From assembly GCA_001179505.1 (NCBI GenBank), contig CDMY01000221.1:62001-126000 (forward strand): a stretch of DNA of 64,000 nt, in the 5' to 3' direction. The first letter of the stretch is position 1, and each line of letters starts with the position of its first letter. Positions 1 to 64,000 of this stretch are shown here, in pieces. Source of the DNA: Vitrella brassicaformis CCMP3155 (lineage: Eukaryota; Protista; Chromerida). Under the pieces are notes generated by a model. That model worked only from the letters and a program-made list of their open reading frames with translations, searched no databases and had not been told where the DNA came from. Both the position numbers and the translations under genes were made by a program.

Positions 1-843
1 TGCGCTGTGAGTTCGACCATCCCGACGACGCCACAGCATTCACCACGAGCGTCGACCGCGCCCTCCACCCCCACCAACACAACCATTGCCTCCCCCACCA
101 GCCCCTCACCGACTCGCCCAACGGCGGCGACAGGACCTCACGCACACACACCACGGCAGCCTCGCTCGCCCTCGACAAGGACGAGGGCGATGGCTATGGC
201 GACGAGGCCAGCAGACACAGGGAGGCGCGCGCGGACGACAAAGACACAGAGGTGGCGAAGGAGAAGGACAAAGAGAAGGAGGTGGAGCTGCTTCCCATGG
301 TGGCCGACGAAACGGAGGTGCGCCACGCCGTCAAGAGGCTCGAAATCGCCGACTGGTCGCCTTTCAGGATCGCACGGTGAGAGAAGAAGGAGGCAGCAAG
401 GCCCGTGTGACGACGACTTCCTTGCTGTGTGTGCTTGATTCAATTCATGCGTTGTGATGCGATGCATGCGATCTGCCAGGGCCGTGTTGAGCCGTGAGCA
501 CCCGGTCCCCAACGCCTTCGGGGTCGACGTGAGCCTCAGCCGCGTGCAGCGCACCCTGTTATTCGCCGCGGACGTCATGGGCGGCTTCATGTTCGACGCT
601 CTGTTCTTCACGGCGGCCCCTTCGCCCCTGGGAGTCAAGAGGGGGCAGATCAGTGGGGTGGGGGAGAAGTGGGGGGCCGGTGAGGAGGAGGGCGAGTTCG
701 ACATTGTGCTGCTGGACTTCAACTTTGGCGACGAGAGCTCGCGGCTCAGGCTGACCTGGAAGGTGGTCGTGGCCACCGTCATGAGCCTCATACTTATGTG
801 GTCAGTATGCAGCCCCTGAATGAGTCCATTGGTTGTCAATCAC

Positions 844-882
<39 letters not shown>

Positions 883-2086
883 TGTCCGTGTCGGTGTGTG
901 TGTGTGTCTGTAGGCCGATAGAGCGCTTCTTCGACTGGCTGTTTGTGAAGGAGGTGCCGTTAGTCAAGCCCTCCAAGTACGGCGTCGCGAGCAAGGGCAA
1001 GGGCAAGGGCAAGAGCCGCAGCACCAAGCTCGACGCGGAGGAGGCCGAAGTTGAGGAGACCATCCTGTGGGGCATCGACCAGCAGCAGAAGACCCGTGGC
1101 TACAAGTTCTACCTCACCGAGGACGAGAAGGCCGCGTGGGTCCGCCGCACAAGGCGCAAGGAGTGGGTGGGTGTGTCGGTGGTGTCGCTCTTCATTGTGA
1201 TAGCGCTGTTCTACCAGCTCATGTTTGCGGCCCTGCTGGGTGAGAATCTGCAGAACGTGTACGACTTTGTGGCGTCCAACGGGCTGGCTGTCCTGGAGGA
1301 GCTCATCCTCTGGCCCCTGCTCGTCTCCCTCGTCACCATACTCATCGTCACGTACGCAACGAAGCACCTTCACTCCGCGGGCCTTCGCCGCACTCTCTTT
1401 CTGTGTCCGCACTCTCTTTCTGTGTGTGTGTTTGTGTGGCTGTGTGTGTGCAGCATTGCTCGCCACACGAGAGCATTTGACTGCTGCCTGCGTCTGTGCC
1501 CCCGGATGACCGACTTCAGCAGAGCGATCGCCAGCGATGAGGTGGGTGGGTGGGGGGACATACACATGTATTGGGGCACACACACACCGACACACAGCAC
1601 AGGTAGATGAATGGCGCCAAGATCGATCTCTCTCTCTCTCTCCCTGTGTGTGTGTGTGTGTGTGTGTGTTGTGATGTGTGCATGCAGGCCGAGTTGTTTT
1701 ACCTGCAGGAGGCCGACGCCGAGCGGATCGTCAAGAACCCCGGCGAGCTGCGCAGCTACACCACCATGAAGGACAAACACAGCAGCAACACCAAGGCCAA
1801 GACCAAGACCAAGACCGCCAAACACAGCAGCACCAGCAGCACCACCAGCACCAGCAAAAGCAGCGGGAAGGGTGAAGGCATCGGCAGGCGGATCCACAGC
1901 AGGCAGACGACAGTCGGGTCCATCCACTCATCGACCACACACTCGCACACCCACACACATACACATACACTGACGCTGTCTGGGGGCTCCTCGGCCGATG
2001 GGGGCCAGACGGCAGCTCACCAGACGGCTCCGAAGGCGGAGCTGACGGTGTTCGATCCCAAGCCCAAAGACGTGCCCTCGCCATGA
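1..2086 (+). CDS. Multi-exon, multi-pass membrane protein, 5'-truncated by the window edge; family not identified
   Basis: Phase-consistent GT-AG exons (about 1-377, 481-801, 914-1352, 1454-1541, 1688-2086) give hydrophobic segments (WKVVVATVMSLILMW; WVGVSVVSLFIVIALFYQLMFAALLG; LILWPLLVSLVTILIV) and a Ser/Thr/Lys-rich tail ending DPKPKDVPSP*. Confidence 0.6.
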
Positions 2087-2933
2087 CGGAGGGAGGAATG
2101 GCTGACATACGTGTGGGTGTGCGGGCGGGTGCACTGCATCGATGTGTGTTGGTTGGTGGTAGTGGTGTGTTGTGGTGTGTTGTGTTGTGTTGTACTGTGT
2201 GCGTGAGGGGCATCTATCTGGGTGCATTGCATATGGGTGGGTCGGTTCCCTGCCAGCGTGTATGCGATAGATGCATGAGTGCGTCAATCGCAGCTCGCTG
2301 CTCTGCTAAGCTCTCTCCGCTTACCTACTCTCTCTCTCCCGCCCTCCCTAACTGCTGTGCATCTCTGTCTTTCTCTCTCATCTGTATGCTTGTGGGTGTT
2401 TGTGTGCATGAGAGCTCCGTATTGCATGAGAGCACCCAGTGAGCTGAAGGCCCAGGAATGGGATGGATGGAAGAAGAGAGAGGTGCGAAACCTCCCAAAC
2501 CTCCCAAACCTGCCTGCCCCCCTCGGCCACCGTACGTCTTCCATGATTATTGAGCGATGCATGTCCGTGCGTATGTATTCCCCTGCCTAGCTCACCTCAG
2601 CCCAGCTTGTCCACCAACGAGCGTAATTTGGCTCGTGGCGGCGCTGCCCCCGCAAAAGAGAACGAGAGATGCTGGCAGGGCTCGTGTGTGTGTGTGTGTG
2701 TGCTGCTGCTGCTGCTGCCATTGTTGATTTGCGGTTGTAATGTGGCGTAGCGAAGAGGGAATTGTCATTATCGAGTGATTTCGATGGACGCGTGGCGGGG
2801 GCATGCAGCTTGACATGACTGACACGGTGACAAATGAATGCAATCAGTGGACAGCTGCATACCTAACATACACACGTTTGTGTGCGTATGTCGTGGGTGG
2901 GTGTGGTGATGTACCTACTACCCACCCCACCTA

Positions 2934-2969
<36 letters not shown>

Positions 2970-4097
2970 TAACATAGAGACCTATGGTAGGTCGCTGTGT
3001 CCTCGCCTCCCTGTGTGTGTCTATCGCGCCGCTAGTCTAGTTTGGGGTGCGTGGGGGTGGGGTAGGTGGGTGTCGTTGGCTGCCTATCTATCTATCTATC
3101 GCACTCGACTGACTGACTGACTGACTGCCGGCTGGCACACAGGCAGGCAATCCAATGACACCCACCCCCCCACCATGCATTTGGGGCAGCTAGCTAGTAT
3201 GATGGATGGATGATGCGGTCCGGTCATTGTTACTGACTGCATCCTGCCTACCCTCATATCTGCGTATATATATACGCTATGCTTGTGAAGATATGGTATG
3301 TGCTCTTTATCCATCCATCCATCCAACCACGCCCCATGCCATAGAGCAATGGACGGCCCTTGCGCTGCGCGTCGATTGCATACTGATTGATACATATGCT
3401 GCCTAAGGCTGGCTCTGCCGGCCCGCCCTGGCTTTATCTATCTATCTCTGTGTGATGATGATGATGAACGACCGCCCTTTTTTCGCAATACAGACACACA
3501 CACACATACAATCTGTCTGCCCACATTTTTCGCTCTCTCGAGGGTCTGTCTGTCATGGCCATCGCATATATCGCACCTGTGAGTGAGTCGTGACCTGTGT
3601 GCCTGTCTGTATGCTGAGCGGGTCCGTGCGCTCTCTGCATGACGTGTTCTCTGCTGGGTGGCCCGGCCCATGATTGGGTTTGAGATACCATCGTACTGTA
3701 GTAGTGATGGTTCGCGTTCGTTGGCGGTGCTGACTCGTCGTGGGACGACGGGTTTATCCGGCTCCATCTGGGTAGTCTACGCACTGGCTGGGCCGGGTGG
3801 GTGGGTGGCTGCCTGTCGCTCCCTCTCCCTCTCCCTCTCCCTCTCTTTCTCTCTTTGTGTGTGTGTCTGCTGCATACCAGAAGCGGCATGGCATCGACAA
3901 AGACCCCCTTCAATCCTGGGCAGCCACTCGTAAACACGGCTGTCATTTCCGTGGATAAGCCCAAAAGAAATGGGACCTCTCTCAACAAGTAACCGCTAGA
4001 TCCGATCCCTTTCTCTCGAGTAGTTCAATTGCAAGACTTTGTCTGTGCCACTGACACCAGCTCTCACTGAGTGAACAAGACAAGACAAGACAGACCA

Positions 4098-4960
4098 ATG
4101 ACGGACATCGAGTCAGGCGGCAAGGTGCGCGAGCGCACGGCGTCCGAGTCCACCGACAAAGGCCTCGCACACGGCCACCAGAAGCTCTCCGTCACGGCCG
4201 TTGTGGCGCTCGTCGCCATTGCCGCTGTGGCCGTTGCTGCACTGATCGTGGGCAGCGTTGCCCTTCATAATGATCTCGTGCAGAGGGCCAAGGAGACCGC
4301 TACCGATGGCGTGGTGAGCTGAGACCGCTACCGAATGGCAGATCCAATGAGTCCGGGAGCGGTCGTGTGTGTCGATGACTGTCTGTCTGTGTCGGTGTCT
4401 GTGGTGCAGATGGTGCACATGACGGTCGGAGCGGACGAGCAGCATCGGGTCCTGATGGCTTTGAGCATGGCCAATCGCATGGTACGCCATCAGCGGCCGC
4501 CTGGGTGCCTGCGTGTCTGCGTGTGGGCGGCACAGTCTGTGTGTGTGTGTGTGTGTTTTAACATCTCTGCAGGTCGACATGGGCAAGGACGTCATTGTGT
4601 TCTGCGATGTCGACTGCCCGCCGCTTATGGCCAAGGACAGCGAGAACTTCATGCTGGAGGCGTTCAAGGCCAACACGACCAAGGATGGTCTCATTGACAC
4701 GCTGGTGGCCAGGGGGGTGCCCATCCACGTGTGCCCCGGCTGCCTCGCCAAACACGGCCTCTCAATGGAGGACGTCAGGGACGGTGTCGACGAGGTGACC
4801 AGCCACACACACACGCACACACACACGAGAGGGAGGGAGGGAGGGAGGGACACAGGAGTGCATCCATCACACATCTGTGTGTGTGTGTGTGTGTGTCCAG
4901 GTCGACGCCAATGAGTTCTTCGCCTTCACACAGGGGCGAATGCTTCACTTCGACTACTAA
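4098..4960 (+). CDS. DsrE/DsrF-like protein with an N-terminal transmembrane anchor (4 exons)
   Basis: Spliced product: MTDIESG...TAVVALVAIAAVAVAALIVGSVAL...TDGV|MVHMTVGADEQHRVLMALSMANRM|VDMGKDVIVFCDVDCPPLM...LVARGVPIHVCPGCLAKHGLSMEDVRDGVDE|VDANEFFAFTQGRMLHFDY*. This matches the DsrE pattern (V.vFld..gv; gv.i.vC..Cl...G). Confidence 0.75.
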
Positions 4961-5844
4961 TTGCACAGCCTTTTTGGTGCAGCACCCTCTCTCTCCACCG
5001 TTTCTAGTGGGCTCTTTTTGGTACATCAAGGTCTGTGTGTGTGTGTGTGTGTGAGTATGGGGGCGTTTGGGGATGCGTCTTCACGCAGCTAGGGGTGCAG
5101 TGTAGGGGCGTGTGAGACTGACTGACTGACTGACTGACAGAATGACAGACAGCGCCTCAGATCTGATCTATCAGATCAGGTCTACCAGACCATTTCAGTC
5201 TTTGTCCGTCGCCCAGGCGATCGGGGGTTGCTCTACGAGAGTGTGTGTGTGCGCTCCTTTATTCATCGGCTGTGTGTGCTTGCTCCTTTCGTACGTGGAT
5301 CGATCACGCTTCATGGGTCTCTGTGGCTGGCGTGTGGTGCGTTGTGCGGTGGCTTGATCCATTGCGGATGGGCTAATTTGCGCGGTGTGGCTGTGGGTGT
5401 GGGTGTCCATGTGTCGTTGGGTCGTGAGTAATGATACAGGCATCTGTGGACACGCACCGGCGGGCACGATCGATGGACAACGGATGCTCATCAGTTTAGA
5501 GAGAATCCGATATGCCAAGACTATCTATCCCCGCTGTGCGTGACAGAATGAAAACAAGTCGTCGCAATGTGCTCAATGTGCTCAGACACGCAGCACCACG
5601 CCCCACCAAATAGATAGATGGATGGCAGACACACAAGACAACATACATACGCCCTGTTCGTTTCGGGACTGCTCCATCCATTGGAAAGTGTGTTGACTCA
5701 GCCAGCCAGCCCTTAGTGTCTCTCCATCCATCCATCCAGGCTCCACCCACCCTCCGTCCGTCCGTCACGCACACCGTCCGTCGTCCCGTCCCACATACAG
5801 TACCTGCCTACGTGTCAACGCACCGGTGTGACTGGCTCATTCAC

Positions 5845-7219
5845 TTACTGCGCCCCCGACCCCAGTGAGCCGAACCCCGGGGTCGGGTACTCCGTCGTGT
5901 GCAGCTCCGTCACAGCCGCCGTCGGGCTCGCACCCGGCCGTCGGGCCTCCAGCCCGCCCCCTCTCACCACCCGCCCCTCGTGGACCACATCCATGTCAGG
6001 CGAGTCGCCGCCCTCCTGCTTGGCACCATCGGTGAAGGGAGACGGTGACGGCGGGCCCCGGTGGATGGTGCTCGACTTGGTGGGCGACGCGAAACGGGTG
6101 AATGTCGTGGTGGTGGTGGTGGCGGCGTTGTGTCGGGGAGGGGAGGAGGAGAGCACGGTGGGGTGGCGCTGCTGGGGAGACGCTGATGACGCCAGCAGGG
6201 GCAGCCGGAGGTTCTGCGCCTGACACACACATGACATGCGAACAGAGGAATAGAGACAGAGACAAACAAACAGACAGACAGACAGACTCTCTTTCTGCTT
6301 ACGTCGTGCTGCAGGTAGATGCCTCCAGTGGCCGTAGTCTTCCCAGCGGTGGCCACGTGTGGGAACTGGAAGCTGGATGTGGTGGTGGTCATGCCAGGAG
6401 CAGCACCAGCCGGCTCAGATTGCTGTGTGTACGAGTAGGCCGCCGGGTGCTCGGCGAGGTGGCGCTGCCTCCGCCGCTTGTTGACGATGGTGCGGGCGTT
6501 GATGTTGCCCTTGGCCGCTGCCTCCTCGTATAGCAGCAGCGCACGAGACACATCACGACCTGTGCCGATGCCCTGCAAGCAATGTGTGTGCACATGACAT
6601 GATGTGGGGAGAGTGGGTGGTGGAGTGTGTGCCGACCTGACCTACCTGTTCTAGGAGGCGTCCGAGGTTGACGGATGCATCGGTGGAGCCGCCGGCCTGG
6701 GCCTTCTCGAAACACTCAACGGCACGCACATAGTCGGGCCGACCTGACGGACGGATGGGATACACACACACAGAGAGAGAGGGACCAATCAGTCCATTGG
6801 GTCGATTGTGAACTCACCGGCTTCATCAGCGGCACCCTGCTCATGACACAGCCCCAGGTTGTTCCACGCCTCAGGGTCGTTACTCTGGCCACACCACACA
6901 CACCCACACACATCGACGTCACTCACTGTCTATCTTGTTGGTTCGGCCCCTCCCTTCCTTCCTTTGCCCACCCACCCACTTACCTGTTGTGCGGCCTTGT
7001 TGAAGTGTTCGGTGGCTTTTTTGGGGTTGGCCACGCCCAGCCCAGCGCCGCCGCAGAACAGCAGGTTGCCGATGCGAGTGTGGGCACGGACGATGTCCTT
7101 CTCCGCCGCACGACTGTACAACGCATACGCCTGCAACAGGTCTCTCGACACGCCTGCACAGCAGAGAGAGAGAGAGGGGGACGATGGAAGGGCTCTGTCT
7201 TGCTCTCTTGTGGCTGTGG

Positions 7220-7257
<38 letters not shown>

Positions 7258-10200
7258 GGGGGGGGGGTGTGCCTACCGATGCCGCACTCGTGCATCTGAG
7301 CCAGGTAGAAGAGCGCCTCCCCGTGTCCCTCATCTGCCGCCCGCCGCAGCCACTTGGCCGCCTCCACAAAGCGCTGACAGTGAGTGTGAGTGTGGCACAC
7401 ACACAGATGATATGATGACCTCTCTGTCCTCGTGTGCGTGAAATATAACATTGTGTCATTACGTCTTTGGAGGCCTGTGCGTTGGTGGCGAGCTTATAGA
7501 GGAGGATGCCGAGGGCCGCGGAGGCTTTGACGTGACCCCTGCGGGCAGCAGCCTCATACAGCCTGACCGATTCATCCATCCATCCATCGTGTGTGTGCTG
7601 TCACGTGCCCCTCCCTCCCTCCCTGCCGGCTCTTTCGCTCGGCTCTTTCGCTCGGTCAGTCGGTCGCTCACTTGGCCGCTGCATCTGTGTCCTCGGCGTG
7701 CACACCCACACCGGTCTCGTAACACACGCCCAGATTGTGGTGGGCGTTGGCGTGGCCCTGACATCCATCCGTCCCACACAGCCATCCACACATCCACATG
7801 CAGCCATCCATGCATGCGTGTGTCGTCAACGGGCGAGCTCTTCTTCACCTGTTCAGCGGCGATTTTGAAAAGCTCTGCTGCCCTTTCCGTGTCGCGGTTG
7901 CAGCCCTTGCCCGAGTAGAGCAGCGATCCCAGGTTGTTGAGGGCACGGGCGTTGCGCTAAATGAGACACACACACACACACACACACCATGCATCTCACG
8001 AATGGATGGATGGACAATGACTACCTGTTCGGCGGCCTTGTTGTACCACTCATAGGCCTGGTTGATGGATTTGATAACAAAGAAGGAGAGTGAATGGATG
8101 GATGGACGGACGGATGGACGGACGAATGGACTCGTTGCGTGGTCTTATGTGCGTGCCTGTGTACCCACCTTCCTGAGGCCCTGTGGGTAGTGGGGGGGCA
8201 GACCCATCTCATACGTGTAACCCAAATCCTGTACACACACACACACACACACATGGAGATAGATACGTATATTGTGTCGGTTCCCTCCCTCCCTCCCTCC
8301 CTCCCTCAGTCAGCACAGCACCACTTGCGCCTCGGCGTGGCCCATCCTAGCAGCCTGCACCACACAACGGACGCACATTGGAATACCCATCCCCTCCACC
8401 CCTCCGTCCATCCAGTGCGTGTGTGTGGTGGTCAGGTCACCTCACCCGCTCGTACAGCTTGGCGGCATTCAGGGGGTCCTTCGGGAAATCGGCAAACCCA
8501 CGCTGACCCAACCAACCAGCCAACCAGCCAACCAACACCATGCGCACGTGTCCATTCATCGTGTGTGACGTGTGTGTGCTGTGTGGTCTGGTCTGGTCTG
8601 GTCCGCTTTGGCGTCCGTCCGGCGCACCTCACCAACCTCTATGAGTCGTGCAACGCGGTATATGGCGTCAGGGCAGTCCAGGTCAGCGGCCTTTTCGTAC
8701 CAACACCGAGCCTCAAACATCCCTGTGTGTGGAGATATGTAGATGTGCGTGTATTGTGTGTGGTGGACAGACATATCATATTCGTTCCTTTGTGTGCGGT
8801 GCGTTAGTTACGCCTCTTCTTGGTGAGCGGGTCGATTTTGTCCCTGACGGCCTCCTCGACGCGCTTGTCCATCCTGGCCCTCGGGTCGCCACCCGACCGG
8901 GTCATCCCTTCTCCGGGGAACTGACACACGACACACACACATGCATCTCATGCATCTCATTCACCGCACACAGATCGATCACCCACCATGCCCCCCCAAT
9001 CCTATCCTCCATCGGCCATCGGTCGCTTGCCTGCCCGCCTGCCTGCCTGCCCGTGTACCTCTCTCTTGGGCGAAGGGCTGAGCATCATGTGCACGTCGTT
9101 GGTCTGTCCGTCAGGGTCGAGTGACGGCCGCATGGCGTCGACGAGTCCCTCCTCGAGCAGAGCCCCCGCACAGGTCATGCCCTCGGGTGACCCACGGCGG
9201 GCCGCCAGCACGTACAAATCGAAGGCCTTCATGGGGCTGCACGACACACTGTGCCCGTACCTATGTGGTCGAGCAAAGGAGACAGGCAGCAAGGATGTTG
9301 TGGTGATATCTGTGTGTGTGTGTGTGTGTCCTGTGTGCTGTGTGTGCTGTCTGTTTTGTGTGCACCTGAATTTGTGTCCTTCGATGCAGAGCAGGGCGAC
9401 ATCGTCGAGAGGCTCCTGGGGCTCAGACACCACCACCGGCGCCAACACACCTCTGTCACACGAAGAACATAGACACACATAGAGAGGCCCCCGACACAAG
9501 AGAACACACAATGAGTAACAAGAGGCAGGCCCCCTCTCCCTCTCCCTCCTGTCTGACCGTCTGCCCAGTTCGGACTCGAGCCGTTTGATTTTGCGGAGTG
9601 CGTCGACGAGGGCCTTGCAGATGGCATTGGCGAAGGTCGACATGAACTTGAGCAGCTCCACCTCAAACCCACAACAGTCACGCAGGTAACGCTGCAACCT
9701 GTGCATGCCATGCCATGCCCCAACACAAGAAAGAGGCCAGGCCGTCTCTGTCTGTAGGTGTGGATGGGGGCATAGCATGCCATGCCATGCCATGCGTACC
9801 TTGTTTTGCGATTGCCGGAGCAGACGCCCGCGCAGCAGCCGGCCTGTTCCGCCCGCTTGAGGGCGTCCCTGAGCTGCTTGATGAGCACGCCCAGGGCCGC
9901 CTGCAGCATGCCCGTCGACTTGGCAAGCTTCTCGGGCAGATAATTCACAAACAGGCCGTGGTCTACGCCATCCATCGTCTCCTGAAGGAAAGAAATGACA
10001 AAACGGTTGTTATCAGAGGTGGCATTCATTGAATGCATGGTGCTGTGTGTTGTGTTGTGTTGTGTTGTGTTGTGTTGTGTTGTGTTGTGTTGTGTTGTGT
10101 TGTGTTGTGTTGTGTTGTGGTGCATAGGGTGGGTAACGACGTACGTTGATGCAGTTGGTTTCGCATTGGATTTGGAACTTGGCGGGGAAGGGGACGTCCG

Positions 10201-10261
10201 CCTTTGCAAGAAGGGCCGTCAGCTCAGCTGCAGCCGATGTCAACTGAGCCAACTCCGACAT
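5845..10261 (-). CDS. SEL1-repeat (TPR-like) protein with a helical N-terminal region and a low-complexity C-tail; many exons
   Basis: Repeated SEL1 signatures in minus-strand exons: WYEKAADLDCPDAIYRVARL; ARALNNLGSLLYSGKGCNRDTERAAELFKIAAEQ; AAKWLRRAADEGHGEALFYLAQMHECGIG; RDLLQAYALYSRAAEKDIVRAHTRIGNL; RDVSRALLLYEEAAAKGNINA. Start MSELAQL at 10261. Confidence 0.9.
10046..10119. repeat. (TGTTG)n pentanucleotide microsatellite in the first intron of the SEL1 gene
   Basis: About 15 near-perfect TGTTG units visible directly. Confidence 0.95.
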
Positions 10262-10392
10262 GATGAGCCACCTTTTCTCCCCTCCCTTGTGCGAGCTTCA
10301 AAAATTGGCGAGCTTGAACCCTTTCCTCCCATTGGGATGGAAGCAGGCGTTCCTTCAACCACGTTGGTTGAATGCCTTGCGTGCCGAGAGAG

Positions 10393-12042
10393 ATGCAGTT
10401 GATGTGGCAGTGCCGAAGGAAGCTGCTGCGGTGGAGCTGGGGGTGGCGGTGGATGGTGCTCAAGATCTTGTGGCTCAACGGCGTGCACCCAGCGTCGCTC
10501 TTCGCTGAGGCCTCACACGAACGTAATTAAGATCCGGGGGAACACAAAAAGGGGCCTTTTTGATTTACTGACAGATGGATGGATGGATTCCGTCCCTCCC
10601 TGTGTGGTGTGGTTGTTTCTGGATGCGATGCCTGCAGCACTCCATGTCTACTTCATCAGACATGGGTCGGCTAGCTCAACCCACGACATCCCACATCTCT
10701 GTCTGTCTGTCTGTGATGTGTGTGGTGGTCTGGTCGATGTGGTCAGTGAGAAGCCCGCCGACCCCATCGCCAACCTGCACCTCAGCGTCAAGGGGCAGGA
10801 GAGAGCGGTCAGCCAGTCAGTCAGTCAGTCAGTCAGACCACCACTCACACATAGGCCAGTCAGTGGCATGTGATGTGTGTTGTGGCTGCAGATGGCGTTG
10901 GTGCCCTTCTTCCTCCCCGGCTTTCGAGAGAAGGGCAAGCTCAAGATACAGAGACCATCAATGGTACGGGGTGTACGGGGTGCATGCCAAACCTGCCAAG
11001 CCGGCTACTGGTGCGCGTGTGTGTGTGTGTGTGTGTGCAGGTTGTGGCTCAGGTTGCGTCAACGCTCTTTCCCTCTGAGAGGTCCCACGACACGGCAATC
11101 CCAATCGCCGCCGCTCTGGGCATACCCGTCAGGCCATTTCATCGACTCGAAGAGCCAAAGGTCACTCACACATACACAGACAGACAGATAGACAGAAAGG
11201 CATACACACACTCGTCTGTCTGTATGTGTGTGTGTATCTGTGTATCTGTGTGTGTGTGTGTGTTTGCCCCACCACAGGTGGCGCGTTATCTGTATGAGCA
11301 GGTGGTGGCCGCCGACAGGAACGACACGAACCTGAGCGTGCTGGTCATATGGGAGCACCAGGCCCTGCCCGTCCTTGTGCAGCATCTCATCAACCACCTC
11401 ATGGCACACGCATTCTGCGAGGACGCCAAGAAGACCGCCAAGGAGGCCGCCAAGGGCCGCGCCGCCCTCTGCAGCCCAAACGCCACTCGCTTCAAAGACG
11501 TCCCTCCCCCTCTTCAATCTCACCCACCGCCCCCCGCCACGTTCTTCGACTCGTTCGCCCCCGCCTGGGCCGCAGGGAGTAATGTGACGGCAGTGAGTGT
11601 GCGGTCGCTGCGAGGCGATGGCGATGGCGGCGGCGGTGGCGGTGGTGGTGGGCGGCACTACTGCATCCCCGACTGGCACGACGATCGGTTCGATTTGCTG
11701 TGGGACTTGAGGCTCTCGAAGGTCAAGCTGAAGGATGGCAGGCCGCCGCCACACCCTCAGGGGGGAGGGGGAGAGGCCGATGACGACGACAGTCGGTGGA
11801 AGGACCTTGGTGATGGTGGTGATGGAGAGGCCGACACAGAGACGGACAGTGAGGCCGGGGAAGGTGCTGGTGCTAGTGGTGGTGATGGAGGGAGTGAGGA
11901 GAGTGATGAGAGTGGGTTGTGGCTGCGTGTGTCGCTGGGTGCCTACTGTCAGCACCTGCTTGCAGACGACGCCAAGTGCAAACCCAAGCTGCACTGGCAA
12001 CACATCTGCCCACTCACAACAACCGAGGGTGGCTGGGGATAG
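10393..12042 (+). CDS. Histidine phosphatase (phosphoglycerate-mutase-like) family protein, RHGEKP type
   Basis: Splicing joins LHVYFIRHG|EKPADPIANLHLSVKGQERA, then FPSERSHDTAIPIA, VLVIWEHQALPVL and IPDWHDDRFDLLWDL. These are the RHG, LS..G..RA, R...T, WEH and W...FD elements of this subfamily. The 5' exon (MQLMWQCRRKLLRWSW...ASHE) is phase-consistent but less certain. Confidence 0.8.
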
Positions 12043-12636
12043 ATAGCCTGCCTGCCTGCCTGCCTGAGTGTCTGAACCCATGTAGACTAACTATAGTGGT
12101 ACAAGGTAGGCAGGAAACTGGATTCTCCCTCCCCATTGGCTTGGTGCGTGTGGTGCCCCGCCCCGCCCCGCACACATCAAGGGAAGGAAGGAATGTGCCT
12201 AATGAATGAATGTGCTTACGTTGCGTACGTAGAATATGTAACCAAGTAGGAGGTAGGTGTATGCTATGCCATGCGGCCAGGTGGACAGTCTGTCTGTGTG
12301 CATGTATAGCCTTAGCAGGGATGGTGAGGGTCTCGGTGTCCGTCAAACATGAATGGCTGGCTGCATGGCCTGGTCGATGGACAGACACGTGGCGTGGTTG
12401 AAAGCGGATGGATGGATTGATGGATGACACTCTGGATTGCAAATCCAACGCGCGTTGAACTTCCGCCAATAAATGCGCAGAGCGATTCAAGTACACCGTC
12501 GAACGTCGACACATTCAGCAACCGCGCCCACACACACACACACACATGGCATCTACGTGTCAGATGCGCTTCCATGACCACACTGAATGCATTGCTATAC
12601 ACAAGATGCGTCCATCCATCCATCCATCCATGTATC

Positions 12637-13862
12637 CTACCTGCTCTGCATAACGCCCTCCGTTCCCCCCTCCGCCTCCCTCTTCCTCTCCGGTCCATCC
12701 TCGACCGGGGGTGCTGCCTCAGCGGGCCCTGCTGCTTGGCCCATCGTCTCGCGCTCAGCCTTCTTGCCCTGCTTGGCTGCCGGCACGCCTGTCGGCTGCT
12801 GGGGGCTGTCGGCCTTCTCTCCCTCTCCCTCTCCCTCTCTGTCTTGCCCTTCTTGCAGCAGCAGCTCATCGAACACCTCGCGCATCCTCTGATGAATCGA
12901 ATCCATGAGTGAGTGGTGGGTGAATGGATATATGAACCATGCATGCCATGGACAGACAGAGAAGGAAGGCTGTGTGAAGGGACGGACGTTTGTGGGTGTC
13001 TGCGCTGTCTGCGTGTCTGTGTTGTGTTGTGTGTGCATCTCTCTCTCTCTGTATGATGTGACAGGCTGGCTGGCTGGCTGACCTTGACGCCTCTGAACTG
13101 CCCCCTGGCCTGGTCGTGTCGCTGTGTGGTGGACGTGATGAGCTCCTTCACCCACACATTGGGACTCTGGCCGGCATCGACGTGCCTGCAAAGCAATTCA
13201 TTCAAACACGCCGGCCAAGCCACCAACGACACACACAGAGATGACTCACACCGCACCCTCTGTAAGGTATAAAGCATGCGTTGCGTGACTCACTCACTGC
13301 AGGAAGCTTTGCGGCAGGAACATTGGCCTCGAGAGGTCCTCCCTCTCCGCCCACTCGTACATCGACCGCAGCCGGCTCGTGTACCGCTTCCTGACGCGGT
13401 GGGTGGCAGCCGCAGGGGCAGACACAACACACACACACAAGATGGCCCGTACCTGTGATGTTTTCTTATGGTTGGGTGTGCGTCAATGAGGGAGGGAGCC
13501 TACAGCATCTTATCGAGCCTCTTAGCGTTCCTCTCACGGTCTGTGCTCCAGTCCTCCAGCACGATGCTCATCTCAGACAACACACGGACAGCTGCACGCA
13601 CACACATCACATCCCACTCCCCCGACACAGATGCACATCCATCCAGGATAGGATGCGAACCTGAACCTGCAGATCTCTATCTGCTATCTGGGGTCTGGTC
13701 TTTCTTATTACCGTCTTGCAGATCTGGCACAAGCACCTTGATGGGAGTGGCTGGAGGGGATGGGACAGCTGCTGCAGCTGCTCCTGCTCCTGCTGCCGTC
13801 GATGCCGATGCGGCAGCTGCAAAGGCGGCGGCCTCGCCGCTTGCCCGCATCTCGGCTGCCAT
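12637..13862 (-). CDS. MED10: Probable Mediator complex subunit 10 (Nut2 family), divergent
   Basis: Spliced product: ...DAVRVLSEMSIVLEDWSTDRERNAKRLDKMLKRYTSRLRSMYEWAEREDLSRPMFLPQSFLQHVDAGQSPNVWVKELITSTTQRHDQARGQFRGVKRMREVFDELL. This fits Med10 (P.evl.yiD.GrNP.lytke......nq..kGk). All junction phases are consistent. Confidence 0.75.
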
Positions 13863-14022
13863 ATGAGCAACGAAAGAACGCGCCTCCCCTTCTCTCCACC
13901 CTCTGCCAACCAAGCAACCAACCAACCAACCAAGGAACGAACCCTCTCACCCACGAGCTCGCACTGGACGCTGAACTCGGATCTTTCCTCCTCCTCTCCT
14001 CCTCTTCCGTCCACCGTCCTCC

Positions 14023-15391
14023 ATGCAGCTCATGTGCACGATCTTCGCCCTCGGCGCCGGGCTTCTCATCCATCCGGGTCCGTGCACTGCAGCAAGTCAC
14101 ACGCGCCACCGATGCGATGTACCAAAGGAAGGAGACTGACACCCCTGGCAGCCCTGCATCGGTTTGTCTGTCTATGTCGACACACGTGTGTGTGAATGCA
14201 ATGCAGCCTGGGCCGGCCTGAGGAGGTCTTTGCAGGTGGGTGTTGGGGGTGAGGAAATGCCGCAGCACGAGGGCTATTCGTTCAAGGGAGCCGGCAACTG
14301 CATGACGCCCAATAAGACCATCGTCCATGGCACGTGGTACCCGATTGTGGGCCAAGAGGGCGAGCTGGTGCGTCGGTGGGGTGGGAGGGACGGAGGCAGG
14401 CAGATGCTGACTGGCTGGCATGGGATGAATGGATGGATGGATGTACGTTGGACACATGTGCTGTAGGTCCGCCTCGCAGAGAACTACGAGGAGCAGGAGG
14501 CCGGTATCATCAATGCGGAGATATGTGCGGGCATCTGCACCGACCTGGGCGAGCAGTGTGCCGCGTTCACCACGGGCATGAGAAGGTACCCACACACAGA
14601 CGTGCGAATGCCATCCATGGGTCCACATACATACATGTGTTTGCGCTGCGCTGCGTTGATTTGGGTTGGGTGCAGTGGTCGGTGTGGTCTGTTGGCGCCC
14701 AACAGCACGATGAATGAGACGCTATCGGGCAGCCTCACCGACAGAGAGGAGTGCTTTGCGCGACGCGCCGAGGGAGGTGAGATGAGACACGAGGGCGGTG
14801 GGTGGTGCGGGGGAGATGGGATGGATGTGGTCGTCTGGTGGCCGAATGTGTCTTCCTTCCTTTAGATTTTGAGAGTGTGGGGAAGGTAGAAAAACTGCAC
14901 ACACACTGAAAGGACACACACACACACAGAGGGGATGTCTTTATGTGCGTCATCTGGGCAAGGGCTACTGCCGCACTGAACTCGAGGATGGCACATTGGA
15001 AGCCGGGTGGGCACATGCAGTACAGATGGATGGCGTCCACACACGCACATGTACCTGGATGTCCGTGTGGATGGCATGTCATGGCATGCAGGCCTTACAT
15101 CACTCTCTTTGCCGAGGAGCTCGGCGCAGACACACTGGAGGACTGCATCGAGTAACCAGCAGCACCATCGACATGCTGACTGACACACATGCCATGCTCA
15201 CGCACCGCTTTCTCTCCTTGAATTCGGTGCATGTGTGGTTGCCCAGGGAGTGCGAGAGCCTCAATGGTCGCGTGAGCGACCCGTCCCCCCTGTGCACGGG
15301 CATCGAGCTGCGCGAGGCGTGTGAGCTGCAGCTGGCACCCATGACCCCCACCACCACCGAGGCCAACCTCTGCTACCAGAAGAATAGCTAA
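14023..15391 (+). CDS. Secreted protein with two six-Cys PAN/apple-like domains
   Basis: Signal peptide MQLMCTIFALGAGLLIHP|AWA, then RRSLQ. Domain 1: GAGNC...ICAGICTDLGEQCAAFTT...CGLL...ECF. Domain 2: GKGYC...DCIEECESL...CTGIE...CELQ...LCYQK*. Confidence 0.7.
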
Positions 15392-16277
15392 CCGAGTGGT
15401 GGTCGGATGGATGGCGCCGATCCCGTGTGCGTGCATTGGTGTGTGTGCGGATTTTGGCAGGCAGCCATGACCCCAGCTGTTTGTCTCCTTACGTATTGCT
15501 GGAGTGATGGATGCGTGTGTGTGTGTCATCGCAAAGAAGGAGGCTGGCTGCGTGTCGTTTATGTAGATGTTAACTAGTTAAGTGTTATGTGTTGCCTTGC
15601 TCGCGTGTGATCGCCTTTTTGAGCAGACCAGGTCGAGAAGGAGAAGAATCAGTCCAAGCATATCTAGCCATAGGTCAGGCCAGAAAAATGGTGTGCACGG
15701 CGTCGTAAGTACGGCTGACAGACCTCCTTTCAACACGGCCCTACTGCGACGGATGCCGCATGAAAGTGGGTGTGGGCGTGGGCCGTGTTTGGTGTTTTTG
15801 TGCGTCCATGGGCGAGTTTCTTGTCCTCCATCTGCGGGGCTGCGAGCATGTGTGTGTGCATACGTATGCATGAGTCCTGCATACGTTCATATATAACCTT
15901 CTGTCTGTCTGTCTGTGTCGGTGTGTGTCTGAGTGTTCATAAGTTGGTACGTGGCTTGTCGCACGTCCATCCATCCGTCCGTGGCCGTGGACGGACGGAA
16001 GGGACAGGACAGCCAGGGAGGGGACGGACGGGGAATGCGGACTAAGCATGTTTGAACGAATATGACCACACGACATTTGTGCCTATCCTGGCCGTGAGTG
16101 GGTGGCCTCGGTGGGACCATGAACTTGCGTCATAGCATGCCCCCGACAAGAGAGCGGCTGGCATCTGATGTCTTGGCTCAAGGGATGCTTTCCAAACGAA
16201 AGAACGTCCCCCGTCGTTCCGATCCTCCCCTGGGGGCGTCTCCGCTGTCTCGTGCTTGAGCGTAGGACCGGTCAATC

Positions 16278-17015
16278 ATGATGCTGGTTGCCGTCCTGAT
16301 CATCACCGCTGTCCTTCCACATGGTACTGCTCGGGAGCGCTCTTCTCGGGTCGACTGCACTGTCTTAATTTCGTGGGTGGGTGTGCATGTGTCATGGATC
16401 TTTTCAGCTGCAGGCCATTCGCTGTCCACGACCGACGTTACCGAGGCGGGCACCCTCGATAGTAGCCTCGGCAACCAGACATGTAGGCGTGCAGCCCGAG
16501 ACAGCCGCCAGAGAATGCCAAGAGAATGGCATCCGTATGGCATCGATTGCAGGTCCCCTCCAACCCACGTCAACTTCGCACACTGCCGAAAGATACGCCT
16601 GTCCTCCTAAGCCAAAAGGTAGGGAGACAGAGGCAAGAAGAGATGCCACGACATGACAATTGCGACATGATGCATTCATTGTTTGTCCGTCTGTGCGTCT
16701 ACAGGCTGTGAGATGAACGCCGGACGGAACGGTTGTGCGCATTCCTCCCCCGCTTACCAAGATTGCATCACGTCCGTCACTCTGGCAGAGGCCGTCCGCG
16801 GTGCTGACGACAGCTTGCGCCTCCTCCGCGACGTCTGGGCAGCGAAAAAGGAACGGTTCCCGTGCAAGGACAGCAGCCTTAAGAAGCTCGCTTCCGAAGC
16901 GGCAGCACTGATGACGGGACAAGGATGCCCTACGATCCTCCATGGCTCTCCTCCTCCGAAGAAGTTTGCCATGGATGCCATCCGGGGCACTGGCCTTTTC
17001 GAGAGTACGCGTTGA
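16278..17015 (+). CDS. Small predicted secreted hypothetical protein (3 exons)
   Basis: MMLVAVLIITAVLPHGTA leader; exons 2 and 3 join in phase (PKPK G|CEMNAGRNGCAHSSPAYQDC...). The first donor site is weak and there is no recognisable family. Confidence 0.45.
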
Positions 17016-17545
17016 ATGCAGAGACATGCATTGATACACTGTGTCCCTTCGTCCCCCTCTTTCTCTCTCAGAGTGCCAGTGCTGCAACGATGCTCAGAAA
17101 GGCAAGGAGCTTTAGCTGACGAGACAGACCCTTGTTCAAAGGAAGCCACAATGCATGCCCAAGGAGAGAGAGGGAGAGGGGGAGAGAGAGAGAGAGAGAG
17201 AGGGAGATGGAGAGAGACATGAGACAAGCACCCGCCCACGACAGACGACTGACAGACGCTGAACGGACAGCTCCGCCGCCCGCCTATTTTGATTCCATCA
17301 CTTCCATCCATTCACGCGACTTCCTCCCCCCCTGAGGAGTTTGGATGTCTGATCGAGCGGTTTTCTTTTGAGTGAACTGAGAGAGATCAGGGGCTTGTAT
17401 CGGTCTGCAGTCTGACGGCTGCATCCCTCACTCCACCTCACAAGAGCGCCACTTGAGTGTCCCACCCTCGGTAGCCCACACTCCATCCCTACAACTTGCG
17501 TGTGGACCACACCTATTTTCTTTTGACCATGAACCGCAAAAGCTG

Positions 17546-20500
17546 CTACTCTTCTTGCTCCTCCTCCTCCTCTTGTTGGCCTCCATCGTCGTCGTCATCC
17601 TTCTCCGCACGCCGCTTGCGGCCACGGCCACGACCACGACCTGCACACACGACCACACCACCCAAGCATTCACTCACTGACTCACTTACTTACGAATCGA
17701 CGGCTGCCTGCCTGGCTGCCTGCAGACACATGCATGCGCACCGCACCTGCCTGGTGTGGCGGGGCGGCACCCTCCTGCCTCTGCACGATACGCGTCACCT
17801 CAGACACACCGTGCACACTACGCACCCTGCACACACAGCACAAAGGTACACACGCCCGCATACATAAGTGTGCCGTGCCTGCCCACCGAGCTGCCTGCCG
17901 ACCTGAAGAGTATGTTGGCGTGTCTGTGCATGCCCTCCTTGAGCGAGACCAGGATGAACTGGGAGTCGGGGAAGTGCTGCCGAATCATGGCGCCCATGTT
18001 GCTCGTGTGGTTGGGGTCAAGCGCCGCATCCACCTCGTCCAGCAGGAACAGCGGACCCGGCTGTCAGTCAAGGAGACAGACACGCAGGCAGCACACAAAG
18101 AAAGTATGTGTCTCGTCTCTTTCCCTTCCACGGCATCCACTGCAGGCAGGGCCCACCTTATTTACCTTGTATTTGTTGATGGCGAGGAGTAGGGCGAGTG
18201 CGACGAGCGACTTCTGGCCGCCCGAGAGTGAGCTGAGGCTGTCCTTCCACACACGGTCGACGCACACCTTCATCTCCAGGCCCGTCTTGAGGAAATCCTT
18301 CGCACGATGGCCTTCGGGCACTGCCAGACGCGCACTCGCACCCGGCAGCATCGTGCCGAAGATCTTGCCGAAGTTGTCGTTCACCTGAATGCATCAATGA
18401 ATGAATGAAGGCACCACACACACACACACATACACACACAGGCAAGCGCACAGCAGGCAGGCAGGCAGGCAGGAAGGCATGGATGTTTGTTTGCCCAAGA
18501 GGTGTGTGTGGTACATACTATTTTCCAGCATGAGTTGAGTTCGTCGATTCGTTTCTGGTCGTATTTCTTGATGTCCTTCTCGAGGTCCTCCTTCTCGCGC
18601 TCCACGATGCCGCGCTTCGTCTTCCACTCCTGCCAGCCCGGACGCACACACACACACATACACACACACACACACAGAGAGAGAGAGAGGGAGAGAGAGA
18701 GGGGGGGACGAGGAGAGGAGGGTTTGTCGTTGGGCTGGTCTGTGCGTGTGTGGCCTGCACTGCACTGCATGCCTCTATCTTCGCGTTGAGTGCCTCCCAT
18801 TTGGTGTATGCCTCCTTGTTGACGCGTGGCTCCAGCCGCTCGTAGTCCTGCCGCATCTTCTCGTACCGACCTCGCTCGACTGAGTTGACGAGTCACGTCA
18901 TACACATACAGACCGTTTGGCTGGTGCTCACGCCATTGTTCGTTCACGCGTACCGTTGGCAGTGGTTCCTCTGAAGTCGTAGTCGCCGCCCTCCTTGTTG
19001 AGCTCGGGCTCCAGCGCCACTGTGTCAGGCATCCTGGCACGGTACTTGCGCACCTCCTACACACATACAGGCGCCCACACGTGTGTGTCTGTGCGTGGCG
19101 TATAAAAGGCCCACCGCGTCCGCGTGTGCGACCTCCTTCTTCTTGGTCTCGTATTGGTTGTTCTTCTGGACACATACACACACACACACACACACACCCC
19201 GACGAGACACCCACCACAATGGCGAGTTGGGGGCGGGGTGATGTGGGTGCATACCCTAGCTTTGGCTAATTCAGTGTTGTGCTTTTGCTTCTCGAGCTCC
19301 CTCTCGTCCTGCTGCAGCTGATTCAACGCCTCGTCCAGTTGCTGAAGGGGGCATCGACCACACACGTTCAGCAAGTTGCCTGATGTGTGTTGTGTGCCGT
19401 CTGCTGACCGACCGATAGGTTCTTCTTGCTTTCCTCCACTTTCTTGAGCACCTCGTCCTTCCACCGGACCTATCACACACACAGACAGGTGTGTATGGGT
19501 GTCTGTGTGTGGTGGTGGTGGTGGTGGTGGCTGATGGGTGTGTGTCTTCTCACGGCGTCTTGGTACTGCTGTTCCTTCTCGGCGAAGTGCTCCTGACACT
19601 TGGCTAGCTGAGCCTCGGCCGCCTGCACGTCAGACACAATAAATACACCACAGACAATGCAGACAGGTGTGCCGGTCGCATCGCATATATGTGTGTAGGT
19701 ATATGTGGACGTGTAGAGTGGGTGACCTCACTTACCTTAAGGTCTTCCTCCTTCTCTGTAATGTTCTGCCGCATCGCCTGCAGCTCTACGCCAACCCTAT
19801 TGTGACGCTGAACACACGCACCGCACAAGACAGACACACAGATGCCTCTCTGCGTCACTCCCCTTCCCTGTAGGCATACACACACCTCTTGGAGTTCATT
19901 GTGTTCGTTGTCGGCCTTTTCAGCGTCTTCTTTGGCCTGACGGCACATCTGCTCGACCTCCTGCTCCATCTGCCCCTTGTTGTTCTGGAAGTTGGCCAGC
20001 GACGCCTCAAGCTCCTGTATGGCCTCGTCGGTCTTGCCGGCCTCTGACGTCAACTCGACCGACGACGCCTTCAGCTCATCCAACTGAGACAACGAGACGG
20101 CATGAGAATACAGAAAGAGAGAGCGGGGGAGAAGAGTGTTGGGGTTGCTGGCTGACTTTGGTTTTGGCTTGTTCTATTTCGTCCTTCTTGGCGCCGATCT
20201 CGTCCTGGTTGATGCGCTCCTGACTCGCAGACACACAGAGACACAAGGAACGCAGAGATGAAGCGGTCTCATTACTGTCTCCCAGTGTTGTGTGTTGTGT
20301 GTTCTGTGTGGGGTCTGTGTGTGTGCCTGGATGCGGTTAAGCCTCCGCTGCTCGTAGTCGAGTTTCTTCGAGTACTCCTGCCACACACATGCAAGCCGAT
20401 GGTGAGCTGTGCGTGTCTCATGCCGTCTCGAGTACATACGTCGTGGTCCTTCTTGGTCTGGGCTTGGGCGTCGAACCAATCCTTGAGCTCCCTTAATCCA

Positions 20501-22347
20501 TACACACACACACACACACACACGATAGCCGGTGTGCGTGTAAGTTCCGATTGAGTACTTGGCGCGCTCCTCCAGCTTGGTCAACCTCTCGCGGAGGGAC
20601 GCCAGGGCCTGAACCATAACATATACGCGCACACCTTTGCAGATCGCCCCCCTTTTTTCTTTCGTACCTTGAATTTCTCGAGTAGCTGCAGATTCTTGCT
20701 GGAGCCGCCACCAATCGCACCTGACACCCCACACAGGGCCCACACAGAGAGAGAGAGAGGCAGCTGGTGGATGCTGCAGGTCACCGTGGATGCCACGCGT
20801 GGTTCCCTCCGCCCCCGCCTGACCTGATGGGTCGTACACGTCTCCGTTTTGTGTGATGATGCGTGTGCGCGCGGACGGGTGTGCGTAGACCTTGCCGGCG
20901 GTGACTTTGGACTCACACAGCAGCAGCCGACCGAACACGAAACGCATCGCCTTGGCCACCTCAGGCGGATACCTACACAACACGCCCATGTGTCATATTG
21001 TGTAATATTGTGTATGTTGTATGTGGATATAATACTCACTCTACGACGTCAATGCCCTTGAGTATGGTGTCGCCCTCTCCCTCTGCGTCGCTAACGCGCT
21101 GGGCCGCCTCGACGGTCTAAACACAACCGACCACCACGTGTGTTTGCTGGTCGATGTTATTCATTGTGAGGTCCTGGTCCTCACACACAAGAAACTGACG
21201 TACCTCGTTGGCCACCACTTTGTCTTGCAGTCTGTTGAGGGGCAGACACGTCACGCGGTCCTGCTCAAACGCCTTCTTGTCCAGCAGCTCAGTGGCTGCC
21301 GCACACCAACACGGACCGACACACATGTGACACCACGCACCCACCGTACACACACCGTGGTGCGTCGGTCTGCCCACCGTCTTTCTCCGTCTCGACAATG
21401 ACGTTGAACAGCTTGGCCAAAGACGCCACCTGCACACACACGGGCACAGCACACTTGTGGCTTTCACCAGTGTCATGACCCCGTGTCATGAGTCTTTGTG
21501 ACCTCGATGGCTTTGGAGTAGTTGTCCATGTCAGGCTTGAGGTGCACGAGCTCACCCACCGCACCCTTGACGTGCTGGGGGTCCAGGTCGGGCACCTTCT
21601 CGCGGTTGTACGTGCAGCGACCCAACAAACGAGACTGACCAAGGAAGGGGACGGGAGGGGAGGGAAGGGAACAGCACGTCATGTTGTCTCATCCGCTTCG
21701 TTGTGAGTGTGCTGTTGTTACGCGAAGTGTGTCCTCGTCATGACGCAGGGGGGGCAGCTCCTGCGGACAGACACATGCAAACGGTGCTCTTCTGCCTCCC
21801 TCTCTGTCTGTCTGTCTGTCTGTCTGTGTGTGTGTATGTGGTGGCGCCACCTCTTTGTGTATTCGGTCGTATTCGTCTTGTCTGGCCTTCCATGCGTATG
21901 CGTCGAAGTCGAGTGCGTTGAGTTTGTCCTGCCACTTGCGGATGTTGACCTCACACTCGGACTTCTCCCGACACAACGCATTGTACGCCTGACAAACAAA
22001 GACACACCCACACCGACACACGAATGTTCAAATGGATCTGGGAGGTGCGTTGGCTGGCCATGTGCTCACTTTGAGTTTTGGGTCGTTTGCGTCGATGTCG
22101 TCAGCCTTCTCGAGCTTCTCCTCCAAATGCCTGATGGACGGGCGACAAGCAGATGAGTTCGTCTGCATGGGTGCTTGCCTGCTGGGTGTCGCTCGCGCCC
22201 TCCCTCACTTTGTTTCCCTGGCGCATTGTTTGAGTTTTGTGTCTATTTCGGCTCTCTTCTGCTTGGCGGCGGCGAGTCGCTCGCGCACCGACTGGCCCTC
22301 CTGCTCGTCGCCCTCGTCAGCCACAAACACCTCACGCCCTGCACACA

Positions 22348-22383
<36 letters not shown>

Positions 22384-24681
22384 CACATGAAGGTGGATGG
22401 ATGCCACGCGTGCGTGAGAGGGTAGGTGGATGTGTGGTTGTTTGCCTGCTCGTATGTCGTGCAGTTTGCGATTGAGTTTGTCCTGCTTCTTCTCGAGCTG
22501 ATCCTTGGCCTCCAACAACGACTGACGAGAGTTGAATAAATAGATGGATGGATGGATGGATGAGTGAATGGATGGGTAATTGAGTGGCAGGCTGACCTGG
22601 AGCTGTGTCTGTAGTTGTTTGTGTTCGTTGTCCTTTTTGTTGACGTCCTTCTCATGGCCCTTGAGCTTCTTCTGCTGACTTGACACCTCCTTCTCAGCCT
22701 CTACCTACTCACATACACACACACACACATCCACATGCACACACACAATGCACCATTACATCCTCCCGTGTTTTCCACTGACTGACCACGTCCTTCTTGG
22801 CGTTGTCGAGTTTGGTCTGCGCCCCCTCCATCTCCTGCACACACACACACACACACGAAGGCACGCACACAGACACATGAGGGCAGTGAATCGGCGGTCG
22901 GCATGTATAGATTCTTGCGTCGTACGGTGGTTCTCTTGGAGAGCAGCTCCTGCAGCCGCGTGAACTCGGCGTCCTCATTACGCTGCACGATCCCATAGAG
23001 GTACACAGGCACGCGTGCGTGAATGGCCTTTGTGCTTGCCGCCGTTTGTGTCGGTAACATACGGCCTTCATGCGTTTGTCGAACTCCTTCTTCTTGTCGG
23101 CCAACTCCTTCTGAAGCGACTCCATCTGAGCAGCGGAGAGATGAATGGATGGATGGATGGATATACACCACCCAACACATACATGGCCTCCACCGACCCA
23201 CACACCCATTTACCTGTGCGTCGAGCTCCTCCCTCTCCTTCACCAATTGGGCTGCACGCACACACATATGTGGAGATGCCGTGAAGAGAAAGTGTGTGTG
23301 TGTGTGTGTGGATTGCGTGGCTGACCGAGTTGCTGCTGTCCGCTCTTCTGCACGGTGAGGTGTTCGTAGTAGGTGATGGCGTTGACGAACCGCTGCTGCT
23401 GGTGGATGGTGCTGCGGATCTTCTCAAACTGCAAGTACTCCACCCTGATTGACCCATCCACACACACACACACACACACACAGACAGTGCGCACGTACTT
23501 GAATGTGTGTGTGCTCTCTGCGTACCTCTCCTTGTTGAGGCGGTCTCGCTCTGGTATGAACTCCTGCTCCAGCTTGTCGTCCACACGCGCCAGCTGCACT
23601 CACACACACACACAGAAGCAGACGATGCTCACACAAACAGACACCCTTCACTTGTTGAGGCGTGTGTAGCGGCTGGGGGACCGGCGGCAGGTCGCTGACC
23701 TCTTTTTCCTTGGCTTCGATTTTCTTTTTGGTGGTGTCCCTCTTGTTCTGGTACGTCTTGGTGCCCGCCGCCTCCTCGAGCATCTCCAGGAAGCGGTGCG
23801 GCCGGAACCCGATCGTCTGGGTGATCTTGCCCTGAATCATGCATGGTGCATGACGGACGAAGGACACACACACACACACAGAGAGAACGCGTCGGTCGGT
23901 ACGTGTGTGTTGGGTGTGGATCTGTTGTGTTGTGTTGGTTGGTTGAAGGTATCGTGCCTGTTGAATGAGGAAATACGGGTATTGTATGCTGAGCCCGGCG
24001 GCGGCGAAGAAGTCGTGGTAGGCCTTCTCCTTGACCACAGACCCGTTGATGAACCACTTGCGCTGACTCCCTTGCAGCTGATAAGACGGATGGACGGACG
24101 GACGGATGGATGGATGGATAGCAACACACACGGTCAGTGAGGCTGCTGTCCATACGAGCCTGTGTGTGTGTATGTGTGTTGCTCACGAGTCGCGTGCAGG
24201 TGATTTTGGGTTGCTGTCTGTATGGGTTTGTGACGGGCAGCGGACACCTTTCCTCGTCCTCATTGTTGAACACCAACGTCACCTGCATACAGACAGACAC
24301 ACAGACGGATGCGTTGATGACCATCCATCCACCCGTGCCCCTCGCTCGGCTCTGGTCAGCCACCTCGGCTTTGGTGATGCCCTGCTGGCCCTTGAGGTAT
24401 ATCAGCTCAGCCATGTCCTTGGCACGCATCTACAGCCAGCCAGCCACACAACACACAGCACAGTTTCGTTCGGCACCAATCGCTGTCCTCCTTCCTCTCC
24501 TTGGATGTCTGACGAGTTCGGGTTTATTGAGTCCGAGTGCGAATGAGGTGGCGTCGAGTATGTTGGACTTGCCGCTGCCGTTCTGGCCCGTGATGGCGTT
24601 GAACTGCGGATGCAGCCCGCAGATCTCAGTGCGGCCGCCATAAGACTTGAAGCCCTCCAAGATGATCCGCTCGATGTGCAT
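17546..24681 (-). CDS. SMC2: Structural maintenance of chromosomes protein 2 (condensin core subunit), many exons
   Basis: [16 protein letters not shown]...[17 protein letters not shown] (Walker A); YFLIQQGKI (Q-loop); coiled coils and hinge; [16 protein letters not shown]; [42 protein letters not shown], the SMC2-type C-terminus. Confidence 0.96.
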
Positions 24682-24815
24682 CGTCTGGGATGAATGCGAT
24701 CACGCAACAAGAGCGCCGGACGCTCAAAGGGGGAGCGAAGGGAATGTAAACGGCGTGGCGATTCTGCGAGCTTGGTGGATGGGAGGCAGAGCAAGAGACG
24801 GCTGCAACGAGCAAG

Positions 24816-27019
24816 ATGCCCGTCGCGCGAGCGCTGCAGATCAGGAAGACGTAGGATAGCACAGAAGTGGCCCATGCGGAGCACAAGGATGAATGAGTCT
24901 GCTCACACGTTTGTTTGTTTCATTGATTGCTTACATTGCTGGCAGGAGCTTTGAGTGGCTCACTCGTCGGATCTCCCTCGCCGGATATCTCTCACGCCGC
25001 GATGCAGAAGAGGCCGTCAAGAGCGGACAAGTCACGGTGAGCAGAAGAGATGCCCTGCAATACTATCGCCGGCACTGGTTTTGAGCTGGTTGTGTGTGCA
25101 GGTGGACGGTCAGGTGGTTCGTCAGAATGTGGAGGTGTGCGATGAGCATGAAGTCTTCTACAACGACCTCTATGTGCCGCCGCCCGGCGTGCCCAGGCTG
25201 TGGGGCATCAACAAACCAAAGAACGTCATCTGCACTTACGAGCACAAGAAGGTACGGTACATCCCCTCAACCAGGCGGCTCAGCTGACGTGTATTGTATG
25301 TATCATCACTGGCTGCATTAATGCGCCTCTCAGGACATCATGACGATATTTCAGCTCCTGCGAGAGATGGAGGAGCACTCCAAAACTGACACGTGGGCGT
25401 GCAGACAATGGAATCACACACAAGGGAAGGGCTTGCTGACGGTATGTGTGTACGTGTGTGTGGCTGTGTGCGTCAGTGGGTCAGGCTTCGATCTGCCGCC
25501 CCATCTCGTGCTCGTGGTACGTGCACATAACCAACCAAGCCAAGCATGCTGCTGTGGCCTGAGCACAGACATGGGATGTTGTTGTTGCTGTGTTTTTTTG
25601 TGCGTGTCAACCAACCGTGTATGTGTGCAGGGTCGTTTGCCGGTGAATGCGGAGGGTCTGATGCTCTTCACCAACGATGGCGACTTGGCCAAGAGGCTGC
25701 TCGACCCAAACAACAGAATACAGTCGGTACGCTTGTGTGCACCTACTTACTCACCGCCGTGTCTGGGATGGATGGATCTATGTGATGCCTGCCCTGCCCT
25801 GCCTGCGTGGGTGCCTGCGTCCGTCAGACATACATGGTGCGTGTCCACGGGCGGCTGCCCCCCGACAACCTCAGGAGCATATGGTAGGCTCAGCCGTCTC
25901 GGACGGAAACACTTGCCAAGTGTGTGTAACGGACGGGTGTGTGCGCGTAGGTCTGGTGTGACGGTCAACGGTGTGGACTACGGCCCTGTGTGGGTGGAGA
26001 TCCTACGCAGATGTTGGGCCAGCAGCTGGCTACGGGTGGGTAGGGCGGCTGGTACATGCCTGCCTGGGTGGATCGGGAGGGAGGGCACCATGGCACCACA
26101 CACACATACTCGCCGCTCGTCTCGTCTCCCTCACTCAGGTGCGGTTTGTCGAGACCCGCGACAGGTGCCTTCTCACACTGTTCCGCAAATTCGGCCTCGA
26201 GGTGGGAACGGATGGATGTATGGGCACGGAGTGGTCTCTGACTTGTGTGTGCAGGTGAAGCGTTATCGGCGTCACGCCTTTGGCCCCTACTTGGGCTCTG
26301 AGATCGAGGACGGCACTGTGCTGCAGTTCCCCATCCACAGAGCCATTCGGCATTTGGTTCCCCAGAGAGAGCGGCGGATGAGCATCGTCCCTGCTGCAGG
26401 CAGCCTGGTGGACACTCAGGGCGACGTCAGCTCTATCTTCGACGCTCCCCGCCTGTCGGCAGCACACCACCTTTATCTGTCCGACGACAATGACGAACCC
26501 CACCACCAACACCAACAACACCAGGGAGCCGACCGGGCCGCTGCTGGCGGCTGGACGTATGAGATTGTCGATGGGGAGGGCGGCCCGGCCGTGCCGACAG
26601 ATGAGATGGGAGGGGAGGTCATCGACGAAGGTGAAAACGATGTTATGAGTGCTGGAGATGGCGACTATGGCGAGAGGGAGTCGAGGGCCGCAAGTGTCAT
26701 GGGAAGCGATGAGCCGTCGGCCGCCGAGGTGTTCCACGTCTCTGCAGCTGGTGACAGTGAAGGCGATCCCTCAGTCTCAGCTGAGGATAACAGAGGTCTG
26801 CCGGGCAGCAGGCGAAATGCAGATGCAGCAGACACGATGAGAAAGCGGGAAAGCGATGTGACCACCAGGGGTCGCAAGAAGAAGCCGCCTGGTGGTAATG
26901 GTGTAGCTGTGGAGGTGCGTGAGAGTGTGGGTGTGGGGCTGCCACTGTACGTGCCGCCTGAGAGAAGGTCGGTGGCTCAGGCACTTGACGTGCTGACAAG
27001 ACAGGCAGGCAGGCCATGA
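24816..27019 (+). CDS. RsuA/RluB-family pseudouridine synthase-like protein with an S4 domain; catalytic Asp absent
   Basis: S4-like RRISLAGYLSRRDAEEAVKSGQVT|VDGQVV; INKPKNVICT; GRLPVNAEGLMLFTNDGDLAKRL; YMVRVHG; VTVNGVDYGP; long acidic C-tail. Confidence 0.9.
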
Positions 27020-27352
27020 CTGACGGGCGCTTCTGTGGAGAGTGGGTCACATGAAATGAAGGGCTCAACGGGTGACCTTTGCAATGGTTGGTTGGTTGGT
27101 TGCAGTGCACGTATTCACACGAGACTTGTTTCGGCGCAGACAGACAGAGAATCGGTGTAGTGTATGTTGCAAGCAACGGGGCCAAATGACACACACTGTC
27201 CAATCCAATCCAGACAAGACAGACAGGTCATGACTTATGTCGGCATGGCATGAACAATGCCGCTCGTCCATCCATCCATTCATCCATTGTACACACGGCT
27301 CACGTCCATGCCATCCAATAAAACACGTCACCCAGCAAGCGGCACGATGTCG

Positions 27353-30316
27353 TCACTTGATGTCGTTGGCAAGCCTCACTGCCCGACGGATTGCACCGCA
27401 CTGACATACAGACAGACAGACAGACAGACAGACAACACACCGACACAGCACAACACCAAACCTCACCTTACAGGTACACCGACCGCACACGCGCAAACTC
27501 CATCCATCCATCCATCGGGCTTACCATGCACGCGGCGGCCAGCTGGCCGACAATGGTCTCGGTGTCGGGGGCACTCAACCTGCTCTGCACACACAGCACA
27601 GGCAGACACACATCGTGAATGCGCAATCGGTCACCTGCGGCGCTCACCGCTTTGCATGTGGCCGTCGAGAACGTATAAATGATGTCGCCATCAAACGGCG
27701 TGAAGGCTGGACAGATCGAACGCGCAAACCCTACACAACACACACACACATACAAAGAAAAAGAGAAGCCGGGTCACGCACACGTGGATTGGATAATTGG
27801 ATGGGCATTAATATACATACGGCAATGGGGGAGTGGGGTGGGTGTTGTTGTGGGGTGCTCTGAGGTGAGTGAGTGGTGTGCGTGCATCGCGTCAGTCAGT
27901 GAGTCAGAGTATGCGATCGACCGCTCTCTTCAACCGCTTGCCACGTCAGAAGCAGAACTGGCATGTTGGTCGGCATATCATCACACTCAGCACGCGTGCC
28001 TCGCTCCCTCCCCACCTAGCTGCTGCCTCTCTGTCTGCCCATGCACAGACAGACACACGTACTCACGTACCTGCCGTGGCCATTTTGCCGATCCGCAGGA
28101 GTGCGTTTCGGTCCAAGTCGACATTGGTGAAGACCACACCCAGGGTGGTGCACGTGTGCAGCGTTTCATCACCGGCGCCACTCGGGTTGGCTGCCGGCTG
28201 GTCAAGGGCAAAGTCGAACGACGCAGCGGAGGAATCCTCTGGTGGCATTTCTGAAGACACACAAGAGGGCACGAAGTCACGGCATGTTACCGTAATACCG
28301 ACCGTCGCTGTGCTGACCTTGCAGAATGAAGCTAGCTACATTGACGGGCTGGGAGCTGACTCTGCCACCTGACATAGCATAAGCATGACAGTCATGCAGC
28401 GCACCGCACCTCACCGCACCCACCATGATTTGGCAGCGGTTTTCTCCCCCGTTCCATCCCCCTCCTGCCCTCCCTCACCCACCCGCGAGCACGTCTCCCT
28501 TCTCATCGAGTATGTCCCCAAAGGCGTTGACCACCACACACGCACTGCACCCACACACAATATACACCCATCCCACTTGTTGGCCCTTGACTCAAGGCAA
28601 GTGTGTGTGTATCGGTCTGTCTGTCTGTCTGTCTGTCTGTCTGCCTGCGTGCTGCCTGTTTGTGTCTGATCACCTCACTTGGATGTCGCCCGGCCCGCTC
28701 ATGGACATGACCCCCAAACCGCCACGATCCGCCACAAACCCTGCACCGCATCAGCCGACACAGCAGAGGGAATGACATGACACTCTGGCGTCTTTCTGCC
28801 CAGTCAGCTGCTCACCCTTTGGGCCTTTCTTGCCCACTCGGGCGCCCGTCCCCGCCCCCACAGCTCCCTCACACATGCTGCTGTACGGCGACGAAGCCCC
28901 ACACTGAACCAACACACAGAAGAGTTGAAGGTGCCCGCCCTCCCNNNNNNNNNNNNNNNNNNNNNNNNNNNNNNNNNNNNNNNNNNNNNNNNNNNNNNNN
29001 NNNNNNNNNNNNNNNNNNNNNNNNNNNNNNNNNNNNNNNNNNNNNNNNNNNNNNNNNNNNNNNNNNNNNNNNNNNNNNNNNNNNNNNNNNNNNNNNNNNN
29101 NNNNNNNNNNNNNNNNNNNNNNNNNNNNNNNNNNNNNNNNNNNNNNNNNNNNNNNNNNNNNNNNNNNNNNNNNNNNNNNNNNNNNNNNNNNNNNNNNNNN
29201 NNNNNNNNNNNNNNNNNNNNNNNNNNNNNNNNNNNNNNNNNNNNTCCCTCCCTCCCTCCCTCCCCTCTCTCTTTGGGTGTGTGCGGTCTGCTTACAGCGT
29301 TGTAGACATCGTCTGCCGTGGGCGGCTCGGGCGTGCCGCTGTTGAGGTCATAGATGCACGCTGCAGGGCACACGGGGACGACGCCGCCCACCGTGGACAC
29401 GCCCCGCTGGTGCTCACGCTGCCACCTCAACAATCCGGCGCAACTGCACGAACCAACCACACACACACACACACATCAAATGCACACCCGCATTGGCAGA
29501 GGCACCACCGTGTGTGTGTATGTGTGTGTGTGATGACCTATCGAGTCCAAATGCGCTCCCGCCAGCGAAAAGGAGACCGTGCAGACCAGACACAGAACAG
29601 CCTGCAGACAGACAGGCACACAGATCGGGACGCACAATAAATGAGTCATTGATTCAGTGATTCATTCATCGTAACGTGATCTGCTGTGCTTTGTTATAAG
29701 CCCTCTCTCTGTGTGTGTCTGTGCCCGCAGTAGCTAGAGCGGTTTGACCTGGTTGGAGTGCGAGTGCTTCTCTGGATGCGGGTGCGCTGCCGCAGAGCAC
29801 CAGAGCGCCCTGCATGGGCCGATGGAAGATGAATGCCGTGGCGCCCGTCTGCTTGTCCTCATCGGTGTGCTGCCCCACCGACACGCACCTGTCAAGCCAC
29901 TCAAGCCGCATCTCTCACAAGTGTCTGTAAAACAGATGTGACAGACACAGTATTTGTTTCTGTAGGAGACACTTGAATGAGGACATTCACCACATCAATC
30001 CGTCAACTGTGTACTGTCCGCCAACCCGTCAAATGCACACGCATGGCAGCCCTCGCTTGTAGCTGCCACAACCCCGCAACCGCACCGCACGCACACAACC
30101 GACAGACACGTGTAATAAACCAGCTAATTGCGGCTGCACCAGATTCATAAAATACATCAAACCAGAGAGCTGCAGCAGCAGCAGCAGGATAGGAAACGTG
30201 AATACCGATACAATTCGTGTGGGCTTAAAAACCAGCCCACCGCCCCACCCACCACACGCGCACGAAGCAGCAGCATTCCTTGGCCGTTTGACGCGCTCAC
30301 CGGCATGCATGGGCAT
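27353..30316 (-). CDS. Peptidase family S58 (DmpA / P1-type) protein; interrupted by an N gap, 5' end uncertain
   Basis: VGQHTDEDKQTGATAF; CGSAPASREALAL; HGLLFAGGSAFGLD; VPVCPAACIYDL; VVNAFGDILDEKG; CTTLGVVFTNVDL; ARSICPAFTPFDGDIIYTFST; ends CGAIRRAVRLANDIK*. A possible TM-encoding first exon (IVSVFTFPILLLLLQL) lies near 30100-30316. Confidence 0.85.
28945..29244. other. Assembly gap (300 N)
   Basis: Run of N inside the S58 peptidase gene. Confidence 1.
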
Positions 30317-30658
30317 ACACGACGCCCCCTCCCCTTACACCCCAGCACAGAGAGAGCGAGATCGAGAGCCAGAGAGAGACCCAGAGAGAGAGAGAGAGTT
30401 AGTTGGCAGTGCATCATTCGCCCACATTACACCACTTCACCAAAGTAGACCGACTGCCTTAGGAAGTCATGCACACAGAGCGGCCAATCAATACAGACAG
30501 GCAGACAGTCAGACAGACAGGGGTGAACCGCAGAGTGGACATGCACATGCAAATCCCTGCCTGCACGCACTCTCCCGGATTGAAGGCAAGGCAGTCTAGG
30601 CATTCCAGCGAACAACACGGAACGAATTGCCATGCTTTTCATTCATCCCGCCGCCCCC

Positions 30659-31803
30659 TCACTCGCCATCACCACCCCCATCCCCACCACCACCACCACC
30701 ACCAGCATCCCCACCTCCACCGCCNNNNNNNNNNNNNNNNNNNNNNNNNNNNNNNNNNNNNNNNNNNNNNNNNNNNNNNNNNNNNNNNNNNNNNNNNNNN
30801 NNNNNNNNNNNNNNNNNNNNNNNNNNNNNNNNNNNNNNNNNNNNNNNNNNNNNNNNNNNNNNNNNNNNNNNNNNNNNNNNNNNNNNNNNNNNNNNNNNNN
30901 NNNNNNNNNNNNNNNNNNNNNNNNNNNNNNNNNNNNNNNNNNNNNNNNNNNNNNNNNNNNNNNNNNNNNNNNNNNNNNNNNNNNNNNNNNNNNNNNNNNN
31001 NNNNNNNNNNNNNNNNNNNNNNNNACACCCCCACCCCCACCCCCGACACCCCCACCTCCAACACCTGACTCACCTCCACCTCCACCGATCGACCCACCCC
31101 CATTTCCACCGCCAGCACCCGTGGAGGTGGTTGTGGGTCCATCCCCAGAGGTCGAGTCTGGTGCTGGTGGGTCGACAATGCCATCTGGATTGAACGTGTC
31201 GTCGGCGTTTTCCGAGTCGCCGTTCCTGAGGGGATCAACATTCACACTATGACTGACTGGGTAGTAGGAACACGTGCGTGCTTACGGTCGTGGCAATCCT
31301 GCTCCGCCTCCGCTGCTGCCCCCCGGGAGGCTCCCAGAGCTGCCCGAACTGCTGCTGCTTTCGCTGTCGCCCAGAGAGCTCCATCTATTGAAGCCGGTCG
31401 AGTAGCTTGAGGTTGAGTTGCTGGATACCGAGTCGGAACCGGCATTGTCGGAGCCGGCGCTGCCTCCGAAGATGGCCTCCAGCTGCGCTATTTCCTCAGG
31501 CGTCAGCCCCTGCAGCTCTCGCCGCTGATCTCCGTCTCCTTGATCTGTCACATCATCTCGGCCGTCATCACTCAATCGGTTGGCGCGGCGGAGATGACAG
31601 CGCTGCACAAAGAAGACGACAGGACAGAGCACAGAATGCAGACGCACAATGAGAGTAAGTGACTGCGTTGGTGTCTGCCTTGAGTGCAAATGACTGACCT
31701 GCCAGATGTCAGCGTCTTCGACGACCTCACGGGGGGTGGCGGAGGGCATCCATGCCATCAGGCAGCAGAGAAGCACCGTAACGAGCCGCGATGGTCTCAT
31801 CAT
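30659..31803 (-). CDS. Secreted Gly/Ser-rich low-complexity protein; spans an N gap
   Basis: Signal peptide MMRPSRLVTVLLCCLMAWMPSA; RRELQGLTPEEIAQLEAIFGG; Ser/Gly tract; poly-Gly on both sides of the gap, ending GGGDAGGGGGGGDGGGDGE*. Confidence 0.65.
30725..31024. other. Assembly gap (300 N)
   Basis: Run of N flanked by poly-Gly codon repeats. Confidence 1.
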
Positions 31804-32046
31804 GCCGTGATTTTTTGGTGGCGATGAACTCCGCGCCGAGTTTTGCGATGTGGATATGCACGACACGGAGAGGGCTTGTCGTGCCTCCTCTCGCTTCTCT
31901 CCCCCTCAGCGCGGCAGATCTCGAAAAAGGTGAGTTAGGGGACGCACGACGGTGCGAGCTCGGAAAAGGATTCGGAACTTGAAGAGCAGCTCTGCTAATT
32001 GGCGCAGCCACGATGTGAACTATCACCACACACGCTTCGCTCGGTG

Positions 32047-33661
32047 ATGGATAAGGCAGCGGGACAGGCGGAGTCCGATCAAGCTGATGCCATGCAACTG
32101 CTCATCGACGGGCTGTCGCGTGCCTTGGAGCGCATCACGCTCGACGACCCTTCGTCGTCGGCAGTGTACCACTATTGCTGCGAGCAAGACGACATCAACG
32201 ACGAGCACTGGGGGTGTGTCTATCGCAGCCTGCAGAACGCCCTCCTCTCCCTCAACCACAGCACGCCCCGTGTCGTCGTGGCGGTGCCGCACATGCGCCA
32301 GCTGATGCAACACATGGGCGTCCTCCACATCTATGACGCGCTCAGGCCAAGACACACTACGGCACACAGACGGCGGGAGCACGGGCAGGAGCCAGACAAG
32401 GAGGCCTCTGATGGCGATCGCGACGGTGGGTGTGGTGGTGATGCGAGCGGCCAGCACGAGGAGGACAGCGACTCCTCTTCCTCTTCAACAGAAAGCGACC
32501 GCATTATCCGCCGTGTAGCCTCTGGCGTGTCGAGCGACAACGACGGCCCGTCCACCCCATCCACCCGGTCACCAGGCAGCTCGCCGGCGGCATCTGTCGA
32601 CGGTGACTCGAGGGACAGGGAGAGGAGGCGGGCGGGGGCGGGGGCTGGCGCCGGTCGGTCGAGGAGGGTGCGGCTGTGTGCGCCTGAGGGCGGGTGGAAG
32701 GAGCTGTGGATCGAGCCCGCCACGTGCGGCAAGTATCTGACGGACACGTATGGGTGGAAGGAGGGCAAGGAGTTCAGACTGGTCCTCTACTCGCAGATCC
32801 CCAGGTATGTACGGCAGAGGAGGAGGGAGGGAGAGAGGGACGAGGATGTGGGTGTGTTGTGTTGTGTTGTGTTGTGTATGTGTGTGGGTGATGCAGGCCT
32901 GATGGTATGTTGCGGTCCGTCCCGTCGGACTACTCGTGTCACCTGACAGGGCCCAAGGATGTCATCGCCATGCTCACAGACTACTTCAACCAACACCCGT
33001 ACGCAACGGACGGACGGCCATTCGCACTCACACCCTCACTCAACTCGCACTCGACGCAGCTTCTTCTTCTGCATGTAAAACACGTCATTGTTATTACCAT
33101 GTCGTCTTGTGGTTTGCTTGCAGTGGTACGTATGTGATTGCCGACAATGGCACGTCAGGATACTGCATCGCCGGGGTCGAGGAAGAGGTACGGACGCACG
33201 CCAACACGCCACAACACACCCATACGCAACTCACCTTAGAGCGACGAACGGATCTTATGTGTGTGTGTGTGTCAATCAATCAGGGCATCCGCCTCATCGA
33301 CCCCCACGTCATGACCGCATCCAAGACATCCAAGTGAGACAGTCAGTGGGACCATGACACCTGCCCACATCATGAACCCCCGTCCCCTCTCTGTCTGTCT
33401 GTCTGTCTGTCTGTGTGCAGGTTCATGAAGCTTCGTGACTTCTTTAAGGCGTCCGTGTGGATGATGCTCTTCCTCTACCCGGCAGACATCGAGACATCGC
33501 ACACCAAGGCCGCCCAGCCCGCCGACCCTGGGCCCTGCTCGCCCCCTGCCGGCGAGATCGCCACCCCCGTGTGTCCGGCGGGGACCACAGCGACGCTTCA
33601 CGAGGCCATCATGGCCACCGAGGCACAGGACACGCTGCCCCACATGGCGCAGGAGGTGTGA
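32047..33661 (+). CDS. UFM1-specific peptidase-like protein (peptidase C78), catalytic domain only
   Basis: YHY...DEHWGCVYRSLQN (Cys box), VPHMRQLMQ, WIEP, YVIADNGTSGYCIAGV, IRLIDPH (DPH box), WMMLFLYP. Confidence 0.85.
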
Positions 33662-34550
33662 TGTGACCTGAGAGAGTGTATATCGCAACTCGATGTCTGT
33701 CTGTCCGCCAGCGTACCCACCCATGATTTTTGCTGTCTCGTGAGTGTGCAGTCTGTCCGTCTTTTTGATTGGTGCTCGTGCGTGTGACTGGGGGTGAGGA
33801 GGCGGCGGGGCGGGGGCACCGGTATGTGGTGTGGCTCCTCCCGGCTGACTATTGCTGCTGATGGGTAGGTAGTTGTCTGTCGGGGTGCGGGGTGGTTAGT
33901 TAGTGGTCATTTCGCGCCCTGTCTGTCGGTCCATGATCGCAGCGGGACCGGCGGCACACAATACATACACAGACTCACTCATACGTCGTATCGTATGAAC
34001 CATCTCACTCGTCCGTGCGACGGACCCTCTTTTTGCAGCGAACCGATCGACGGCCAACCCACACACCACACCCTCACAACACACACCAACTGACTGGGCG
34101 GGTGCGTGGCTCTGCGTGCGTGCGCGCGTCTGGTGTGTGCATGCGTGTGCGTATGCGTGTGTGGGCGTGTGTGTATGGGTCTGTCTGTATATATAATATC
34201 CCCATGTTATTGCCGTATTGCTATGGTATACTGGCTGCGTTGTGTTGTGTGTATGTCGCTTGCAGCGTGAGCGAACGAAGCAACAAACTAATTGCGTGGG
34301 CGGGCGGGCGGGCGATGAATGGACTCGACCCACTTGTGTGTGGGGGAGATGGTGTGGTGTACATGACATGTCGAATGAATCATTTTTTGCCTCCACGGAG
34401 GACATTTCGAATCAGCTACCAAAACCCCATCCATTCCATCCATCGACACAGTCAACAACACACCGTGATTGTCAATGGTGTCTCATCGGGCTTGAGAATC
34501 CTTCTCTCTGTTCCGTGTCTCGCCTACACGCAGTCAAGTCACCGACTCGC

Positions 34551-36743
34551 TCACTCCTTGTTGCCCGTCAGGTCTCCCTGGCCGTCGCTGAGCCGTGAGG
34601 TGGACTTGGCCAGCCGCTTGCTGGCGTCCCCTCGCGCCCACCTCTTGCCCCTCTGCGCCGGGTTGGTAACAGACGCCGGCAACACCCGCACACACTGCAT
34701 AACACCACACAGAGACCAGTCATGCGTCTACCCCTTTATGTGTGTGTGTGTGTGTGATGGGTGTTGGGTGACTTGACTGACCCTCCCGTTGATGAACATT
34801 CCGTGTTTGACGGATCCGTCCTTGGTGGACTTGAAGAGCCCCTGGCCGTGCTGGCGGCCGTCCTTCCACCCGCCCTCGTACAGCGACCCGTCGGGCCACG
34901 TCATGCGGCCCTTGCCCGTCCGACGGTTGCTCTGGAAGATGCCCAGGTACTCGGTGCCGTCAGGCCACTTCATCACACCCAAACCATGCATCTCGCCGTT
35001 CAAATGCTGCACACAGAGTGGGCGGTGTGTGTGCGTATATGTGTGTATGTGTGTGTGAGAGACACTCCACTCGCCTGTCCCTCGTAGATCTTGCCGTCTT
35101 TGAACACGAATCTGCCGAATCCCTCGGCACTGCCGTCCTTGAAGTCGCCCTGGTAGACGTTGCCGTCCTTCCACGTGAGTGCGCCCTTGCCGTGGCGGAG
35201 GCCCGATCTGAACTGGCCGATGTAGACCGACCCATCCACACGCACCTCCTTGCCCTCGCCGTGCTTCTCGTCCTCATACCAGTCACCCACATACCTGCCC
35301 ACACATCCACCAACCGATGCACTCCTGTGTACGTCTGTGTGTGTGTGGTGCACCTGGTGCCGTCTGCCCCGAAGAGGAATCCGCGTCCGTGCCGTTTGTT
35401 GTTGACGAACTCGCCCGAGTAGATGGAGCCGTCGGGGTAGAGAATCTTGCCCTTGCCGTGCGCCTGACGCTTTGTCACCGCTACCACCTGCTCACTCAGG
35501 CCAGCCGGCACACACACCACACACACATCGTGTACGGGCGCCTTCCGTGCATTGCTGTCTCGTGTCCGTAATCACCTCTCCCACGAACTTGGCCCCCCCG
35601 CCGAATTGCAGCCTCTTCTTAGGCAGTCCGAATCCCAGTATGTCGGTCTCCTCCATCGCGCCCTCTTCCTTGACCACGCTCACCTCTGTGAGGTCGCCAC
35701 CGCCCGAGACGCCCCTGCCGTCATCCGCAGGCGCCATGGCCACGGATGGGGAGTGGGTCCTCTGCCGAGGACGAGTCTTCTCGACAGTCAGGCTGTCCAC
35801 TGATTGACGCAGGGGCGTCTCGGCGCCCCGACCCTCCTGAACGAACGAGACACGGAGGGAGGCAGGCAGAGAGAACAATGAACGGATGAGAGCAGGGGAG
35901 GCGCGACGCGGCGCGGCGGGGGCTTTGTCTTGCTACCTTGTGAAGTGACTGATGGGGGTCCACGTCTTCAGTGTCGGGTTGCGGGTCAGGGAAGATTATC
36001 GGCTCCTGAGGGCCAACGCATAAACACACAGACAGACAAACAAAGAGAGGACTTTCACTTGCTGAGGTCCGTCGTTTTCAGAATGCATGTATGCATGTCG
36101 GTCGATGCGTGCACACATCGTTGGCCCGCTCAATTTGCATCCGGACCACCGCCCCCCGCATCCACTTCTGTATCTTTGCCGCAGACTCATTGCGCTGATT
36201 GAGCTCAGCTGCCACCCTCACTGTCTCTGCCCGCTGCCTTCTCAGCCCCGCTGTGGCCCTATACGCCTTGCGACCCCTGAAAATTGCCTGGATGCGCAGG
36301 GCAGACTTCTCCAATAGCTCCTGGCAAAGCAGACATCACACCCTCATGCAGGAGGAGGGCGGCACTTGTGCCGCTTGTGTGTGCCTTATCGTTACCTCCT
36401 TGGGCGAAATGAGTCCATGTCGGTGATACCAGCCGTCTTCGGTGCGGGGCGCGTCAAATGAGGCCTGCATGTCGGACAGCAAGAGGAAGAAGCAACGCGC
36501 TGATCTGATTCATTCATCCTGCACGTGGATGTGTTGATTTCTTACGATAGGGATCTGCGTGGCAGCTCTATAGAGCGGGTCGCTGGCAAGCTCGTCCTGC
36601 AGAGGGAAAGGAGGAGGATGCCAAACCAAATCAATGACAGACAATCATCAAGACACGAGTGTTGAATGTCACATCAGCTGTACCTCAGCTCCACCGCCAT
36701 CACCCTTCTCTTCTTCCTGCCTCTTCTGACGCTTCGATGCCAT
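34551..36743 (-). CDS. IQ-motif plus MORN-repeat protein; exact start uncertain (36470-36743)
   Basis: IQ motifs IQAIFRGRKAYR and IQKWMRGAVVR. About 8-9 MORN repeats, e.g. YSGEFVNNKRHGRG, YVGDWYEDEKHGEG, YIGQFRSGLRHGKG, YEGGWKDGRQHGQG. Confidence 0.88.
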
Positions 36744-36926
36744 TCGTTTGTCCAGCTTCAAGTTGGTTGAGCCTCTCTGCCTCTCTCTCCGCGTTCAAGT
36801 TCGAGACTGGGGGGTGGCTTGCCCCCACCAGAACCCCGAGTCACTGGCAGTCCCCTTTATCTCCCGCAGAGGCATCGTTTCGAAAGGCGAAGGAGCATTG
36901 ATCACACTCCCCTTCATTCATCGGCC

Positions 36927-38944
36927 ATGGCCCGCATCCATCCACACGCCCTCCTCCTCTCAACGCTGGCGCTCTTGCCGATATGGGCCGGCGGCGAGGG
37001 GGGTTTCATGGCTCAGGAGGACAAGAAGTCCCGGAAGCTGGTCGGCAAGTGGGGTGATTTCGAAGAGGGTGACCTGACGGGCGACGACATCCCCCGCTTC
37101 AACCCCGACGTGTTCCCCTTCCCCACCAAGGCCCCGCTGCCTGACAAGCTGACCAAGGATGATATCGAGAAGAGCATCGACATGAAGATCCCCGACTCAT
37201 GGAAGAAAGACGAGGACGGCTACGTCGCGATCAAGGACCCCGAGTACTGGGAGCAGTACAAGGTCACCAAGCCGCCCATCCCAACCATACCTGAGGACAA
37301 GCCCGAGCCGCCCGACCTCAGCAAGCCGACCCAGGGGCCCAAGAAGGAGAAGACAGTCAAGGTGCCCCAGTTCTTGTACGAGATGGGGCTCTTCACCCCC
37401 TATGAGGAATTGGGACCAGAGGACAAGGATAAGATTGAGGTCGTCCCGGATCCTGAGATCGACAAAGAAGAACTCCAAGAAAAGTTCGACCTCGCTAAGG
37501 AAATTGCCAGGGCCGTCGCCGCAAATGCACGTACGACCAGATGCACGCAGGCACAGCAAGAGAGACACACCAAGAGACGAGAAGAATCTCGGAATCGTGA
37601 TTTCTTTCGCATGCAGGGGGTGAAGATGCTGAGGTGCCAGAGTTCGTTGAGGACCAGGAGGGGCCGCTGCCCAACACGGATGAACTCTTGGACTCAATCC
37701 CGACCAAAAGCCTCACCGAATTAGGGCAAGAAATTGGCCTTCCCCTTCGGGAAAAGTACAAGTCGTCCAAAATTGGGCAAACCCAAAGGAAAATCGGCGA
37801 CATTGTCAACTACGCTGAGGTATGATTTGTCAGAGAGACATGACAACAGTTATGGCTCCACTGGTCCTGTGCGCCCACCCCACCCCACGCACAGGAGCTG
37901 CTGACCTATTGGCTAACTCCCGAGATGATTGATTTCCTGGAGTGTGACGCGCTGGTGAGCAGCGTGGAGAACTTCCTCCTGGACAACATTTCGCCCTTCA
38001 TCTCCATCGAAGAGGACGACCCCGTATGGCAGTATGTGCGGGGCCTGACGGAGGCGATTCTGTGGTCCAAGCTGGACATCATCGATCCACCCGAGAGCGA
38101 GCAGGAGAAGTACCAGGAGTATCGAGACGCATACTCCGACGCAATCGTCTGCGAATTGATCAACAACAACTCGCCCAACTGCCCTGTGGAGTTCCCACCT
38201 AAAGACGAGGATGATGATGACGACGATGATGACGAGGACCGGCGTAGGCTCACAGCTCGGGCAGCTCATTCCTGTCAGCCGCCAGGGGTCACCCCGAAGG
38301 GCTTTCCAGGTCTTGCAGGCGGACACACGTACATGGCCGCGTGTCTCACCGGCTCTTCTTTTTTGCAGAGTGTGTGTACGTGAGCGGCTTTGCGGCTTCC
38401 TGCAGCCCCCACAACCTCCTGGGGGGGCGTGGCTGTGCTGCGGGCAGGAACATTATGGCGCAGGAGCTTGACGGCCTGTATCGATATGACACGACGGACG
38501 TCTCCGGCTGGCCCGTCTATTCAAAGACTGTCCACAACATCCCAGGGGCCGACAAGGTGTTCCTCAACAAGCCCCACGGCACGAGCGGCGCCTACGCAGC
38601 TTTTGCCTGCCTCCAAGCGGATTCAGAGGTGAGCGAGACACGACAAGAGACGCATTGCACCAGCTGGTCTGTCTCATTTCCATGCACTCACTTGTGTCAT
38701 GTCTTGCCTGCAGGCGCCGCGGCGCAAGTTGGAAAAGAGCCCCTTTGCCTTTACCTATCAGTCTGGGGCATGCAGCAGCCTGGACCCGAGGACCTTCCCT
38801 GCATGCCTCTCATCGGCAGGGCCATGGGCGCTGGCCAGGCTGGGGACCAAGGGGTGCAATGGAGCCGTATCTGAACGGTCGTCTGTCTGCTGGTTCCCCG
38901 CCAGAGTCAAGATATTTCCTTGCGCATGTGGCTCATTCGCTTAG
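36927..38944 (+). CDS. Secreted orphan protein: Pro/Lys/acidic N-region, helical core, Cys-rich C-domain (paralog of 40226-43175)
   Basis: Signal peptide MARIHPHALLLSTLALLPIWAGG; five phase-consistent exons ending KIFPCACGSFA*; clear similarity to the convergent gene at 40226-43175. Confidence 0.8.
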
Positions 38945-40225
38945 AGAGACAGACTGTGGGCAATGCGTCTGTTGGCGTTGGGTGTTTGGCACCGTCCTGG
39001 GTTTGGTCAGTTGGTCGGTCGGTCGGTCGGTCGCTGCATGTCGTGTTTACGTCTGCTTATGGATTTATTTCGGCGTGCGTGTGGATGGTGTGATGTGGTC
39101 GGATTTTGGTGCTACGCCTGCTGCCCATGAAATGAACGAGTGAATGAGAGGCAAGGGAGCATTACATCCATCCATCCCTCCACCCAGCCACGATGCGGTG
39201 CAGTGTCCACTCAAGGCACAGAGTCTGGCAGACAGACACCACACCCAGCAGCCAGCTACTTACCGTCTACCTACCTACCTAGTCTCGTCAGCACCCTCCC
39301 TCCCGTCTTGTCTTGTCTGAGGTTACGTGTGTGTGTAGAGCATGCAATGGCAGGCACGTCACCCGGTAGGTCAGTCAGTAAGCTCATGCCATGCAGCAGG
39401 TGGGGACTGGCGACTCATCCCATCTATCTGTGTCCGTCCGTCTGTCCGTCCGTCTGTCGATCTGCCATCCACCGTCCGACAACCACCACCACAATCCACA
39501 ATACGATAACACCACCCACGAGAGCACTAGACGTACGCACACAGGCGGACTGACTGACTGACAGACTGACTGACAGACGGATGGGATGGTTAAGTCCAAA
39601 CGAACCTGCCGACGACTGACTGCACGCAACGACAAGGGGGAGAGGGAGAGGGGGAGAGAGAGAGAGAGGGAGAGGCATATGCTACGAGAAGGGAGGGGAG
39701 GGGAGAGGGGAGGGAGGAGGGATTGACGGCAAAATAGTCACCACGAGTACACACGTACAGACATACAAGGAGAGAGAGGGGGATGCGAACACGCATACAC
39801 ACACACAACACGCAGCAGCATAATAGATATCGGTAGGTCATTCAGTCGATGAGCGAGCGAGACAGTCAGTCAGTGAGTGATCCAATCCAAAAAGGAACGG
39901 AAGAAAGAACGAGGCACGCTGCCCCCCCGAGCCCTATCTGCCTAGCCAACCGGCCTGCCTACCTGCCTGCCTGCCTGCCCAGCCGCTCCCTCATGCGTGC
40001 GCGCCAGCAGCGCTCTATCTACCGACCAACTTTGGATCTGACGGCATGCATCCACATGAGCGAGCGGCAAGCTGGCGACAAGTCGATAATCATAATCATA
40101 ATGATAAGTTGTGTGTACTGCCGGCCAGCCAACCGCACCACAGCCCACCCCAGACATACGCACACTGATTCAATATGTATGCACATCTACTACACAGGCC
40201 ACGCCGCCCCAGCCCGCCCGCTGAT

Positions 40226-43175
40226 CTAGTCAATTGGGAACCCTGGTGCAAGAGGGCCATCGTTGTTAGAACACGGGACGGGTGTGATGGTGATTTGGTC
40301 GACTTGTGGCGATGGTAGGCCGAAGAAGCATGAGGCACCTCCCTGGACGAGGTTGCCGGTGCATGTGCCTGATCCCGCCCTGGCGAGGACCCATGTGCCG
40401 CCGGTGAGGCACTGGGGGAAGCCTTCGCCTGCCTGGGGGTCGTTGAGGTCGCACCCGATGGGGGCGATGCTCTCGCCCTCACCCGCTGTCGTCGTCGCGA
40501 ATGGAGGGCGCTGACCGATACCTATGTTCTGCATGCACGCACACACACACACACACAGGCAGAGAGAGAGAGAAAGACATACATACCGATGACATGCAGC
40601 CCATCCATCCGTCCATCGGATGAGTGTGGTGCGTGTTTGGTGTGTTTATTGATGTTTACCGAGAAGTCATCTACGTTGGCTGTGATGGATCCGAAAGTGC
40701 CGACCTCGGGCAGGACGCTGTTGGAGCCCACCTCGCCGGGAGTGCGCGAGAGCAACAACTGCGAGATGGACTGATCGAAGGGGAAGTTGACGATCACGTT
40801 AGTGGTCGCAAGACCCTTGGAATAGACGGGAAACCCGGCCTCGTCCAGGAATACAAATGTGTAGACGCCATCGAAATTCTGCGGCTCCAGCGACCGACCC
40901 GAAATGCACCCCAACCCGCCCCTGTCGTTGACCGGCTCGCACAACGGCTGGTATCCTGTCACCTCGATGCACTCTGCACACAGCACACACATTCATGCAG
41001 TCAGTGAGTAGAGTGAGTGGGTCGGCGTGTCCATGTGTGTTGACGGACGGACGGACAGGCGGGCGGAGAGAGAAATGACACTCACGTGGGAATCCGAACG
41101 AGTTGAGATCCCCGCCGGGCGCGGGCGTCGTCACGACTGTCTCAGGGGGCACGGGGAATGCCGAGTCCACAGGGCACTTGTCAGAGTTGGCGTTGCCAAT
41201 GATCGCACACCTACACCACACACACACACACATGCATGGAGGCGAACAGGCCGAGCGGACCATTTCCTCAACCATGTGTGGGTCTGTCTATGTGGGTCTG
41301 CCTGTGTGGGTGAATGGGTGGCTTACGCGATGGCATCGACGATTCGGTTCTGCACCTCATCGTCGACAATGCGCTGTGCTTCGGGCCGGTCGACGAGCTC
41401 CGACGTTTGCCACACCTGCAGAGAAGGAACAAAGTCCAATACACAACGGACAGATGAACAAACAGGTGGCGTGTGTTTCTTTGTTTCGACGAACGTTCTC
41501 TGTGATAGACTTGGCGAACGTCCTGGCAGGCAGCCGCACAGACCACACAGCGTCCAACGATCCACGTGTGAATGGATTGTGCCAAGCTGCTGACTAATGC
41601 GCACGTACCAGATGGGGTCAGTTTCGTTGACTTGGTAGAGGGGCGATAGGGCGACCGTCGCCTGCTCAACCGCACTCACAATCGGCTCCAGCTCCAACCT
41701 ATCAATGTTCTCCTTCGTGAGATACGCAGTGGCGAACTCCTATAGACAGACAGACAGACAGCCACACACACACACACACACATAATACACATTCATTCCA
41801 CAGCTGTGTCATTCGGTGTGTGTGTCTCGTCTGACTGGCTGACCTCGATGGAGTTGACGATGTCGCCGATGGCATTCTGCACTTGCCCCACGGTACTGTT
41901 GACGTATCTCTGTGTAATGGGCACACCGATGGCTCGCAGCGCGTCACCCAGTGTGGTGGAGGGCACCGCATCCACGAGCTCATCGAGCCGAGGGAAGACG
42001 CCGTCCTGGCCGGGCACGATCGTCGGCACCACGAGGTTGGGCACCTTCTCTTGTGTGGGTGCCTCGGTGATGGGCTTCTTGACCAGCTTGGCCACCGTGT
42101 CCTTGACGGGGTCGCCGAACGGCAGGAAGCCCTCGGCATGTGCAGCCTCCTCGGGTCCTCTGTGCGGGGCACGGCGGTACCGCCGCTGCAGCTCTCGCCT
42201 CGTCTCCTCCTCCTCCTTGACGGCATCCTGGTAGGGCTTCAGAAGCTTGAGCAGACCCGGCTCGTCGACGGAGGGGCGCTGGATGGCCGGCTTGGTGAGC
42301 GGCTTGGTGAGCTTGTCGCCCTCGGCGGCCGCCTTGCGCTTGGGGAAGGAGAGCTTGACCTGCTTGCCGTCGGCACTGACGGCCACGCGGGGGTTCTCAA
42401 TCTCCATCTGCTCGGCCAGCTTGTCAAACATGGCGTCGAGCGCCTTCGTGGCGTTCTCATCCTCCTCATCTGCACCGTCGTCCTCGTTGTCGTCGGTCTT
42501 GTCGAGGCCGAGGTCATCAACAATGTCGGTCTTGTCGACGATGTCCTGGACGATATCTTCGTAAATATCAATGTCGGCCAGCCCCGTGTCCTCCTTGCCC
42601 TTGAAGATAGTGTCGTTGATGTCGACGAACGTGTTGATGACGACATCGAAGGTGTCATCGACGGCGTTGTTGGTGAGGTTGCTGAGGAACCCGCTGATAG
42701 TGATGAAGCCGTCTTCGAGCAGGATGGCGCTGTCGAGCACCTTGGGGAAGACATTGAAGGGGTCACCGAAGAGGAGGTTCGGGAAAAGGGCCTGGAAGGT
42801 GAGGTCGATCGTCTCGGACGCCAGGTCGCCCAGCGTGACGGCCGTGGGGACGAAGCTGATGCGCGGCCCTTGTATCTCGAACTTGGGCAGTGACTCGCCC
42901 GCCGAGCCGATGTGTTGGTTGACAGCCCTCAGCTGATTGAAGATGGCATTGGTGAACCGCTCGACGGTCTTGTTAAAGAAGCGGTCGTTGGGGAAATCCT
43001 CCTTGATGGGCTCGAGAGCCGCATTGACAGCGTTGTCAACCACCGCATACGCCTTGGCGACGGGGCAGCTGCCGCCGCAGATCTTGCGAGCAATCTGACC
43101 ATTGGCCGCCGAGCCGAGGAGGAGCAGGCCGAACAGAGGCAGCAGTAGTACTCGGCTACCCAGCAGCCCCTTCAT
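40226..43175 (-). CDS. Secreted orphan protein with helical core and Cys-rich C-domain (paralog of 36927-38944)
   Basis: Signal peptide MKGLLGSRVLLLPLFGLLLLGSAANG; long first exon (about 41826-43175); later exons EFATAYLTKENID, ECIEVTGYQPLC and NIGIGQRPPF...PGFPID*. Confidence 0.85.
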
Positions 43176-43521
43176 CCCGCTACTCTCGCTCACTCGCCTT
43201 CTACGTGCCTCTTCCACAAGTACAAAACACAACAACCACTGTACAGTGCGTACGGCGAATTTACAGAGTCAAGGATTTCTAAGCTCGCGCTCGTGAGACC
43301 CCTCGCAAACCACACTGTGACCCTGCACAGGTGGGGAATTTTGCTGAGCGCACAGGCGGAAGGTACGCAGACGAGATAGAAAGCGCGGCCGTGGTGTATG
43401 TATTCTGTGTGTGTCCATCTCGCTTGTCTCAGCGGTTGGCAGGAGAGCCTGTCAGCCACCGCAGCGGTCAAGGCACCGCTTCGCTTTCGTGTGAGTGCGC
43501 GTGCGTCCTTTACAGAGCACA

Positions 43522-44801
43522 ATGGGTGGTTCATCACGTCCTCAATGGCGAGCGCTGCTCCTGCTGGTCCCCTTGGTGGGGCTGGGGATGTTCACCGGGT
43601 CCGCAGAAGGGTTTGATCTCTTCCCGGGCATCGGTGACATCACCGACCTCATCTTCAGCCCACCCCTTATTGTAGGCGACCGGCCCACACGCGTCAAACG
43701 AGTCACGCCTATCTATCTTCGTCATTTGCTGTGTGTGGGCGGGCTGATCTGGCTGATCTGGCTGACTGGGTGGCTGGGCTGCAGGGTTCGTCGGTGAACA
43801 ATCCGGACATCGGCAACTTGAACTACGACCTGTTCTACGTTGAGCTGGAGCAGGAGAACCTCCCCGGTGCGTGCCTGTTCAATGCCCTGGGCGCCGTCCG
43901 CAACCCCAACCCCAGTGTGGATACCGTGGAGGAGTGCCTCGAGGACTGCGCAGCGAAAGAATCCAACAGCCGGTGCCTCGGCGTACAGTTCTCCGGCAGC
44001 GACGATCCTGGTGGTACGTACCTGGGGTGGGTGGGGACTGCCGCCCACCACACACACCATTTGTGTGTCTGTTTGTGTGTGTCCATTGTCTGTCTGTCTG
44101 TCTGTCTGCGTGTGTCCCCGTCGGCCGTTTGCTTGGTGTTTGTGTTGTGTGCCAATTGGCACTCCACTCACTCAGAGTTTGAGAATGTGTGTCTGTTTTC
44201 GATTGGGTCTCTTACGGAGAGTGACGTGACAGCGATAGCCTGCTTCAAGAGGAACATAACAGACGACGACCCCGCCCTCGCCACCGAGGACGACGAGTTC
44301 ATCGAGGTGGGCTTGGGCGAGTGCAGAGATGATGACGGCAACATCCTCATTGAAGCCATTGGTACGATTCAGCCAATGCACACACACACACATAGACAGA
44401 CGGACGGACAGGGGCATCTGTTCTTCTGTCTCCCTCCCTCTCAGACCCGACTGACGACCTGAAAGTGGGCAGCAAGGACGAGTGTGATGAGGCATGTCTC
44501 ACTGGAGACCCCCGGATTTTCCCAGCGGGCTTCGACTTCGAGGGCCAGACGTGCCTGGGCTACGAGTTCGCATCCATCGGGTCCATCTTCGGCGCCTGTG
44601 AGTTCATCTTCAGCGCAACACCAAACACATCCGCCCCCACAAGTTGCTTCTCAAAGAGTAAGTAATCCACACGCTCGTGCACACACATACAGAGCGAGCG
44701 CGAGCGAGAGGGAGAGACGTGTTCGCCTCTCTCTCCTTCCTTCAGACTTGGTGATCCAGGCGATAGACACGACCAACAAGATCCAGTTCCTGACGCGATA
44801 G
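43522..44801 (+). CDS. Secreted protein with two six-Cys PAN/apple-like domains
   Basis: Signal peptide (WRALLLLVPLVGLGMFTGSAEG). Domain 1: PGAC...TVEECLEDCAAK...RCLGVQF...VCLF...IACFKR. Domain 2: GLGECR...SKDECDEAC...TCLGYEF...ACEF...SCFSK. Final exon NLVIQAIDTTNKIQFLTR*. Confidence 0.75.
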
Positions 44802-45876
44802 GCCAACATCAGCCACGTCAGCACACCCTGCGCCACACAGACGTGCACGTGTGTACTTATTGTGGATGGACGAGTGGGCACCCGTCTGACTGTCCTGGGC
44901 TTGTGGCCCAGCCGGACCTTTTCGGCTGGTTCATGCTACGTTCGTGCTACGTGTTGAGGTGTGTGGGCGTGGTGGCGTAGCGTAGTAGCGTGTTGGCGTA
45001 GTGTAAGCAGGACCGTTCGTGAGGTCGGGGGCGACGCACCACAAAGCGGGTGTTGGGTCCGCTCACGGCAAACGACCTCCTGCAAGATGTCGGCCGTGCC
45101 GTGGGTGGCGCATGGCGTGCATGTGCTGTTGACGCATTGGTGGGGCCGTCGGTGCATGCGAGCTGCCTGCCTGCCTGCCTGCACGTGGACGAGTGATTTC
45201 ACATATGACGTGCGTCAAACTGACTGTTCTGGTCTGTTGGTGGGAAAGGGCCAGGTGGATAGAGTGCGGCGCCTTGATCATCCTCCCTCAGCAAGTCATC
45301 CACAGTCTCGTCCGCATCGATATCATATACACACACAGCCTGGGCGCACCGTCGCTGAGCAGCAAAAGGGCGATACGCCACCAACCAATCAATCGATCAA
45401 TCAATCTAGCACCCCCGACCCAACCACCAATAAGAAGCACCTCGTCCATCCATCGGGCAAGTACGAGCGCCGCTACACTCTCTCTCATTCCTCGTCTGTC
45501 TATTTAGACGTCCAGGTATGTATGTCGGCGCCCATCTCTGTGTTGTGTGTGTGCCGAACCCCCTCCAGCAAAATGGACACACATATATTCACCCACGAAA
45601 AAAACCGTTTGCAAGTGTACACTGGCCCCACACAAAACACCCTCCCCCCCCCGGGCACCAACAAAGGGTAAGAAAGCCAAGAGGACCTGCTTGGCCTCTC
45701 TGCCTGGGTGTATGGATGGTATGCAGCTGACAGCCTGACATGACGGCTGTGCCTCCCTTTCCCCTGCCTGCATGCTTTATCTATCGACCACAGAATGAAT
45801 CTCAAGTCACCCCGCACCCACGGTGGATGGGTGTGTGTCCGTACGTCCGTGCGTGAGCGGTCGGCAAGTAAGTAGG

Positions 45877-46232
45877 TCACGAGTAGAACCAGGTGAGTCC
45901 TGCCGATGCCTGCCTCTGGATGAGGTAGTCGCGGCTCTCGCAGTCCACGTCCATGCGATCCAATATCCACCTCAACACCTGATAAATCCGTAAGTAAACC
46001 AGCCGTTCGTTCTTTTGACGCTTCGGGGTAACACACCTCCACCCAGTGCGTGCCGGCTCAGCTCAGCTGATCAGCTTGCCTGTTTTTTGTCTTGTCCGAA
46101 GTCATTGGCGTAGTGTTTGAAGAAGAGAGGGACGTGTGCCGAGTGGAGCGTGAAGCGCACCCGCTCGTTGAGGTACTGCCGGGTCAACACATTCAGCTGC
46201 TCGTCCACACGAGAACTGACACACCGACCACA

Positions 46233-46270
<38 letters not shown>

Positions 46271-49200
46271 TGAGCGGGCCGTGTCGGATGGGCGTGTGTG
46301 TGTGTGGNNNNNNNNNNNNNNNNNNNNNNNNNNNNNNNNNNNNNNNNNNNNNNNNNNNNNNNNNNNNNNNNNNNNNNNNNNNNNNNNNNNNNNNNNNNNN
46401 NNNNNNNNNNNNNNNNNNNNNNNNNNNNNNNNNNNNNNNNNNNNNNNNNNNNNNNNNNNNNNNNNNNNNNNNNNNNNNNNNNNNNNNNNNNNNNNNNNNN
46501 NNNNNNNNNNNNNNNNNNNNNNNNNNNNNNNNNNNNNNNNNNNNNNNNNNNNNNNNNNNNNNNNNNNNNNNNNNNNNNNNNNNNNNNNNNNNNNNNNNNN
46601 NNNNNNNCCCCCCCCCCCCCCCTTTTCCCACGTACCCTTCACTTGTGAACCATCCAGCGGGGTCGAGCCACGACCTGGCGCTGTCGTCCCTCATACTGCC
46701 GTCGCCGCACTCTATCATCTCGTGCCTGACGTCACGCAGCCACATACATAAATCAGAAATCCATCAGGAAGGAACAACTACGTCGTCTGTCTGTTGCTCG
46801 ATGTCGTTGTCTGCCTACTTTTGCAGGAGGAGGGCGATGTTCAGGAAGAAGGCCTTGCGCTCCGTGCGGTTGAGCTTGGACGCGTCGATGCCCTGCACCG
46901 CACGCAAATTGCTCACAAACCTGCACACCCACACCCACCCACCCACCCACCCACACAGACACAGAGACACAAAACATGCGGCCATTCATTCAATGGCTGG
47001 TGTCTTTCCCCTTTCTTTCCTCACTGACTGTCTGTATTCCTCGGATATTCTGACGGCGGCGATGTCAACGCCCGGCAGGCCGGTGGGGGGCCGGGATCCG
47101 TCGTCGGACAAGAGGGATGAGAGGCGAGTAGTCCTGCTGCCGCTGCCGCTGCTGGTGGTGGTGTCGTCTCGCGGCCGGTGGTCGTCGTGGAAGGCGGGGC
47201 TCTCCAGCACACAACGCAGCTGATCCACCAGCTGACAGGATATCTGAGTGAAGAGACAGACAGACAGCACGGGCCCGATTGGGTGCGGTTGGTTAAAGTG
47301 TGTGATCCGTCGTGCATGTGTGTGTGCGTGTGTCACTGTCTGTTATTTCTTGCCATGAGTGGGTCGGCGATGGTGCCTTTGAACTCTCCCAGCGTCATGT
47401 TGAGCGGCAGACCCGGCGTGTCCTGCGTGCAACACACAGACACACAGACACACAGACGGGGGCTGTGCTGTGCTGTGCTGTGCTTTGTCGCCAGACAGCC
47501 AGCCATCCATCCATGGGTACTGACGTAGTAGAATCGGAGTTTCTTGCTGGGGTCGTCCTCGAACCCCGCGCCGCTGGACCCCACCACCACCAAAAGACCC
47601 ACGTCCACCATGTCCTGACACACACACACACACACACACAGACATACACGAGTGGATCCGCCTGGCTGCCTGCATGCCTGGCTGGCTGGCTGACCTACCT
47701 GAGCAATGCCGCCCGCCCTCTCTCTGACGACGTCGAAGTGTTCGCACAGAAAGTCCACCAGATTGGGGGCCGAGAAGACACGCTGGCTCACACCAAACAC
47801 ACCGGATCGCTGCACCTCGGTCGGCAATACGCTGATCGATCGATCACACAAACAGACACACAGACTGTTGTATGTATCTCTTCTCCATCTGCGTGTGTGT
47901 GGCGTGGCGGACCCCCGAGCGACGAAGGCGATGCTTGAGAGGGTATCATAGTTGTCCAGCAGAGAGCTCGGCAGCTGACACATTCCACCCACACAAACAC
48001 ACATCACACAAGACACAAACACAACTCCCACACAGTGCGCCGTCCGCCCTCCCCTCTCCTCCCCTCCCTCTCTACCTCCCCATTCGCAAATGGCGCCGTA
48101 GCCGACAAGGCCAGGGCGCTGCGTGCTCCACTGCCCGTCCTGCTCCTGCTGCCGGTATCAGACGCCTTGCTGCGTGCCAGGTCAGGTGAGCCAGCCGACA
48201 GCGGCGGGCTGGCGATCGACTCGGCCCCACCGCTGCCCGACCGGTGTGAGGCCATCAGCCGCTCGGACGACGCCAGGGGTAGGGCGAGGTTGCTGGTGAG
48301 AGCGGCGGGGCCTGCCCTGTTGGAGCGGGAAGAGGCCGCCAAGCCGCGGGACATGGACAGGTTGCTGTCGTCCTCGCTGTCCTTCCGCTGGTGCTGGGGG
48401 TGGGTCGGCCGCTGCTGGGACTGGGAAGGGGACAGGGGGTGGCTCGACAAGTCGGTGGTGTCGGTGGGCCCCACTGTGGCCCGTTGCTGCTGCTGCTGCT
48501 GATTCTTGTGGCGCGCCCGGAGTCCTTCGCTGAGAGAGAAGGGGTGGTGGTCATCGCTGCGCTGGGAGGCCAGGGGGGCTGCTGCTGCTGCTGCTGTTGC
48601 TCCTGATACGCTGTTTCTCGGCTTGTTGGTGTGTGGTGCGTTGTTTGATGTGAGATGTGTGTCGGGTGAGGGTGGGAGGCCCACCACAGGCACACCCACC
48701 ACATCCGCAAAGCTCCTGCGGCTCTCGCTGTGGTACTGCTGAGACTGATCCAACACACACACACACGCACACCGAGACAGAGGCATGAGAATGGAGGGAG
48801 GGAGGGCTTTGTGGGGTGTGTGGGCCATGTGTGTGGGTGTGTTCTACGAAAGGTGTCCTCTCGTCGGGCTGTGCCGCCTCGTTCGGGGTGGTGTCCATCT
48901 CAAAAGGCCCCGCTACCTCGCCGCCCTTGCCGTTGTCGACGACCATCAAGCCATTCGCTTGGTCACCGCTGCCCGACACCGACAAGGCACCCTCCCCCCT
49001 TGATGCTGCCGCTGGTGCTGCGGCTGGTGTCTTGTCTGGGAGTGATTTTTCCGACGCCGAGTTGGAGGGGTCGAAGAATGGCCGCACGGCGTCGGCGCAC
49101 TTCCACTCGTGGACGAAGTAGTTGATGCGCGCGTGGATAATTGGGTCTTGCGCCAGCCTAACGATCCACAGAGAGAGAGAGAGAGGGAGAGAGAGAGAGA

Positions 49201-51788
49201 GAGTGGTGTGTGAGGGTGGAGGGATTGCGTGTGGGGTGTGGCTGACTCCCAGCAGCTGGGTCGTTTCCTGGGGTCCTTTTGCAGCAGCCAGTAGCAGATG
49301 CGCGTGATGACCTCGGGGGTGTCTTCGGGCAGGGGGTCCGGGTCGCTCTCACAGATCTCCACAAACAAGGCTTGCATCGAACTCTTAAGAAATAGCCACA
49401 CACAACACAAAGGGGAAACACAACACGACACGCAACCATGTTGTGTTGCTCGCCTCGCCGCAGGGAGTGGCTGGCCCGGCTCAACCGTGTGCCTGCCTGC
49501 CTGCATACGATACGTACGTGTTCAAATGGCCTCTTGAGTGTCACCATCTCATACACAATGCAGCCTGACACAGACAGACAGACAGACAGACACACAGACC
49601 AACATCCACAANNNNNNNNNNNNNNNNNNNNNNNNNNNNNNNNNNNNNNNNNNNNNNNNNNNNNNNNNNNNNNNNNNNNNNNNNNNNNNNNNNNNNNNNN
49701 NNNNNNNNNNNNNNNNNNNNNNNNNNNNNNNNNNNNNNNNNNNNNNNNNNNNNNNNNNNNNNNNNNNNNNNNNNNNNNNNNNNNNNNNNNNNNNNNNNNN
49801 NNNNNNNNNNNNNNNNNNNNNNNNNNNNNNNNNNNNNNNNNNNNNNNNNNNNNNNNNNNNNNNNNNNNNNNNNNNNNNNNNNNNNNNNNNNNNNNNNNNN
49901 NNNNNNNNNNNACCGATGTATTAGCTATCGCTGGCTCACTCACCGAATGCCCACATGTCGGACTCGCGTCCGTAGGACTCGCCGCGGCACAGCTCCGGGC
50001 TCATGAAGTAGGGCGTGCCCACGGACGTCTGGGCCATGGCCGACGTGTTGGACAGCGCCTTGGCGATCCCAAAGTCACCCAACTTGATGCTGTTCTCCTG
50101 CAGACAGACAGACAGCCAAGTCAGCGGTGTGTGTGTGTGGGGTGTGTGGGGTGCGTGTGTGGATGGTGGTGCTGGTTTTCCTGATGCTGACTGACTTTGG
50201 TGAGGAAGAGGTTTTGCGACTTGAGGTCTCTGTGGAGGATGCTCTTTGAGTGGAGGGACATGATGCCCAAAACTATCTGAGCGATCCAATCTGACACACA
50301 TACATCAGAAGGCATACAAACAAACTGTGTGTGGTGGGGTGGGGTGCAGCACGTGTGTGAAGTGGGCACCGACCGGTGATTTGTTCGTGTGGGAACTTCT
50401 GGCCCCTCTCCCTGGTGTCGCGGATCTTGTGGTACAGATTCCCGCCCTCAGCATACTCCTACGACCGCACACGCACACGCACACGCACATCCATCCATCC
50501 ACTCATGCACACATCTCTCTCGTCACACAGCCAGACATCCTCTCTCTCTGTGTGTGTGTGTGTGTGTGTGTGCCCACCATGACGATGCTGATAGTGTCGT
50601 CGCTGATCCAGCTGTCGTAATAGCGCACGACAGTGGGACCGGACAGCAACTGAACATACACACACACACACACACACGCATTCGTGCATCCATCCATCCA
50701 TCCATCCATTGGTCCACACGCTGGCTGGCTGACTTTGAGAAGGACGACTTCGTTTTCAGCCAGCTTGCGCTCAGCGTCGGACATGTACTCGGTCTTGATC
50801 TCCTTGAGAGCCAAGATCTCATTGTCACGCACACGACGAACCAAATGCACAGACCTGACACACAGACAGACAGACAGACAGACGGACGACTCACATGTGC
50901 ATCTGAGTGTCCGCAGCTAGCTATGTGTGCGACACGCACCCCGAGGCGCCTCTGCCGATGGTTTCCAGCCGCTCGTAGACCTCGTTGCCGGCCGGCTTGG
51001 CCTTGTTCTTTTTCCCGAAGTACTTGTACACCCCCTTCAACACCTGCACAGGCACAGGCACACAGCCAGTGAGTGACACACAGACACAGACACAGTAGTG
51101 GGTGGATTGGGAGAGGGAGGGGAGCGAGTGAAGGGTATGGTTGCAATATGCCTGCCTGCAGCTGAATGGGTTTGACGAGGTAGTCTTTGGCGCCCCGGTC
51201 GATGCACATGGAAATGATCGACACCTCCTCGTTGGCACTCATCATCACCACCGGCACGTCAGCCAACCGGTGGTCCTCCTTCAAATGAGTCAGCAACTCT
51301 ATACCATCCTGCCACCAGCCAAACAACACGACCAGCCAGCCCCACACAGACACACACACAATAAGACAGTCAATGTGAGAATATGTCGGTCGGTGTGCCT
51401 GCCTGTCTGTCTGTCTGTCTGTTAACTCCCCGCCCCCCCTCTGACCATTTCAGGCATGACAATGTCACACAGCACGAGATCGATGAAGTCCTCGTCGCCC
51501 CGCGCCTCGGCCTCCTCCGCCATGCGGGTCATCCCATCCAGTGCCAGCGCACCATTGTCAAACGCACTCACTGCACACCACACACCGAAAGAACGAAACA
51601 CAGCAAAAGACAGACAGACAGTGTGGTTGGTCCTTCTTCCACGTGTCTGTCGTCTGTCGTGTTGTGTGTTGGGGTGAGGGGCACGAACCCTTGTATCCAC
51701 AGAGTGTGAGGATGTCGATGAGTGCCAGCCGCTGGAAGGCGTTGTCCTCCACCAACACGATGTGCCGCGTCTGGCTCACTATCGACAT
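45877..51788 (-). CDS. Response-regulator receiver + NEK(NIMA)-type Ser/Thr kinase + DEP + DUF547-like multidomain protein
   Basis: REC: IVLVEDN, LVLCDIVMPEMDG, VVMMSA, DYLVKP. Kinase: IGRGASG, ALKEI, EYAEGGNL, LHRDLKSQNLFL, KLGDFGIAK, VGTPYFMSPELC, DMWAFGC. DEP: VFSAPNLVDFL...RERAGGIAQDMVDVGLL...FEDDPSKKLRF. DUF547-like: SKLNRTERKAFFLNI, FFKHYANDFG. Splice phases are consistent across the kinase-DEP junction. Confidence 0.88.
46308..46607. other. Assembly gap (300 N)
   Basis: Run of N inside the DUF547-like region. Confidence 1.
49612..49911. other. Assembly gap (300 N)
   Basis: Run of N inside a kinase-domain intron; the flanking exons (MWAFG|CIVYEM) still join. Confidence 1.
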
Positions 51789-52196
51789 GATGACTCCTCA
51801 CCGCCGAACAAACACTCAAATGGATGGCCCAGCAAAGAGGAAGAGCACACGGACGGCTGTGAGTGAGTGAGGCCCCTCTGCCGACTCAAAAATCCCTGCT
51901 CTGCTGTAGAGGGAGGCCTCTGCGCCTTCAGCTTATTTATTGATGGTTGTTTCTGCCTTGCCTGTTTCTGTCGTTCGAAGGCGGGGGCTCGGGCTGCGTG
52001 GGAGCCCTTCCGACGACTTGTCCAGTGCTGTTCTCGTGTTTCTTTTCCCCTTCCCCTTTCCTGCGAGCCAAGCTCGCAGCCCGGCTTCCGTGAAACCACA
52101 CAGGGGAGGTAGTGAAGCCGGATGAAGGCAAGATGAGCAGCCTTCTCCCCAGCAGAGGCGTGTGTATCAGCACTTGACGCGAGGTGAGGCCGGCCA

Positions 52197-55100
52197 TGGA
52201 TGACGAGGCGTCCCGTAAGCCAAAGAAGACCAGGAGAGGAGGCAAGTCAAAGAGGAAAAAGGACGACGGAACACCAGCACCCACAGATCCACCGCCAGCG
52301 CCACCACCGCCCGAAGACGAGGCAACAGATGCCGTCCAACCGCCCTCATCTTCGTCGGCAGATCTGCCTGGGCCTGCGCCGGCTGCAGCAGCAGAAGCTG
52401 CAACTGCAGCAGCTGCAACTGTAGGGGGTGGAGCGGTGCTGCAGGCTGAGGAAGCGCCTGGTCACGGTCATGCGGATGTGGCAGTGACCGGCGAGGACAC
52501 TGGGGATGTGGTCGAGTGCGCGTGGAAGGACATCACCCAAGTGGTCAGGCAGGCGCCCAAAGGTCAGTCCGTCAGTGAGCCACCCACTCAGTCAGTCAGT
52601 CAGTCAGTCAGTCAAATTGACGGGGCGGGGGAGTGCTCACTCTCACTCCCTCTGCATGGACTGGCTGTGCCTGTGTGTGCTGATTGCATATACGCCATCC
52701 ACCGATGCATCTGTCCATCCATATGTCCATCAGAGATGCCGCTAGGCCACTACGTGGCGAGCAACCGTTTCTCGCTGGAGCACGGCCTCAACTGCATCGA
52801 GATGATGGACCCCAAGATGGACAGCGGCATCCACCCGCAGCGCAGGCTCACTGTCGACAAGTGCCGGCGCAAGAGGCTCGTCCCCACGACCCTCTCCGGC
52901 CGCATGCTGCAGAAGATCACCAACCAGCTGCTGGTCGTCTGGGAGCTCGTCCTGCAGGGCTACGCCCCCTCCTACACCCTCATGACCTTCCTCTTCTACC
53001 ACGACACCACCCTCCTCCGACCATTCCCACTCCTCCAGGCCTTCAGCAAGGGCGTCTTGATCGCCTGCAGCGCAGCACTGAGGCTCACTTGCAAGTCAGA
53101 CGTCATGGACGACGAGGAGGCCTTCGCCAGCCTGGAGCACTTCTCGCCCCAGCCCCCACCCACCCCGCCGGTCGCAGAGACCCTGCGGGAGCTGGAGAGC
53201 GCCCGGGGGCAGCTGAGCGACGCGCAGAAGCGGCTCGAGGCCGAGGGCAAGGTCGGTGAGCTCGACTACATGATGGGCGAGAACGACAACCGCACCCTCG
53301 ACACGTCCGACCTGCCGGGCGGCGAGACGGAGGCCCTGGAGACGGCCAGGGAGGCCAAGTCGCTCCTGGCGCGCTTCACCTTTCTGCTGCACTACCTGAG
53401 GGGGCTGGAGGCCTTCGAGAAGCTTGCGAGCTCCGCCCCGAGCACATCCGCAGCCACATCCAGCCCCACCGCCCCGCCCTCGTCAGTGGTCAAGCAGCTG
53501 GATCAGGTGTGTGTGAGCATGCGCAAGGCCAAGGAGGCCTTTCACGATGGCTACAAGGTCATGTACTCGGCCCCCCCGCCGTCGCCCATCTTCGACATGG
53601 AGCTCATCCGACACGAGATGACGCTGGGGGCGCCCCGGTACCCCCCGCCGATGGATGTCCTCGAGGCCGTCAAGAGCTTTCAGCTGCACCTGGCCGACAT
53701 CCTGTTCGCCCTCGAGTCGGCACCAAGGGCCTACAGGCAGTCGTATGCCGACCTCTTCGCCTACCAGCGGGAGCTCCTCTCACGCCCCTCGAGCGACTCG
53801 GAGGCCCTCCCCCGGGTCATGTCCAAGCTCCTCATCGAGACCCTCCTCGACTCGGCCACACGTGAGGAGCGGTCGGCGGGCGAGCCGAGCGGCGGGTGGT
53901 CCACCCCCTCCACACACACATCCACGACGCCTTCATCGTCGTCTCAGCGGATGGCCAACGGGACGGACAAGGGCAGCGGGTCGCTTCCCAACCTCCCCAG
54001 CACACGGGGGCTGATTGTCAAGCTCCTCGTCGACGCAATGGTGCCCAGCGAGGCTCTCGTCGAGCCGGAGGATGACGGCGACCACCATCAGCAGCAGCAG
54101 CAGCAGGAGACCGAGGGCGCCTCCACGCCAGCCAGCGGCAACGGCAGCGTTGTGAGCGGGCCGAGGGACAGGAGGGGCAATGGCAAGAAGAAGAAGGGCA
54201 GCCAGCTGCCGTCGCTGTCGCCAGCGTCCAAGAAGGCTGACAAGGGCGGCGGCAAGAAGGCCGGGAGCGGCAATGCGGCTGGGGGGGCGGACGAGCTGGA
54301 GCTGGAGATGAGCGAAAACGACCAGACGATGCAGAGGTGTCGGCACGTGTGCAAGCGGTTCATCGACGCCGCGGCACTGCTCCTCAGGTCACTCATCAAG
54401 GTACGGACGTACGTACGGGTTGAGCAGATGGATGGAATATATAGATGGCTGCAGTCACTGCAGTCAGGCCGGCCAGTGTAGTGTATTGATTGCGTGTGTC
54501 GTGTCTTATTCTATGCACGTATCGCATGCATCAGTTGGCCCACCAGCACAAGAGTCGGATCTACCGGAAGTTCACGCACATCTTCGCTGAGGTGGAGACG
54601 CTGCTGCCCCTCGCAGAGCAGGTCGACAAACAACTCGCGGACACATTCGGCGGAAACCTCGCCATCAGGTGGGGAAAACGACTTCCCCCCCCTCGCCACC
54701 CAACCCACCGTAGCGCGCGCTCACGTGTGTGTGTGTGTGTGTGTGTGATGATGATGATGTGTGCAGGGGTCCGTGTGTGCGATGGCTGCAGGAGTTGTCC
54801 CTTCAGTTCCTGGGCGAGCGGCTGGCGCTGGGCTTCGAGCTGCAGCTCTACGACGACGAGGAGAACTGGATGATCTACTGGTACGCACGATCCAACAATA
54901 ACGACCCTCTCCGTCTCTTTGTCTGTCCATCGACACGTCCCCCTGTCTGTCTGTGTGTGCGTCGTGTGGTGCCCCAGGGTCCTGTCACGTGTGCACGAGT
55001 GCCGTGCAGCGATCCTCAGCGAGCGACAGGTGGGTAGGTACCTAAGCCACAAAAACACACACAGCCACACCATGCAGTGCAGGCAATCAAGTCCCTGTCT

Positions 55101-56212
55101 GCCTGTGTGTTTGTTAATCAGCTGGCGTCTGAGGAGCCCCAGGGGTCGAGCACCATCGGCGGTGCCAACAGGCGGAAGGGCGGCGGCAGACTCGCCCTGG
55201 CGGGTCGGGCGGGGGAGGCACGTGACCGCCGAGGAGGTCCGAGTGAGCGGCCAGAGCCGCCCGCCGTGGCACCTGGTGTGGAGAAGACGCGCAAGCCAGC
55301 GCCGCGCCACCCGTCGTCGCAGCTCCTGTATGTCCGCGTGCAGCAGCTCGTTTCCGAGGGGCTCTGGAGGTGCGCAGGCAGACAGATTGGGGCATCGATG
55401 GATGGATGGATGGATGTGGGTCATGTCATGCGTCTTGTGTGTGTGTCAGGTTGTTGTGTCACACCAATTTCGAGGCATCTCATCGGAATCAGCTCAACCG
55501 CGAGTACTTCCTCGAGGTCGAAAGAAAGTGGTTCGTCAGGTCAGCCAGCAAGAAACAGACAGACAGACAGGCAGACAGACAGATGGACGGATGGATGGAT
55601 GGATTGCCATCATACTGAACGCCTCGTGGTGTGTGTGGTTGGGTGGTGGTTGCAGGCTTGCGAATGCGTTGCAGCACGTGGAAATGGGCAAGATATGTTC
55701 GTCTCTCGGCCTGGAGCACTCCTTCTCCTTTAGGGAGTTCCACGACCAAAGCGTCCGCAGCGTCTGGCACGTGAGACACACACACACGCACCTACACGCT
55801 ATGTTCTCTCTGTGTCCCCCCCTGCTGTGCACATCTCGGGGTGCTGTGTTGGTGTCTGTGTCTGTATCCTCCTTAGCATGAAAAGACGCTGCAGCGTGCG
55901 TGCGAGGCGCTGACTGAGGGTCAACAGCTCAACGACAAGCTGCTGAAGAGGAAGAAGGACGGCACCGAAGTGCTGCACCCCGAGATACAGGTGGGTGGGG
56001 GAGCTACAGACTGCACTGCACTGCACCTGAGGCCCGTCATTGGGGGGAGGGGAGTGTATGGCTGTGGGTGTGGGTCGATACGTAGGCTGATTTGCTGGAA
56101 GAGATGAAGGCCCCGATGGAAGCCAACCTCAAGGCAGCCAAGCAGTGAGTAACCACACACACACGGGCAGGGCACACACCTGACCTGTCCACTCATCCTA
56201 CACTCACTCATG

Positions 56213-56258
<46 letters not shown>

Positions 56259-56583
56259 GTGCAGCTATGCGATGGCGATGAATCGGTTCATCAGCGTGGC
56301 CCACAAGCGCGCCTTCCTGCCCTACGTCCTGCTCACCGAGATCGAAATCACACAACACACCAGACAGCCGTACGCCACACACCACGTACCACAACCCTAC
56401 GCTGCGCAGCGCAATACGATCCGACATGCGACCCATCCTGTCGGTCTGTCGCATGGCATGCACGTGTGCGCTGCGCTGTGTGCTGTGCAGTCCACCCCAC
56501 CACCCGATGCCAACGCATTCGCCGCACCCCATCCCCCGCCCCTCCCCGCCGCCATTCCCCCCCGCTCCCGCTGGCGGGACTAG
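52197..56583 (+). CDS. NAA35: N-alpha-acetyltransferase 35, NatC auxiliary subunit (Mak10 family)
   Basis: AWKDITQVV...MPLGHYVASNRFSLEHGLNCIEMMDPKMDSG matches the Mak10 N-terminal signature (W.DIT; FsL.eamsAiEmmDPKMDsG). Later: ERLALGFELQLYDDEENWMIYWY, like LGFEL.LY...E..miYWY. Confidence 0.9.
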
Positions 56584-57104
56584 GCACATAGACTCAGACG
56601 GACACAACACATGACCCACTCAGTAGCACTCGTGTGCGTCATCTGGTGAGGATGGTGGGTTGATGGAGTGACTGGGTGGGTGGGATGGCTGAGTGAATGA
56701 GTCATTGTGTAGCTTTCGAGAGCGCACGTGCACGCTTGATGCGTGCAGTGAGTGCCTTCGTGGTAGAGTCAGCTGACGTTGACCTTCCCGTGTGAGATGG
56801 ATGGATGGACGGACGGATGATACACACCACACCACACCCTTTCTTTGTGTGTGTTTTAATGCGTAATGACGGCCTGCCTTGTCTCGTCTGTCTCCACTCT
56901 CACACAAGAAGTGAGTGTCACGTCACGTGCAGGAGTCGAGTCTAAGAGCTACCCTCGTGAATGCATTTGCAATGCCGAGCCCCATTCACCGGCCACCACC
57001 TACGGTAGGCACACATTTCTCTCTGAATGGGAAAATCCCCATGGACGCCAGTGTGTCCGTCCATCCATCCATCCATCGACTGCACACCACACCCGACCAC
57101 CCAT

Positions 57105-58500
57105 TCATTCACTTCTTCTCTCCCCCCTTCTCTCCCCACCGCTGTCGTCGCCGCCTTCTCCGTCAGATTGTTGCTGGTCTGCATCCGCTGCAGGCCTTGG
57201 CGTCGTCGACTCCTGCTGCTGCTCTTTTTGTTGCTGCTGGGTAGGGGTAGGGGTTGGGGGCTCGTCCAGCACATCGACATCAGGCTGCTGCCACGACAGC
57301 GTCCACGGCCGGCCCTCCTGTTTCTGCAGATCCTCCAAGATGCTCAGCGTCAGGAAGATAATCCTCATCTGCACCCCAACACACACAGGTGGGTGACAGA
57401 CAGAGTGTCTCCCTGAATGGAATCAAGTACCCCTCCTTCCTCTGGGGGTTTTGTGTGTGGTGGAACGTACCGATTGCTGAAGCATGGCCTGCTCGATTGG
57501 CGTCCGAACCTTGTCGCTTCCCGTGCGCGAGATCATTTCCTCCTGAGGTGGCAGACAGCAGATCGAGATCCTCCTGCCCGCTCAGCCCGTGCGCTCACCA
57601 GCTTGAGCCGCCTGAGGTCGAATCCCCTCCTGTGGGCCTCCACGACGTTTGCCACGAAGGGGCTGAACTTCTCCTCAAACGAAATCGAGAGCTGACTCGG
57701 CGACTCGCGCAGCTGCGGCCATCTGAGAGAACACACAGCAGACCCCAAGCACTAGGAGATGCTGCCCGTGTGCCGGCGGTGTGCGTGAGGTCTGTGTGTT
57801 CATTGCATACCCGACGGTTTGCAAGGTCAGGAAGATCAGCGACATCCATATCGTCCTCAGCTCGGCCTCATCTGGCTGGCACAAACCATGGCAAAGAAAG
57901 GCAAACAAACGGTCGTGTACACGCGTCAAGCTGGCTGGCACGTCAGTCACCCATGTCACCTCACCCACCATCAGCGGCCTGCACACAGCGACAGACAAAA
58001 AACAGCAGACCAGATTAGCTATCGGATGCTCACTCAGTCGGGCACTCATTCACTCACTCACTGACCGTTCGATGGATGGCTTGTCGACAGTGGAGACCTC
58101 CAAAAGCAGCGCCGGCATGTTGAACCCCTTCTCGTACGCCGTTATCACGGGTCGGATGAACTGACGCAGCGTCTCCTGGTAGTCCTGCACACACACAGAG
58201 ATCAGCACCCACAGATCACATCATTAAGTGGGATCAGGCCACCGGATGACATGACCGACTGACCAGATCAGTCCTGCTGCAGGCAGCGATGAAGGCCTTC
58301 TCAATCGCCTCCGCCACCTCGTGAGTCCCCCCTCCGCTCTGCGGCAGCAGTGACATCCTCATGGGCCACCTGATGTGGTGGTGATGGAGCGCACCGCGAT
58401 AGCTGGAACACAGGTGATGCGGCCTTGATGGGGAGATGAAGGCGGCCGCGGTTGTGGTTGTAAGAGCAAGGCAGGCAATACAGACCAGCCTCCTCTTCAT
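57105..58500 (-). CDS. Predicted plastid-targeted hypothetical protein with an internal tandem duplication
   Basis: Bipartite leader MKRRLVCIACLALTTTTAAA-F-ISPSRPHHL... (signal peptide, then Phe and a transit-like region). Two similar units, each ending in IFLTL. Confidence 0.75.
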
Positions 58501-58804
58501 CCACCCCCGTACGCTTGCCGCTCCAGCTCCTCGCCTCAATGCATCATGCTCGCGCTCAACCGCAAGATCTGCCTCGGCATCCCTTCCCAAGTCATCTGGT
58601 TGGGCCTGCATCTCTCGTTTGCGACCTGGCATGATCTCCGGCCGTTGTCCGCTGGTTGACCTGGTCTCACCCATCAGAGTAAGCTTCGGGGAACGCAGAC
58701 GTCTTGGCACTCTCTTTTTGAGACTGCGAGCTCCATTAGAGTGGGGGCGGTCTCAACGAAGCTTGTCTCAACGAAGCCTCTCCCCCGCTTCTTCCGATTC
58801 GACG

Positions 58805-60215
58805 ATGCTTTTTTTGCTGGGCCTCGTGTTTCTTCCCAGTTTGGTGTCTTCCGGCTTCCTTCCTGTGTCCACCAACAATAGCAATGCCATCGGGAAGCCC
58901 CGCGGTGTGACGGCACCCGTTCCTGACCTCCTGGTAGGCTGCCACAGCCCCTTCCACGCGCTGCCCTTCCCCGTTCCCTTGAACTACAAGCAGACCAAGG
59001 CAGAGAAACAAGCATGGCTCCACGAGTATGTTAAGCGATGATCAATGATGACGAGACACAATTGACGAAAGACTTCTGCATGCATGCATGACATTGTGTG
59101 CAGTTACGACCAGCATGTGGCATATGCTGACCTTCCATACCGCAACTTTAGCGCCCCTGAAGTGCCAACAACCTCTGCAGCGTTCCCCAAAGGAGTTTTC
59201 CCTCGAAAGCTCTGTGAGGCTCGCTCTCAAAAATATGCATGTCACAAAGTGCAAATCGACCATCGTGACGTCTTTTCTCTTGATCACCGTGCGTGTCTGC
59301 TTTGTCAAGATGGGTTCAACCCGGATGAGTTCCAGGTATTCTGGCAGACTCAAGAAGGGAACATTCTGGTGGACTCCGGCCGCTTGTGTGGGAAGAAAGA
59401 TGGCGATTCCTGTATGCCCCGTAAGTGAGTTCGGGTTGTTGGCGTTTCCATGAAGATAAGCACGTCAGGTCATGAATTTCACATCCGTGTGTGCACAGAC
59501 AAATGGCCGCGGGACGTGCTGGCCGGCCCCGTCCCGCACTACTGGCAGATGAACCTTTTGGACACGGAACAGATCCAAATCGGTAGGACGTCTTCGTCTT
59601 CGATGATTTCGTCTCAAGCGCTCCTCCGGCAAAAGTGTGTAAATGCTTTGTCTCCTGTCTGTATGCCCACAGCTCTCAATAATTTAGACCTGCCGCTCAA
59701 TCACTTCACCGGAATTTGGTTCCACAACTGTCATCGAGTGAGACACCACACAGTGTGGGCTCCTTTTCTCGCAACACCGCTGTGCCATCTCCGAATGTGT
59801 CTCTCTTCCTATCTTGTAGGACATGTTTTTCGAGGAAGCCATGCAGTTGGCCCCGGATGAAGCCAACCCTGGCAGGTATCTTCCGTATCGGGCCCCCAAT
59901 CAGATCATGTGGATGGTGACCGCGTCCCTCCTGGCACATACGGAAGACGCCTATATGATCAACACCATCTTCCCCGCCCTCTTCTGGCAAGGAGAGCCGT
60001 GCGAGTGCGCATTCGCCAACCAGTACTGCGCCTTTCATTCGGCGTTTGGACGAGAGATGTGCTGGCCATCGCACAGCGTGGCTCTTAACTTCGACATGAG
60101 CATGTCGGTCCTTGAGGGCCTCGGATGGCGCATCGCCGGCGGAGTGGACGTGGGGGACTATATCTCAGGAAAGGAAATATTCCAAAAATTTGCAACGATT
60201 TTCCAGCGTATTTAA
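58805..60215 (+). CDS. Secreted Cys-containing hypothetical protein (5 exons)
   Basis: MLFLLGLVFLPSLVSSG leader. Exons join in phase: AWLHD|YDQHVAY...DSCMP|HKWPRD...QIQI|ALNNLD...NCHR|DMFFEEAMQ...TIFQRI*. Confidence 0.65.
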
Positions 60216-60260
60216 ATCAACAGACACCGACAAAGAGCGATGGGGGCAGGGAGAGAGGGG

Positions 60261-60295
<35 letters not shown>

Positions 60296-60639
60296 AGAGA
60301 GTGCTCGACGTCAAGACAGAATCGATACGAGTGAGGAAATCGATAGAACGAGCGGTCGGGAGGATAAATGACGGGGGGCCGGCGGAAGTGACGCGACTTG
60401 TGTCTGCAAACATTGACAGTCTGAGGTGGATACACAGACACGTACACCGAGCAAACCTTCATACGTCCAAGCCTTCTCACACATCGAAGAAAAAGACGGC
60501 TACATGTGTGATCCGTGCCGTTCGACGCACCAGCAGAGCATGAGTGACGTATTGAAGTACACACAGCACAGACAGATGGAAGCCATTCGTCGCGCGGACG
60601 GAATCTTGCACACACGCAGTCTCACGCACCCAATCGAGA

Positions 60640-60760
60640 TGCACACGCAATTGGCACCATGCCGAGATGCACACGCACCCAACGTTCATCGACTGTTCGT
60701 TGCACATGCACCCGACCGATCGTTCGTTGCACACGCACCCAACCGACCTTTCGTCATTGC
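60640..60760. repeat. Degenerate tandem repeat of about 27 bp (TTCGTTGCACA[C/T]GCACCC[A/G]ACCGA...)
   Basis: About 3-4 imperfect units sharing a TGCACA[C/T]GCA core, seen directly. Confidence 0.6.
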
Positions 60761-61229
60761 AGATCTGCCCATCTTGTGGCTGTTGGCTGCTTCCAGTGGC
60801 TAATCTGTCTGCAACTGCAGATATGTCGGTAGATGGAGGTGCGCGTTTTCCTGCGCCACGTATGTTATGGCCGCCGCGTGAACTCTACCTACTCTGCAGT
60901 GGACTCTGAGCGGATGGTACTCTTGGTTCATGTCCAAATGCATGTGTCTCCTTTCTCATGCAGCCGTCCACCGATCCAGTCATCCATTCAGACAGACAGA
61001 CAGACAGACAGACAGATATGCACAGGACACGCGCAGTCGCGACAGCAGCTGGTGCTTAAAGGAAAAGGCAGCGTGTAATGCAACGAGGAACGGCTGCTTT
61101 GATTTCCCACAAACAGGTCAAGCACTCACTTAGTCGCATTTTCCTCTGAAGGATCCCTGTCCGGTTGCTTTTATGATGTCCTTGTTGTTCCTCACTTGTT
61201 GTTCTGCCATGCAGCCCTTCGCGGGCGGT

Positions 61230-64000
<2,771 letters not shown>

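What the first reader, a model, noticed from the sequence alone, without database searches (positions are those of the whole stretch)
24816..27019. Pseudouridine synthase-like protein with the catalytic aspartate replaced by proline (GRLP)
Seen: codons GGT CGT TTG CCG GTG AAT GCG GAG GGT at 25631-25657 give GRLPVNAEG where RsuA/RluB enzymes have GRLDxxxEG. CCG differs from an Asp codon at all three positions, so a single sequencing error is unlikely. The EGRNR-like motif is also degenerate (ETRDR). S4, KP and LFTNDG are retained and the frame is intact. Established: this Asp is essential for isomerisation, and some pseudouridine-synthase folds act non-catalytically in organellar ribosome assembly. 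Inference: a pseudo-enzyme acting as an RNA chaperone or ribosome assembly factor.
Basis: partly seen in the sequence, partly recalled or inferred. Interest (0 to 1): 0.7.

Follow-up and report, generated by a model that had tools for sequence, protein, structure and literature searches.

The report
Dead RluB-type pseudouridine synthase family
This Vitrella gene encodes a look-alike of the bacterial rRNA enzyme RluB that has lost its whole active site but kept its RNA-binding shape. The same dead protein is conserved from malaria parasites to dinoflagellates, so it is an old, unstudied pseudo-enzyme, probably used in building the mitochondrial ribosome.

Summary
The window is from Vitrella brassicaformis. 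The gene at 24816-27019 (+) has 10 GT-AG exons and encodes a 479-residue S4 + RsuA/RluB-fold protein. Where RluB has its catalytic GRLD, this protein reads GRLP (CCG at 25640-25642).

This is not an error or a local decay. A profile search of 1.84 billion proteins found a monophyletic clade (100/100 support) with members in Chromera, Plasmodium, Hepatocystis, Eimeria, Cystoisospora, Cardiosporidium, Rhytidocystis, Digyalum, Symbiodinium and Amoebophrya. In this clade:
- the Asp is replaced (mostly by Pro, Ser, Asn, Ala or Gly);
- the other residues that are invariant in active enzymes are also gone (motif I, the Arg of GRLD, motif III);
- the S4 domain, the KP, EGLxLLTNDG and FGPY motifs, the fold (pLDDT 95.9) and the net positive charge are kept.

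So it is a myzozoan-wide pseudo-enzyme.

The function is inferred, not shown. The most likely role is a non-catalytic RNA binder in mitochondrial large-subunit ribosome biogenesis. The probable Toxoplasma orthologue is fitness-conferring and modestly enriched in a uL4m pull-down, and plastid-less Amoebophrya keeps the protein. However, no orthologue has an N-terminal targeting peptide, so a nuclear or cytosolic role remains a serious rival.

I found no paper on this family. The scan has not noted it on other DNA.

The parts
24682..24815 (.). 134-bp divergent intergenic region between the start codon of an SMC-type gene (minus strand) and the start codon of the dead-PUS gene. Presumed shared promoter.
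   Evidence: Sequence. The minus-strand ORF 24430-24681 hits SMC_N at 4.5e-18. Promoter function was not tested.
24816..24850 (+). Exon 1: start codon and the clade-specific N-terminal extension (MPVARALQIRKT, last codon split).
   Evidence: The exon model reproduces P0001 exactly. The N-terminus is conserved in Eimeria, Cystoisospora, Rhytidocystis and Plasmodium.
24946..25036 (+). Exon 2: first half of the S4 RNA-binding domain.
25102..25251 (+). Exon 3: rest of S4 and the first strand of the catalytic-type domain, with the conserved KP motif (K80-P81).
25334..25392 (+). Exon 4: helix corresponding to motif I. The Asp and Arg that are invariant in active enzymes are absent here.
25477..25516 (+). 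Exon 5: variable loop and the strand leading into the former active site (clade-specific His121).
   Evidence: The 84-bp intron before it lies in a loop of variable length, so this splice is the least certain one.
25631..25726 (+). Exon 6: GRLPVNAEGLMLFTNDG. Pro129 (CCG 25640-25642) replaces the catalytic Asp.
25828..25883 (+). Exon 7: motif IIa strand. Tyr159 is retained. The preceding Arg/Lys of active enzymes is Ser in Vitrella (Thr in 20 of 25 clade members).
25951..26035 (+). Exon 8: beta-hairpin region (YGPVWVEILRR...SWLR).
26139..26201 (+). Exon 9: degenerate motif III (VETRDRCLLTLF in place of EGKNREIRR).
26255..27019 (+). Exon 10: last strands of the fold (KRYRRHAFGPY), then about 215 residues of a lineage-specific acidic-then-basic low-complexity tail, and the stop codon.
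   Evidence: The tail is absent from the roughly 280-residue orthologues.

Best explanation
The gene encodes a non-catalytic descendant of the bacterial-type 23S rRNA pseudouridine synthase RluB (RsuA family). In the common ancestor of Myzozoa (apicomplexans, chromerids, dinoflagellates) the active site was dismantled. The catalytic Asp, the Arg next to it, motif I and motif III were all lost. The S4 domain, the PUS fold and the basic RNA-binding surface stayed under selection, and new clade-specific residues became fixed. The protein therefore binds RNA without isomerising uridine. Its most likely job is to hold or chaperone a piece of mitochondrial large-subunit rRNA during mitoribosome assembly, as a transient factor and not a component of the finished ribosome. 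Shown: loss of the catalytic residues, their conservation pattern, the fold, and the taxonomic range. Inferred: RNA binding, mitochondrial location, and the assembly role.
For: Loss of the active site:
- GRLP aligns with GRLD of RluB.
- 21 of the 148 profile hits scanned (P0089-P0236), plus the query proteins, lack GRLD; the other 127 have it.
- The Asp-less proteins form one clade with 100/100 support.
- Named members are Vitrella, Chromera, Plasmodium spp., Hepatocystis, Eimeria, Cystoisospora, Cardiosporidium, Rhytidocystis, Digyalum, Symbiodinium and Amoebophrya.
- Positions fully or nearly invariant in 25 active proteins (D90, R94, G126, R127, D129, R/K157, G210, K/R211, N212, E214, R216) are kept in 0-24% of clade members.

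What is retained:
- K80-P81, G134, L137, T139, G178 and G235-P236, and S4 positions G39 and V41, are kept in at least 88% (R29 in 80%).
- Q8, L23, H121, F144, T157 and L218 are conserved in the clade only.
- The AlphaFold model has pLDDT 95.9. Its best structural matches are the RluB-RNA complex (TM 0.74/0.80), RluF-RNA, and RluB on a pre-50S particle.
- Core net charge is +11.6 in the clade against +12.0 in active proteins.

Links to the mitochondrion:
- In the unrooted tree the clade joins at the node between a eukaryotic group with presequence-like N-termini (Tetrahymena and others) and the 52 remaining, mostly bacterial or unnamed, sequences.
- Amoebophrya has no plastid but keeps 31 mitoribosomal proteins (PMC7789003).
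- The Laverania orthologue lies next to MSP9/ABRA, so it is PF3D7_1228500. A published table pairs PF3D7_1228500 with TGME49_210230.
- TGGT1_210230 has a CRISPR score of -3.37. In uL4m-FLAG pull-downs it shows log2FC 2.48 (p 0.39) and 3.99 (p 0.043), and it is listed among the significantly enriched proteins (PMC11652630 Supplementary Data 5).
Against: - No orthologue has an N-terminal extension that could be a cleavable presequence. All start 10-15 residues before the S4 helix with a conserved sequence.
- TGGT1_210230 has blank mitochondrial-proteome and hyperLOPIT fields.
- PF3D7_1228500 ranks 658 in a Plasmodium mitochondrial ranking, which is no positive evidence.
- The pull-down enrichment is far below that of true mitoribosomal proteins (log2FC 7-8), and the same list holds cytosolic ribosomal proteins.
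- The link from Vitrella to TGGT1_210230 rests on a chain of two orthology steps that I could not check by sequence.
- The protein is absent from the solved Toxoplasma mitoribosome.
- The acidic-plus-basic tails of the Vitrella protein and of P0002 resemble nucleolar proteins.
- The tree's root is unknown, and the clade sits on a long branch (1.3 changes per site).
Confidence: 0.5

Rival explanations
1. The dead RluB-like protein works outside the organelles, as a nuclear/nucleolar or cytosolic RNA-binding protein, for instance in cytosolic ribosome biogenesis or mRNA handling.
For: No targeting peptide in any orthologue, and the very N-terminus itself is conserved. There is no hyperLOPIT or mitochondrial-proteome assignment for the probable Toxoplasma orthologue. 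The C-terminal tails of the Vitrella and P0002 proteins are acidic, then lysine/arginine-rich, as in many nucleolar factors. The weak uL4m enrichment could be background, since 40S proteins are in the same list.
Against: RsuA-family proteins are otherwise bacterial or organellar. The nearest eukaryotic relatives carry presequence-like leaders. The tails are lineage-specific and missing from the roughly 280-residue orthologues. Enrichment with an LSU mitoribosomal bait was seen in both replicates.
Confidence: 0.25
2. It serves the plastid (apicoplast) ribosome or plastid RNA.
For: The Myzozoa share a red-algal plastid, and plant RluB-like proteins act in chloroplast rRNA maturation (my own knowledge, not checked here).
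Against: Amoebophrya, which has lost the plastid, keeps a clade member. None of the orthologues has a signal peptide plus transit peptide. Vitrella has a separate, canonical GRLD-bearing RsuA-family gene whose roughly 200-residue leader includes a hydrophobic segment (G000:C305, L025).
Confidence: 0.06
3. The protein is still a pseudouridine synthase that uses another acidic residue.
For: A few haemosporidian members read NSLD at the motif (P0103, P0243, P0248). Tyr159 is kept in 72% of members.
Against: Every known PUS family needs this Asp (cited in the preprint 10.1101/2023.02.23.529727). The clade also lacks the neighbouring Gly-Arg, motif I and motif III. No clade-wide acidic residue replaces the Asp.
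Confidence: 0.04
4. It is an annotation or assembly artefact, or a decaying pseudogene in Vitrella.
For: No read-level check was possible.
Against: The 479-codon frame is intact and all nine introns are GT-AG. The alignment with intronless orthologues is continuous across the exon junctions. The same substitution occurs in independent genomes. Clade-specific residues are conserved.
Confidence: 0.02

Closest known systems
E. coli RluB (23S rRNA pseudouridine-2605 synthase, RsuA family; PDB 4lab, 4lgt, 9cl9)
   Same: S4 domain plus the same catalytic-type fold. It is the best sequence match (E 8.7e-18) and the best structural match (TM 0.74/0.80). The KP, EGLLLLTNDG and G-P motifs and the basic charge are shared. 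RluB itself is seen bound to a pre-50S particle.
   Different: The catalytic Asp is Pro. The Arg of GRLD is lost in most of the clade. Motif I (D..GR.T) and motif III (EGKNRE.R) are lost. There is an extra conserved N-terminal 13-mer. Scores are below the NCBIfam cut-offs (69.9 against 290 bits).
Human RPUSD3 (mitochondrial RluA-family protein with RASG in place of HRLD)
   Same: A PUS paralogue without the catalytic Asp that is nevertheless needed for mitochondrial gene expression (as described in 10.1101/2023.02.23.529727).
   Different: A different PUS family (RluA, no RluB-type S4 architecture) and a different lineage, so an independent loss. RPUSD3 is known to be mitochondrial. The location of this protein is unknown.
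Trypanosoma brucei mt-LAF3 (RluA-type factor in mitoribosomal LSU assembly intermediates, PDB 6yxx/6yxy)
   Same: A PUS fold used as a large-subunit assembly factor for a mitoribosome with unusual rRNA. Catalysis is dispensable, since the D211A mutant rescues.
   Different: mt-LAF3 keeps its Asp and belongs to the RluA family. It is only a weak structural match here (rank 46, TM 0.37). Its place on the pre-ribosome is solved. Nothing of the kind exists for the myzozoan protein.
Leader-bearing eukaryotic RluB-like proteins (e.g. Tetrahymena utriculariae KAL4499239.1)
   Same: The nearest eukaryotic relatives in the tree. They join the dead clade at one node.
   Different: They keep GRLD and motif III, and they carry long N-terminal leaders that look like mitochondrial presequences.

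Membership tests
RsuA/RluB family of pseudouridine synthases (PF00849 + PF01479; TIGR00093) | N-terminal S4 RNA-binding domain | tested here: met
   PF01479 E 1.1e-5, 25.5 bits against a cut-off of 22.8. S4 positions G39 and V41 are kept in at least 88% of the clade and R29 in 80%.
RsuA/RluB family of pseudouridine synthases (PF00849 + PF01479; TIGR00093) | Pseudouridine synthase core fold | tested here: met
   PF00849 E 4.3e-11, 43.7 bits against a cut-off of 26.8. AlphaFold model pLDDT 95.9. Foldseek match to 4lgt E 5.8e-20, TM 0.74/0.80.
RsuA/RluB family of pseudouridine synthases (PF00849 + PF01479; TIGR00093) | Catalytic Asp in the GRLD motif | tested here: not met
   Pro129 (CCG 25640-25642) aligns with the Asp of RluB. 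Asp is present in 25 of 25 active relatives and in 2 of 25 clade members.
RsuA/RluB family of pseudouridine synthases (PF00849 + PF01479; TIGR00093) | Motif I (D..GR.T) and motif III (EG[KR]NRE.R) residues around the active site | tested here: not met
   D90, R94, G210, K211, N212, E214 and R216 are kept in only 0-20% of the clade. Vitrella reads ETRDRCL at motif III.
RsuA/RluB family of pseudouridine synthases (PF00849 + PF01479; TIGR00093) | Score above the curated NCBIfam cut-offs (subfamily, or RluB equivalog) | tested here: not met
   TIGR00093 scores 77.4 bits against a cut-off of 109.3. The RluB equivalog scores 69.9 against 290.
RsuA/RluB family of pseudouridine synthases (PF00849 + PF01479; TIGR00093) | Uridine-to-pseudouridine isomerase activity | not testable with these tools
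   Needs an in vitro assay or pseudouridine mapping after depletion.
Non-catalytic PUS paralogues in organellar RNA/ribosome biogenesis (RPUSD3, mt-LAF3 type) | Catalytic residues lost or dispensable while the protein stays under selection | tested here: met
   Clade-wide loss together with conserved clade-specific residues and an intact fold. The probable Toxoplasma orthologue has fitness score -3.37.
Non-catalytic PUS paralogues in organellar RNA/ribosome biogenesis (RPUSD3, mt-LAF3 type) | Mitochondrial location | tested here: inconclusive
   No presequence. LOPIT and mitochondrial-proteome fields are blank. Presence in plastid-less Amoebophrya argues against a plastid role only.
Non-catalytic PUS paralogues in organellar RNA/ribosome biogenesis (RPUSD3, mt-LAF3 type) | Physical association with (pre-)mitoribosomal particles | tested here: inconclusive
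   TGGT1_210230 in uL4m-FLAG pull-downs shows log2FC 2.48 (p 0.39) and 3.99 (p 0.043). The orthology comes from a published table and was not checked by sequence.
Structural proteins of the mature apicomplexan mitoribosome | Modelled in the Toxoplasma mitoribosome structures | tested here: not met
   No Toxoplasma chain appears among the PDB sequence matches of P0001 or of the Cystoisospora orthologue. Neither structure paper mentions a pseudouridine synthase. TGGT1_210230 is absent from the mitoribosomal protein table (file 9).

The most novel reading that the evidence does not exclude
When the myzozoan mitochondrial rRNAs broke into dozens of fragments, the ancestral mitochondrial RluB stopped modifying its target. 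It was retooled into an essential, non-catalytic clamp that recognises and positions the domain V (peptidyl-transferase-centre) fragment during large-subunit assembly. It would be the first experimentally tractable assembly factor of the apicomplexan mitoribosome, and it is absent from animal hosts.
Probability: 0.3. Interest if true: 0.72.

Novelty: new variant of a known kind. Interest (0 to 1): 0.55.

Why it matters
Pseudouridine synthase look-alikes that work without catalysis are known from the RluA family (human RPUSD3, trypanosome mt-LAF3). An RsuA/RluB-family clade whose whole active site has been removed, and which is conserved across apicomplexans, chromerids and dinoflagellates, has not been described in the literature I could search.

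Databases call its Plasmodium members 'RNA pseudouridylate synthase, putative', which is probably wrong as an enzyme name.

A 2026 review states that apicomplexan mitoribosome biogenesis has not been studied experimentally (PMC12885271). This protein is a concrete candidate:
- it appears fitness-conferring in Toxoplasma;
- animals lack the RsuA family (my own knowledge, not checked here);
- it can be tested by tagging, depletion and RNA cross-linking.

It is also a clean case for studying how an RNA-modifying enzyme becomes a pure RNA-binding protein.

Tried and rejected
1. Alternative start codon at 24893, read without the first intron, which would give a hydrophobic N-terminus. I raised this because an AT-rich orthologue locus has a similar upstream ORF (L022). 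I rejected it because the annotated N-terminus (M..AR.LQL.KT.FEW) is conserved in Eimeria, Cystoisospora, Rhytidocystis and Plasmodium.

2. My first exon 4, without the 84-bp intron. The annotated splice 25392/25477 is canonical and reproduces P0001. The loop varies in length among orthologues, so this remains the least certain junction.

3. The 'WPP family fused to an rRNA pseudouridylate synthase' lead (PMC8550323). No WPP motif occurs in the 13.5-kb Laverania locus. The gene next to the WPP gene is the paralogue PF3D7_1227900, not the dead one.

5. The word-based search with the intron-containing ORF found only the protein itself. The third word search was swamped by Plasmodium words.

6. 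Searches for the probable Toxoplasma or Plasmodium gene ids in paper texts and in three further supplement sets gave nothing.

7. Joined spliced model. I sent no self-joined model to any search tool. The first family scan was done ORF by ORF, by reference. All later searches used the database's own stored protein P0001. Exons were joined only inside scripts, to check that they reproduce P0001.
Full report
**What is in the sequence**

The window is from Vitrella brassicaformis CCMP3155. The ORF-by-reference search returned the public protein P0001 (479 aa, 'RNA-binding S4 domain-containing').

Ten exons, all with GT-AG introns, reproduce P0001 exactly:
- 24816-24850
- 24946-25036
- 25102-25251
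- 25334-25392
- 25477-25516
- 25631-25726
- 25828-25883
- 25951-26035
- 26139-26201
- 26255-27019

Exon 6 opens with GGT CGT TTG CCG GTG AAT GCG GAG GGT, which gives GRLPVNAEG. Pfam finds S4 (E 1.1e-5) and PseudoU_synth_2 (E 4.3e-11), both above their cut-offs. NCBIfam places the protein nearest the RsuA/RluB/RluE/RluF subfamily and the RluB equivalog, but far below their cut-offs.

The best solved relative is E. coli RluB (4lab, E 8.7e-18). In that alignment VGRLPVNAEGLMLFTNDG lies over VGRLDVNTCGLLLFTTDG, and VETRDR lies over TEGRNR. No frame of the gene region offers a hidden GRLD exon. A self-joined spliced model was never sent to a search tool. Searches used references or the stored protein P0001.

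**Is the loss real and old?**

The word search with residues 1-262 found two close relatives that also lack the Asp. P0002 reads SGLN and P0003 reads NRVP. Ordinary bacterial RluB followed at about 30% identity.

A profile of the three sequences was then run against 1.84 billion representatives. I scanned hits P0089-P0236 for the motif. Of these 148, 21 lack G[RK]LD and 127 have it.

Source names place the Asp-less proteins in these organisms:
- Chromera velia (Cvel_12268)
- several Plasmodium species and Hepatocystis, annotated 'RNA pseudouridylate synthase, putative' or 'conserved protein, unknown function'
- Eimeria flavescens
- Cystoisospora suis
- Cardiosporidium cionae
- Rhytidocystis pertsovi
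- Digyalum oweni
- Symbiodinium natans
- Amoebophrya sp. A25
- unnamed marine metagenome and transcriptome contigs

The ESM Atlas holds the family as one all-eukaryotic cluster of 57 members, most commonly apicomplexan.

In a maximum-likelihood tree of 84 sequences the 25 Asp-less proteins form one clade with 100/100 support on a long stem. Seven eukaryotic GRLD-bearing proteins form a second group (99/91). Two of them, Tetrahymena P0104 and the MMETSP protist P0136, have presequence-like N-termini. The 52 remaining sequences, mostly bacterial or unnamed, form a third group (96/91). The three groups meet at one node. If the root lies among the bacteria, the dead clade is sister to the leader-bearing eukaryotic RluB-like proteins. 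The root was not tested and the stem is long.

**What was lost and what was kept**

I compared 25 clade members with 25 active relatives, column by column.

Positions fully or nearly invariant in the active set, and kept by only 0-24% of the clade:
- D90 and R94 (motif I)
- G126, R127 and D129 (GRLD)
- the basic residue before Tyr159
- G210, K/R211, N212, E214 and R216 (motif III)

At position 129 the clade has Pro (11 members), Ser, Ala, Asn, Gly or Lys. It has Asp in only two haemosporidian-type sequences, and these lack the neighbouring Gly-Arg.

Features retained in at least 88% of the clade, except where noted:
- S4 positions G39 and V41 (R29 in 80%)
- K80-P81
- G134, L137 and T139 (D141 and G142 in 80%)
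- G178
- G235-P236, followed by Y237, which the clade conserves (88%) where active proteins mostly have Phe

The basic character at positions 19, 162 and 228 is kept in 84-100% of members. Q8, L23, H121, F144, T157 and L218 are conserved only within the clade.

Mean pairwise identity is 33% within the clade, 42% among the active proteins and 26% between the two sets. The core net charge is +11.6 against +12.0.

An AlphaFold2 model of residues 1-268 is very confident (pLDDT 95.9, pTM 0.88). Its best structural matches are the RluB-RNA complex 4lgt (TM 0.74/0.80), RluF-RNA 3dh3, and RluB bound to an E. coli pre-50S intermediate, 9cl9.

The picture is a protein that has kept its shape and its RNA-binding surface, has discarded the chemistry, and has acquired new constraints. 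That is a pseudo-enzyme under purifying selection, not a decaying gene.

**Where and how it might work**

This part is inference.

Points in favour of a mitochondrial large-subunit role:
- It descends from an enzyme that acts on domain V of 23S rRNA. That enzyme is itself seen on immature 50S particles.
- The clade's range coincides with the Myzozoa. Their mitochondrial rRNAs are highly fragmented (stated in PMC11652630, PMC11742926 and PMC7789003).
- The protein is retained in Amoebophrya, which has lost its plastid but expresses 31 mitoribosomal proteins.
- Vitrella has a second, canonical RsuA-family gene with GRLD, motif III and a roughly 200-residue leader. This gene could cover any plastid need (G000:C305).

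There is also one experimental hint, reached through two orthology steps:
1. In a Laverania chromosome-12-sized contig the dead gene lies convergent with a gene that carries the VNDEED repeats and KE-rich tail of ABRA/MSP9 (recognition of ABRA is from my own knowledge).
2. MSP9 is PF3D7_1228600 (PMC3444787), so the dead gene is PF3D7_1228500.
3. The supplement of PMC8550323 lists PF3D7_1228500 as 'RNA pseudouridylate synthase, putative', with orthologue TGME49_210230.

In Supplementary Data 5 of PMC11652630, TGGT1_210230 is a 'hypothetical protein' with CRISPR phenotype score -3.37. In uL4m-FLAG pull-downs it shows log2FC 2.48 (p 0.39) and 3.99 (p 0.043), and it appears on a sheet of significantly enriched proteins.

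Points against:
- Every orthologue begins only 10-15 residues before the S4 helix, with a conserved sequence, so none has a cleavable presequence.
- The mitochondrial-proteome and hyperLOPIT columns for TGGT1_210230 are blank.
- The Plasmodium ranking gives no positive evidence (rank 658).
- The enrichment is far below that of true mitoribosomal proteins, and cytosolic ribosomal proteins share the list.
- The protein is absent from the solved mitoribosomes.
- The Vitrella and P0002 tails look nucleolar.

I therefore give about 0.5 to a transient mitochondrial LSU biogenesis role, 0.25 to a nuclear or cytosolic RNA-binding role, and small weights to a plastid role, residual catalysis, or artefact.

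**Comparison with what is known**

The protein works like human RPUSD3 and T. brucei mt-LAF3. Both are RluA-family proteins needed for mitochondrial gene expression without, or independently of, catalysis (10.1101/2023.02.23.529727). It is not a member of that family.

By fold and ancestry it belongs to the RsuA/RluB family. It fails that family's defining catalytic features and its curated score thresholds, so it should not be named a synthase.

I found no paper naming PF3D7_1228500 or TGME49_210230, and none describing an Asp-less RsuA-type clade in these organisms. A 2026 review states that apicomplexan mitoribosome biogenesis has not been studied experimentally (PMC12885271).

Earlier notes of this scan cover other pseudouridine synthase genes of Vitrella, all of RluA type and including one dead one. 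They do not cover this family.

**Limits**

- The taxonomic list rests on the few proteins that carry names.
- Absence from Cryptosporidium, piroplasms or Perkinsus cannot be claimed, because only the best 150 profile hits were visible.
- The Toxoplasma link was not verified by sequence.

Noticed in passing
window 24430-24681 (-): First exon of an SMC-type ATPase gene (SMC_N, E 4.5e-18). It lies head-to-head with the dead-PUS gene, and the two start codons are only 134 bp apart, which suggests a bidirectional promoter.
   Followed up: partly
G000:C305:~367000-369000 (L025:119-2071): Vitrella's only other RsuA-family locus. It is a canonical gene with S4, GRLD and EGRNRQLRR, preceded by a roughly 200-residue leader with a hydrophobic segment. 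It is a likely organelle-targeted active RluB-type enzyme.
   Followed up: partly
L022:7794-9083: The closest orthologue (49% identity, motif SGLN) sits on an AT-rich, nearly intron-free 17-kb contig from an unnamed organism (Logan SRR22729506). The called protein lacks its S4 domain, which lies in an upstream ORF separated by a short intron. The organism was not identified.
   Followed up: no
P0103, P0243, P0248 (haemosporidian-type orthologues): Some Plasmodium-like and Hepatocystis members read NSLD, with an Asp back at the catalytic position but without the Gly-Arg or motif III. Other Plasmodium species read NSLS or NSLN. This may be a reversion without function.
   Followed up: no
window 25340-27019 (+), frame 2: A single 559-codon ORF stays open across six introns and the out-of-frame exons 7-8. 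It is probably a by-product of the GC-rich, GT-repeat-rich introns, but it misleads ORF-based gene calling.
   Followed up: no
PMC11652630 Supplementary Data 4 (Toxoplasma): Another protein, TGGT1_214210 'rRNA pseudouridine synthase' (fitness score -4.3), is enriched in the mtAP2-1 pull-down (log2FC 3.1, p 0.003). So at least one further PUS-type protein associates with Toxoplasma mitoribosomal particles.
   Followed up: no
P. falciparum paralogues listed in the PMC8550323 supplement: Plasmodium has three mutually closest RsuA-like paralogues (PF3D7_0219500, PF3D7_1227900, PF3D7_1228500). PF3D7_1227900 neighbours a mitochondrial 'WPP family' gene and is predicted to be fused to it in piroplasms.
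   Followed up: partly
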